Origin: Rubripirellula sp.
GTDB taxonomy: Bacteria; Planctomycetota; Planctomycetia; Pirellulales; Pirellulaceae
Reading direction: 5' to 3'
DNA: 54,837 nucleotides
NCBI GenBank assembly: GCA_022425745.1
Contig: JAKMEW010000086.1
Location: forward strand, 1-54,837
This document shows positions 1-54,837 of this stretch, piece by piece. Both the position numbers and the translations under genes were made by a program. The notes under the pieces are model-generated. The model was not told where the DNA came from. It saw only the letters and a program-made list of their open reading frames with translations, and ran no database searches. Numbering within the stretch: position 1 is the first letter of the stretch; each line of letters begins with the position of its first letter.

Positions 1-554
1 CAATCAGCCTGCTCAGATGTAACCGACGTGACGCTGCTACCTGTTTCAATACATTTCACCGTCACATGCGCATCACCGAGCGTTCGCAACCAGACGGAAG
101 CAGACCGATCGGTGACCGATCCCACCATTGGCCCATGCACCAATTGATGCTTCACTTGCTTCTTGGCCCAAAGTTTTAATTCTGAATCGGCGGGCAAACG
201 GTTCATCAACTCTTTGGGACCAACCAAGATTCGCTCGGGCGGTAAGCCAAGCTCAACCGCACGTCTTCCATACTCCTCTGCCAGTGAAACATTTCCCTCA
301 GCAATCGCCTGAAGCATTTTTACAAACGCTGATTCCGCTTCACCGGCAAAAGGCTTCTTGTTAGCCAAAACATCGTCTACTTTTCCAAACTTGCCCACGG
401 CAATTTGCTGGACAGAATCACGTGCGCCGTCATGCTGCGCAAGCACAACCGAGAGATTCAAAAAACACAAAAACAGACCAAACAAAAGTCGTTTTACAAA
501 GCCGCACTCCCCATGAAGGGCACCGACTATCTGGGAGATTCGAATTCGATCCAT
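1..554 (-). CDS. Partial (3' end outside window) secreted PhoD-like alkaline phosphatase D family protein
   Basis: Not in the ORF track. Manual translation from ATG 554 is open to the window edge: MDRIRISQ...KRLLFGLFLCFLNLSVVLAQ (signal-peptide-like)...LVHGPMVGSVTDRSASVWLRT, which resembles the PhoD N-terminal domain. The catalytic domain is not visible. Confidence 0.6.
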   Translation of the reverse strand, partial: MDRIRISQIVGALHGECGFVKRLLFGLFLCFLNLSVVLAQHDGARDSVQQIAVGKFGKVDDVLANKKPFAGEAESAFVKMLQAIAEGNVSLAEEYGRRAVELGLPPERILVGPKELMNRLPADSELKLWAKKQVKHQLVHGPMVGSVTDRSASVWLRTLGDAHVTVKCIETGSSVTSVTSEQAD

Positions 555-637
555 ACTTTTGTTCCTAACACATAAAAGAGTTCGGTTCGCGATACGGTGA
601 CAAATGCAGCACATCCCCAGCCCCTAAAAGATGGATC

Positions 638-2299
638 TCAGCTTGGTTGCGATGGGGGTGCAGACTCTAGCAAGCTGCAGATGAGTGGAAGCAACTGCTT
701 CTTCCGACTAACCACTTCATCTAGCTGATAAAGACGATCTTCTAGCTGGGGATAATTAATCTCTTCCCACCCGTCAGGCTCGCGACTCATTAGCAATAAA
801 CTTCCATTGCTTGAGATATCAGTCACAAGTAGCGCCGAAAACTCGAGATCGGCCGACTTGGCAAGCTCCTCCAACGAGCTTGAAAGTTCTTCCTTGCGTT
901 TCCAGAAAAGGTCAAAACCAATTTCTTCAATCTGAGAGATTGAAAAACGACGACCGGATTCTTCAAACTCTTTACAGTCCTCGCGAACAACCTGATCAGA
1001 ATCACACGATCGCAAAGCAGACCCAACCTGAAAAAACTCACCCGCAAACTGATCAAGATTGACATCGCAAAATTTCTGCAACCAGCACAGTAAATCACGA
1101 TCCACATCGGTTGCGGTTGGCGAACGTAGATTGAGTGTATCACTGATCATCCCAGACGCCATACATAGAGCAATTCCTGGGGTTGGATCGATCCCTGATG
1201 ATCGAAATAACTTGGCAACGAGGGTACACGTCGACCCAACTGGCTCCATATAGAAACGAATAGGATTGGTTGACTTCAATGAACCTCCCAGTCGATGGTG
1301 ATCCAACACCTCAATCACATCCGCATCCTCAGCGCCCTGAACAGCCTGACTAATCTCATTGTGGTCGACCAAAATGAGTTCCGGTCTCGGTGGATGCACC
1401 AAGTCACTTTTACTGATCACTCCAATCAACCGCTCCCCGTCCACGACGGGAAATACCATCTGTGGTGATCGATAGACCTGCTGCCTTGCTGCCGCGACGG
1501 GAGTTCTCGAGGGAAGCTTCATGAACTCTGGGTTAATCACTGAATCGATGAGATGCGCAGCTTTAATCCTCATCGTTGTGGTTGCAGTGTCGTAAGGGCT
1601 ATTGATCACGGTAACGCCCCGCGCTTCGGCCAATTGCAGCAGACCGCTTGAAAGCTGATAACCACCGGTAACAACTAGAGCTCTTGCGCCAGTCTCGATC
1701 GCCGGTAATTGGATCGTTGGTCGATCCCCACTGACGACCAATAATCGCTCCGCTGGGAACTTTCGCACTCGAGACATGAACCCGTTTGCACTCATCGCAC
1801 CGACCGTAACCACAAGGTCGTCCACGCGATTTGTTTCAACCGAATGCTGATAGGATCCACCGATCACTTCAACCACTTTATCAAGAGTGGTCCGAACCTC
1901 TCGCGACTTGATCGGATCCACACCACCACGCAACATCAATTGAAGCAAATCAAGTAGCGTGACGATGCCGATTACATTGTGTTCTTGATCCAGCACGGGA
2001 ATCGCCCGAACACCATGATCAAGCATACGCTGATAAACCTCAAAAAACACATCACCTTTCTTTGCGGTGATCGGATCACGATTACAAACATCCTCTAACT
2101 CGGGACGGATGTCCATCATGATCTTGGGAGAAGCAAGTCCCGCTTTACGAAGCACAAACTCAGTGCGTTCGTTTGGAGTCCCGCAACAGGCGGCGACCGC
2201 ATCTGGACGACTGGTCTGGCGAAGAAAATCCGCATACGCAAGTGCACTACAAATCGCATCCGTGTCCGGATTACGATGACCAAAAACATGAACCGGCAT
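638..2299 (-). CDS. ppaC: Family II Mn-dependent inorganic pyrophosphatase with CBS-DRTGG-CBS insert
   Basis: Motifs GHRNPDTDAICS, LVDHNE, LDHH, GMISDT and C-terminal SRKKQ; central insert with SGDR...VTGG (DRTGG) flanked by CBS-like segments. Confidence 0.92.
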   Translation of the reverse strand: MPVHVFGHRNPDTDAICSALAYADFLRQTSRPDAVAACCGTPNERTEFVLRKAGLASPKIMMDIRPELEDVCNRDPITAKKGDVFFEVYQRMLDHGVRAIPVLDQEHNVIGIVTLLDLLQLMLRGGVDPIKSREVRTTLDKVVEVIGGSYQHSVETNRVDDLVVTVGAMSANGFMSRVRKFPAERLLVVSGDRPTIQLPAIETGARALVVTGGYQLSSGLLQLAEARGVTVINSPYDTATTTMRIKAAHLIDSVINPEFMKLPSRTPVAAARQQVYRSPQMVFPVVDGERLIGVISKSDLVHPPRPELILVDHNEISQAVQGAEDADVIEVLDHHRLGGSLKSTNPIRFYMEPVGSTCTLVAKLFRSSGIDPTPGIALCMASGMISDTLNLRSPTATDVDRDLLCWLQKFCDVNLDQFAGEFFQVGSALRSCDSDQVVREDCKEFEESGRRFSISQIEEIGFDLFWKRKEELSSSLEELAKSADLEFSALLVTDISSNGSLLLMSREPDGWEEINYPQLEDRLYQLDEVVSRKKQLLPLICSLLESAPPSQPS

Positions 2300-2508
2300 G
2301 AATCGTTCCGCTCAGCGCTAAGAAAAAACGATGAATTAGTCGCTCGTGCAACGAAGTGATAATTCCTACGTAGCAGTCCCTATTAATGTAGAGAAAGCAA
2401 CAGTGGTTAAGTGGAAGATGGAGTGCTCAGGCAACCAATAATTTGAAATTAATCAAACGACGCTGGCAAGAAATTTCCACAGCAGAACCTGCTGGGCAAG
2501 AAGGGCAT

Positions 2509-3054
2509 CTACGGCAAAATATCCCGTGCCTTCTCAAGAATGTCTTCGGGCTCACTCATTCTCCCAGCTCCTCGACTGCGACAACTCAGCCAGCCCTCTT
2601 CAGGCCCAATGAGCTGGCACCCATCCGCACGAAGCTGCTGCACATTGCGTTGCACCGAAGGCTTACTCCACATCAACTCGCTCATTGCCGGTGCAAGTAA
2701 CATTTGGCAATCGCACTGCAGATAAAGTGTGCTGATCAGATCATCTGCAATCCCGTTAGCAAACTTGCCAATCAGATTAGCCGTTGCGGGAGCAACAATC
2801 ATTAGATCCAAAGCCTTAGCTAACTCAATGTGTGCCCCCGTGGGATACTGCTCCGGCTCAAAGCTATCGATTCCGACGGAGCGACCCGATAAAGCAGCGA
2901 AGGTCGGTGGACCGACAAAACGCTGCGCCGATGGGGTCATCACTACCCGAACCTCATGGCCGAGTTGAACGAGACGACTGCACAACACAGCCGTCTTGTA
3001 GGCCGCAATGCCTCCACCCACTGCCAGTAAGACGGTAGCGGGCGTCTGACTCAT
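2509..3054 (-). CDS. coaC: Phosphopantothenoylcysteine decarboxylase (stand-alone CoaC flavoprotein)
   Basis: Motifs GGIAAYK, HIELA, APATAN, APAM, LSC..G.GRM. Only 181 aa, with no CoaB domain. Lies downstream of rpoZ with a 4-nt overlap. Confidence 0.9.
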
Positions 3055-3323
3055 AGGTCAGCTGCTTCAATTTCTGGACCTTCGGCCGCAGCAATGGTTG
3101 CGTCCAAGTCCATCAATTTTTCAACTTCGTTATCCATGTTCAGGACAATCTTGTCCTGCATGATTTCTTGCAAAACGATCGTCATCTTGTCGTGGGTATC
3201 CACATTCACCAATGCACGACTGCCTTGGTTGAGTTGCACAAGACGCTTTTGAATCAGCGTGCTCAACTTGAAGCGACCGCCAACCTTGTTAACGATCTCT
3301 TCTTCTTTCAGTTCCTCTAGCAT
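3051..3323 (-). CDS. rpoZ: DNA-directed RNA polymerase subunit omega
   Basis: 90 aa, KVGGRFKL...QKR..QL; sits in the conserved gmk-rpoZ-coaBC order. Confidence 0.9.
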
Positions 3324-3335
3324 TCTTAATGCTCC

Positions 3336-3947
3336 CTATAAGTCTCTATGTTCGACCAATCGCTGACAGATTTCATCGGCCGCTTGGTCGACCGAGTCAT
3401 TAATGATTTGATACCGATATCGATGCATGAGTTGAATTTCATCCTCAGCAATCCTTAGACGCCTAGAAATCACCTCATCATCCTCTGTTTCTCGCCCCCG
3501 CAGTCGCGACTCCAATGAGTCGAGCCCACCGGTGTGGATAAAAATGGTGATGGGTTCGAAATCGCTCTGCTCCAGAACCGCCATGGCTCCCTGCACGTCG
3601 ATCTCCAAAATAACCCAAAACCCCTCTTTTAGACCAGTGGCAACTTGCTCCCTAAGTGTGCCATACCAGTAGCCTAGTCCAAAAACCTCTTTACACTCGA
3701 GGAATTCGCCTTTCTCCCGTAGGTCATCAAACTCAGACGCACCAAGGAAATGATAATGTACTCCGTCAATCTCTCCAGCCCGAGCCGGCCTTGTTGTCGC
3801 GGAAACACTAAGTTTTAGGGGTATTTCACAACGATCCAGCAATTGAAGGACAACGGTTGATTTCCCAGCACCACTCGGGCCGGAAATGATCACCAATCTA
3901 CCTTTTTCACGATCAACCATCTCTGAAAACCCGTTTTTCCCGCTCAC
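3336..3947 (-). CDS. gmk: Guanylate kinase
   Basis: P-loop SGPSGAGKST, SVSATTR, YGT, LEIDVQGA. The start may be ATG 3920. Confidence 0.96.
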   Translation of the reverse strand: MSGKNGFSEMVDREKGRLVIISGPSGAGKSTVVLQLLDRCEIPLKLSVSATTRPARAGEIDGVHYHFLGASEFDDLREKGEFLECKEVFGLGYWYGTLREQVATGLKEGFWVILEIDVQGAMAVLEQSDFEPITIFIHTGGLDSLESRLRGRETEDDEVISRRLRIAEDEIQLMHRYRYQIINDSVDQAADEICQRLVEHRDL

Positions 3948-3996
3948 ACCCCCGTCAACCGACTTCGCAACCTAAGAGTTGATGTCGAGGATATGG

Positions 3997-4917
3997 TTAC
4001 TCTAGGTTCTGCACCAATTCCCGCATTCTCTCAATGGCACACTTGATTTCGACCACGTGGGTGGAAATTTCAGCATCTGATGCCTTACTACCAATGGTAT
4101 TGGTCTCTCGAAACATTTCCTGAAGGATGAAATCCAGCTTTCGACCAGTCGGCTGGCTGGACTGCTCCTCGCCCCGCAGCACACTCGAGAACATCTTCAG
4201 ATGGCTCCCAAGCCGAACAATCTCTTCGTGAATATCGACTCGGTCAGCATAGATCTGAACTTCTCGTAGCAAATCTACCTCGGAGACCTGCACACCATGC
4301 TCCTCGAGCGTCCGCTCAATCTTGCCCTGCAACCGCTGCCGGTAAACATCAACCGACCTCGGTGAGGTGTTCCGAACCGCCTCAAGATTCTGACCGATCT
4401 GATCGCAATCCACCTCAAGGCTCTCTGACATACGAAACCCCTCGATACTTCTCATCGTATCAAGATGATCAATCGCCTCGAGAATCACCTGCTGGACAAA
4501 ATCCCAACGCTGCTCATTTCCCGAACGGTCTACCACCGCGGTGTTTAAAACACCTGGAAGTGAAAAGAGTGAGGCGAGGTCGACCTGTGCTTTGACACCC
4601 TGATGCCGCCCTTGTAACTGCCCGATCGCACTTAGATAGGTATCTATTGCAGCAGTATTAATCGATGGCACTTCTTCTGCAGTTGGACGCTTGAAGGTCA
4701 CGCTCAAGTGTACCGTCCCGCGATGCACACGATTGCGAATCAATGCCTCCACTTGATTTTCATGCGGCAAGAGTATGTCACTTAGCCTTGGCACGCACTT
4801 GAATCCCCGGCTGTTAACCGTACGAATCTCAACTTGCACACTCCCTAATTCACTGACGGCACTTGCGTGCCCCTGGCCCGTCATACTACGAACAGCGGAA
4901 GCGTGCTTGTCCGACAT
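3997..4917 (-). CDS. yicC: YicC/YloC family endoribonuclease
   Basis: Motifs RSMTG, EIRTVNSR, GRKLDF..QEMFRETNTIGSK, REL.QNLE; usual position upstream of gmk. Confidence 0.93.
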   Translation of the reverse strand: MSDKHASAVRSMTGQGHASAVSELGSVQVEIRTVNSRGFKCVPRLSDILLPHENQVEALIRNRVHRGTVHLSVTFKRPTAEEVPSINTAAIDTYLSAIGQLQGRHQGVKAQVDLASLFSLPGVLNTAVVDRSGNEQRWDFVQQVILEAIDHLDTMRSIEGFRMSESLEVDCDQIGQNLEAVRNTSPRSVDVYRQRLQGKIERTLEEHGVQVSEVDLLREVQIYADRVDIHEEIVRLGSHLKMFSSVLRGEEQSSQPTGRKLDFILQEMFRETNTIGSKASDAEISTHVVEIKCAIERMRELVQNLE

Positions 4918-5151
4918 AGAGAGTCCTTGTGATCAATTGACCGTCGCGACACTGATTTCATCAATCAAATCAGTGAAGCGTTATCGAAAATGAAGAATTG
5001 CTCATTAAGCTCAGAGCTGACAACCCTGCTGAGCTCGCAAGTGCTCACTGCGGGAACCAGTGCCCACGCCTCATGAGTCACCAGTCAAGCCCAAACCCGC
5101 GAATGACAGACCCGCGGATGACTTTGTGATGCGATGAGCGTCACCCCAAGC

Positions 5152-5703
5152 CTACTCAGATTCTTCTGCGGCGGCGGAAGAGTCGGCAGATTCATCTGCT
5201 TCTTCGCTAGGCTCAGTTTCGACCGGATCCGATTCAGACGAATCAGTCTCGGCTGGTGCCAAATCAGCAGATGGGGTGGTGGAGTCCGCTTCCACATCTT
5301 CCTCTTGGTCTGTCTTGGTAACCAAACCATCGGGATCATCGGTACTCATGTCGCCGCCCATACTCGCTTCATCGACCCCTCCGTCCTCAACGTCGATGCC
5401 GGCGTCTTGAACATTAGCAGCAGAAGCCGCCGTCGCGGGACTGCTCCCCCCGTCTCCAAGGACCAACATTGTGATCACACAGGTCAGACCCCACAGAGAC
5501 GCCACGACGATGGTGATCGCTGTAAAGGTGTCGCCTGCTTTGCTACCGAAAGCGCTCTGCCCACCAGGACCACCTAAGGCACCAGTCAATCCACCACCTT
5601 TTCCACGCTGAATCAGAATCAGCATGATCAGAAATAGTGAGAGGAAGGCCATTAGCCATCCGAGCAAAACACCTGCCAAGGAAGCCAAAGGTAAAATCAT
5701 CAT
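5152..5703 (-). CDS. secG: Preprotein translocase subunit SecG with long acidic C-terminal tail
   Basis: TM-ILIQRGKGGGL.GALGG.GGQSAFGSK-TM; located downstream of tpiA. Confidence 0.92.
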   Translation of the reverse strand: MMILPLASLAGVLLGWLMAFLSLFLIMLILIQRGKGGGLTGALGGPGGQSAFGSKAGDTFTAITIVVASLWGLTCVITMLVLGDGGSSPATAASAANVQDAGIDVEDGGVDEASMGGDMSTDDPDGLVTKTDQEEDVEADSTTPSADLAPAETDSSESDPVETEPSEEADESADSSAAAEESE

Positions 5704-5752
5704 GGTCGTTCACTTCAAAGTTATCTGGAAAGTTCGGAGCAGTCGGAAGGCT

Positions 5753-6508
5753 TTAACCGGCGTTAATGATGCCTGCAAAATCTTCTACTTTCAGACTCGC
5801 GCCACCGACTAGGGCTCCGTCGATATTGGGTTGACCAAGCAGTTCAGTTGCATTGCTCGGTTTAACACTACCACCATACTGAATACGAATTTGTTCGGCG
5901 GTCTGAGCCGAAAAGATATCACCGAGCAACCGACGAATGAAAGCGTGCACTTCCTCAGCCTGCTCAGGAGTGGCCGTTTTGCCGGTACCAATCGCCCAAA
6001 CTGGCTCATAAGCCAGGACGATCGAGGTTGCACGAACCTCATCAAGCCCTGCAAGTGACCCGCGAACCTGAGTTTCGACCACTTGTTCGGTTTGGCCTGA
6101 TTCTCGATCCCCTAAAGTCTCACCAACACAAACAATTGGGGTCAAATTGCCAGCTAAGGCGTTGTGCAGTTTTTCGCTAATCTGCTGATCGGTTTCACCG
6201 AGCAAAGCGCGTCGCTCACTATGCCCAAGGATCACATAGCCACACCCAACGTCTGTCAGCATGCCTGCGTTGACTTCTCCGGTGAATGCACCGTCTTCGG
6301 CAGCGTACAGGTTTTGCGCCCCGAGACCGACCGGAGTTCCTGCAACTGCTTCCCCAACAGCACTGAGATAAACTGATGGCGGACAAAGAACAACATCAAC
6401 AGAAGGATTTTCACCCACCGCTTCAGCGACCCCCGAGGCCAACGCGGTGGCCGAGGATGAACGCATGTTCATTTTCCAGTTTCCTGCAATGATTCGACGA
6501 CGGCTCAA
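5753..6508 (-). CDS. tpiA: Triosephosphate isomerase
   Basis: Motifs [36 protein letters not shown]. Confidence 0.98.
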
Positions 6509-7542
6509 AGCGACTTCTCCGGTAGGGGTGAAATAGTTTTTCCAAGGATTCCAGCCAGTTGCCGCATTTGGACAACAAGCTCAGCATATTGTTCAGGCAG
6601 CAAAGCCTGTGGGCCATCGCTCTTGGCAACTTCAGGACAATCATGCACTTCGATGTGCACGCCATCTGCACCAGCAGCTAAACCAGCCATTGAACAGGCA
6701 GGAATGAGATCCGGTCTCCCCGTTGCATGAGAAGGATCGACGATCACAGGTAAATGAGTCAACGTGTGAAGCAAGGGAACAGCAGCAACGTCGAAGACGT
6801 TACGAGTTGCCGGGTCGAACCCCTTAATTCCACGTTCGCAAAGGATCACATTGGGATTGCCTTGAGACAAGATGTACTCAGCGCACATCAGTAAATCATT
6901 GGCTGTGGCACTCATGCCTCTTTTGAGCAGCACCGGCCGGTGCGACTTACCAACCTCTGTCAGCAGGACAAAATTCTGCATATTTCGTGCACCGACCTGC
7001 AACATATCCGCATACTCAGCGACGGTTTCCACCAAACGCGGATCGGTGACTTCGGTCACCACGGGCATCTTGAAAGCATCACCGACCTCTCGCAGCAGCT
7101 TCAGCCCCTCTTCGCCCATACCTTGGTAAGCGTATGGGCTTGTTCGCGGCTTGTAAGCTCCGCCGCGAAAAATATTCGCTCCAGACTCGCAAACCGATTC
7201 CGCAATACGGAACATTCGGTCGCGGTCCTCAACACTACAAGGTCCGGCGATCATTCCAAGGTGACCACCGCCAACTTTAACCCCAGCCACATCGATCACG
7301 CTTGGCTCAGGATGAGCATCACGCGACGCTAGTTTGTATGCCGGAAGGACGGGAACCACACTGGCAACACCGGGAATCGCCCGCAGAGAGTCTTCTCTGA
7401 GCTGATCCTCATCACCAATGATCCCAACGATTGTGCGGTGGGTTCCACGACTTAGGTGGTGCTGGAGCCCCATTTCCTCGACGCGTGCCAAGACGTGTTC
7501 GATTTGCTCCTCGGTAGCGTTACTCTTAAGAATCAGAATCAC
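6505..7542 (-). CDS. aroF: 3-deoxy-7-phosphoheptulonate (DAHP) synthase, type I-beta with N-terminal ACT-like domain
   Basis: Motifs [48 protein letters not shown]. Confidence 0.93.
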
Positions 7543-7677
7543 AGATGTTACAAACGGTTAAAGGCGTTAGCGCAAATGCAGTGGGCAGACGTAAAACCAC
7601 AAAGAGCCGCGTAATTTATCACTTCGGGGACGATTTCGTCGAGCCCAGCGGTTGGAGATCTGTGAACTAGTGAAAAA

Positions 7678-8922
7678 TCAAGCAAACCCGGCTAATTCAC
7701 CCGCACGCTGAACTCGGGTAATCCCAATCATATAAGCCGCTGTTCGCAATGAAACACTGTGCTGGTTGGCAGTCTGCCAGACATTTTCGAAGGCATCGCT
7801 GAGGGTATGCTCGAGCTCACTTCGCACTCGATCCAATGTCCAGCGGTAATGCTGCCGGTTCTGCACCCACTCAAAGTAGCTGACGGTGACCCCGCCAGCA
7901 TTGGCGAGGATGTCGGGAAGAACGGTGACCCCACGCTCGTGCAAAATGTAATCTGCAATCGGATAAACCGGCCCATTGGCACCCTCGACGATCACTTTTG
8001 CCTGAATTTTCTCCGCATTTTCCTCGGTAATGACTCCACCCACCGCCGCAGGAATCAAAACATGAACATCTCCCAGCTCCAACAATGCGTCGGCGGGCAA
8101 TTTTTCGCAATCCTGATACCCTTCCAAGAGGCCGCGAGGATGCTCCAACTTATGTTTGAGCAACGCTCGAACGTTCAGCCCAGAACCGCGATAGTAGGTT
8201 CCAGAGATGTCACTGACTGCAATGATTGGAAACTGTGCCTCGTCTAAAAACTTGGCAGCATGGGCACCAACATTTCCAAAACCTTGGATCGCGATATTGG
8301 TCTCGTTGGAATTGGCTCCCAAACGCTTCATCAACTTATGAGTCAGCAGACCTACCCCGCGACCGGTCGCCTCTTCACGCCCCTTTGCACCGTACTCTTC
8401 GACCGGCTTCCCGGTAATCACCGAGGGATTGAAACCGTAGTATTTTTCCCACTGATTCCTGAACCATGCCATCACCCGATGGTCCGTCCCCATGTCAGGA
8501 CCTGGGATGTCTTTGTCTGGGCCAACGATTTCGTGAATCTTATCAACAAATGCACGAGTTAATCTCTCGATTTCTCGTGATGAAAGGGTGTTAGGATCCA
8601 CACCTATGCCGCCCTTCGCTCCGCCAAAAGGCAGATTAGCCACGGCGGTCTTCCAAGTCATCAAACTTGCTAACGCTCGTACTTCATCCAAGTCCACATT
8701 CGGGTGATACCGCAATCCACCTTTCATTGGACCACGGTACTTGTCGTGCTGAACACGAAAGCCAACAAAATTCTCGAGCCTACCGTTGTCACGTTCTATC
8801 GTGACCTGAACCTGCATTTCACGGCTCGGCATGAGTAATGATTGGCGGATATCGGATTCAATTCCGAGCTGGTCAGCCGCAATCTCAAAAAATCTCGTCG
8901 TCGCCTCAAACGCCTTCATCAT
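7678..8922 (-). CDS. gdhA: Glu/Leu/Phe/Val dehydrogenase (glutamate dehydrogenase)
   Basis: Motifs GPMKGGLRYHP, GGAKGG, TGKP, GREEATGRG, QGFGNVG, EGANGP, NAGGVTVSYFEW. Confidence 0.92.
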   Translation of the reverse strand: MMKAFEATTRFFEIAADQLGIESDIRQSLLMPSREMQVQVTIERDNGRLENFVGFRVQHDKYRGPMKGGLRYHPNVDLDEVRALASLMTWKTAVANLPFGGAKGGIGVDPNTLSSREIERLTRAFVDKIHEIVGPDKDIPGPDMGTDHRVMAWFRNQWEKYYGFNPSVITGKPVEEYGAKGREEATGRGVGLLTHKLMKRLGANSNETNIAIQGFGNVGAHAAKFLDEAQFPIIAVSDISGTYYRGSGLNVRALLKHKLEHPRGLLEGYQDCEKLPADALLELGDVHVLIPAAVGGVITEENAEKIQAKVIVEGANGPVYPIADYILHERGVTVLPDILANAGGVTVSYFEWVQNRQHYRWTLDRVRSELEHTLSDAFENVWQTANQHSVSLRTAAYMIGITRVQRAGELAGFA

Positions 8923-8980
8923 TCACCTCAATGATTTCATTCACTGAATCGATAGGGGATTCCATCGTGATTGCCTCGAA

Positions 8981-9718
8981 TCAACGTGGCTTTGCGCGAG
9001 TGATCCGATATGCCTGATCTGCCAAATCAAAAACCGAATCAGTATCGGGATCATTGGGTACGGCAGAAAAGTAATGATCATCGATACCTAACAAACGCCG
9101 CCTGTGCTTTGACACACCAGGATCCAAATCAAGAAAACCTTCTGCAAGCTCAAAGTCACGATCCCACAGAATCGATTCAGAAAGTTCATTGATCAGAAGT
9201 TCCCATTCCGGAAGCTCCGCGCACTCCTGATCAAATACAACCACTTCGTCGTCAGCGTCAACGCAATCGTAACGACAATCAAAGCATGCCTGATGTGCCA
9301 ACAACACCAGCTCTCGCCAACTTTCCGGCGGATGCTGATCAGAAGTTTGTGTTGTTTTGTCGAGCCCTCTCGGCGAAACAGTTCGCGGCTGCCTTCCCAG
9401 ACGGATCTCGATTGCGACCTGATCTCGCACCTCAACAAAGAGAGCCGCTACCGTTGCATCTGTCAGGGCAGTCAACGGAAGCGGTTCGGTCGTCTCACAC
9501 AACAAAAAGCTCGCGACCTGGTGCAAGAGCGCAATGCGTTGAGACGCCGTGCAGGAATCGTAAACGCTAATCCCCGTCGAACAGTCGCTAGCCTCTTCTT
9601 CAAAATCGTCATGGATTCGCATCACCAGTGCGGAAACCAACTCATCAATGGCTCGACCAATCAGCGCAGCTTCATCACCGACAAGCGTTCGATCACCGCG
9701 ACTGGTATGCCACATCAC
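8981..9718 (-). CDS. Hypothetical acidic protein
   Basis: 245-aa ORF that fills the gap and is co-oriented with its neighbours; protein-like composition but no family recognised. Confidence 0.7.
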   Translation of the reverse strand: MMWHTSRGDRTLVGDEAALIGRAIDELVSALVMRIHDDFEEEASDCSTGISVYDSCTASQRIALLHQVASFLLCETTEPLPLTALTDATVAALFVEVRDQVAIEIRLGRQPRTVSPRGLDKTTQTSDQHPPESWRELVLLAHQACFDCRYDCVDADDEVVVFDQECAELPEWELLINELSESILWDRDFELAEGFLDLDPGVSKHRRRLLGIDDHYFSAVPNDPDTDSVFDLADQAYRITRAKPR

Positions 9719-10079
9719 CGCCCCCTAACTGGTTGATACACGCCGGATCTGACCTTTGGGTGACCAAACTTCTACCCCGCGTTGACAGCCCACATCATAG
9801 CTGCTGGCAAAGCATTTTCAGCCCGCCTGACACACAAGAACGACGGATTTCGTGCGATTAAAAACAACTAAAAATCAACGGGATCGACAACATTTACCTT
9901 GACGTTAACGTTTAACAAACACAACGTTTTCATTGCCCGAAAAAGCGAAACGCGACTCAGTTCCAATTGGTGCATTTTCATTCGAGCAATATCCGAAAAC
10001 GGACTCCTACGAAACACACCACCGAATAATGGAGGGACGATCTGAATCGTCGGTGAACTAAACATCACTCGCGCGCATG

Positions 10080-11396
10080 CTATCGTGTTGCATCATCTCG
10101 AGTCACCACCGGCAAACCGACCGATGCGGTAGACAGATGATCGTTGGCGAAATCGTGATCATCCATCTGATCCGGGTCGCGGTAATTGGTTTGATCAAAA
10201 TGCTTACCGTACGTTCCAAAGTCATTGAATGCGTATCGCTTGGCCCAACGATAAACCAAACTGCGTTCTGGTATTTCATCACCGGGTTGAAACTGACTTC
10301 TCCTTGGAGTCACATGACGCAATTCCTCTAGAACACCGCCGCGAGCAGTCGTGTCGCGAGCCCCATGTTTCTCCGCAAGGTCAACCAACAAGTCTGGGCG
10401 TTCCATAATGACACAACCTCTAGTGTTCTGAGCGGTTAGCTCCCTAAAGTCCCGCAGGAATTCTGACTCGTTGAATGTCTCTGCCAACGGTTTTGAATCA
10501 TGAATCGACTCTTTAGCAAGCTGAATAACCGGACACGGCTCGAGATCGCCCCAGGGGCTAACGTGATGAGTGAAGCCAGTAGCAGCGGGGCAAAGCGCGT
10601 TTCCGGCGTCATCATGATAAGCGTCGATAACGATGATCGGCTTGGTCGCACGAGTATCGACCACAAACTGCCGCACTCTGCGTTGCTGCTCACTCGTTAA
10701 CGCAAGCTGCGGGTTCGGCTCAGGGCCAACTGGCCGGTAGATGTGGTACCAACAATACATCACACCCATTTCGATCAAACGATCTACCCAAGCGTCTTGG
10801 ACAAGATCATCCAAGTTGGACTGACACACACTCGTGCAAACACCAACAAGCAATTTGTGACGCAATGCAGTTTCGAGACCCTTCATGGTTTGATTCAGAA
10901 CACCGTCGCGTCCACGTCGCGTGTCACTAATGATCTCACTACCCTCGACGCTAATCAGGGGAGTCACATTCCCTAAATCTCTCAGCTTTGCCGCCACCTC
11001 ATCCGTGATGAAATGCCCATTGGTGAAGACTTGAAAATAAACATCACGGTTCGCTTCAAAGATCTTAAGCAGATCTTTGTGCATGAACGGTTCGCCACCT
11101 AGAATCCCAAAGAAACTGTTGCCCATCGCTTTGGCCTGAGCAATCGTGCGGTTAGCCGCATCCACCTCAATTCGATGCTGCTTAGCACCCACATCGACCC
11201 AGCATCCTTGGCAACGCAAGTTACAGCTATTGATTACCGAAAGGTAAAGAAACGGGGGAAAGAACTCGCCGCGTTTCAGTCGGCGTTTGTGCTGATGCAC
11301 ACTCCACAATCCCCGAACACCGAGAGTCCAAGCGGCTTTAAATAGTAAACGCTTGTCCGTCTCAACTACCAGTCGGCGAGCAAGGCTAAAATACAT
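10080..11396 (-). CDS. Radical SAM protein with SPASM/twitch-like C-terminus
   Basis: CNLRCQGC (CxxxCxxC), GGEPF, FTNG; C-terminal CPAA...GDLEPCP...GC. Start moved to ATG 11396 (track gives 11468). Confidence 0.9.
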   Translation of the reverse strand: MYFSLARRLVVETDKRLLFKAAWTLGVRGLWSVHQHKRRLKRGEFFPPFLYLSVINSCNLRCQGCWVDVGAKQHRIEVDAANRTIAQAKAMGNSFFGILGGEPFMHKDLLKIFEANRDVYFQVFTNGHFITDEVAAKLRDLGNVTPLISVEGSEIISDTRRGRDGVLNQTMKGLETALRHKLLVGVCTSVCQSNLDDLVQDAWVDRLIEMGVMYCWYHIYRPVGPEPNPQLALTSEQQRRVRQFVVDTRATKPIIVIDAYHDDAGNALCPAATGFTHHVSPWGDLEPCPVIQLAKESIHDSKPLAETFNESEFLRDFRELTAQNTRGCVIMERPDLLVDLAEKHGARDTTARGGVLEELRHVTPRRSQFQPGDEIPERSLVYRWAKRYAFNDFGTYGKHFDQTNYRDPDQMDDHDFANDHLSTASVGLPVVTRDDATR

Positions 11397-11675
11397 CTGT
11401 TTATCACCATTTTTACAAACTACGGTCAGCCGCATGTGCGTTTCGATCGTTCGACCGAGGCGGGTCAACCTTCACGAACTGTTGGATCGAAAAATCTACG
11501 CGTCAAGCGAACGCTGCTCTATTATGGCAGAGTCACCGACTGGAGATAGCACCGGATTTCGTTTTCTTCTCAACTTCGGCAGCATGATTGCCAAGGCTGC
11601 AAGAGTCTTTTGAGAACAATTAAACCGTTGTGCAACTCAATCTTCGGCGAAGGTGGTAAAGACGCTGCCACGAGC

Positions 11676-11715
11676 AAAAAAAACCGGCGTTTGCCAACTA
11701 GAGGCAACCGCCGGT
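11676..11715 (-). terminator. Rho-independent terminator of the 11761-12201 gene
   Basis: Stem ACCGGCG/CGCCGGT plus TTGCC/GGCAA, next to A8 (11676-11683), which reads as a U-tract on the minus strand. Confidence 0.75.
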
Positions 11716-11760
11716 GATTCGATCTGATCACGTGTCATCGTAATCAAAACGCACTTTAAC

Positions 11761-12201
11761 TTACTTCTTTGCGAAAGCTTTCTTGAAAGCCTTGTCGTTG
11801 AAGACCAACTTCATCTTCGCAGCATCGTCTGAAGCGCTGGTGAACTTGCCTTTGCAATTGTTGCAGCAGAAGGCAACTTTAGTGCCAGCGAGTTCGACTG
11901 CCGTGCTCTCATTCAAATCGCCACCGCTGAATGGACAAGCCTTTTGAGCAAATTGCTTGGTAGAAACCAGTTGATGGTTTGCCTTCTCAGCAAATTTTGC
12001 GGTGTTGGCTTTGAATTTGCCAACGCAACCGCCGCAGCACATGTAAACCTTGCCGCCCTTGTAATCAACTGCCTTGGATGCATTGGCAGCCTTAGGTGCA
12101 ACGACGCACTTGACGCCTTCGAGATTGACTTCAGCAGCGACAACAGTGGCTGCTGCAATAAGGAGGACGGCAAGGCCGCTAACAGCTTTCTTAATCATCA
12201 T
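11761..12201 (-). CDS. Secreted protein with two YHS/TRASH-like Cys motifs
   Basis: Signal peptide MMIKKAVSGLAVLLIAAATVVAA with GGGGA just upstream of ATG 12201; repeats KC...YMCCGGC and ACP...AFCCNNC. Confidence 0.8.
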   Translation of the reverse strand: MMIKKAVSGLAVLLIAAATVVAAEVNLEGVKCVVAPKAANASKAVDYKGGKVYMCCGGCVGKFKANTAKFAEKANHQLVSTKQFAQKACPFSGGDLNESTAVELAGTKVAFCCNNCKGKFTSASDDAAKMKLVFNDKAFKKAFAKK

Positions 12202-12333
12202 AAAATCCCCATGGGAACGAGTTGTACAACGCAACGGCGACTCAAACACAACATTGTCACCGGTACGAATCGGCGTCAAGATGTGTTTGGTTGGAACAAC
12301 TGTCGTTCCAACATGTTTCGGTGCGTAGGTATT

Positions 12334-12885
12334 TTAGCGGTTTGGCAACTCCAAAAGCATCCCCAGGTAACTTCGGTTCTCGTTTTTTTCGAGACCCAGC
12401 TGAATTCCCTGACTTTTGATCAACTCTCGGGCCGTTTCGACCAAGGAAACATCTGCAATGACTTTCTCGATTTCGGCAAAACAGCCCAGTGATTCGACTT
12501 GATCAATCACCAAAGTGGTCTCGACATCGGATAAAAAGAACACCCTCCTTGTCTTTTGCACGGTGGCTACTTCTTCAAAACCAAGAACGTTCAATAATTC
12601 CATCATATGGCTGCCATCACGATCTCCAGGATCCAATCTCCACTCCAGTTCCTGTCTCGCCTTCACATCACCTGGCAGCTTCGGCCCTTTGTAAGTAACC
12701 ATTGGATCATTATTGACTCGGCGAATTCGTAACGCTTCACCACTTTCGCGAAAATCACGACAAGGGTGCGCGTAGTAAGTATCGACATGAAACTCTTCGT
12801 CTTGCTCGGATGCGTTGATCCGTTCCAATTGCCGTATTAGCCGCGATGCATCTTCCACGCGGTATTTTTGCTCTATCTCCAACAA
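12334..12885 (-). CDS. cyaB: CYTH-domain triphosphate tunnel metalloenzyme (class IV adenylate cyclase-like)
   Basis: N-terminal EIEQK (ExExK), DTYY, ALRIR, TYKGP, RQELE, KTRR, FAEIE, SYL. Confidence 0.85.
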   Translation of the reverse strand: MLEIEQKYRVEDASRLIRQLERINASEQDEEFHVDTYYAHPCRDFRESGEALRIRRVNNDPMVTYKGPKLPGDVKARQELEWRLDPGDRDGSHMMELLNVLGFEEVATVQKTRRVFFLSDVETTLVIDQVESLGCFAEIEKVIADVSLVETARELIKSQGIQLGLEKNENRSYLGMLLELPNR

Positions 12886-12952
12886 AGCTACTTCCTCCCC
12901 AAGAAAAACACTGCCCGACTATCATTTCACGTCTTCGAATTAGCTCGTCTCA

Positions 12953-14017
12953 TCAAGCAACCGCGAGGAGCCCTTTCATATCGGCCGCAATTTGCCTCGG
13001 GTCCGCTGAGGCATTAATGACGTTGGAAACCGCTACGCGATTAAATCCAGCTTCAATCACATCCGTTAAATTCGAAAGATCGATGCCACCGATAGCGAAC
13101 GCGGGTATCGAAATTTCAGCTGCAACTTGCCGGAGCAATTCGACACCTACGAACTGGTCGAATTGCTTTGTTTGACTAGGAAATACTGGGCCACATCCGA
13201 TGTAATCGGCACCATCGACCGCTGCCTGCCTAGCTTCATCGAGATGATGAGTGGAAACACCAATCAAACGATTCGCCCCAACTATTTTCCTTGCCTCCAA
13301 CACAGGAAGCTCATCTTGACCCACATGAACACCATCCGCATCAGCTGCAACAGCTAAATCCGGCCGATCATTCACAATGAATAGCTTTCCCGCTTCACGT
13401 GCAATCTTCACTCCAATTTTTGCCCGATGCAATAAAATTCGATCACTTAAGCTGCGATCTCTAAGTTGAAAAAGATCAACCTCCGTCGTGATCAATTCAG
13501 TCATCCGCGTCTCGAATTGCTGATCCGAGACAGCCCCATCAATCAGGAGGTAAAGCAGGGAATCTTCGAGTTTTGATTTTGTGGGTTTCGTCGAGATTGC
13601 CAACTCCAGTTCCGCACACTCGGTATAGGCACGGTAACGAAGCCGCTCAAACTGTTTCGCTACGGAAGAATCGATGACCTTGCTGTATTCCTCAAGCACT
13701 CGCAAAGACTGTTGCACTCTTGCCGAGGCAGCTGCGACGACCGATCTCAAATCCTGCCTTGCGTACTCACCTTCGGATTCAATCTCTGTTCCGACATCAG
13801 ACGCCGTATCTCGTGATCGCAGCAAAGATTCTCTCGGGATCAGCTTTGCAATTTCCGCCAGATCGTGACGCAAATCCTTCATGCCTTCCGACCGCAAGGC
13901 ATCATTCAATACGAACCGAGCTGCTTCCTCAAGTGTCCGAAAACCTTCGTGCACGCGATTCAGAGAAGCATCAAGGACTCGAAAGATGGAATTAGGTTCA
14001 TCCATTGCTTTTATCAT
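12953..14017 (-). CDS. thiE: Thiamine-phosphate synthase with N-terminal ThiD2-like helical domain
   Basis: C-terminal QLRD, NDRPD, GVHVGQDE, GVSTH, GPVFPSQTK, AIGGI; N-terminal RVLDASLNR..EGFR.LEE / RDT.SDVG / LRVLEEY. Confidence 0.93.
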   Translation of the reverse strand: MIKAMDEPNSIFRVLDASLNRVHEGFRTLEEAARFVLNDALRSEGMKDLRHDLAEIAKLIPRESLLRSRDTASDVGTEIESEGEYARQDLRSVVAAASARVQQSLRVLEEYSKVIDSSVAKQFERLRYRAYTECAELELAISTKPTKSKLEDSLLYLLIDGAVSDQQFETRMTELITTEVDLFQLRDRSLSDRILLHRAKIGVKIAREAGKLFIVNDRPDLAVAADADGVHVGQDELPVLEARKIVGANRLIGVSTHHLDEARQAAVDGADYIGCGPVFPSQTKQFDQFVGVELLRQVAAEISIPAFAIGGIDLSNLTDVIEAGFNRVAVSNVINASADPRQIAADMKGLLAVA

Positions 14018-14261
14018 TCACTAGTAAAAATTGAACAGCTCATCCATTATTCAGCCTGCACCGGCGGTGGACGCTAAGATATGCAAATCAGTGAGGTCGG
14101 CCTTCGTCACACCCGCAGGCAAATCACACCATTTACGTGCACCGTAAACAAATGCCACGAGGCAAAAAATGGCTGACGGGATGGTAAGTCTGAATTTGAA
14201 TGTCGATCCGACTTTTTATCTTAGTCTGTCACAAAATTTAACCGCTAACTCACAAACGATC

Positions 14262-15056
14262 ATGAACATGAAGAACCTCTCCATCAGCAAGCTACTAACG
14301 ATTGGCATTTTTAGCTTTCTATTCACCGGACAAGCTAATTCGCAAAACGTCCCAGAACTAACCCCGAAGGTGCCAGCGATTCAACCTCGAGCGATCCAGT
14401 CCCAAAAGCGTCAACCGGCTCGAACGCCTCGAAAAGTGAATCCTGCATACCAGAATCCTGAGAACCCAGACCCGAATCTCCCAAACGTCCTGATCATTGG
14501 TGACTCCATCTCGATTGGCTATATGGTTCCCTTGCGAGAAAAACTGAAAGGGGTTGCCAATGTTTATCGGCCTCAGACCAACTGCGGCCCCTCGAGCAGA
14601 GGACTAGAGGAAATTAACGCGTGGATCGGCGATAGACGTTGGAGCCTCATTCAGATGAATCACGGATTACACGATTTGAAATACATGGGGCCCAAAGGTC
14701 AAAACCTTGCGGATCCAAAGGCTGATTCAAGTCATCAGCAAATCCCGCCTGACCAGTACGCAAAGAATCTTCATGAACTCGCTTTGCGGGTAAAGAAAAC
14801 TGGAGCCACCATCCTGTGGTGCGAAACAACACCCGTTCCCGAAGGAGCAGCCGGTAGGGTCGTCGGTGACAGTAAAAAGTACAATGCAATCGCAGAGAAG
14901 GTTATGTCGGAACACGGAATCAAAACGAATGGTCTTTTTGAGTTCGCCAGTAAGAATGTGCCGACTCGAGAAGCCAACGTGCATTACACGCCCGAAAATA
15001 GTGAAAAGCTCGCTGAGTACGTCGCAGGCGTGATTAAGGAAAACCTGAAGCAGTAG
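14262..15056 (+). CDS. Secreted SGNH/GDSL hydrolase
   Basis: Signal peptide from ATG 14262 (track gives 14169); block I GDSIS, block III NHGLHD, C-terminal NVHY. Confidence 0.85.
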   Translation: MNMKNLSISKLLTIGIFSFLFTGQANSQNVPELTPKVPAIQPRAIQSQKRQPARTPRKVNPAYQNPENPDPNLPNVLIIGDSISIGYMVPLREKLKGVANVYRPQTNCGPSSRGLEEINAWIGDRRWSLIQMNHGLHDLKYMGPKGQNLADPKADSSHQQIPPDQYAKNLHELALRVKKTGATILWCETTPVPEGAAGRVVGDSKKYNAIAEKVMSEHGIKTNGLFEFASKNVPTREANVHYTPENSEKLAEYVAGVIKENLKQ

Positions 15057-15133
15057 GGTGCCCAAAAGCTGTAGTAGCGGTTTTGGACCATATTATTAAA
15101 TGACACACTTAACTGAGGTCACACTTAGGTAGC

Positions 15134-15162
15134 TAGCCGAAAAGGACGAAAGCCGCTACTGT
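15134..15162 (+). promoter_or_regulatory. Possible sigma70-type promoter for tRNA-Arg
   Basis: TAGCCG-N17-TACTGT about 75 nt upstream of the tRNA; weak consensus match. Confidence 0.3.
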
Positions 15163-15236
15163 TACGCCTCACAATGAGCACGGCGTTCAGTGGCTGCGGA
15201 GCCAATCGATTGGCTCGCTTGCCTAGCGTTAACTCC

Positions 15237-15309
15237 GCCCGCGTAGCTCAGGGGATAGAGCACCGCTTTCCTAAAGCGGGTGTCGGAGGTTCGAATCCTC
15301 CCGTGGGTG
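15237..15309 (+). tRNA. tRNA-Arg(CCT)
   Basis: Cloverleaf: acceptor GCCCGCG/CGTGGGT, D arm GCTC/GAGC, anticodon arm CCGCT-TTCCTAA-AGCGG, T arm GGAGG-TTCGAAT-CCTCC. CCA is not encoded. Confidence 0.97.
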
Positions 15310-15325
15310 CTATTGAATCAAATCC

Positions 15326-15371
15326 AAAGGGGTCAGGACTCTTTTCTTTAATTAAGAGTCCTGACCCCTTT
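15326..15371. repeat. Perfect 18-bp inverted repeat (REP-like element or bidirectional terminator)
   Basis: AAAGGGGTCAGGACTCTT-N10-AAGAGTCCTGACCCCTTT between the tRNA and a convergent gene. Confidence 0.85.
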
Positions 15372-15381
15372 GTGCGTCTGA

Positions 15382-15912
15382 TTAGGTAATGTCGTCCTTC
15401 AACGGTAATCCCAAAAAGGTGCTCCAGCGTAGACCTTCCCACAAAACCACATCCTTCTCCACAAATACAGCGATGATTCGCTGCCGACTTTTCTCCTGCA
15501 GGACCATTTCATATTCCTGAAAAGAACTTCGGCGTTTGGACTCTCGGCAAATCACCCGCTCGATTGCAGCTAGGTCGATCAGCCTTCTCTTGGTAAACGG
15601 TCCGAATCCACTGACGTGCTCAAACCTGCCGCTCCTCCGATCAGCAATAAACTCCTCGCGATTAAAAGTGAGGTGTAAACCCATCACCACGAATCCGAGT
15701 GCGATCACCGAGCCTCCAGCAAAGATCGGCCAGTCGCGAAATACGGCCACCCCGGGAATGAACCAGATACCGATACCAAAACATGCGCTAAGTACTGCGA
15801 ATGGGATTCCAAAAACCCCGAGCCAAAGGTGCTCATGACGCAACACCAATCGATCTGGTTCCTCTTCGATCACCCAAGGAAGGCTGTCGGACGACTGATC
15901 ATTCTTATCCAT
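15382..15912 (-). CDS. Hypothetical membrane protein (2 TM plus soluble domain)
   Basis: Two hydrophobic segments followed by a beta-rich polar region; fills the gap. Confidence 0.75.
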   Translation of the reverse strand: MDKNDQSSDSLPWVIEEEPDRLVLRHEHLWLGVFGIPFAVLSACFGIGIWFIPGVAVFRDWPIFAGGSVIALGFVVMGLHLTFNREEFIADRRSGRFEHVSGFGPFTKRRLIDLAAIERVICRESKRRSSFQEYEMVLQEKSRQRIIAVFVEKDVVLWEGLRWSTFLGLPLKDDIT

Positions 15913-16116
15913 GCAAACCTATTCAACTCGACTCAAAACGGGGCAGGACTCATTTTTCACAAAACGTTCTTAACCTTTTTCGCGTCGTTATGCCTGAACA
16001 CTTGATCTTGTTCCTGCAAACAATTTCAATCAAAACGCCGTTTGACAATATCACACTTGAGGAAGAAGCCCCCTTTCGGGACCCCTTCAACCAACTGTTA
16101 GCAAAACCAATACGAC

Positions 16117-18936
16117 ATGAATACAGTTCGCAAATACATCTCGTGGATTTACCTAGGTTTGCTCTTCGCCTACGCGACCGTCAACTCCATTTGCGAGGCG
16201 CGAGAGTTGGCGTTAATCATTCGCAACGGAACAGTTATTGACGGAACCGGCGCCGCAAGATTCCAAGGCGACATTGGAATCCACAACGGTAAAATCGTCA
16301 AACTTGGCGATCTATCCGAACATACAGCAGAGAAGGAAATTGATGCGACCGGAAAGATCGTATCACCTGGCTTCATCGACATGATGGGGCAAAACGCAAC
16401 TCCAATGATTGACAATCCTCAATCCGGACTCAACCTTCTCAGCCAAGGAATCACAACCATCAATGCGGGAGAAGGCATCTCGGCTGCGCCTCTCGAATCC
16501 GAGCAAGAATACCGCGTGGGTTACACCACCATGTCCGAGTATTTTCAAAGATTGGACTCAGCCGGTATTCCGATCAATGTTGCGCAAACAATTGGTCACA
16601 CGCAAATCAGACGAATCATTCTCGGTGATACCGATAGGCGCCCCAGCAACACCGAGCTGGCAGCAATGCAAAAACTCGTCCAAGAGGCGATGGATGCGGG
16701 CGCAATTGGTTTATCTAGTGCACTTATTTATCCACCTGCAGTGTTCGCTCGCACAAAAGAGTTGAGTACTTTGGCAAACACGGCCGGTCGATCAGGTGGA
16801 AGATATTTCACTCATATGCGAAATGAAGGCGATCAAGTCCTTGAGGCGGTAGCAGAAGCAATTGAAATCGGTCGAGACGCGAATGCGCCGGTACATATTT
16901 TTCACCTCAAAGCTGCTGGCAAGCAAAACTGGGACAAGATGCCGCAAGTGATTCGCGAAATCCAAGAAGCAAGGAAGAATGGATTGGAAGTTACTGCGGA
17001 TATCTATCCCTACCTCCATAACGGCTTGGGCATCCTAGCCTTCATCCATCCACGTCACTTTGCCAACGGAAGAGAGCAGCTGATTGCGAAACTTGATGAC
17101 GCAAGCTTTCGATCCGAAGTTCAAAAAGAAATGGAGACAACATCTGGATGGGAGAATTGGTTTCGGCACGTTGGCAAAGACTGGAACCTTGTGATTGTCG
17201 GCAAAAGCAATCACCCACAATACACATCTAAAAATGGCTTAAGCATTGGGCAAATTGCTAAAGCTCGAGGCGAAGACCCATGGGATACATTCTTCAATTT
17301 GGCATCCGTCAACGCTTTTGTTTTGCCCGAAACCATGTCGTCAGAAAACAAACAACGACTGATCTCGGAACCGTTTGTTTCATACTGCACCGATGTCGGA
17401 CCAGCAGACACAGGACGTATCGCCTCGCACCCCCGGTCTTTCGGTTCTTTCCCAAGAGTTCTTCACAAGTATGCCATTTCCACGCCTGTAATCAGCCTAG
17501 AACAAGCCATTGAAAACGCGACATCCAAAGCTGCAAAGATCCTGTTTGCTGAGCAGCGCGGAGCGATCAAAGAAGGCTGGGCTGCGGACCTAGTCATCTT
17601 TGATCCGGAAAGGATTATGGATCTAGCAGATTTCAAAAATCCAAATCGAATGTCCAAAGGAATAGACATTGTCGTTGTCAACGGAGTGATCGCGTTTGAA
17701 AACCAAAAATACACAGGGACTCGAAGTGGGGTTTTATTGAGAGGCCCTGGATACAAAGAAACGCCCTCTCCAACCACTCCGTCCACCGAACTGAAGGTTA
17801 ATGGATTTGACAACTTCGAAAAATCAATGAAGCAATTCCTGAAGACTCATGCGATTCCCGGTGCATCGATCGCTGTGGCCAATGGTGGAAAATTAATTTT
17901 CGCTTCCGGGTATGGCTATAGTGACCTAGCCAAGAAGGAGCCCGTCACACCGAACAGTCTGTTCAGAATCGCAAGCCTGTCGAAACCGATCACAGCAGTC
18001 GCTGTCCTTCAACTCGCTGAACGAGGGCGAGTGTCTCTTGACGATTCAATTTACGAACGTCTTGAGCTACTTGATGATAGAGAAAGAACCACTGACCCTC
18101 GGCTGAAGCAAATCACGATAAAACACTTGCTTGAACACCGCGGTGGTTGGGATCGCGACCAATCCTTTGATCCCATGTTTCAGTCCACACGATTCGCGCA
18201 ACAACTCGACGTGCCATCTCCCGCGAATGCGGCACAAGTGATCCAAGCCATGATGTCACAACCGCTCGATTTCGCCCCCGGCGCGCGGTACGCCTACTCA
18301 AACTTTGGCTACTGCCTTTTGGGGAGATTGATCGAAACCACGACGAATCAAAAGTACGAAAACTACGTCATCGAGAATGTCCTCGCACCACTGGGGATCC
18401 AATCGATGCGACTCGGCAATACCAAGCTCCAAGAAAAAGCCCCCGGCGAGGTGCGGTATTATCATCCCTACCAGGGCAGATCCATCTTTCCTGATTCGAT
18501 CGGTGAACCGATTCCTTCGGCTTACGGCGCATGGTACCTCGAAGCGATGGATGCTCATGGAGGATGGATTGCTTCAGCCGAGGATCTCGCCAAATTCGCT
18601 TCCGCATTCGACAACCCCGACGCATGCCCAATCCTCAGTGGCAAGAGCATTGCTCTAATGCATCAAAGACCACCGGGGCTCGCTGGCGCTGATGCCAGCG
18701 GAAAGCCAAAAGATGTTTACTATTCCTTGGGTTGGAGTAATCGAGTGCTTCCCGGTGGAAAAATGAATCACTGGCATTCTGGTTCGTTACCTGGAACCAC
18801 GTCTATCATGATTAGACGACATGATGGAAAGAGCTTTGTTGGTATTCTCAACAGCCGAATTAGCCCCACGGGCAAATCATTGGGCCTTGAACTCGATCGC
18901 CTACTCCACAAGATGGTTAATGAGGCGAGATTTTGA
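16117..18936 (+). CDS. Secreted N-acyl-D-amino-acid deacylase-like amidohydrolase fused to a beta-lactamase-family serine hydrolase
   Basis: N-terminal half: IRNGTVIDGTG, PGFID, THMRNE, IFHLK, HPRSFGSFPR, G.IKEG.AADLVIFD. C-terminal half: ASLSK (SxxK), YSN, HSGSLPG. Confidence 0.9.
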   Translation: MNTVRKYISWIYLGLLFAYATVNSICEARELALIIRNGTVIDGTGAARFQGDIGIHNGKIVKLGDLSEHTAEKEIDATGKIVSPGFIDMMGQNATPMIDNPQSGLNLLSQGITTINAGEGISAAPLESEQEYRVGYTTMSEYFQRLDSAGIPINVAQTIGHTQIRRIILGDTDRRPSNTELAAMQKLVQEAMDAGAIGLSSALIYPPAVFARTKELSTLANTAGRSGGRYFTHMRNEGDQVLEAVAEAIEIGRDANAPVHIFHLKAAGKQNWDKMPQVIREIQEARKNGLEVTADIYPYLHNGLGILAFIHPRHFANGREQLIAKLDDASFRSEVQKEMETTSGWENWFRHVGKDWNLVIVGKSNHPQYTSKNGLSIGQIAKARGEDPWDTFFNLASVNAFVLPETMSSENKQRLISEPFVSYCTDVGPADTGRIASHPRSFGSFPRVLHKYAISTPVISLEQAIENATSKAAKILFAEQRGAIKEGWAADLVIFDPERIMDLADFKNPNRMSKGIDIVVVNGVIAFENQKYTGTRSGVLLRGPGYKETPSPTTPSTELKVNGFDNFEKSMKQFLKTHAIPGASIAVANGGKLIFASGYGYSDLAKKEPVTPNSLFRIASLSKPITAVAVLQLAERGRVSLDDSIYERLELLDDRERTTDPRLKQITIKHLLEHRGGWDRDQSFDPMFQSTRFAQQLDVPSPANAAQVIQAMMSQPLDFAPGARYAYSNFGYCLLGRLIETTTNQKYENYVIENVLAPLGIQSMRLGNTKLQEKAPGEVRYYHPYQGRSIFPDSIGEPIPSAYGAWYLEAMDAHGGWIASAEDLAKFASAFDNPDACPILSGKSIALMHQRPPGLAGADASGKPKDVYYSLGWSNRVLPGGKMNHWHSGSLPGTTSIMIRRHDGKSFVGILNSRISPTGKSLGLELDRLLHKMVNEARF

Positions 18937-19015
18937 ATCGATTACAAAGCGTCGATTTTTGATAGTGAAGATAGATTGGGCGCCAACGACTAGATCCCGT
19001 AGACACCAAATTAGG

Positions 19016-20512
19016 TCATGCGATGATGTCATGGATCACTTGACCCGCGACATCCGTAAGACGAAAACGACGACCGTTATACTTGTAGGTCAACTTTTCG
19101 TGATCCAGACCAAGCAGATGAAGAAGCGTTGCATGCAGGTCATTCATGTGGACCATCTTTTCGGCGGCCTTGTAGCCAACTTCATCTGACGCGCCGTAAT
19201 CAACACCTCCCTTCACACCACCGCCAGCGAGCCACGCACAGAAACAGTGCGGGTTATGATCTCGACCCGGTTTTGCTCCTGTTTGTGCAATCGGCAATCG
19301 ACCAAACTCTCCGCACCAAACAACGAGTGTTTCATCAAGCAAGCCGCGAGAGTCTAAGTCTGCCAGAAGACCGGCGACCGGTTGGTCTGTCTCACCCGCG
19401 AACTGACGATGATTTCCCTCAATGTCAGAATGCCCATCCCATGAACGCTGATTCTCCATACCACCGGAGTAGATTTGCACAAAACGGACTCCACGTTCGA
19501 CCAACCGTCGGGCAGTAAGACACTGGCGTGCAAAATGATCGCACCGATTATCGCCGACACCGTAAAGACGATGAATGTGCTCCGGTTCCGAATCAATATC
19601 GAGCGACTCGGGTGCGGACATTTGCATCCGATAAGCAAGTTCAAAACTCTCAATTCTTGCAGCAAGCTCCCGTTGTTCGGGGTGCTTATCGAGATGAATC
19701 TGATTCAACTTTTCTAACAATCCAAGCTGTTGGCGCTGCCCCTGATCGGTTACTCCCGTAACTCGATTGAGGTTGGCTATCGGATCACCGGTCGGACGCA
19801 GATAGGTGCCCTGAAAGACACCAGGTAGGAAGCCTGCACTCCAGTTTGCAGCATGTCCCTTGGGTAATCCCCTCCCTTTTGGATCGCTCATCACCACAAA
19901 CCCAGGCAGATCACTATTCTCACTCCCGAGCCCGTAAGTCACCCAAGAACCTACACAAGGGTAACCCATCCTAGGTAAGCCGGTATTCATCGCGAACAGT
20001 GCAGGGGAGTGATTATTGGATTCCGTATGACCCGACAAGATAAAAGCCATCTTGTCGACATGATCACCGAGATGCGGAAAAATTTCAGGAACCATCTTGC
20101 CCGATTCTCCACGGGGGGAAAATCGGAACGGTGACTGCATCAAATTGCCTACAGAGTTCTTAAAAAAACCGGTGGTGTTCTTGAAACCATCGTCAAATTC
20201 TCGGATCGTCTTGCCGTTCCACTTATCTAATGCGGGACGGTAATTCCATGTATCCACATGACTTGGACCACCATTTATGAAAATCCAAATCACATGCTTG
20301 GCTTTACCGGTGAAATGCCCATTTTTAGCTGCTAACGGATTGAGATCATCCACCGAAGTAATCTGCTCCGGCAAATCATCGGCGAGGAGCGATGATGAAT
20401 CATCTACCAACAGGTCACCGAGCCCCAGTAGACCCAGCCCGCATCCGGCTCGCTGCAACCACTGACGTCGAGAAACGAAAGATAGCTGGCTATTTTTGTA
20501 ACTTGAATACAT
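19016..20512 (-). CDS. DUF1501 domain protein with Tat-like signal
   Basis: SRRQWLQ twin-arginine motif; GGPSHVDT, ARRLVERGVRFVQ, WDGH, GEFGR.P, GRDH, G.G.KGG. Start probably ATG 20512. Confidence 0.92.
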   Translation of the reverse strand: MYSSYKNSQLSFVSRRQWLQRAGCGLGLLGLGDLLVDDSSSLLADDLPEQITSVDDLNPLAAKNGHFTGKAKHVIWIFINGGPSHVDTWNYRPALDKWNGKTIREFDDGFKNTTGFFKNSVGNLMQSPFRFSPRGESGKMVPEIFPHLGDHVDKMAFILSGHTESNNHSPALFAMNTGLPRMGYPCVGSWVTYGLGSENSDLPGFVVMSDPKGRGLPKGHAANWSAGFLPGVFQGTYLRPTGDPIANLNRVTGVTDQGQRQQLGLLEKLNQIHLDKHPEQRELAARIESFELAYRMQMSAPESLDIDSEPEHIHRLYGVGDNRCDHFARQCLTARRLVERGVRFVQIYSGGMENQRSWDGHSDIEGNHRQFAGETDQPVAGLLADLDSRGLLDETLVVWCGEFGRLPIAQTGAKPGRDHNPHCFCAWLAGGGVKGGVDYGASDEVGYKAAEKMVHMNDLHATLLHLLGLDHEKLTYKYNGRRFRLTDVAGQVIHDIIA

Positions 20513-20581
20513 CAGTTTTTTCTCAATGTCGTGTGTGACAGTTTTGATCAAGCATCGACTTTCTTCGCGATAACAAACACA

Positions 20582-23500
20582 TCATTCGATGTACACAAAT
20601 TCATTCGTGCTCAAAATCATTTGGCAAAGATCAATCGAAGCATTCTCGAAAGCCTGTTGGTCCGTTTGGGCCTCATACACAGCTTGCTGTTTAGTCAAAA
20701 ACGATTTAGCGACCACGCGCTCTTCTGCTGCCGGTGATCTCAGTAATGCGAATTGAAAAACCTTTTCAATCACAACATCTGGATCTTCAGAGTCAATTCT
20801 TGAAAATAGCCCCGCCGCATAAACTCTACCTTGGGGACCGTTAAGGAAACTTAGCGCCTGCGGGGCAATGGTTGTGCTTGACCGACTGCCAATACTCACC
20901 AAATGTTCAGGCCAATCGAACAACATCATTGTTGGGATCAACTTGCTGCGTTTGATAAAAAAATAAATACTTCTCCGCTTCATTTTTTCATCGAGCGTCC
21001 CTGGCCCATACATTGCTGGATCCAATTGACCTGAGACCGCAAGCATGCTGTCACGGATAACCTCCCCCTCAGCACGTCTTGGTAGCCAGCGCGACAACCA
21101 TTGATTGCCAGGATCCATCTGCTGCTTATTTGTATTGGTACCCGACGACTGGAGGTATACAGCGCTGGTCAGGATGAGTTGATGAATATGCTTCAAACGC
21201 CAATCGTTCTCAATCAGTTCGCATGCAAGCCAATCCAATAATTCTGGATGACTCGGAACGGCACCTGAAATCCCAAAATCATTCGGCGTCGCAACCAAAC
21301 CCTGTCCAAAATGAGCTTGCCATAATCGATTCACGATCACACGAGCTACAATCGCTCCGGCACCATGCTCAACATCGGTCATCCATGCTGAAAGCGTTGA
21401 CCTCCGGAAACTCAAGGGTGAATCCTCACGAGGCCGAAGATGGTCCCAATCCGCCACAACTTTATTTTTCGAAGTCAGCACTTCTAAATAACCGGGAGCC
21501 GCAACCTCTTTTTTTTGATCCACATCACCTCGCTGAAGATAGTGCACCTGTGGATAAAAATGGGGGTACCCACGTCCGTCTGCATGATGCTTCATGTGAG
21601 GCACACCCTCGCTGGATACCATCACCTTGGTCAAATTCAGTGACGGCCCATTACGCTCAAGAGATTCAACAGCCTTTTTCAAATCGATCCATTTACTGAG
21701 CGACTTCTTGTACCAGTTGAATCCACGATCCCATGCCTCCGCATTGCTACGGCCAGTACTTTTCGAAGTCACCAAAGCATTTTTCAATTCAGTGGAAATA
21801 CCCTCTTCCCCGACTGCAACGGGAGCATTCTCAAACTCTGAGAAAGCAACACGAAAACGCCCCATCACATGTTTCTGGTTCGGATGGCGGAACGTCATCA
21901 CGATCTTCCATCGATTATCCGCTGAGTTATCCAATGGCTGACTGAGTGAAAAGACTGCGGCCTGATCCTTGCCGATACCACCGCTATCCACCGCCCAACC
22001 CGATACTCTGTCATCATCAATGGACGCTTCAATAGACAGAGCATCACTATTTTGCTGATGAGTCGCCTTAGCGTTTACAAAAGAAACTCTAAATTCATCC
22101 TCGTTGCTGGATCCGTTAACACCTTCACCGAGTCTAGATTTTACGAAGGCTTGAAAGTCGCCCAAAGCAAAATTGCCATTACCGGCTCGACCGGGCCCTC
22201 TTCGCGGCATGCTGTCATGTGTTAACGCCTCCAATCGAATTTGGCTGACTTGACTAAGGTCGCTACGACCCTCGATGGTGATAGTCTCTTGTGCAGGCAC
22301 GGTTCCTATTGCTAACCAAGATCCATCTGACTGTTGGTGGTACTTTGTGCCGGCATCAGAGTGCACCGACAACACTTCTAGCCGCTGCCACTTGGACTCA
22401 AGTGAAGCCACATCAACTTTAGATAACCAATGCGCGTAATCTTCTTGCAATTCACCAGCTTCGTACGTCTGGAGCGTTTGCTTAGCTTCCTTGATCGCTT
22501 CTGACCATTGCTGTCTCTTCAAGGCATTCTGCTGCGGCTCAAGATCCAACTCAACTTCACTGCGGATCGTCGTCGTAAAATTGGCAGCCATGGCGTAGTA
22601 ATCGGCGGCCGAAATAGGATCGAATTTGTGATCGTGACAGCGAGCACAACCGACCGAGAGCCCCAAAAAAGTCACTCCCGTAGTCGCTACCATATCATCC
22701 AGCTCATCGTACCTCGCTGACTCAAATTCTGCTTCTGTTAACTGCGTTGGAAAGACTCCCGCGCCGAGGAATCCGGTTGCCATCATGGCGAGTGGTTCAT
22801 CGGGGGCTAGCTCATCACCTGCTATCTGCCAACGTAGAAATTGATCGAACGGCATATCTTGATTGAATGCCTTAATCAGAAAGTCACGATAGTGATAGGC
22901 GTATGGCCGATCATAATCCTGTTCATAACCATGCGACTCAGCAAATCTGGCGACGTCCATCCAGTGGCGTGCAAACCGCTCTCCGTAATGCGGCGAGTCA
23001 AGAAGCTGCGTAACATATTGCTCCCACTTTGCATCACTGAAAGTGCCATCGAGCGACTCGATCTCGTCAATCTTGGGTGGCAAACCCAATAGATCTAGCG
23101 AAGCGCGTCTCGCGAGGGTCCGACCGCTCGCAAACGTATTACCTGACAACCCAAGATCCTCAAGTCGTTTCTGTATGAAGTAATCAATGGGGGTGCGGCA
23201 CCATTGAGCATTCTTCACCTTGGGTATCTCAGCCTTTGTTACTGGTAAAAATGACCAAAACGACCGATCCCTGTCTGACACTTCAAATGGTTTCGGCTCT
23301 TGACTTATTGAATCAATAAGCGGCCGATCATATGGAGCACCCAAGTCAATCCATTGCCGAATCCACTCAATCTCCGCGTCACCAAGCCGATCGCCATTAA
23401 GTGGCATTACGGGTTCTGACTCGTGAGTCACAAGTTCAAACAAGTAACTATCAGCAGCCTTGTCCCCAAGGAAGCCGCTTTTTACGAGATGTGCACGAGA

Positions 23501-23806
23501 TGCGAGGTTGAAGTCTGCTTTGATCGACGATCCGCCATGGCACTCAAGGCAATGTTCACTCAGTATTTTTCGAACATGATTTTTAAAAATACTCAGGCCC
23601 AATTGCTGCCGTTTCACATGGTTAGGCGAAACCTTATTCCCCTCTGGGATCTGAGAAAAACAGGCCGTGCCGCCAAAGCAGACAAAGCACCAGACAGCGC
23701 ACACTGCAATCTGCAAACGAATGATTCGTTCATTCAAAAACACTCGACTAAACCCCTGTGTTAATCTGTTCTTCGATTTGGCAAAACTCTGAATGCCCTT
23801 ACTCAT
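20582..23806 (-). CDS. PSD1 (DUF1553)/DUF1549 and planctomycete cytochrome c domain protein
   Basis: Heme motifs CLECH and CARCHDHK; [56 protein letters not shown]. Confidence 0.93.
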
Positions 23807-25205
23807 TGCAGTCCGAACTGACTACTACTGCTGGGTCGGACATCGCAGAATGCAGTCCAACTGAATTCACCGTCACGACTCGGTATTCAGTATTTTCTGA
23901 AGAAACTGAACTGGGAAGCACAAACTCCATCTGGCTCAACGGTAGTGTCGGTGTATCGCTATAAAGTAGTCCCTGAAAGATCGCTCGACCAAATCGATTT
24001 TTGGTCTCCGAGACCACTTCTCCAATCCTTTCCTCACCTTGGTAGATCAAAAATCTTTCAATCCCACTTTCAACATCAGCTTTCGCTTTCCAAGATAACT
24101 TCCCATCACAAAGTTTAACTGCATATGGAATGGGTGGCGGAGTCACATCTTCTACTTGCGTGTCGTTTACATACTGCATCCATAGGGTTGCGAATTCTTC
24201 ACTTGGCAACCACGTCGATACCTGCGGGTCCCCTTGGAAGGTTTTTGCGGGCACAGCCTGGAATCCAGGTGTATCAGCAAGCCAACCCTCTTGTTCATTT
24301 AAATCCCGCATTGGTTGCCCCGCCTTGTTCGGCAATCGTGATTCAAGACACACATCAAGCCATCGAATGGCGAGGTAACGTTGATTGCCACACTCGTGAC
24401 TCGTCAAAGGATCAACGGCAACGCCGATTAACCCGCCATCTTTCCGCATGCGGTTAAAAAACTTCTGGTTTGCCGGCCAGACGCGAGCAAAACGCCCTTC
24501 CTTAACTGTCACTCCCTCTTTCGTTCCCGGATTACACATGATCGGAACTCGCAGAGCAGATTTTTTGAGTTGGTGGTGTTTGATCGTTGGACGATCTGGA
24601 TTCGCTTCTAAGAAGGGGACACCGGATCGCAGCCATGCAGCGGCCACTTTATCTGGATGCAGCAACACCATCCCGCCAGCCCAATGACCACCACCGCTGT
24701 GCCCCCACAGTGCCCAAGGAACTTCGGCTAATTCGGGATGGCCACTCTTCTCCCCGAGGTCAAGCAATGCACGCTGAAATGCGGCGCTCGATCCGTTACG
24801 TGGATCACACCACAGCTGGCAGTCTGCATCTCCCGGTTGCTCATACGCAGGCGACAACAGTGCGCAATCATGCTTCTCGGCCAACGCTTGCCAGTGTAAG
24901 TCGTAAGCGCCTGACAAACCTGATTTGCATGACCCCTCGCCGCAGCCATGCTGATGAACAATCACTCCGCGCAATGGTCCAACTGAACTCGGAATCCAAA
25001 TTGTGTAGTTGACGCCAAATGCCAAGCCACCATCCTGCTGTGAAGGCTCATACCTGACGCGAAAGTAGGGAGGCTCAGCCTCTGGGTACTGTTCGTAGGG
25101 TTGAATCTGCGCGGTGACATGAGCCCCTGCAGTATGAACCAGGAGAACGACTACGAGACATCGCGACAAAAGACTTGCCAAAGACTGGAATCGAAGAACA
25201 CTCAT
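23799..25205 (-). CDS. Secreted alpha/beta-hydrolase-fold protein
   Basis: Signal peptide; HQHGCG oxyanion region, nucleophile elbow WGHSGGG, candidate His in SHECG. Stop overlaps the predicted PSD1 gene start by 8 nt. Confidence 0.75.
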
Positions 25206-25297
25206 TTTTTTGCGAGCACCAAATCAATTGAATACAGTGAAACAGGGTAAGAGATGATGGACTCCATCAACCCCACCTATCTAAGCGAGCCGTCACA

Positions 25298-26257
25298 TCA
25301 GGCTTTCAGGCGTGCAATCAAGTACGCAGTTGGATTCTCGGCGTTACCCTTTTCTCGACCGGGATATACGAGTTCACACTGAATCTCCAATTCATCTAGT
25401 CGCTCTTTGAGCCTCACACCAAAATTGGAAGTGTGCGTCGGATCTTTTTGGGGCTCCCCTAAACCTGGTTTAGCAGAATAGTAGAGATAGACTGGCGGAT
25501 CATTGGTAGACGCGAGATGGTAAGGCGAATACTCACGAATCCACGGCAGTAGTGTTTCACGCTGTTGCAGAAACTGCGCAAAGTTCCTCACACCAAAGGC
25601 ATGACCACCATACCGACTATTGGGTGTCCACTGCTTCATCTGTTGCGGGTCAAGAGTTGTCTGAGCACCTATCACTGCCGCGCAGGTCAAACGTGTTGAT
25701 TGTCTCGACACCAGATCTTCACTCGAAAGATCAGCGAGGTCATCATGAAAAGCAAGCCACAAACTGCTGCAGGCACCAGCAGAACCTCCTGCAGCGCCTA
25801 TCCGCTCGGCATCGAAACCCCACTCCTTGGCCCTCGATCTTACGTACTGCAACGCGCTTGCAGCATCACGAAGAGGAGCTTTCACCGGAGGAACAACCTC
25901 CTCCGCATTGGCGTGTCGCATCAAACGATAATTAATCGCGACCACTGATATCTGTGCACGAAGAAGCTCATTGACATTCACAAAACGATGCACTCGCTCT
26001 TTCTCTCCACCCGACCACCCTCCACCATGAATCACGAAGACGACGGGCGTTGGCTTCTCTGATTCTGCAACCCAAACATCCAATACCTGTCTTGGGTGCG
26101 AGCCATAGGAAACGGATAGGAAGGTCGGAGTCGGTACCGATGAGTCATAGGCCGTTTCACTGCCTGCTGACGACTTACTCGAATCCTCCGCGCACACATC
26201 AAACTCATGCGTCAATAACGCAAAACTCATCGCAAACATTAGCAATCGATTCTTCAT
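25298..26257 (-). CDS. Secreted alpha/beta hydrolase (HSL/BD-FAE-like esterase)
   Basis: Signal peptide; IHGGGW, NYRL, GGSAG, DPTH. Confidence 0.88.
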   Translation of the reverse strand: MKNRLLMFAMSFALLTHEFDVCAEDSSKSSAGSETAYDSSVPTPTFLSVSYGSHPRQVLDVWVAESEKPTPVVFVIHGGGWSGGEKERVHRFVNVNELLRAQISVVAINYRLMRHANAEEVVPPVKAPLRDAASALQYVRSRAKEWGFDAERIGAAGGSAGACSSLWLAFHDDLADLSSEDLVSRQSTRLTCAAVIGAQTTLDPQQMKQWTPNSRYGGHAFGVRNFAQFLQQRETLLPWIREYSPYHLASTNDPPVYLYYSAKPGLGEPQKDPTHTSNFGVRLKERLDELEIQCELVYPGREKGNAENPTAYLIARLKA

Positions 26258-26702
26258 TGCAAATTACCTTTAACCCACAAATATTTCGCCTAGCGATTAC
26301 AAGCAAAATCTAAATCCAACGTGACCTGCAAACGTCCGTCTATTTGGTTAAATCTCACGACTAACGATTCTGCTTAGCAGTGCCTCGAGCGTTATCATAA
26401 GGGATAGGAACACCGATGCTGAGATAACGTGGCGTTGGAGCACGTGAAATCCCACGAATCAATCGCGAGGAAGTGGATCGCGGTGGCGAACGAGAATTCC
26501 GCCGATCGTTCTCCCCCAAACAGGCCAAACCATGATCTTCTCGCCCCAATTGGGGTACCATCGTCAGCTTGCCAAAAACGGCACATCAATGCCGCTTCTG
26601 ACCAGAATGGAATCGGAATAGAACATGGGCAAATATCGCATCTTCATCTGATGCTTCATCCATCTTAATACTCGCTTCATGCGAGCTGCATTTGGCCACG
26701 GA

Positions 26703-27902
26703 CTAACGATAAAGCGGCAAAGTGATCCCTCGCTCATGCAAGAACCCCACGTATTCCTCTGGCTCTCTTCGGAGTGAATTCGCACAACCGGGGCAACAGA
26801 TATAAATCTTCTTGCCATTCAGGTTGACCTTATAAGGTCCCCCCATCGCATCGAGTGGCTCCTCCATGACGGGACAAATTTTTTGTGCGGCAATCAATTG
26901 CCGATCTTCTTCTTTAACTCGATGCACGCCATCTGGCAGCTTTTCTACAGCATCCCCAACATCGAAACGTTCTGCCTGACTTGCGATTGCAATTCGGTGT
27001 AAGAATTCATCTGACCCACCGACCACCGATTGCTTTGCGTAATACACCGGATTTTTCTTTACTCTCCCGAGGCACCCTTTACAGCACAGAAAAACGGGTT
27101 GCCGACCCACCATGACTTTGACGGGATCTCCCATGCTGCCGAGAGGCATATCCATCACTGGACATGACTTCTGAAGTCGAATGAGATCAGTGTCTCCTTC
27201 TAAAGCTTCACCAGTGCCTACCGTCGGGAAACTCACCAGCTTTTCTTCCGTCGCTTCCTCTAACTGCGATGCGCACTCAGGGGAGCAGCAATAAACGATT
27301 CTTCCGCTCAAATTGACTTCGATAGGATCAGAAAAAAGATGGAGCAAATGTCCACTGATAGGGCAGAAACGTTGTCTCGCGACTGCTTCACGCTGAATCT
27401 GTTTGCCACCCGCAGCAACGACGCCCGACACTCGGTAGCTCAGCAGAGCTTGGTCTTCCAGAACACCAATAATCTGCACACGCAATTCTACTGAGTCGCC
27501 GGAGGCAGCCAACAATGGCAAGGAAGTTATTAAGTATCCCTCTGGGGTTGTCCGCAACTCATGCCGATACCATTTTTGATCTGATCCACACTGAATAGAA
27601 ATCGTTCCGCGGATGCGTTCAGTGGATAAATTGAGCGATGACCCATCCGGTCCTGCGACACTAATCTGAACATCTTTCTGCGTCAGTCTAGTTTTAACCC
27701 GCAGTCTGGCCAACCGCGTCACCCACTGGTTCACTAAAGGCTCTTCTTGATCCACGCGAATTTGGGATGGTGAAGAAGCCGGTAAACTAACCAGCATTGC
27801 GGAGGTGACCAGACACCAAAGCCCGAGACGAACAGAAGTGCCTAGGCAAACCACGAAGCGCAGACGTTTTGTCAATTGTGGAAACATCTCTACCACTTCC
27901 AT
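26703..27902 (-). CDS. Exported protein with three YHS/TRASH-like CP...CCxxC repeats
   Basis: FCPISG...YCCSPEC; SCPVM..PLGSMG...LCCKGC; ICPVM..PLDAMG...ICCPGC. N-terminal hydrophobic segment; directly downstream of cusA. Confidence 0.8.
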   Translation of the reverse strand: MEVVEMFPQLTKRLRFVVCLGTSVRLGLWCLVTSAMLVSLPASSPSQIRVDQEEPLVNQWVTRLARLRVKTRLTQKDVQISVAGPDGSSLNLSTERIRGTISIQCGSDQKWYRHELRTTPEGYLITSLPLLAASGDSVELRVQIIGVLEDQALLSYRVSGVVAAGGKQIQREAVARQRFCPISGHLLHLFSDPIEVNLSGRIVYCCSPECASQLEEATEEKLVSFPTVGTGEALEGDTDLIRLQKSCPVMDMPLGSMGDPVKVMVGRQPVFLCCKGCLGRVKKNPVYYAKQSVVGGSDEFLHRIAIASQAERFDVGDAVEKLPDGVHRVKEEDRQLIAAQKICPVMEEPLDAMGGPYKVNLNGKKIYICCPGCANSLRREPEEYVGFLHERGITLPLYR

Positions 27903-28019
27903 GTGATTGTTTGTGTTCCAGATTGCTCAACCGGCTCGACAACTTCATAATCGTCCTCCGGCTGATCATTCTTGATCAGTTCATCGTACGGGTTTTACCC
28001 CGACGAGAAAATCTCAATC

Positions 28020-31000
28020 TCACCGACTTAACCTCAACTTGAGTTCGAGATATCCGCAGTAAAGTGTCGGCAAAATGAATGACGTAATTGGCTCGACCAA
28101 CATTCCACCAAAAACCGGCACCGCCATCGCGCGAGCCACATCCGCTCCTTTACCGGTTGCAATCAAGATGGGAACGAGGGCGATTAGGGTTGTCAGCGTT
28201 GTCATGACGCAGGGGCGGATACGTTTTAAACCGGCCTGATAGATCAACTCCCGCAAATCCCGTCGCGTCCAATTCTCGCGGGTCAGGAGCGGTGCCTTCT
28301 CGAGAGACTGCCTAATGTAGGTGGCCATTAGCACTCCATCGTCTACCGCCAAGCCAAACAGGGCAATAAAACCAACCCAGACTGCCGTATTGAGTTGAAT
28401 TTGCATCAAAGCAACAAGAATCAAACCACCTGCGAACGCGACTGGTATCCCAGTGAAAACTGCTAGTGCGATTGGTAAATCACGAAACTGGAGATATATC
28501 AAACCCAAATTGATCACCACAACGAGTGGGATGATCCACGTCAATCTTCGATTCGCCTCCAGCTGGTTCCGAAAACTTCCAACCGTTTCGAGAGAGTAAC
28601 CAGCTGGTAAACCAAGGTAGTTGGCATCTTCAGTCTGAAGAAGCTGTGCCGTCCTGAGTTGTTTTTCAACTGACTCAACGGTTTCGAGGTCGCCCGCTCG
28701 GTGATTAGGCATGAAGCTCACGTGTGCGACGAGCCTCGCATTCTCACTATTGATGACACCAGGTCCCCACGTTGTTTCCATCTTGGCTACTTCACCCAAT
28801 GGAATCGAGGCACCTCCGGGTGTTACCACGGGTAGACGCACCAATTGCTCTACTCGCTCACGAAGATCCCGTGGATAACGCAGTCGAACCGGATACCGCT
28901 CGCGACCTTCAACGGTCGAAATAAGGTTGGTTCCACCCAATGCTGTTTCAATCACTTCATTGACCATCGCGATACTCATTCCGTAACGGGATGCGGCATC
29001 ACGATCAACAGAAAACTCAATGTAAGGTTTCCCCATCACCAAATCTGGGTTTACCGTCATTGGATCAACCAAGGGATTCTTCTTGAGAGTACGAGCTACC
29101 GACAACGCAGCGTTACCGAGTCTTTCCAAATCATCACCATAAACACGAATCGCCATTGGTGCCTTGATGCCACTTTGCAACATCACGACTCGACCTTCGA
29201 TGGGCTGCAAAGCCGATGCTGGGGTTACGCCGGGCAACGTTGCCACTCGGTTAATTTCATCCCAAACGTGTTCCTTGGTTACACCTTCGCGCCACTGTGA
29301 TTTCGGACGAAGCATGACGTAGGTTTCGATCATTGCAACCGGCGCGGGGTCTAGCGCTGACTCCACGCGACCAATCTTCCCCAAGACATTTTCGACTTCC
29401 GGGATTTCCCCAATCAAAACATCTTGTGTCTGTAACACCTGCATGGCCTGAGAAAAGCTCACCGCCGGGTAGAGTGTTGGCATGTAAAACCAACTACCTT
29501 CATCCAAAGCGATCCAGTCGTCGCCCTGCAGCCCTTGGAAAAGATGCTTGCCATCCACGTATCCGGGGAGTTCATTAAGATCAGCGCCAATCTTACTTGC
29601 AAACTGCTCTACGGGCCGAAGCAACGCGGGCAAGCCAAACCAAGCCCCAGCACCGAAAAAGCACAGCAGCACTGGGAACGTCAGGATAAGCCATTTATGG
29701 TCCAGCGCAAATTTCAATCGCGCTGCATACAAAAAACGAATCCATCGACTGGTCGGTATTTCATCGATCGGCCTAATTCGCTCTCTCGAAAGCTGCCAGC
29801 CAACCAAGAACGAAATGACTCCCGTGAAAACCAAAGCAAAGTTCACTGGAATCGAGAACCGGTCGACAAAAAACTCTTGCCAAAAGAGATGAAAACATCC
29901 AACCACAAGAATCGAAAAAGCCAACGCGATCCCAATCGAATCAGAACGCTTCCGCTTTTGTGTTTTCATCAAGATTTTTGATAAAGCGGGAACCATCGTC
30001 ACCGCAGCAACCAAAGCTGCTGCAATTGCGAAGGACTTCGTGTAAGCGAGGGGGCTGAAGAGCCGTGCGTCGCGACCGGTCAAAAAGAATACGGGGAGAA
30101 AGCTAATCAACGTCGTCGCGACAGCAGTGACCACAGCGGGTGCAACTTCCGTTGCTGCCTCCTCAATCAGCCGATCGCGCGATGCGCCATCCGCGTTCTG
30201 ATCTAGTGCTGCTTCCTGATGCATTTCTGCGTCAGCCAAGTGGCCGTAAATGTTCTCAGCCAAAATAATAGACATATCAACCATGGTGCCAATCGCGATA
30301 CCAATTCCCGCGAGTGACATAATGTTCGAATCGACGCCAAACCACCGCATTGCAGCAAACGAGATGAGCACGCCGAACGGCAAACAGAAAGCAACAACCA
30401 GGCTGCCACGGATGTGGAGTAGGAACAAAAGCACGACCACAACGGTCATCAAAATCTCATCCCGCAGCACATTCGTTAATGTCTGGATGGTTTCATCAAT
30501 TAATCCTGTTCGGTCATAGACTGCTTTAATCTTTACACCCTGTAAGGCAGGTTCAATCTGCGAGATCTTTTCCTTAACTCTTTGAATCACCGCTCTGGGA
30601 TTCTCGCCATGCTTCATGACGACAACTCCACCAACCGCTTCGACACCATTGAAATCAAGTGCACCGCGTCGAAAATCAGGGCCCACTTGGACGCGGCCCA
30701 AATCTTTGATTCGAACCGGCACATCGTCTCTCTGTGAGACAACCGTGTTTTCGATATCTCGAACCGCCAGCTTTAAATCACCGTCACGCCCGAGAAAACC
30801 CCTGCCTCGAACGATAAACTCCATGCCAGTCGACTCGATTGTCTTTGCACCGACATCCATATTGGACGAACGGATCGCCCCAAGAACCATATCAAGCGAC
30901 AAGCCGTGATAGCGAAGACGATCTGGATCAATCTCTACTTGATACTGCCTGACGTAACCGCCAATGGACGCAACTTCGCTGACCCCGCGAACGGCCTGCA

Positions 31001-31505
31001 ACTCGTACTTGATGACGAAATCCTGCAAACTCCGTAGATCGGCCAGACTTTGACCTTCAGAAGAAGGCTGCAGGACGTAATACAAAATCTGTCCGAGCGC
31101 AGTTGCATCTGGCCCCAACTGGGGTGTGACGCCAGCTGGAAGCTGTGAAGCAGCTGAACCCAACTGCTCCGCAACTCGACTTCTCGCCCAATAAAAATCC
31201 GTTTGATCGCTGAAAGTAATCTGGACAAAGCTGTAGCCAAACATACTCTTCCCGCGGACGGACTCCGAACCGGGAACCGATGACAAGGTGACACTCAACG
31301 GATACGTAATCTGATCCTCGATGTCTTTCGGAGATCGCCCCGGCCATGGTGTCAGTACAATGACCTGATTCTCACCGACATTAGGTATCGCATCGATCGG
31401 AACACTCTGATAACTCAGGAAACCATAGACTGCTACCCCCAAGGCAACCAACAACGCCAGCCAAGGTTCACGAACGCAAAAGCGTATGATTCCTCGAATG
31501 ATCAT
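28020..31505 (-). CDS. cusA: CusA/SilA-type heavy-metal efflux RND permease
   Basis: Motifs IDAIP.V.ENQV, GPDATALG, NIMSL.GI.IAIG.MVD, R.RP..MT. The Met triad equivalents FYMPT, PVAMIET, VVMLQSG are present. Confidence 0.93.
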   Translation of the reverse strand: MIIRGIIRFCVREPWLALLVALGVAVYGFLSYQSVPIDAIPNVGENQVIVLTPWPGRSPKDIEDQITYPLSVTLSSVPGSESVRGKSMFGYSFVQITFSDQTDFYWARSRVAEQLGSAASQLPAGVTPQLGPDATALGQILYYVLQPSSEGQSLADLRSLQDFVIKYELQAVRGVSEVASIGGYVRQYQVEIDPDRLRYHGLSLDMVLGAIRSSNMDVGAKTIESTGMEFIVRGRGFLGRDGDLKLAVRDIENTVVSQRDDVPVRIKDLGRVQVGPDFRRGALDFNGVEAVGGVVVMKHGENPRAVIQRVKEKISQIEPALQGVKIKAVYDRTGLIDETIQTLTNVLRDEILMTVVVVLLFLLHIRGSLVVAFCLPFGVLISFAAMRWFGVDSNIMSLAGIGIAIGTMVDMSIILAENIYGHLADAEMHQEAALDQNADGASRDRLIEEAATEVAPAVVTAVATTLISFLPVFFLTGRDARLFSPLAYTKSFAIAAALVAAVTMVPALSKILMKTQKRKRSDSIGIALAFSILVVGCFHLFWQEFFVDRFSIPVNFALVFTGVISFLVGWQLSRERIRPIDEIPTSRWIRFLYAARLKFALDHKWLILTFPVLLCFFGAGAWFGLPALLRPVEQFASKIGADLNELPGYVDGKHLFQGLQGDDWIALDEGSWFYMPTLYPAVSFSQAMQVLQTQDVLIGEIPEVENVLGKIGRVESALDPAPVAMIETYVMLRPKSQWREGVTKEHVWDEINRVATLPGVTPASALQPIEGRVVMLQSGIKAPMAIRVYGDDLERLGNAALSVARTLKKNPLVDPMTVNPDLVMGKPYIEFSVDRDAASRYGMSIAMVNEVIETALGGTNLISTVEGRERYPVRLRYPRDLRERVEQLVRLPVVTPGGASIPLGEVAKMETTWGPGVINSENARLVAHVSFMPNHRAGDLETVESVEKQLRTAQLLQTEDANYLGLPAGYSLETVGSFRNQLEANRRLTWIIPLVVVINLGLIYLQFRDLPIALAVFTGIPVAFAGGLILVALMQIQLNTAVWVGFIALFGLAVDDGVLMATYIRQSLEKAPLLTRENWTRRDLRELIYQAGLKRIRPCVMTTLTTLIALVPILIATGKGADVARAMAVPVFGGMLVEPITSFILPTLYCGYLELKLRLSR

Positions 31506-33544
31506 TGTTCTACCTCACCGACAGCAAGCTCTTTTTCAATCGCATCGATAGAAAGATCCCGCACCAGATCACCGCACCGTAGCATTTTGCTGCCCCAGTA
31601 AGGATTCTGCTTCTTCCCCTCTGACTGCATCCAATCTCCACCGTTTCCAGGAACCATCGTGCAGTGATAATGAACGAGCTTGAGCGAGGTGGCGGGGCCA
31701 CGAATGTCAGCGGCAACTCGAAGTAAAGCGTGACTCACGTGTCGAAACTTGGACCGCCAGTCTTCGATCGTCCCACCCAGACTTGCCGTTGCACTCCGCG
31801 CCCGCGCGATCAAACCTTTTGTTATCTGTGATATTTCAGCGTTAGACTCCAGATCCATAAGCTCGCTGATCAAAGTATTCTGTGTGGTGGCTGATGGGAC
31901 GCGATCCTCTGACAAGGCAACTTGCAACTCAAAATACAACTGATAAATGTGATCAATTCGCTCGCCTAATTGATTCTGAAAAAGTGTCGGCTCCTTCACG
32001 AGCAGAGCGAGGGGTTCACTCGAAAAGATCGGTGCGCGTTCTGGGTCAATTAAGGATGGATTACCTATTAATTGCATCTGTGAATCGATGAGAAAATTTC
32101 CGTTCAATGCAACCGTCTCACCTGCGGCCAGCCCACCCGTTACAACTGCCTTCTGTTCGGTTAAGACTCCAACCGACACCTGCCGAATTTCAAATCGTCC
32201 CGGTTCTGTTTCCACATAAACGACCGCATGACTACCAGCGATCAACAACGCGTCACGAGGGACCGTTATGACTTCTTGTCCCGGCACAGGCTGATTGGCA
32301 AAGCCCAAGTCGGAAGTCGGTATCAAATCCATCCCACACAGAGGACAAGATCCAGCCGTATCACGAATCAATTGGGGATGCATCGGTGAAATGAATTTAC
32401 CCGCGAGCTCGGGATCATAAACCTCATCAAGGGGAATCGCCGGAACGGTTATTTTCGCCGTTGCAAAATCACCGGGACGCAATTCCCCGTCAAGATTCAG
32501 AACTTCCACCCTCACCCGTACGGTCTTTGTTCGAGGATTCACCGTTGGTGAAATGAACGCCACTCTCCCAGTGAACACCTCATCCTTGATGGACTGAATT
32601 TCCGCTTGAACAATCTGTCCAAAACGCACCAAAGCAGCGTCGTCGGGGAACAAATCCAAAATCAGCCAAACAGTCGACAGATCGGCGACTTTAAAGATCG
32701 GGGCCCCTGCTTTGACATAATCACCCTCAACCGCATTCTTCTCGATCACGGTCCCAAGTTGAGGAGACTTCAGTTGAATGCGAGAACTAGCCTTCCGACT
32801 CTTACTCAGCTCTTGGATCTGCAGCTCCGTCATTCCAAATTCGATCAACTTCTCCTTTGCCAATTCAGCGAGACCGCCCTGATCAGCAACAACCGAATCT
32901 AAAATTGTATTTTCTAACCCTGCGATGTACTCAGCTTGTGCCGTATAGATCTGTGGGCTGTAGACGAGTGCGAGGTTGTCACCCTTAGCCACCTCGACTC
33001 CCATGTAATTTGCAAACAGCTTTTCAATTCTTCCATCAGCGTGAGCAGCAATGGTCGATAGCCTGCTTTCGTCAAACTCAATCGTACCGACTGTTCGAAT
33101 CGTTCTTTGTAATTCTTCGCTTCTAGCGACCGCGGTTGTAATTCCAGCAACTCTCCTCGCATGTGCATCAACCGTGATTGAGATGCCGTCATTCGATGCG
33201 GAACTCGTTGCCAGCACCAATTCCATCGCGCAGACAGGGCAGCGACCTGGCTTTGAGGTCGGCGGTGTACACATCATCGGGCAGATGTAACGAGAGGCCG
33301 TCGCGCCGCTCTCCCCTGATGCTTGTTGAATGCCTGACTCTGACGCTAACCAGCCGCTACGTTGAGCTACTCCGATCGAAAAAATCAGAGAGACACCAAT
33401 CGCAAAAACGATCAAGCCTTTTCCCAAGGAATGAAAAAGCGAAACCATGATGAATCGAAAGGAATCATCCCTTATCTGATCCATTGGAGATCCCTCTTGA
33501 ACTTCTTCGGTCATCTGTGATGGTGATTGTTTTTTTGATGTCAC
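31502..33544 (-). CDS. cusB: CusB-type RND periplasmic adaptor with heavy-metal-binding domains and a DUF3347-like C-terminus
   Basis: Membrane-fusion-protein core (GRIEKL, YSPQI, ADLSTVW); YICPMMC...CPVCAM and SPMHP...CPLCGM; C-terminal YHCTM...W.Q...NPYWG..ML.CG. ATGA overlap with cusA; start uncertain. Confidence 0.9.
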   Translation of the reverse strand: MTSKKQSPSQMTEEVQEGSPMDQIRDDSFRFIMVSLFHSLGKGLIVFAIGVSLIFSIGVAQRSGWLASESGIQQASGESGATASRYICPMMCTPPTSKPGRCPVCAMELVLATSSASNDGISITVDAHARRVAGITTAVARSEELQRTIRTVGTIEFDESRLSTIAAHADGRIEKLFANYMGVEVAKGDNLALVYSPQIYTAQAEYIAGLENTILDSVVADQGGLAELAKEKLIEFGMTELQIQELSKSRKASSRIQLKSPQLGTVIEKNAVEGDYVKAGAPIFKVADLSTVWLILDLFPDDAALVRFGQIVQAEIQSIKDEVFTGRVAFISPTVNPRTKTVRVRVEVLNLDGELRPGDFATAKITVPAIPLDEVYDPELAGKFISPMHPQLIRDTAGSCPLCGMDLIPTSDLGFANQPVPGQEVITVPRDALLIAGSHAVVYVETEPGRFEIRQVSVGVLTEQKAVVTGGLAAGETVALNGNFLIDSQMQLIGNPSLIDPERAPIFSSEPLALLVKEPTLFQNQLGERIDHIYQLYFELQVALSEDRVPSATTQNTLISELMDLESNAEISQITKGLIARARSATASLGGTIEDWRSKFRHVSHALLRVAADIRGPATSLKLVHYHCTMVPGNGGDWMQSEGKKQNPYWGSKMLRCGDLVRDLSIDAIEKELAVGEVEQ

Positions 33545-33861
33545 GAGACCAGCCTTTGGTTTACGAACCCACCCCGGATTTACTTACCCGTGGGATAAGG
33601 TGTTAGCGTTTAATTAGTTATCAGCATGAAGATTCTTCACGCATCCCCACGGATTCAAACATCAGTTGCTTACAGACGACTTGAAGAGACGTCATCCACA
33701 ATCGCAATTGATCCAAAATGTGGACACACTCTGCTAACTCAACGCGTCGATTGAGGCGTCCGAATTCGTGATAAACAGAAGGTCAGTTCAAAACGGTCTA
33801 AGATCTTCCGCGAAGAAGAATTCCTAAACCGATTTTGAATCACAGCGTCGCAACCTTGGCA

Positions 33862-34422
33862 TTAGAGATGCCAAACAGAAAATTGCTTTTGGACAAAGTG
33901 CTGCGGCGGACAGAATCGGCAAACAGAACACGCGGTTCCATCGCAATCATTCAGACTGCCTGTAAAAAAGCTTTTTAGGTCACAAGGCGGCACATGTCGC
34001 TCATCTTGTTTGCGATCAACTTCCGGCAATCCAGCTGGTTGATGATTGGCCTTCAAACAGTGACACTCGCTCTCCAAGACCTTAGTCGTGGTAACAAGCT
34101 GCAAGCTTGTACTCTCGGCTCGCCTGAACGATCCAAACTGATTCAACGCGTTTGGTGTCGTTGATTCGAGAAATGCTTCCTCGGTTTCTTGAAGATGCGA
34201 CGGCACATTGTGTTCGACCCGTCCGGAACAGCAGCCTTGCTTCGGCTCAGTTCCTTGAGTGCGACAACAACCGCAAGCCGTGGTTTCAGCTCCGTCTGCT
34301 CCGTCTGCTCCGGTACAGGCAAGTACCTGACAGCTACCAGTAAGCGAGGCGTTTGCCCAAACCATCGAAAATGGCTGGCAAATCAACGCGACGGTAAGGC
34401 AGAGTTTAACGGCTGTAAGCAT
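33862..34422 (-). CDS. Cys-rich hypothetical protein with signal peptide, upstream of cusB
   Basis: From ATG 34422: hydrophobic leader and 16 Cys (CGCC, GCC, CHC, CSVCRFC). Confidence 0.65.
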   Translation of the reverse strand: MLTAVKLCLTVALICQPFSMVWANASLTGSCQVLACTGADGADGAETTACGCCRTQGTEPKQGCCSGRVEHNVPSHLQETEEAFLESTTPNALNQFGSFRRAESTSLQLVTTTKVLESECHCLKANHQPAGLPEVDRKQDERHVPPCDLKSFFTGSLNDCDGTACSVCRFCPPQHFVQKQFSVWHL

Positions 34423-34515
34423 TTGTACGAAGTTGATCGTTGCAGCGATCCGAGAAAGATTGAGGGACAGCGTGAAGTTTACGCAACGGTTTCCGGTCTG
34501 ATCCAAACGAATTCG

Positions 34516-36294
34516 ATGAAATCAATAAAAAAGCGGGTTGATACAAGCTTTTTCGACAACGTCGATCAAGTAGCCGTCACGACACGCCTCCGGTGCACCA
34601 CCCACAAAGGGGGCCGATTCGTCGCCTGTTTTTTTTTCGCCATGCTCGGATCCTTGCTGCTGGGATGCCAAACGCTTCCAACAGCGAGATCTGTTCCTTC
34701 CAACGCTAAACTGGAGGTAGTTGGACAGAACGACCCTGCACAGGTTTCAGCCGAGCCAATTGGGGACGCGTCTAGAGATGAGCCGCTCGAGGTAGCCGTT
34801 TCTGCAGAGAGCGATCTGTATCCCCAGCAGGATCTTTCAGTTCATGCGGAAGTCTCGAGCCCCAATCTAAAGAACCATGACCCGCCGCCCGAAATCTCAT
34901 TCGACCCCGAAATCTCGTTCCACTCTGAAAGCGGGATTGCTCCCGCCGATTTTCTGCAATCGGCTTCTTTGACCCCACAAAAGTTCAAGCCGGTTAATAG
35001 CGTCACCGTTGTCGCTGTCCAACCGATGGATCATCCCCGTTCGAATTTGGATCAGTCCAGTTCGACTAAAGATCAGACCATCAACGACCAAGCCATCGAT
35101 CTGCTTCAACGATTGGAGGTTCTGGCGACGAACAATCACCCCCGCGTTCAGGCGATTGAACACCAGATACGTGCTCTTCGCCATCGCATTCCCCAGGTCG
35201 AGGCACTACCAGACCCAACGTTCAACAATGTGTTCTGGCCCAATCAACAGCAAGCCCTGCAGACAGCGGCGGGCCGAGTTGGAAATCAAATGACTCTCAA
35301 CCAAAAGGTTCCATGGCCGGAAAAACTACGTGCCAAATCCGCTCTGGCCGAGAAGGAAGTCCAGATCAAAACCGCGGAACTCGAGCAACTGAAGCATGAT
35401 CTAACAAAGCAAGTAAAAGTGGCTTATTATGAGTTCTGCTTGCACACCGAATCATCACGAATCCTTGCAAAAACGCAGCAAGGACTGATCGATTTGTTAC
35501 CCATCGTTGAAGCACGTGTTCGTAGTGGCGGATCGCAACAGGATCTACTTCGAGCCAAAATTGCGATCGATCAGATACAACAACAAATTGCAACTTCGCA
35601 CGAGCAACAACAAATTGCGAAATCAAAACTTTGTGAATTAACTGGCGAGTCAGACATCCAATCGAGCGGAAAAACCGGTTCCCCATCTCACGATATGTTG
35701 ACGAGTGAATTTGAATCTTTAATCGAGACGGCGGAGCGTCTGAACCCTGAACTGCAAGTATTGGAATACAAACACCAGAAAGCAAAAGCAAACGTCCAAC
35801 TTGCCGACCTCGAGCGTTATCCGGATCTTCAATTCGGTGTCCACTGGGGACTCGTGAGCGACGACCGTGAAGTGCTTAGCGGCATTGCAAATGGTCACGA
35901 CATGTTTAGTTTCAATGTCGGAACGACCTTACCAATTTGGCAACACAAGAACCGAAGCGTTATTCGAGAAGCGAAACATCTTGCATCAAGTGCGACTTCG
36001 CATTTGGATTCTCAACGAAGCACTATCCTCAATGAAATGCGTGCCCTGCGTGCAACGGCTGAATCGCTCATGCAGCGACGATCCCTCTACACGGACGGCA
36101 TCCTTCCGAAACTCAAAGAGACTCTAAAAATCAGCTTAGCCGATTACCGAGGGAAGAGAATTGACTTCACTGAACTTACATCCGTGTACCTGGAACAACT
36201 GATGATAGAGACTGAAGTCCTTAGGATTGACGCTCGGTTGGGACAAACGATCGCCAAAATTGAACGAGCGGTCGGAAGTTCTAACATCGAGTAA
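34516..36294 (+). CDS. TolC-family outer-membrane efflux lipoprotein with long disordered N-terminus
   Basis: Lipobox LLLGC; outer-membrane efflux protein repeats (NNHPRV...ALPDP, QKVPWPEKL, NPEL, YPDL, TLPIW, YRG..IDF). Start uncertain; the track start at 34189 overlaps the divergent gene. Confidence 0.88.
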   Translation: MKSIKKRVDTSFFDNVDQVAVTTRLRCTTHKGGRFVACFFFAMLGSLLLGCQTLPTARSVPSNAKLEVVGQNDPAQVSAEPIGDASRDEPLEVAVSAESDLYPQQDLSVHAEVSSPNLKNHDPPPEISFDPEISFHSESGIAPADFLQSASLTPQKFKPVNSVTVVAVQPMDHPRSNLDQSSSTKDQTINDQAIDLLQRLEVLATNNHPRVQAIEHQIRALRHRIPQVEALPDPTFNNVFWPNQQQALQTAAGRVGNQMTLNQKVPWPEKLRAKSALAEKEVQIKTAELEQLKHDLTKQVKVAYYEFCLHTESSRILAKTQQGLIDLLPIVEARVRSGGSQQDLLRAKIAIDQIQQQIATSHEQQQIAKSKLCELTGESDIQSSGKTGSPSHDMLTSEFESLIETAERLNPELQVLEYKHQKAKANVQLADLERYPDLQFGVHWGLVSDDREVLSGIANGHDMFSFNVGTTLPIWQHKNRSVIREAKHLASSATSHLDSQRSTILNEMRALRATAESLMQRRSLYTDGILPKLKETLKISLADYRGKRIDFTELTSVYLEQLMIETEVLRIDARLGQTIAKIERAVGSSNIE

Positions 36295-36360
36295 ACCTTC
36301 TTATCACTGGCGTCTACCCACCGGTCTGTTCTGAATTACCTGCGAAGCAATTGTTTGAGG

Positions 36361-37083
36361 CTATGCGCGAACAGACGACATCCCGCCATCGACGCCAATG
36401 ATCTGACCTGTGACCCAAGTCGCACCATCGCCCAAAAGAAACTCAACCATTGCAGCAATGTCCTCAATGCAACCAACCCGCTTCAGGGGATGCTTGTCAG
36501 CCATTGCCGCAATCTTCTGCTCCGACGACAAAAACCGCTCGCTCAACGGTGTCGCTGTCAAACCTGGAGCGACACAGTTCACTCGAATCTTTGGTGCGAG
36601 CTCAGCCGCTAAGCTTCGCGTCAGACCTTCCAGGGCACCTTTGACGGAGGAGACCGATGCGTGCATCGTCATCCCCTGTGCAACGGCAACGGTACTGAAA
36701 AAAACAACCGAAGCGTTACCTGCAGCACGCAGAGCAGGTTGTGCAGCCTGAAGACATTCAACTGCGGAGATGACATTGAGCTGGTAATCGGCTGCAAGAG
36801 CTTCGCGAGTCAACTGCCTAAGCGGACCCAAATAAATCGAGCCGGGGCAGTAGACATAGCCGTCGAGCTGAGCGGGTAAATGCGATTTATCCAAACAAGC
36901 AGAAGTAACGTCGAGATTTAGATGTGTTAGCTGCTCACTTGCTTCCCGATCGAGTGGGCTCCGAGAAACAACCGTGACAGCTGCACCCGCATCAAGCAAC
37001 CGGCCAACAACCCCCTTTCCGATTCCATGGCTCCCGCCTACCACCAAGTAACTCTTACCGTCTAACGATCGCATGCTGCTCAA
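36361..37083 (-). CDS. SDR family oxidoreductase (atypical, no catalytic Tyr)
   Basis: GGSHGIG, RVNCVAPG, HPLKRVG, TGQIIGVDGG; HASVSSVK in place of YxxxK. Confidence 0.9.
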   Translation of the reverse strand: MSSMRSLDGKSYLVVGGSHGIGKGVVGRLLDAGAAVTVVSRSPLDREASEQLTHLNLDVTSACLDKSHLPAQLDGYVYCPGSIYLGPLRQLTREALAADYQLNVISAVECLQAAQPALRAAGNASVVFFSTVAVAQGMTMHASVSSVKGALEGLTRSLAAELAPKIRVNCVAPGLTATPLSERFLSSEQKIAAMADKHPLKRVGCIEDIAAMVEFLLGDGATWVTGQIIGVDGGMSSVRA

Positions 37084-37410
37084 CTCCGACCCGACTTAAT
37101 GTATTCGACCTATCACGTATGAATTGATGCGGGCTCTGCGACGCATCATTCGGTGCGATTCAGTGTTGAGCATTGACAAGGATACGCATCGACGCGAAGG
37201 AGTGCTTCGCGAGGACCTTGTCGCGAAAGGCGGCGAGCATCTGCGGGGCATCAGAGCTTTAAATTTCCACAAAACAGGCTAAAAACGCGATCACCACCCC
37301 TCTGCGGAGGCCATTCAGGCTTGCACTTCCCACTTTATTCGCAGGGGAACTTGACTCGCCCTAAAAATGCAGCTCACGGTCAACTCCTCCTAACTACCAA
37401 GTGAACTACG

Positions 37411-38250
37411 ATGCAGGTGTCTACGGAACGCAAAAGCTGCATGGAGATTACGGGCGGCAGAAAGTCGGAGGATGTTCAGTACGAAATGCCGGGCCTGCGG
37501 ATGCGAGTCTTTAGCAAGCAATCCGAAATGGGGCTCGAGGGTGGCGGTGAGATTCACTTCATCTCATCCTGTGCCTCCGGCAGAATCACTCGAATACTCA
37601 TCGCCGATATATGTGGTTCGGAATCGCTATTCCGGCAATTCTCGTGTCAGATTCGCGATGGTCTTCTCAAAAGCATCAATTCAATCTGGCAAGACCGGGT
37701 TGTTGACGAGATGGAAAAGCAATTCAAAGAGTTCGCATCCCACGGCGGCTTTGCAACGGCCTCCATTGCTACATTCTTTGCTCCGACTCGAAGTTTTGTG
37801 ATGTGCAACATCGGAAACCCGCCGCCAATCATCTATCGTCAGGCGGAGCGTTCTTGGGAGGTTGTGCACGGAAATCACGGCGAGACCGCCGAAGAAGAAG
37901 CAGTGGAAGGAGTTTTCGCTAAGGGTGAGTATCGATATATAGAAACGAAGCTCGAAGTGGGTGATCACTTTTTGCTTTACGGGAACGGATTCGCACAGTC
38001 AAAATTCCCCGGCGGAGATATCGTTGGGCACGCCAGGCTCCATTCGGCCCTTCAAGACGCCACGCACACTGACCCCGAAACCCGAATCGACCACTTAGTG
38101 AGCCGCATTCGAGAAGCAAGTTCCGAAAGTGAGGACAGTACGGTCGTGGCCTGCGCCGTAACGAACAAATCAGTTGGTCTGGGAGATAATTTGCTCGCTC
38201 CGATCCGACTGTTTAGTCGAGCAAAGGATAATACCAACCTAGGTGATTGA
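37411..38250 (+). CDS. PP2C/SpoIIE (RsbU-like) phosphatase-domain protein, degenerate
   Basis: GGGEIHF, IADICG, NIGNPPP, GD..LLYGNG and EDSTVV align with the SpoIIE motifs GGD, ADVSGHG, NAGHPP, LYTDG and DD.T. Confidence 0.75.
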   Translation: MQVSTERKSCMEITGGRKSEDVQYEMPGLRMRVFSKQSEMGLEGGGEIHFISSCASGRITRILIADICGSESLFRQFSCQIRDGLLKSINSIWQDRVVDEMEKQFKEFASHGGFATASIATFFAPTRSFVMCNIGNPPPIIYRQAERSWEVVHGNHGETAEEEAVEGVFAKGEYRYIETKLEVGDHFLLYGNGFAQSKFPGGDIVGHARLHSALQDATHTDPETRIDHLVSRIREASSESEDSTVVACAVTNKSVGLGDNLLAPIRLFSRAKDNTNLGD

Positions 38251-38323
38251 GGTTGAGGTGTCCGTGGCACGCTCGAAAAAAGGGCGAGACATTCAGTGGT
38301 GGCGATGAAATGTTCATTACACT

Positions 38324-39388
38324 GTGTGCATGTCCAGTTCACCTTACGCAGCACCGGTGGTAATCTCGGATTCTGCGACTCATCGATTTATGCCAATCAC
38401 ACTCGCGGTGATTACCGCAACTGCCTTTTTTTGGATGGATAATCCAGAATCGGCAGCGAGTGAGCAAAATGTTACCGAAACCCCGATCCTCTCTCTGGTC
38501 TTCACTCCTGATGCTGATAATCTCATCGCAATCTCTCAGGCAGGATTGAAGGTTTACCGCTGGCCCTCATTGGATTTGATCAACCGTCATGAAGTGGAAG
38601 CGGCATCTGAGTTAGTCTTGGACAAAGTCGAAACACCGCACGCGGTGACTTTCTCTCCGTTGTCAAACGTTTTAACAATCGCCGGTGGAATCGCCTCACA
38701 AAACGGGGCAGTTGTTAGTTTGTCATGGCCAGACTTTCAACCACTTCAGTATTCACTATCTCATCGAGATAGTGTGATGGAGACACGATGGCTAGACGGG
38801 AAACATTTGGTAAGCGCGAGCATGGATGGAGAGATCCACATTCGAGAAGCCATTAATCCATCTTCGCCTACAAAATTAACTGGGCATTCCAAGGGAGTGA
38901 CCTCCATTTGCGTAGCCGACGACCAGCACTTAATCAGCGGAGGAGTTGACAGTACTCTTCGCGTCTGGAACCTGGAAACTTACAAGTTAGAGCGAACACT
39001 GAATCAACACTCTGGCGTCATTACAGATTTGGCTCCATCTCCGCTCCCCTCGACTCCCCCCATTATCGCGTCAGCAAGCGAGGACCATTCTGTACGATTT
39101 TGGCAGCCCACAATCGGTCGATTAATTCGGTTCACCAAGTTGAATTCCATGCCTCTAATAATCGCGTGGGTCGTGAAAGAAGATCGCGACCCAACCACTC
39201 TCTTAGTTGCCGCGTGCAGTGACGGAACCCTTCAGATCATTGATCCTCAGAACGCAACCGTGATCAAACAGATGGAAACGGGATTGGAACGAATCTTCTC
39301 GTTAGCCATTCATCCCTCGGATTACTCAGCCGTTGTGGGAGGAGACCGGGGACAAATCATGCGAATCGAGCTAGATCTATCAAAATAA
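38324..39388 (+). CDS. WD40-repeat beta-propeller protein, probably exported
   Basis: SH.DSV...SASMDG.I, GH..GV....SGGVD.TLRVWN, H.GVI....SASED.SVRFW. Start possibly ATG 38390. Confidence 0.88.
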   Translation: MCMSSSPYAAPVVISDSATHRFMPITLAVITATAFFWMDNPESAASEQNVTETPILSLVFTPDADNLIAISQAGLKVYRWPSLDLINRHEVEAASELVLDKVETPHAVTFSPLSNVLTIAGGIASQNGAVVSLSWPDFQPLQYSLSHRDSVMETRWLDGKHLVSASMDGEIHIREAINPSSPTKLTGHSKGVTSICVADDQHLISGGVDSTLRVWNLETYKLERTLNQHSGVITDLAPSPLPSTPPIIASASEDHSVRFWQPTIGRLIRFTKLNSMPLIIAWVVKEDRDPTTLLVAACSDGTLQIIDPQNATVIKQMETGLERIFSLAIHPSDYSAVVGGDRGQIMRIELDLSK

Positions 39389-39451
39389 CACGAATGATCA
39401 AAACGCACCCATTGCGTCTTCCGCCGACACCAACATACGAGAGATCAAACA

Positions 39452-40354
39452 ATGATAACGCGAGTTCTTGCTTGGCAACCAATTCACGTGATCATTGGTC
39501 TCAGCCTGACGATAGGCAGTTCAACTCACCTCCTTGCTCAGACTGGATCGGTTGATTCAGAAGTAAAGATTGAAGCAGATATCGTCTATGGTCACAAAGA
39601 CGGCCTCGCAATGACCTTTGATCAATACAAGCCCGCCGTGTCATCACATCGGGGCGCGATCCTTTTTATGGTGAGCGGAGGTTGGTTTTCTAAGTGGGAG
39701 CCTCCGGAACGACAACTTGGTTTTTTCAAACCGTTTCTTGATGCCGGGTTTACGGTATTCGCAATACGACATGGCAGTAGCCCAAAATACACCATCCCCG
39801 AAGCGGTATCGGATGTTCGTACCGCGGTTCGATACATTCGACACCATGAAGAACATTTGAAGATCGACTCGCACCGGCTCGGCGTAATGGGAATGAGCGC
39901 TGGCGGGCACTTGGCTTTGATGCTTGGGACAACTGGCAAAAATGGAAAGCAAAATGCGAGCCGTGTGGAAGAACAGTCGAGCCGCGTGGCTGCAGTGGTG
40001 GCTCTTGTTCCGCCAACCGACCTGCGTGTTGCTGTGTGGGACTCACCCGAATCGTTACCTGCCTACCGGCAATTCCCCGCACTGGATCTTGATCTCACTT
40101 TAGCTGCGGAGAATTCCCCCCTACTACATGTAACCTCGGACGACGCGCCGGCGTTGGTAATCATGGGAGAAAAAGACACCTTGGTTCCGCCCAAACATGG
40201 TGAATGGATTCAGGAAGCTTTCGTCGAGAAGGGGACTCTCTCCAAGCTATTGATTTTACCTGAGGCTGGACATGGACTTGAGGGTCCAGGCAATCAAGCA
40301 ACGGCGTTTCGGGAATCCCTTGCTTGGTTCAATCGATTTCTCGCCGAAAAGTGA
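39452..40354 (+). CDS. Secreted alpha/beta hydrolase (BD-FAE-like esterase)
   Basis: Signal peptide; VSGGW, GMSAGGHL, G.KD.LVP, AGHG. Confidence 0.9.
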   Translation: MITRVLAWQPIHVIIGLSLTIGSSTHLLAQTGSVDSEVKIEADIVYGHKDGLAMTFDQYKPAVSSHRGAILFMVSGGWFSKWEPPERQLGFFKPFLDAGFTVFAIRHGSSPKYTIPEAVSDVRTAVRYIRHHEEHLKIDSHRLGVMGMSAGGHLALMLGTTGKNGKQNASRVEEQSSRVAAVVALVPPTDLRVAVWDSPESLPAYRQFPALDLDLTLAAENSPLLHVTSDDAPALVIMGEKDTLVPPKHGEWIQEAFVEKGTLSKLLILPEAGHGLEGPGNQATAFRESLAWFNRFLAEK

Positions 40355-40545
40355 GCGTTGGCTAACCACGCTAGAACGAGTGGGAACAAGAGGTAGGGAT
40401 TTCCAACAGTACTCTCCTGCTAAGCCTTGCGAATCCCGTATCTTTCCTAATCCGACTTTGGAAGAATCGCTCGACGGACGTCGAACTTGTTGACGAAATT
40501 GTTACAGAGCTGTGCTCGAATTTCTCAACACTGCAACGGTGCAAC

Positions 40546-41154
40546 ATGCCACTGCGTAAACTCTGGAATTCACTTCGTCGCCACAATGCAAGGCCTATCG
40601 AGAAAGTGGCACAGGATGCGTCTGTGGAACAGAGCATCGTGAAACTAAACGGGTCTCCGGATCCCGAAGTAGTAGAAGCCGCGATCAAACCAAGAACGGC
40701 CAGCAAACACGTCTCTGAACTTTGCAGCACGCTGCAGAAGTTAGAGCCAGAGACCATTCTGGAAATTGGTGTCGGTGATGGTCAACGGGCGTTGGAGTAC
40801 CTCTCGGGATTGAGGGACTTGGGTTCGCCGGTACGATACTTTGCGATTGATCAGTTTGAATTGGCCGATGGTGAATTAAGTCTTCGTGAATTTCACCAGA
40901 TGCTTCGGAATGCAGGAATTCGACCTCAGATCTTTCCAGAGCCCGTAGCCGCTGGACTCACTCGATTCCTTCACACGATCGGATCGGCTGATGTGGTGCT
41001 GCTGAATCAGCCTATTCCTGAGGTCGACATACAGCAGGTAAACAGCCTTCTACGACGTATCAGCAACGATCGCACCAGCATCCTTTCTTTGAATGATGGT
41101 AAGCAATGGGTTCCGATGTCGATCGGACTAGACTCTGATCGACTTGCTGCCTGA
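40546..41154 (+). CDS. Hypothetical protein with a class I SAM-methyltransferase-like motif
   Basis: ILEIGVGDG (motif I) followed by YFAIDQFE. Confidence 0.65.
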   Translation: MPLRKLWNSLRRHNARPIEKVAQDASVEQSIVKLNGSPDPEVVEAAIKPRTASKHVSELCSTLQKLEPETILEIGVGDGQRALEYLSGLRDLGSPVRYFAIDQFELADGELSLREFHQMLRNAGIRPQIFPEPVAAGLTRFLHTIGSADVVLLNQPIPEVDIQQVNSLLRRISNDRTSILSLNDGKQWVPMSIGLDSDRLAA

Positions 41155-41422
41155 TCGACGAGTAAAAATACACCACCCCACTACTTCGTCTAGTAACCTG
41201 CAGCCATGCGGCTCCGCGGTGAGCAAACAATCTTGACTTGGTGCGGAATTTATCGATTAGGCGAGAATTAACATCAACGGGACATTGATGTGTCAAAATC
41301 GCGTCTGAAGATCTCTCACGATCGGGCAAATTGCGATTCGCTGAACTATCACATCGTAGGTAGTCGTTAACTAAACGGGGTTAGCACTGCGAAATCGCAC
41401 GGAACTGATAGGATCATCACAA

Positions 41423-41623
41423 ATGCCAAATCGCGGCCTAAGCACTCGATCGAAAAAAGCACTGAACGAAATGATTGGTGAATCAGCAGGTACTGAGATC
41501 GCCGAACTCATCACACAGATGGCCACTGAAATCGAAACCCTACGTCAGAAGGCGATAGTGCATGTGCCCGCACCCGTTGATACCTCTCAAGTAGGAAACA
41601 TGAGCACTCGTCAAAATGCGTGA
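41423..41623 (+). CDS. Small hypothetical protein (66 aa, helical)
   Basis: ATG with AGGA upstream; amphipathic helix/coiled-coil composition; isolated in an intergenic gap. Confidence 0.6.
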   Translation: MPNRGLSTRSKKALNEMIGESAGTEIAELITQMATEIETLRQKAIVHVPAPVDTSQVGNMSTRQNA

Positions 41624-41791
41624 GTGTGGAGAGGGAAAAAGACCGCTTGAATCATGTCATGCATCAGAATCCAGGGAAGTAAGAAATGGCCTGACCTGCT
41701 AAGGTTTTGCAGTACGATTTGTGTCGGTGTCGACACAACGAGTTAAGTCCGCTACCTCAGGCCGAACTTGCATCTTGCAGGCGAGAAGCTT

Positions 41792-42802
41792 ATGACGACA
41801 CACCTCATCACCGGCACCGCTGGATTTATCGGTTTTCACCTCGCCAAAAGACTGCTTGAACGAGGTGAAGAAATCGTAGGCTTTGATAACGTCAACGACT
41901 ATTACAGCGTTTCTCTAAAGCGTGATCGTCTAAGTGAACTTAAAGACTATAAGGGGTTTAAGTTCATCGAAGGAGATCTCGCAAATCAACTCGATGTTGA
42001 TGCTGCCTTCCGATCCTATGACTTTGAACGGGTTGTTCATCTGGCGGCACAAGCTGGGGTGCGTTATTCACTGACGAACCCCAGAGCCTATACAGAGAGC
42101 AATATCACTGGGTTCATCAACATTCTAGAGGCTTGTCGCCATGCAAAGACGCCTCACTTAACGTACGCAAGTAGCAGCAGTGTCTATGGTGGCGGAACGT
42201 CCATGCCTTTTGCCACATCGCAGAGTGTGGATCATCCTTTGAGCCTTTATGCGGCCACCAAGAAAAGTAACGAACTGATGGCTCACACCTACAGCCATCT
42301 CTATGGGCTTCCCACGACTGGATTGAGATTCTTTACTGTCTACGGCCCCTGGGGACGTCCTGACATGGCGTTGTTTCTTTTCACCAAAGCTATCCTCGAA
42401 GGTCGCCCAATTGAGGTGTTCAACGAGGGAAAGATGCGGCGAGACTTCACTTACATTGATGACATCGTCGAAGGTGTCGATCGCACCTCTCAGCAAATCG
42501 CAACCAGCGATGCAAACTGGGATAGTGGCTCCCCAACGCCAGCGAGCAGTAACGCTCCCTACCGCGTCTTTAATATTGGCAACAATGAACCTGTGGAGCT
42601 GAATCACTTCATCGAATGCATTGAAAATTCACTTGGGCTCAAGGCGATTCGAAATCTCTTGCCGATGCAACCGGGGGATGTTCCGGCGACCTATGCCGAC
42701 ATTGAGGCTTTGGAGCAAGCCGTGGGCTTCCGACCTTCTACACCGATCGAAGTGGGAATTGACCGATTTGTGGAGTGGTATCGCAAGTACTATCAGGTGT
42801 AA
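41792..42802 (+). CDS. NAD-dependent epimerase (UDP-glucuronate 4-epimerase-like)
   Basis: Motifs [55 protein letters not shown]. Confidence 0.93.
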
Positions 42803-42989
42803 TCAGCTAGCACAGTGCGGAAGGTGCGAACCTGCAATCCGCCCATCTCTGGGTCTTTCCCATAAAATACGGCCCCTGAATGCATCGAACAGGCGGGATT
42901 TCAGCCCTCAGCCGTTGACATATCGAGTGCGAAAGCTAACAGTGTCGTCAAACACACACGTCTCTTGATTTTAGGATTCTTTTGTCCTT

Positions 42990-44414
42990 ATGTCCGATGC
43001 CAATTCGTCCGCACCGCGGACCATGCTTGAAAAGATCTGGGATGAACACGTTGTCCATGCTCCCGAATCTGGTCCATCCATCTTGTATGTCGATTTACAT
43101 TTGGTGCATGAAGTCACCAGCCCACAAGCTTTTGAGGGTCTGCGACTAAACCAAAGAGCGATTCGTCGGCCAGAGCGAACCATAGCGACTCCGGATCACA
43201 ACGTTCCCACGTCAGATCGTAGCCTACCGATCGCAGACGAGATTAGTCGCAAACAGATCGAAACACTTCGCGACAACTGCAAAGAGTTCGGAGTCACCCT
43301 TTTTGATATTGGCGATGTACGACAGGGAATCGTTCATGTGATTGGTCCGGAAAACGGCTACACCCAGCCAGGAATGACCATCGTGTGTGGTGACAGCCAC
43401 ACGGCTACGCACGGTGCGTTCGGCGCCCTAGCCTTTGGTATCGGCACCAGCGAAGTCGAGCATGTCTTGGCAACTCAGACGCTAAGACAATTCAAACCGA
43501 AAACCATGGAACTGCGAGTTGATGGGGAACTGCCCCCAGGTGTAACCGCTAAGGACATGATTCTGTATCTCATCGGTCAACTCGGTACTGCTGGCGGTAC
43601 AGGCTACGTCTTGGAATACACCGGACCATGTGTTCGAGCGTTATCGATGGAAGAACGCATGACCGTCTGCAACATGTCAATCGAAGCGGGCGCCCGCGCC
43701 GGAATGATTGCACCAGACGACACGACTTTTGATTACCTACGTGGACGACCTGAAGTTCCTGCCGACTTTGAAAATGCGGTCGCACGCTGGAAACAATTCT
43801 CCAGTGACCCGGGTGCACAGTTTGATGTGTCGAAGGTTTTCAACGGGCAAGACATAGAGCCACAAATCACTTGGGGCACTAACCCCGGACAGGTGTTGGG
43901 TGTTAATCAAACCATTCCAAGTCCAAGCGATTTTTCCGATACGACCGACCAAAAGACCACCAGCAATGCATTAGCATACATGGGCTTGGATGCGGGAACG
44001 CCAATCTCTGACGTCACGATCAATCGAGTATTCATCGGATCGTGCACCAATGCGAGAATCGAGGACCTGCGAGCAGCTGCTAAAGTTCTCAAGGGCCATC
44101 ACGTCTCCTCTGACGTGAACGCAATGGTTGTTCCTGGGAGTGGTCAGGTGAAGGCCCAAGCCGAGAAAGAAGGTCTCGACCTGATCTTTAAGGAATCGGG
44201 TTTCGACTGGCGAGAACCAGGATGCAGCATGTGTCTTGCAATGAATCCAGACAAATTGTCTCCCGGAGAACGATGTGCGAGTACCAGCAATCGAAACTTT
44301 GAGGGTCGCCAAGGAAAAGGTGGACGAACCCACTTGGTAAGTCCAGAAATGGCAGCTGCAGCGGCCGTCTCCGGTAGATTTGTGGACGTTCGCGACTGGG
44401 ATTACAAAGCCTAA
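42990..44414 (+). CDS. leuC: 3-isopropylmalate dehydratase large subunit
   Basis: Motifs [37 protein letters not shown]. Confidence 0.98.
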
Positions 44415-44550
44415 CAAGACAGTGTTGAACAACAACGCGTAGACGGATCAAACTACTCGAACGGTGATGTATCACGAACCAGATTTCACCGACGGCTAGC
44501 ATGTCGACCCTTCGATCAACTCATTCATTTAAACATCAGTCATATTCAAA

Positions 44551-45141
44551 ATGCAAAGCTTTACCGTTCACACTGGTGTCGTTGCGACAATGGACCGAGC
44601 CAACGTTGACACTGACCAAATCATCCCAAAACAATTCCTCAAGCGTATCGAGAGAACGGGGTTCGGCCAGTTCTTATTTTACGATTGGCGGTTTCAAGAC
44701 GATGGCTCGACTCCGAATCCCGACTTTGAACTCAATCAGCCGGAGGTCAAAGACGCCAGCATTCTCATTGCACGCCAAAATTTTGGCAGCGGAAGCAGTC
44801 GAGAGCATGCCGTATGGGCCTTGGACGATTACGGCTTCCGAGCAGTGATCGCGCCCTCGTTCGCTGACATCTTCTTCAATAACTGTTTCAAAAATGGCGT
44901 TCTGCCAATCGTCCTTTCCGAGGATGAGGTGAGTGAGATTTTTAAACTCGCAGAATCGCAACCGACCTTGGAACTAACCGTTGACCTTGAAACGCAAAAG
45001 ATTAGCGGTGGTGGAATTGAATACTCGTTCAAGATCGATCCAAGTCGACGGCACAATCTCCTGAATGGCTTAGACGATATCGCCCAGACTCTTCAGCACG
45101 AAGAATTGATCAACGAGTACGAGAGCAATCGATCTTGGTGA
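44551..45141 (+). CDS. leuD: 3-isopropylmalate dehydratase small subunit
   Basis: Motifs [33 protein letters not shown]. Confidence 0.98.
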
Positions 45142-45199
45142 GCACGAAGGGGCGAGAGGCTTTGCCCCAAAACTTCAAAGATCGGTGAGCCAAGAAAAT

Positions 45200-45261
45200 C
45201 GTCCCGGCTGGGTCGGCATCTCTCGGCATGGAGAAACATGCTTGGAGGTAGCCCCGGGACG
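45200..45261. terminator. Imperfect long hairpin between convergent leuD and htrA-like genes (possible bidirectional terminator)
   Basis: Outer CGTCCCGG/CCGGGACG and inner GCATG-GAGAAA-CATGC. Confidence 0.45.
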
Positions 45262-45289
45262 TTAGAATTAGCTAGATCAAAATGAAAGC

Positions 45290-46681
45290 TTACCGTCTCA
45301 GAGCTGAAGATTGTGAAGCCAGATTCATATGGCCAAAAAGAGTCTGCTCACGACGCACTAAGTAGAACTTAGTCCTTGGACCGTTCTGCATGTCAGGGTG
45401 CTCAAGGATCCCAGCGAGATCAGTAAGACTCGTCGTTTGCCAGCCATGAATCCCGAGAAGCACATCGCCGCTCATGATTCCTTGCTTGGCCGCTGGCGAC
45501 CCAGGTCGAACATCCGAGATGTACAAACCACCCATATATTTTGTTTTCATTCGGTAGTTCAAACGCCGCATGTTGGCCTCTGGAACGGTCTGTGTCCGAA
45601 TTCCGATGACGTCCCAAGCTGTTTGGGCCACCTGATCGGCGTGGGACAAACTGGCATCAAATTGCAGAGCGACTTCCATCCGCTCACCGGAACGTTCTAC
45701 CTCCCAAGCAAGTTGGTCTCCGGGCGCCACTTCCAGCAGAGCGAGCACGTAATCCAAGCGATCCTCAACTTGCTGCGACCCGACGCGGACCACGCGGTCA
45801 CCCGGTTTCAGCCCGTTCCCATTGGCGGGACTGCTTGCGGAGACATTTACGACGGTCACACCGTCGCCCTCGCGGGGTCCGCCGTCGGTTCGCACGCCGG
45901 TGGTGAGCCTTGAATCGTTGTATTGGTCCACCATTTCGGTGACCGTCTCGATCACCTGATCGATTGGAATAGCAAACGCAATCTGTTGCGCCCCAACTCG
46001 TACTGCCACATTGATTCCGATGATCTCGCCATCAATATTTAGCAGTGGGCCACCCGAGTTGCCGGGGTTGATTCCCGCACTGGTTTGAATCAAGTCGTGA
46101 TATTCCTGCTTTTCGTTTACAGGAACTTCTCTGTGTAGCGCACTGATAATGCCTTGGGTGCTGGTGTGTACATACCCGAAAGCATTGCCGATTGCGATGA
46201 CACTCTCACCCACCATGAGGTCCAAACTGGTACCGCGAGGAATGGTCGGAAGCGGCTCATCAGCGTTGATCTTCACCAAGGCGAGATCATTTTTGACACG
46301 AGCGGCGATGAGATCGGCTGTAACTTCCCGACCATCGTCGAGCGTCACGTGGATTTTTTCCACATCCTCGACGACATGGTAGTTCGTAATAACATAGCCA
46401 CGAGGGTCGATGATGACCCCAGTTCCCATGCCGTTAACATGCTTGAACGTCTCGGGACCGGTTGCTCCCGCCATCCCTGCTGCAGTGGTGCGGACTGTTT
46501 TCTGGCCGTGCAAATTCACAACTGCGGGCGATGCCCGGCGAATGGCAAGAACCGTCGGCGTTTCACGGGCGGAGAAATAAACACCGTCGGCAACATCCTC
46601 AGCTTTCGCCAATGCAGCGGTACTTATGACGCCGGTCGCTAGAAGGACGGCGATGCGGAAAACATGGAAGGTTGATCGCAT
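45290..46681 (-). CDS. HtrA/DegP-family trypsin-like serine protease with two PDZ domains
   Basis: Signal peptide; TNYHVV, NDLA, INPGNSGGPL; two PDZ-like segments (SPA..GLKPGD, SPA..GI.SGD). Confidence 0.93.
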   Translation of the reverse strand: MRSTFHVFRIAVLLATGVISTAALAKAEDVADGVYFSARETPTVLAIRRASPAVVNLHGQKTVRTTAAGMAGATGPETFKHVNGMGTGVIIDPRGYVITNYHVVEDVEKIHVTLDDGREVTADLIAARVKNDLALVKINADEPLPTIPRGTSLDLMVGESVIAIGNAFGYVHTSTQGIISALHREVPVNEKQEYHDLIQTSAGINPGNSGGPLLNIDGEIIGINVAVRVGAQQIAFAIPIDQVIETVTEMVDQYNDSRLTTGVRTDGGPREGDGVTVVNVSASSPANGNGLKPGDRVVRVGSQQVEDRLDYVLALLEVAPGDQLAWEVERSGERMEVALQFDASLSHADQVAQTAWDVIGIRTQTVPEANMRRLNYRMKTKYMGGLYISDVRPGSPAAKQGIMSGDVLLGIHGWQTTSLTDLAGILEHPDMQNGPRTKFYLVRREQTLFGHMNLASQSSALRR

Positions 46682-47214
46682 AGAGTCCTGAAGCCGAATC
46701 GTTGCGTTGCAATACTAGCGGTGGTCAACCAAGGGATCACCGTGGACTAACCGGAGTAACCGGAACGAGTGTTGTCATCGGATCATCACCATCCCGCGCT
46801 TGACGTTCGAAAGCTTCATCCTCAAGGTTTGCCAGCCTTAACAGCGCGGGGACATTTGACATCGGAGAAACACACCTTTTCCGATTGAATCACTGGATTT
46901 CCAACCTGCTGTGACCGAAAACCCATCGACTCATGAAGCAAGCCATCATCTTTTTGGGAATTCTTTTGATTTTCGATTCAAGATGATGGTCCTCCGTTCG
47001 CGGTAGCGGGGTTTCCCGCATGGCAGTCCAACTCGTTATGAAATCAGAGCCTTCTGAGAAAATAGAATTCACTCTCATCACTCGTGCTACACAGAGCTCC
47101 GGTTAGAATGGGAGCATCTAGTGCTTGAAAATCAGGTACAGAACTTCACGCCCCTGAAGCTGTGCGGACATCACCGCGTTCCCCAATCTTATTACGACCC
47201 TCAATCTCCGCCCA

Positions 47215-48378
47215 ATGATTGATCTAGCCCAGGAACTCGAAACCAACGTGAAAAAGCAAGGCTTTTTCAAACGTTGGCTGAAGCGACTGCGTAGAACACT
47301 CTCGTCAATCTTTTCGTTCGGCTCTCTGGTGGTTTTATTGGCACTACTGACGGCGATTCCGGTCGTTCAGTTCATCGCGTTTGGATACCTACTCGATGTT
47401 TCAGGTAGGCTCAAGAACGGCTGCAAGTTAAGCGATTCACTTCCAAAGATGCACCAAGCAGGCATTGTCGGTTTGGCAGCTATAGCGATTATCATCGCCG
47501 CGCTCCCCAGTCAGTTATTAACACATTGGGAGTCTGTTGCTCACATCATTGATGCAGATTCGAGGCAAGCAGCTCTTCTACGTGGTGCAGCAATTGCCTC
47601 GTCCATAGTGGCAACATTTTATTTACTTTGGGCTTGGATAAGAGGTGGACGCCTCAAGTGTTACCTGTGGCCGCAGCCGAAACGTCTATTCTCGGAAGGT
47701 TGGCGGTGGAGCACTTGGAAAAATGCACCAGACCAGCTCTGGAACTTCACAACCGCATTTGAACTTCCAAGATATTTTTGGATTGGCTTACGCGGAGCGG
47801 TTGGCACTCTGATCTGGCTTGCACCCACCATCGTGATCATCTTGGCATTCAGGGAAGGAGAGTCAGGACTGGCTGGACTGGTCGGATTCTTGGCGATTCT
47901 GTGCCTTGCATACAGCCTATTTTACCTTCCTTTATTACAAACTCACTTTGCAGCGGAGAATCGTCTCTCAGCAATCTTTGAACGAAAAAAAGTGCGGCAG
48001 TTATTTTCAGCTGCACCATGGGCCACCTTTCTCGCGATGGTTTTTGCCCTGTTTATTACACCCATCCCGCTCTATCTCCTGAAAATCGAGGCAACTCCTC
48101 GTGAAGTGGTTTGGCTGCCTTGCCTCTTGTTCATTGCTTTTATCTTGCCTGCAAGGATCGCAATAGGTCTCGCAATGAGAAGAGCAGAGAGCAAAACCAT
48201 AAGACCAACCTTCATTGGTAAGGCATCGCGGTTTCTGGCAAGAATCGGAATTGGTAGCGTTGTGGCGATCTATGTGCTGTTTGTCTACGTATCACAGTAC
48301 ACAAGCTGGGATGGCTTACTGACATGGGTTCAACAACATGCAATCCTCATTCCAGTACCGTTCCTGAACGGTACCTGA
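47215..48378 (+). CDS. Polytopic membrane protein (DUF4013-like)
   Basis: Many TM segments; the N-terminal AIPVVQFIAFGYLL motif recalls DUF4013. Confidence 0.7.
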   Translation: MIDLAQELETNVKKQGFFKRWLKRLRRTLSSIFSFGSLVVLLALLTAIPVVQFIAFGYLLDVSGRLKNGCKLSDSLPKMHQAGIVGLAAIAIIIAALPSQLLTHWESVAHIIDADSRQAALLRGAAIASSIVATFYLLWAWIRGGRLKCYLWPQPKRLFSEGWRWSTWKNAPDQLWNFTTAFELPRYFWIGLRGAVGTLIWLAPTIVIILAFREGESGLAGLVGFLAILCLAYSLFYLPLLQTHFAAENRLSAIFERKKVRQLFSAAPWATFLAMVFALFITPIPLYLLKIEATPREVVWLPCLLFIAFILPARIAIGLAMRRAESKTIRPTFIGKASRFLARIGIGSVVAIYVLFVYVSQYTSWDGLLTWVQQHAILIPVPFLNGT

Positions 48379-48454
48379 TGCCTCCACCGGTGCCTTTGCG
48401 ATAGACGCTGGCGACTTACCCGTCCAAAAACTCGACAAACCGAAGTTCATCCTG

Positions 48455-49786
48455 ATGCCTCCGAGACACGTCAACATCATCATCGTGACGGCCTGTTTCA
48501 GCATGCTTTGCTATGTTGTTCAGCGCCGAACCAAAACTGCGTTGATGGTTGGCGACGCGATTGCAATGATCGATGCCTATTACGTTGACCCGGTCGATGC
48601 GGATCAACTCGTTGTCTCAGCTTTGAACGGTATGACACAGAGCCTTGATGACCACAGTGAATTTATCGGAGAACAGAACTACCAAGCTTTTCAGGATAGC
48701 ATCCAACAAGAATTTGCGGGGATTGGCATTTATGTGGAGCAACCAGAATCAGATCAACCTGTTCGCGTGATTACACCGCTCGTTGGATCACCCGCCTTGG
48801 AAGCTGGCCTGCTGCCCGGTGACCGAATCTTGAGTGTTGACAACGAAGACGTGTCGTCCATGCCATTAGCAGAGGTAAGTCAAAGACTGAAAGGTCCGAT
48901 CGGTACCGAAATTACGATCGGCATTCAACGGGAAAGCAATACCCTTGATATTCGCGTGAAACGTGATCGCATCGAGATTGAATCGGTCATCGGAGATCAT
49001 CGCAATCAAGACAATGGCTGGGTCTACCGCCTCGCTAAACGGCCGGAAGTTGCTTACCTTCGATTGACCAGCTTTGGAGACCGTACAGTTGACGAAACTC
49101 GAAATGCGTTAGCAAGTCTTGGACAAGAATACGATGGCCTGATTCTTGATCTACGAGGCAACGGAGGTGGGCTCCTGCATGCAGCTGTAGAAATCAGCGA
49201 TATGTTTCTCTCGGAGGGACGCATTGTTTCTACGCGGACACGTGGCGGGGTACTGGAAGACCAATTTGATGCGACAGAGGGAACCCTTGTAGATCCGAGC
49301 ATACCGATCGCGATACTGATCGACCAAGATTCGGCAAGCGCAAGTGAGATTGTTGCCGCGTGCATGCAAGATCATGATCGCGCCGTCATCGTCGGAGAAC
49401 GAAGTTTTGGAAAGGGAACGGTACAAAATATATTGCCACTTCAGTACGGACGCAGTGCCTTACGGCTTACGGTCGCGAGGTACTACCGACCTAACGGCGA
49501 GAACATCCATCGAAAACGTGATGCCAAGGAGGACGAGCAATGGGGCGTGCTTCCGGATTCGGGTTCTGAAGTCGGATTAGATTCAAACAAAATTGAGGCC
49601 TTGGCGAGACGTTGGCGAGAATCCTCCTACCCATCATTGTCGGCTTCCTCGGAGGGCACTACCAATGAAACTGACCACCCTGATTCAAGTAATACCACTG
49701 AAGATCCATCACCAATCTCGGTTAACGAAAGTGATCGTCTTGATGACCAACTTTGGGCAGCAGTTGATGCACTGAAACTAGACTGA
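48455..49786 (+). CDS. ctpA: S41 carboxyl-terminal processing protease
   Basis: LDDHS, FAGIGI, PDZ domain, LDLRGNGGG, SASASEI (Ser), SFGKGTVQ (Lys). Confidence 0.93.
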   Translation: MPPRHVNIIIVTACFSMLCYVVQRRTKTALMVGDAIAMIDAYYVDPVDADQLVVSALNGMTQSLDDHSEFIGEQNYQAFQDSIQQEFAGIGIYVEQPESDQPVRVITPLVGSPALEAGLLPGDRILSVDNEDVSSMPLAEVSQRLKGPIGTEITIGIQRESNTLDIRVKRDRIEIESVIGDHRNQDNGWVYRLAKRPEVAYLRLTSFGDRTVDETRNALASLGQEYDGLILDLRGNGGGLLHAAVEISDMFLSEGRIVSTRTRGGVLEDQFDATEGTLVDPSIPIAILIDQDSASASEIVAACMQDHDRAVIVGERSFGKGTVQNILPLQYGRSALRLTVARYYRPNGENIHRKRDAKEDEQWGVLPDSGSEVGLDSNKIEALARRWRESSYPSLSASSEGTTNETDHPDSSNTTEDPSPISVNESDRLDDQLWAAVDALKLD

Positions 49787-50045
49787 AATCGCTGCGAAAC
49801 GAACTGCATCAGGGCGATTTTTCGACACTCAAATTCGACACAATCGACACAATCCATCTTCGCAGAAAGGTGATTTAAAACAGAATCATTCAGATGCTTG
49901 TTTTTCTTGAGAAAAACAGCTTCAGGCGAAGCCTCAACCGGAACTCAGATCCTTTTTAGCCGATGTCCTTTGATGAGTCGAAAACAAGCTCAGTGACACC
50001 CTCATTCATCTTCACACCGCTTTTGTAAGCCACAAAGGTCGCCTC

Positions 50046-50951
50046 ATGGGGATTTACGATCGAGATTACGGACGAGAGGCCTACTCCCCGTGGGAGCAAG
50101 CCAACGCTCCACGTAGCATCACTGTGACGTTAATCATTGTTAACGTCTTCGTCTTTCTTGCTGAGCTTGTCACCAAAGATTTGATTTTAGAGCCCGGTGT
50201 TGGCCCCGTCCCTGACAATATGGTTATCGAGTGGCTGGCAATTAACAAAGAGACGCTTGTGCGTCCCTGGATGTGGTGGCAGTTCCTTGGCTATGGATTC
50301 GCGCATGACGTTTCGAATCTCAATCACCTGTTGTTCAACATGTTTGGACTCTATGTCTTTGGGCGTGATGTTGAAGCGAGACTGGGCCGACAGGAATTCC
50401 TGAAGTTTTACCTATTGGCAGTGATTGCTGGCGGAATTGTGGGAAGTGCGACTCACTTGGTTGACGGCAATCAGGGCGGGACGATTGGCGCCAGCGGTGC
50501 AGTGATTGGTACATCGATTCTGTTTGCCTGCTTCTTTCCCAACCGAGAACTTTTACTAATGCTGATCATCCCGGTCAAAGCCTGGGTGATGGCGGTTTTA
50601 TTCATTTCGATCGATCTCGCTGGTGCACTCGGACTCTTTCCCATGTCCAACACAGCATTCACGGTGCATTTGGCGGGCGCCTTCTTTGCGCTCGGGTACT
50701 ACCGCCTGGGTTGGAACTTTCGCAACCTTCCAAATCTTTCACCTCAGTCATTGCAACGCGCATTTCGAGATCGATCACGACGCGTGCGTCTAAAGCTCCA
50801 CGACCCAGACAAACATTCCGCGCGTGACGCAGAAGAGGCAGACAGGATTCTAGGAAAGATTCATGAACAAGGTGAAAGCAGCTTAACTCAAGCAGAACGC
50901 AAAACGCTCGAGAGATACAGTCGTCGTCAGCGCGAAAAAAGAGACCTTTGA
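50046..50951 (+). CDS. Rhomboid intramembrane serine protease with C-terminal DUF6576-like tail
   Basis: H.LFNM, GASGA, HLAGA; tail D.IL.KI...G..SLT..ER..L. Confidence 0.92.
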   Translation: MGIYDRDYGREAYSPWEQANAPRSITVTLIIVNVFVFLAELVTKDLILEPGVGPVPDNMVIEWLAINKETLVRPWMWWQFLGYGFAHDVSNLNHLLFNMFGLYVFGRDVEARLGRQEFLKFYLLAVIAGGIVGSATHLVDGNQGGTIGASGAVIGTSILFACFFPNRELLLMLIIPVKAWVMAVLFISIDLAGALGLFPMSNTAFTVHLAGAFFALGYYRLGWNFRNLPNLSPQSLQRAFRDRSRRVRLKLHDPDKHSARDAEEADRILGKIHEQGESSLTQAERKTLERYSRRQREKRDL

Positions 50952-51015
50952 TGTCTCTAACATCCGTCTCAAGTTCCGTGGGTTCAAACGCCCCATCAAT
51001 GAAATCCTCAACCAC

Positions 51016-52293
51016 ATGAAACCGAGCAAAACCATGAACTCGCGAATCCAAATCATTGGCATTGGCGATGACGGAATGGACGGCCTGACACCCTATTCCC
51101 GAGATCTGATTCATTCAGCAGAAGTAATCGTTGGGTCACGAAGCCTGATTGAAATGGTGTCGCCCACTGAGGCGGAATGTATCACCATTGGCCATGACCT
51201 GACAGAACTCTCCAAGACGATTTCAATGCTCGGAGATCGCCCAACCGTAATGCTGGCCAGTGGCGATCCTCTGTTTTATGGAATCACGCGTTATCTCGCA
51301 GATGCAATTGGCAAAGAACATTTTGAAATTGTCCCGCACGTCAGCAGCATGCAACTCGCTTTTGCACGAGTGAAAGAAAGCTGGGACGACGCATACCTTA
51401 CCAACCTCGCTACCCAGCCACTTGATCGGGTTGTTGAAAACATTCGTACCGCTGAGCGAGTAGGCTTGTTCACCACAGACGAAATCTCTCCCTCGGTCGT
51501 TGCTGAATCATTGCTGGATCGTCGGATCGACTACTTTACCGCCTACGTTTGCGAAAACCTCGGAACACCTGACGAAGTGGTCACTCAGGGTGATTTGCAA
51601 TCCATCCGGGATCAGAAGTTTGGATCGATGAACGTGATGGTACTCGTCCGGCGATCGGGAAGTGCAGATCGGCCAAGTGGTAGCAAACAACGACGGCTAT
51701 TTGGCAACCCTGACGACCTATTTATCCAGTGTCGTCCAAAGCGAGGATTGATCACTCCGTCGGAAGTGCGTTGCATTGCCTTGGCTGAAATGCAAATCCA
51801 TCGAGACAGCACCGTTTGGGACGTTGGTGCGGGCAGTGGTTCTTTGGCCATTGAAGCCGCCTCTCTAGCATCAGAGGGGAAAGTTTTTGCCATCGAGATG
51901 GACGCAGAAGACTACGGGATGATGATTGAAAATGCCAAAATGTTCGATGTTCCCACACTTGTTCCCATTCACGGGCAAGCACCAGATGCCTGGAAAGAAC
52001 TCCCGGATGCTGATGCAATCTTTGTCGGCGGAAGTGGACGAATGGTACCGGATCTCGTTCGAAAAGCCGTGATGAGATTAAAAATCGACGGTCGTATCGT
52101 GGTGAATGTTTCAAGCCCTGATAATTTGGTTGCGGTTCAAGCCGAATTAGAAAAAGCTGATGTACAACCTGAAGTGCGAATGATCAATATCGCGCGTGGG
52201 CAATATCAACTCGACCGCGTACGGTTCGATGCTCTGAATCCGACATTTTTGATCGTAGGTCATCGACTCAAAACTAAACCGAAATCCAATTAA
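51016..52293 (+). CDS. cbiET: Bifunctional precorrin-6Y C5,15-methyltransferase (decarboxylating), CbiE-CbiT/CobL
   Basis: CbiE half: IIGIG, LASGDPLFYG, PHVSSMQLAFAR. CbiT half: GLIT..EVR, WDVGAGSGSLAIE, DAIFVGGSG. Confidence 0.92.
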   Translation: MKPSKTMNSRIQIIGIGDDGMDGLTPYSRDLIHSAEVIVGSRSLIEMVSPTEAECITIGHDLTELSKTISMLGDRPTVMLASGDPLFYGITRYLADAIGKEHFEIVPHVSSMQLAFARVKESWDDAYLTNLATQPLDRVVENIRTAERVGLFTTDEISPSVVAESLLDRRIDYFTAYVCENLGTPDEVVTQGDLQSIRDQKFGSMNVMVLVRRSGSADRPSGSKQRRLFGNPDDLFIQCRPKRGLITPSEVRCIALAEMQIHRDSTVWDVGAGSGSLAIEAASLASEGKVFAIEMDAEDYGMMIENAKMFDVPTLVPIHGQAPDAWKELPDADAIFVGGSGRMVPDLVRKAVMRLKIDGRIVVNVSSPDNLVAVQAELEKADVQPEVRMINIARGQYQLDRVRFDALNPTFLIVGHRLKTKPKSN

Positions 52294-52432
52294 TCACTCC
52301 ATCAGGCTTTCAGCCACCGACGCGAAAAGAAATGCGGGTGATCTAGTTGCTTATGTAAGAAAGAGCTTGCAACTTACTCGAGAGTCGGTGGCTGTTACTC
52401 AACAGACGTAGCTCCGAACAAAGAGGCGACTT

Positions 52433-53290
52433 ATGCACATTCGTAAAGCTGTCATCACTGCCGCCGCACCAGGACAAAACCGACTGCCACTGCAACAGTT
52501 AGTCGATCGCAGTGGCGAAGAAAAAACCGCCTTGCAGTTGGTACTGGAAGAGTGTTGGTCATCGGGGATTGAAGACGTCTGTGTCGTGATTTCCCCCGGT
52601 GACGAACAAGCATTTGTTGCCGCGACTGGTCAGCACAAAGGAAATGTTCGTTTCCTCACTCAAGATCAACCACTTGGCTACGCCCATGCCTTGCTGCTGG
52701 CCAAGGGATTTGTTGGGAACTCGTCTTTTCTGCATCTCGTTGGTGATCATCTTTATCTCAGTGACAACTCACAGACTTGTGCATCTCAACTGCTTTCGGT
52801 TGCCGCTGAATCTGGCTGCACTGTCTCTGCAGTTCAAGCAACCAGAGAAAACAATCTGCCGTACTTTGGAATCGTTAGTGGACGACCTCTTCCCAACCAA
52901 CGGGGAGTCTATGAGGTTGATACGGTTCAAGAAAAGCCAACACCCACCATCGCAGAACAAACCTTAGTTACACCTGGATTACGAGCAGGCCACTACCTAG
53001 GATTCTTTGGCATGCACGTCTTGACCAAGCAAGTGCTAACCATCTTGGAAGAGTTGCCCGAGCGGCATGCGGATCGAGCAAAAACGTTAGCTGATGCTCT
53101 GAATATTTTGCCCGCGAGAGAGAAGTATCTTGCTTTTCAGGTGCAGGGACATCGCTGCAATCTGGGTATGAAATATGGGTTACTGCGGGCTCAACTAGCG
53201 ATCGGACTCTCCGGTCGTGATCGGGATCGCATTCTGTCCGACCTGATTGAACTGTTGGCAAATCGTCACGAAGAAGGGGCAGCACAGTGA
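52433..53290 (+). CDS. GalU-like sugar-phosphate nucleotidyltransferase-family protein (degenerate GxGTR loop)
   Basis: [38 protein letters not shown]. Confidence 0.8.
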
Positions 53291-54837
53291 ATCATCTTAT
53301 TGAAGTAATTATCTCCGATGATGACTCCATTAGGAATCAATCACTTGAATCACTTTGCGATGGTCTCGACACCCGTGACTTGCTTCAACGCGCTTCGGAA
53401 CTGGATCAATTTAGACGCGAATCAGGAAACCTCTACCACCGCGTACGGGCACTGTTCTTTATTGCGGCGATTTACCGTTACTACTTACCTAAGGTTGTAT
53501 CACAGAAAAAGACCACAAAGATTCCTTATGCCGGATACCAGCATCTATTGAAACGTCGCTTCGTGGAGGCGATTGATCTCTTCCTCGAAACCCAAGAGTT
53601 AACAGGTCCTAGCGATGGGCTCAGCAGTGCTTTAGCGGACGCCTACCATCAACTTGCGTTCCAGACACTTGCCGATCAAGTTCGACGCAGTGTGCGAACG
53701 GTAAAGGGAAATCAGTGGATGTTTCGCCTCGGGCACCCAGCCGATCACCCTCTACGCATTCGGCCAGAATTACTTCAACGAGGTAACCGAGAGAATTCGC
53801 GTCCGACACTGCGGGAACAAACAGCAGTGCGGATGGACTTTTCCCACAGCGCGTGGAGTGACATTTTCTTCCTCGGCATGGATTTTCCACAGGGAGCGAG
53901 AGTCCTCAATGCATCGATCGACTTAGCTGTATGTGGTCGAGACAAAGAACCTAAACCACCTATTGAAACATATCTAAGGGTTATTGATGAACCCGTAATT
54001 CGTTTAGTGAGCGTGGATTTAGGTGCCTCCGCCGAGCTTCATCGAATCTCTGAGGTATTCGACTTTGCAATTGATTATCTAGGCCTCCTTAAAGCGGCGA
54101 TTGTCGCTTCGGGAATCGTTCCACCGGGTTTGGACGGCTCAAATCAAACAATCCAAGAACTCCTGCGTGAACTCGTTGGTCCAGGAAACGGCTTGGAACT
54201 TGTTAGTCAGATCAATGACATCCCAAAAGGCTCTCGGCTTGCGGTCTCGACCAATCTTTTAGGCTCACTGATTTCAATTTTGATGCGTGCGACCGGGCAG
54301 ATTTCACAACTTTCAGGTCCGCTGACCGAACAGGACCGACAACTCGTTGGAGCTCGGGCGATTCTCGGCGAATGGATTGGTGGAAGCGGCGGCGGCTGGC
54401 AAGACTCTGGAGGTGTTTGGCCGGGCATCAAACTCATCGAAGGAGTGATCGCTGGGACCCAAGACGCAGAGTTTGGTATCAGCCGAGGTCGCTTGATGCC
54501 AAGTCATCATCTTTTAGGGGCTGATGAAGCGTCCGCAGAGACGCGACAAAAGCTCCAAGACAGCTTAGTACTCGTGCATGGCGGAATGGCTCAAAATGTT
54601 GGACCAATCTTGGAAATGGTTACGGAGCGTTATCTACTCAGAAGCGAAGCTGAGTGGCTTGGACGAGAACATGCCATTGGAATCCTTGACCAAATTCTAG
54701 ATGCAATGCGTCAGGGCGATATCCAAGAGATAGGCAGACTAACGACTGAAAACTTCGAAGGCCCATTGCAAACAATCATTCCTTGGGCGACGAATCGATT
54801 TACTGACCTGATGATTCAAAAATGCAGGGAACACTAC
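53287..54837 (+). CDS. Partial large protein with a GHMP (fucokinase-like) sugar-kinase domain; continues beyond the window
   Basis: Not in the ORF track. GTG 53287 overlaps the upstream TGA (GTGA) and the frame is open for 517 codons to the edge. Motifs [46 protein letters not shown]. Confidence 0.8.

What the first reader, a model, noticed from the sequence alone, without database searches (positions are those of the whole stretch)
52433..54837. Coupled degenerate GalU-like gene plus fucokinase-like GHMP protein: candidate uncharacterised sugar-activation or salvage system
Seen: the two genes overlap by GTGA. The first keeps GalU landmarks (KAVI.AA, Q..PLG.AHA, GD, EKP), but its GxGTR pyrophosphorylase loop reads AAPGQNR. 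The second, missed by the ORF track, has about 175 aa of helical N-terminus, then [31 protein letters not shown] and GGGWQD. Known: fucokinase/Fkp and HddA-type GHMP kinases carry PxRxDxxGGWxD, PxGSGLGxS and GGGWQDQ; kinase plus pyrophosphorylase pairs convert a free sugar to an NDP-sugar; GalF is a precedent for a low-activity GalU paralog. Inference: a two-subunit system for an unknown sugar in which both nucleotide-binding loops are altered (GLG to RLA; GxGTR lost), suggesting a different phosphoryl donor or substrate, or a non-catalytic subunit. I recall homologs carrying a C-terminal UDPGP-like domain, but that part is outside the window and unverified.
Basis: partly seen in the sequence, partly recalled or inferred. 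Interest (0 to 1): 0.7.

Follow-up and report, generated by a model that had tools for sequence, protein, structure and literature searches.

The report
Sugar-activating fusion enzyme with disarmed partner
The window holds a small GalU-like gene that has lost its catalytic loop and the first half of a 1104-residue gene joining a fucokinase-like domain to a eukaryote-type UDP-glucose-pyrophosphorylase-like domain; this widespread, apparently unstudied pair likely turns a still unidentified sugar into a nucleotide-sugar, with the small protein likely serving as a non-catalytic regulator.

Summary
Observation confirmed. The second gene runs off the contig, continues on contig C268 (join bridged by an independent contig) and totals about 1104 aa: helical domain, FKP-like GHMP domain, then a eukaryote-type UGP domain with intact catalytic residues. 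All FKP kinase catalytic residues are kept; the odd loop [10 protein letters not shown] is fixed (positions 313, 315-322 in 68 of 68). The GalU-like gene sits upstream in 91 of 95 genome loci but is not obligate (absent from 16 metagenome loci with 1 kb or more upstream). Trees suggest the order: fusion first, Gly-to-Arg loop change next, then recruitment of an intact GalU-like partner (9 of 136 still carry Arg and Lys), then a single deletion that disarmed it. So the two altered loops are separate events. No third gene is conserved; canonical GalU coexists in 8 of 50 genomes. Best reading: sugar to sugar-1-phosphate to NDP-sugar in one chain, partner a product sensor. Sugar, donor and binding are untested. 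I found no paper; this scan noted the module earlier on at least ten other genomes.

The parts
52421..52426 (+). purine-rich stretch AAGAGG, likely ribosome-binding site of gene 1
   Evidence: read from the sequence; function inferred
52433..53290 (+). GalU-fold partner gene, 285 aa, short-loop (likely non-catalytic) form
   Evidence: PF00483 E 3e-12; TIGR01099 78 bits against a cut-off of 327; model pLDDT 93, best folds are GalU structures, Z 27.9 and 27.7
52460..52507 (+). shortened nucleotide-binding loop (residues 10-25), 8 residues shorter than in GalU and in intact partners; the GxGxR Arg and the PK Lys are not kept
   Evidence: alignments and loop census
53273..53279 (+). purine-rich stretch GAAGGGG inside gene 1, likely ribosome-binding site of gene 2
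   Evidence: read from the sequence; function inferred
53287..53290 (+). GTGA overlap: start of gene 2 and stop of gene 1 (likely translational coupling)
53287..54837 (+). first 517 codons of a gene of about 1104 aa (helical domain + GHMP kinase-like domain + linker + UGP-like domain); the rest lies on contig C268
53287..53811 (+). N-terminal helical domain (residues 1-175); part of it superposes on the three-helix linker of FKP
   Evidence: model; alignment of model 3-589 to 9IIT 490-949, 442 residues, against 352 for the kinase-only chain; linker described in PMC11982464 section 7
53830..53862 (+). sugar-binding motif R182...W190-S-D192 (FKP R592, W599, D601)
   Evidence: R182, W190, D192 in 68 of 68; alignment to FKP; roles from PMC11982464
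54223..54252 (+). phosphate-binding loop [10 protein letters not shown] (FKP PAGSGLGTSS): Gly to Arg317, Gly to Ala319; metal ligands S321 and T322 kept
   Evidence: positions 313 and 315-322 identical in 68 of 68, K314 in 67
54370..54405 (+). E362...GGGWQD373 with the catalytic base (FKP E751, Q761, D762)
   Evidence: 68 of 68
54819..54837 (+). 19 bases shared with the end of contig C268, where the reading frame continues for 593 codons

Best explanation
The large protein likely activates a free sugar in two steps within one chain, its GHMP domain likely transferring a phosphate from ATP to carbon 1 and its C-terminal UGP-like domain likely coupling the sugar-1-phosphate to a nucleotide, while the small GalU-like protein, which has lost its catalytic loop, likely binds the nucleotide-sugar and regulates the enzyme. 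Shown: the domain order, both folds, the conserved active-site residues, the pairing and the loop deletion. Inferred: both activities, ATP as donor, the partner's role and any physical complex. The sugar is not identified. My single best guess is a D-gluco/galacto-configured pyranose (D-glucose first, about 0.3), because both the UGP domain and the partner descend from UDP-glucose enzymes; an L-fucose-type sugar, suggested by the kinase pocket, is second (about 0.15). UTP is the likely nucleotide, but the uracil-reading Gln of eukaryotic UGPs is not evident, so the base is open.
For: Kinase: R182, W190, D192, S321, T322, E362, Q372, D373 match FKP R592, W599, D601, S719, S720, E751, Q761, D762 and are identical in 68 of 68 sequences; in FKP, E751A and D762A are inactive and W599A and D601A lose more than 3000-fold (PMC11982464). 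The GHMP domain is the most conserved part: 171 of 415 columns near-invariant. Transferase: fold matches eukaryotic UGP and AGX at Z 26-31, sequence matches UGP best (E 8e-25); G739, G741, R743, K752, H889, N919, D921, R954, G956, E969, N986 and K1080 are all present in the genome's own C268 frame; H889, R954, G956, E969 and N986 align with the Arabidopsis and fungal UGP positions that correspond to T. brucei H192, K256, G258, E281, N303 (PMC3270307); K1080 to K377 is by motif reading. Partner: keeps Q77, G82, D105, E167, K168 in 75 of 75 but lacks the loop whose Arg binds pyrophosphate in this fold (PMC9168903); short forms are one clade (SH-aLRT 100) nested among intact forms; it is dispensable in some lineages, as a regulator could be. 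Kinase-plus-pyrophosphorylase fusions of this logic are established (FKP; zebrafish GKUP).
Against: No activity has been measured. The two pockets point to different sugars: FKP makes beta-L-fucose 1-phosphate and its pyrophosphorylase does not take D-glucose 1-phosphate, whereas UGP takes alpha-D-glucose 1-phosphate. FKP T602 is Ile here and W190 is lost in the deepest members. The phosphate loop has two Gly replaced and is modelled with low confidence (block 311-320, pLDDT 64). There is no conserved transporter, regulator or glycosyltransferase nearby: 3 of 106 neighbours scanned are sugar-nucleotide related, unusual for a salvage system. The module is patchy (9 of 201 genomes of the phylum, 19 of 24 of the genus). 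Partner binding is inferred from gene order only.
Confidence: 0.55

Rival explanations
1. HddA-like route: the GHMP domain phosphorylates carbon 1 of an already phosphorylated sugar (for example a hexose 6-phosphate), a phosphatase removes the distal phosphate, and the UGP-like domain adds the nucleotide; K314, R317 and H187 would hold the extra phosphate.
For: Inositol-monophosphatase-family and ROK domains are fused to the module in giant proteins (P0258 both, P0270 ROK); an inositol monophosphatase lies three genes downstream in L139 and a PHP phosphatase directly follows the kinase-only form in L162; stand-alone relatives of the partner sit beside an IMPase-family gene in 2 of 5 loci, one with a GHMP kinase and a ROK protein.
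Against: No phosphatase is conserved beside the main clade; the giant fusions string together many unrelated domains; phosphohexomutases are present in 41 of 41 relatives, so no bypass is needed; W190/D192 resemble FKP rather than the HddA-like GGGSD/GGGTD motif.
Confidence: 0.13
2. The remodelled loop reflects a different phosphoryl donor (pyrophosphate, polyphosphate or another NTP); with pyrophosphate, the PPi released by the UGP-like domain would be reused by the kinase, giving NDP-sugar from sugar for one NTP.
For: Two glycines of the triphosphate loop are replaced and fixed, with two basic residues in the loop; the change arose once; the two domains stay fused in nearly all members and even in permuted order (P0350); members occur in anaerobic lineages and an oxymonad.
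Against: Metal ligands, catalytic base and the C-terminal glycine loop are kept as in ATP-using FKP; I recall no PPi-dependent GHMP kinase; the deepest clade keeps GSGL.
Confidence: 0.12
3. The module is these organisms' ordinary UDP-glucose pyrophosphorylase (a GalU replacement); the GHMP domain and the partner only sense sugar and product.
For: No full-length GalU was found in the window's genome or in any of the 20 module-bearing genomes among 41 relatives, while 5 relatives without the module have one; in a 201-genome draw the 9 module genomes and 23 GalU genomes do not overlap. Databases name it UTP--glucose-1-phosphate uridylyltransferase.
Against: About one overlap was expected by chance in that draw, so zero is uninformative, and 169 of 201 have neither; 8 of 50 module-bearing genomes carry a canonical GalU at E below 1e-79; the kinase domain keeps every catalytic residue and is more conserved than the UGP domain; the names are automatic.
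Confidence: 0.12
4. The short partner is still catalytic, either with Arg/Lys supplied by the large protein or in a reaction that needs no pyrophosphate site, so the pair makes or exchanges two different nucleotide-sugars.
For: Strong purifying selection; sugar- and base-binding residues invariant; 9 of 136 partners have an intact loop, so the ancestral pair had two candidate transferases; one kinase-only locus relies on the partner alone (L162).
Against: All 117 parsed short forms lack the Lys, Arg is variable (29 of 75), and a second deletion of about 26 residues removes a helical subdomain; the partner is missing in several lineages.
Confidence: 0.08

Closest known systems
FKP, bifunctional L-fucokinase/GDP-fucose pyrophosphorylase (Bacteroides fragilis; PDB 9IIT, 9IIP, 5YYS)
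   Same: Closest kinase by sequence and fold (E 5e-24; Z 19-20); same catalytic and most sugar-binding residues; helical linker partly shared; kinase and pyrophosphorylase in one chain.
   Different: About 20% identical; domain order reversed; the transferase is a eukaryote-type UGP domain, not GFPP; loop GSRLAVST instead of GSGLGTSS; extra partner gene; 72-75 bits against the family cut-off of 721; one genome (G014) has both a true FKP and the module.
Eukaryote-type UDP-glucose pyrophosphorylase (PF01704; PDB 7PPR, 2ICX, 3GUE) and its relatives AGX and USP
   Same: Fold (Z 26-31) and phosphate- and sugar-binding residues.
   Different: Fused behind a kinase; ends before the C-terminal beta-helix; longer nucleotide loop (GSRWTQGAGVxK); an insertion of about 40 residues; the uracil-binding Gln is not evident (invariant S819-x-G821 there; unresolved).
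Bacterial GalU and its paralogue GalF
   Same: Partner's best folds are GalU structures (Z 27.9); Q..P.G, GD and EKP kept.
   Different: Loop deletion with loss of Arg/Lys, second deletion, family-specific insert after EKP; far below both cut-offs; descends from a separate GalU-like subfamily, not from GalF (GalF itself was not in the tree).
Non-catalytic pyrophosphorylase subunits GMPPA and KONJAC
   Same: Inactive paralogue beside an active nucleotidyltransferase, acting as regulator (PMC9168903 passages).
   Different: Those pair with a close paralogue through a beta-helix; here the partner is bacterial GalU-type, the active domain eukaryote-type, and neither has a beta-helix; binding untested.
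Zebrafish GKUP (glucuronokinase with putative pyrophosphorylase)
   Same: A bacterial-type nucleotidyltransferase domain of very low activity placed before a GHMP sugar kinase (PMC3938481 passages).
   Different: One chain without a UGP domain; known substrate glucuronic acid; no direct sequence comparison was made.

Membership tests
GHMP kinase superfamily | GHMP two-domain fold | tested here: met
   Model of the 97%-identical relative P0001: Foldseek 9IIP E 4e-17, TM 0.80; Z 16.0 to mevalonate kinase, 14.5 to galactokinase
GHMP kinase superfamily | catalytic Arg, catalytic Asp and metal-binding Ser pair | tested here: met
   R182, D373, S321, T322 in 68 of 68
GHMP kinase superfamily | consensus loop PxGSGLGSS | tested here: not met
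   [10 protein letters not shown]; no PF00288 hit for the window protein; deep relatives have GSGLAVST and weak PF00288 hits
GHMP kinase superfamily | ATP-dependent phosphoryl transfer | not testable with these tools
   needs an assay
FKP (fucokinase/GDP-fucose pyrophosphorylase) | N-terminal GFPP domain (PF07959) before the kinase | tested here: not met
   only PF01704, C-terminal; a true FKP scores PF07959
FKP (fucokinase/GDP-fucose pyrophosphorylase) | score above the NF009948 cut-off of 721 bits | tested here: not met
   75 bits
FKP (fucokinase/GDP-fucose pyrophosphorylase) | fucose-site residues W599, D601, T602, Q761, D762 | tested here: inconclusive
   four of five kept, T602 is Ile, one residue inserted
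eukaryote-type UGP (PF01704) | fold and Pfam score above cut-off | tested here: met
   45 bits against 22; Z 30.8, rmsd 3.2 over 341 residues to 7PPR
eukaryote-type UGP (PF01704) | phosphate- and glucose-binding residues (T. brucei H192, K256, G258, E281, N303, K377) | tested here: met
   H889, R954, G956, E969, N986, K1080; K1080 placed by motif reading
eukaryote-type UGP (PF01704) | uracil-binding Gln (T. brucei Q163) | tested here: inconclusive
   no conserved Gln in the expected strand end, but the alignments do not resolve the region
eukaryote-type UGP (PF01704) | [quoted passage not shown] | tested here: not met
   protein ends 24 residues after K1080; structural match stops near residue 400-420 of UGP chains
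GalU (TIGR01099), for the partner | GxGTR loop and PK lysine | tested here: not met
GalU (TIGR01099), for the partner | GalU fold with Q..P.G, GD, EKP | tested here: met
GalU (TIGR01099), for the partner | score above 326.8 bits | tested here: not met
   78.4 bits
GMPPA-like regulatory pseudoenzyme subunit | binds the active enzyme and its product | not tested

The most novel reading that the evidence does not exclude
A self-contained route from free glucose (or another common hexose) to its nucleotide-sugar in one polypeptide, using an anomeric hexose kinase whose remodelled loop takes the pyrophosphate released by its own C-terminal domain instead of ATP, and controlled by a recruited GalU that was turned into a product-sensing pseudoenzyme.
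Probability: 0.12. Interest if true: 0.85.

Novelty: new variant of a known kind. Interest (0 to 1): 0.52.

Why it matters
At least 8000 protein clusters at 90% identity belong to this family, in Planctomycetota, Verrucomicrobiota, Chloroflexota, Acidobacteriota, Armatimonadota, Ignavibacteriota, Bacteroidota, Omnitrophota and one protist, all named by automatic transfer. A one-chain route from a sugar to its nucleotide-sugar other than GDP-fucose would be a new salvage chemistry in bacteria and a useful biocatalyst, and the substrate screen is simple. The family also preserves the stages by which an active GalU-like enzyme was recruited and then disarmed (stand-alone, intact partner, short partner, lost), a directly testable series for how pseudoenzyme subunits arise.

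Tried and rejected
Complex prediction of partner with the large protein: tool not available, so binding is open. Protein-atlas search: not answered. Third conserved gene: none; clustering of 2861 open frames from 80 loci gave only the pair plus genus-level synteny, and 106 neighbours scanned (of 126 picked) were unrelated; the upstream cbiE/T-like and rhomboid genes follow the pair only in close relatives. GalU displacement: not upheld. Phosphoglucomutase bypass by gene absence: not upheld. Phage carriage: 56 pattern matches, none a relative. Plasmids: 1 record. Promoter and terminator scan of 52200-52500: nothing. The rest of the gene was missed by searching with the window's own ends alone until a relative was used. 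Expression: contigs of relatives (mostly 90-95% alike) in one seawater RNA run cover 23 of 30 bins over both genes; DNA may be in that run and no silent control was laid, so I do not count it. In one search three rows (L183, L187, L188) were wrong-strand frames and were ignored; one search used corrected frames. The state labels, 89 left 8 partners unclassified; the first tree run timed out. The N-terminal domain was not folded alone. Paper searches for catalytic-residue numbering of GalU and Leishmania UGP, and for AbGHMP, found nothing usable.

Full report
Observation. The window is the whole of contig C13 of a 5.06-Mb, 93%-complete genome; its nearest named relatives are Pirellulaceae such as an uncultured Rubripirellula at 80% identity. 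Gene 1 matches nucleotidyltransferases, GalU best but far under the cut-off. Gene 2 matches only FKP.

The missing half. A search for longer relatives returned 8000 of 8000 scored candidates, the best 120 nearly all 1100-1120 aa with PF01704. The nearest, P0001 (97% identical, 1104 aa), maps to C13 for residues 1-517 and to the end of contig C268 for 512-1103; the contigs share 19 bases, and one 229-base contig of a public run lies on both ends without mismatch. The model of P0001 (pLDDT 87.8, pTM 0.87) has a helical domain (1-175), a GHMP domain (176-590), a poorly conserved linker and a UGP-like domain (about 655-1104). Foldseek ranks FKP first; the C-terminal domain matches eukaryotic UGP and AGX at Z 26-31. 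Residues 3-589 align to FKP 490-949 over 442 residues, 90 more than to the kinase-only chain, so part of the helical domain appears to correspond to the three-helix linker that FKP has before its kinase (PMC11982464 section 7); I did not fold that domain alone.

Active sites. In 68 sequences (P0001 and 67 genome loci with frames of 1000 aa or more) R182, W190, D192, E362, Q372, D373, S321 and T322 are invariant. They align with FKP R592, W599, D601, E751, Q761, D762, S719, S720, which bind fucose, the metal and act as base (PMC11982464, passages and sections 6 and 10). T602 is Ile. The loop reads [10 protein letters not shown] against PAGSGLGTSS; it is fixed, not decaying, though modelled with low confidence. 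The GHMP domain is the best conserved part (68% mean identity, 171 of 415 near-invariant columns, against 61% and 110 of 444 for the UGP part). The UGP-like domain keeps its loop (LAAGVGSRW...K752) and H889, N919, D921, R954, G956, E969, N986, K1080, all present in the genome's own C268 frame; these correspond to the phosphate- and glucose-binding residues listed for T. brucei UGP (PMC3270307 passages; alignment to other UGPs). The uracil-binding Gln is not evident and the beta-helix is absent.

The partner. Its model (pLDDT 93) matches GalU best. Q77, G82, D105, H106, E167, K168 are invariant in 75 of 75. Its loop is 8 residues shorter than GalU's and lacks the Lys; a second deletion removes about 26 residues. 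In this fold that loop's Arg binds pyrophosphate (PMC9168903 passages); the role of the Lys I take from recall. Among 136 partners, 9 have an intact loop (GxGxRLYP...QK), 2 a full-length but substituted loop, 117 the short loop, and 8 could not be parsed. Five stand-alone relatives were found in genomes or loci without the large gene next to them, four with a readable intact loop. On a tree rooted on four canonical GalUs, stand-alone forms branch first, intact partners next, and 31 sampled short forms are one clade (quick search, SH-aLRT only).

Pairing. The partner lies upstream on the same strand in 91 of 95 genome loci (two pairs are duplicates); the 4 misses have under 150 bases upstream. 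It is not obligate: in 80 metagenome loci, drawn with a query biased to divergent members, 59 have it and 21 do not, 16 of these with 1 kb or more upstream; in a draw of 201 genomes of the phylum, 9 have the large gene, 7 with the partner adjacent and 2 with none found at E 1e-45 (93-94% complete). No third gene is conserved.

History. A tree of 32 kinase domains rooted on one FKP and three HddA-like proteins (long outgroup branches; wider tree) puts a clade with GSGLAVST (Omnitrophota and unnamed) as sister to all Arg-loop members (support 94/77); among these a group with no adjacent partner branches first, then intact-partner lineages, then the short-partner clade (100/97), inside which the partner was again lost from the locus. 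I did not run a clade test, so this order is likely, not shown. It implies that the fusion and the Gly-to-Arg change predate the partner, and that the window shows the most derived state. Odd members: giant fusions with ROK and inositol-monophosphatase domains, a permuted order in Ca. Kaelpia, a copy in the protist Blattamonas, and a kinase-only form flanked by a partner and a PHP phosphatase.

Mechanism. The simplest reading is sugar to sugar-1-phosphate to NDP-sugar in one chain, as in FKP but with the opposite order and an unrelated transferase, and a GalU-derived subunit that keeps the product-binding pocket but not the pyrophosphate loop, as GMPPA does for GMPPB. The sugar is unresolved: the kinase pocket is fucokinase-like, the transferase and partner are UDP-glucose-like. 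Lack of transporters, regulators or catabolic neighbours fits an intracellular, common substrate better than an inducible salvage of an outside sugar (inference). Tests against a plain GalU replacement: canonical GalU coexists in 8 of 50 module genomes (50 of 80 loci were given, chosen for diversity); a true FKP coexists in 1 of 20; the genome has a separate AGX-like PF01704 gene and a GalT-family gene.

Literature. Searches found no paper on this family; passages of the FKP phylogeny paper (PMC12732313) contain neither 'Planctomycet' nor 'UDP'; passages of PMC13608581 do not mention it. I saw passages of PMC3938481 and only the listing of PMC11228364. Subscription journals and all supplements were not seen; genome-wide mutant or proteome tables could bear on the function. 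Earlier notes of this scan describe the same module on at least ten other genomes; my reading was formed before I saw them and agrees, except that three say the partner is always present, which contradict.

Verdict. Real, widespread, strongly conserved and uncharacterised; a new variant of the kinase-pyrophosphorylase fusion with a likely pseudoenzyme subunit. Interest 0.52.

Noticed in passing
L190:2880-7665 (G168:C157): Operon of a ROK protein, a GHMP kinase most like PDB 9ULX 'AbGHMP' (E 3e-76), an inositol-monophosphatase-family protein and an intact stand-alone relative of the partner; L196 also has the phosphatase beside it. Looks like a separate uncharacterised sugar-activation operon.
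   Followed up: partly
L162:4621-8063: Three-gene variant: full-length but substituted partner, kinase-only protein of 570 aa without the UGP domain, and a HisJ-type PHP phosphatase.
   Followed up: partly
P0258, P0270, P0391, L104: Giant proteins of 2318 to over 4353 aa that contain the module together with ROK and inositol-monophosphatase domains; nearest named relatives are Omnitrophota.
   Followed up: partly
P0267: A divergent copy in the oxymonad Blattamonas nauphoetae with the Arg loop kept and the UGP loop altered; possible transfer from bacteria, untested.
   Followed up: no
P0350: Ca. Kaelpia imicola protein with the UGP domain first and the kinase last.
   Followed up: no
L016: A contig filed under Nitrosopumilus carries the module at 82% identity with Pirellulaceae-type neighbours; probably mis-binned. 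L081, filed under Ca. Kuenenia, likewise nests among planctomycete sequences.
   Followed up: no
L102:9035-13321: Hymenobacter volaticus plasmid has an intact-loop partner before a large gene that is in pieces and not listed in the annotation.
   Followed up: no
window 51016-52293: CbiE/CbiT-like fused precorrin methyltransferase gene directly upstream, after a rhomboid protease gene; linked to the pair only in close relatives.
   Followed up: partly
L139:4458-5504 and L174:9284-10309: In the partnerless clade two loci share the same downstream gene (weak hit to Npun_F2552 family).
   Followed up: no
201-genome draw of the phylum: 169 of 201 genomes had neither a canonical GalU match (E 1e-35) nor the module, so their source of UDP-glucose is unclear.
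   Followed up: no
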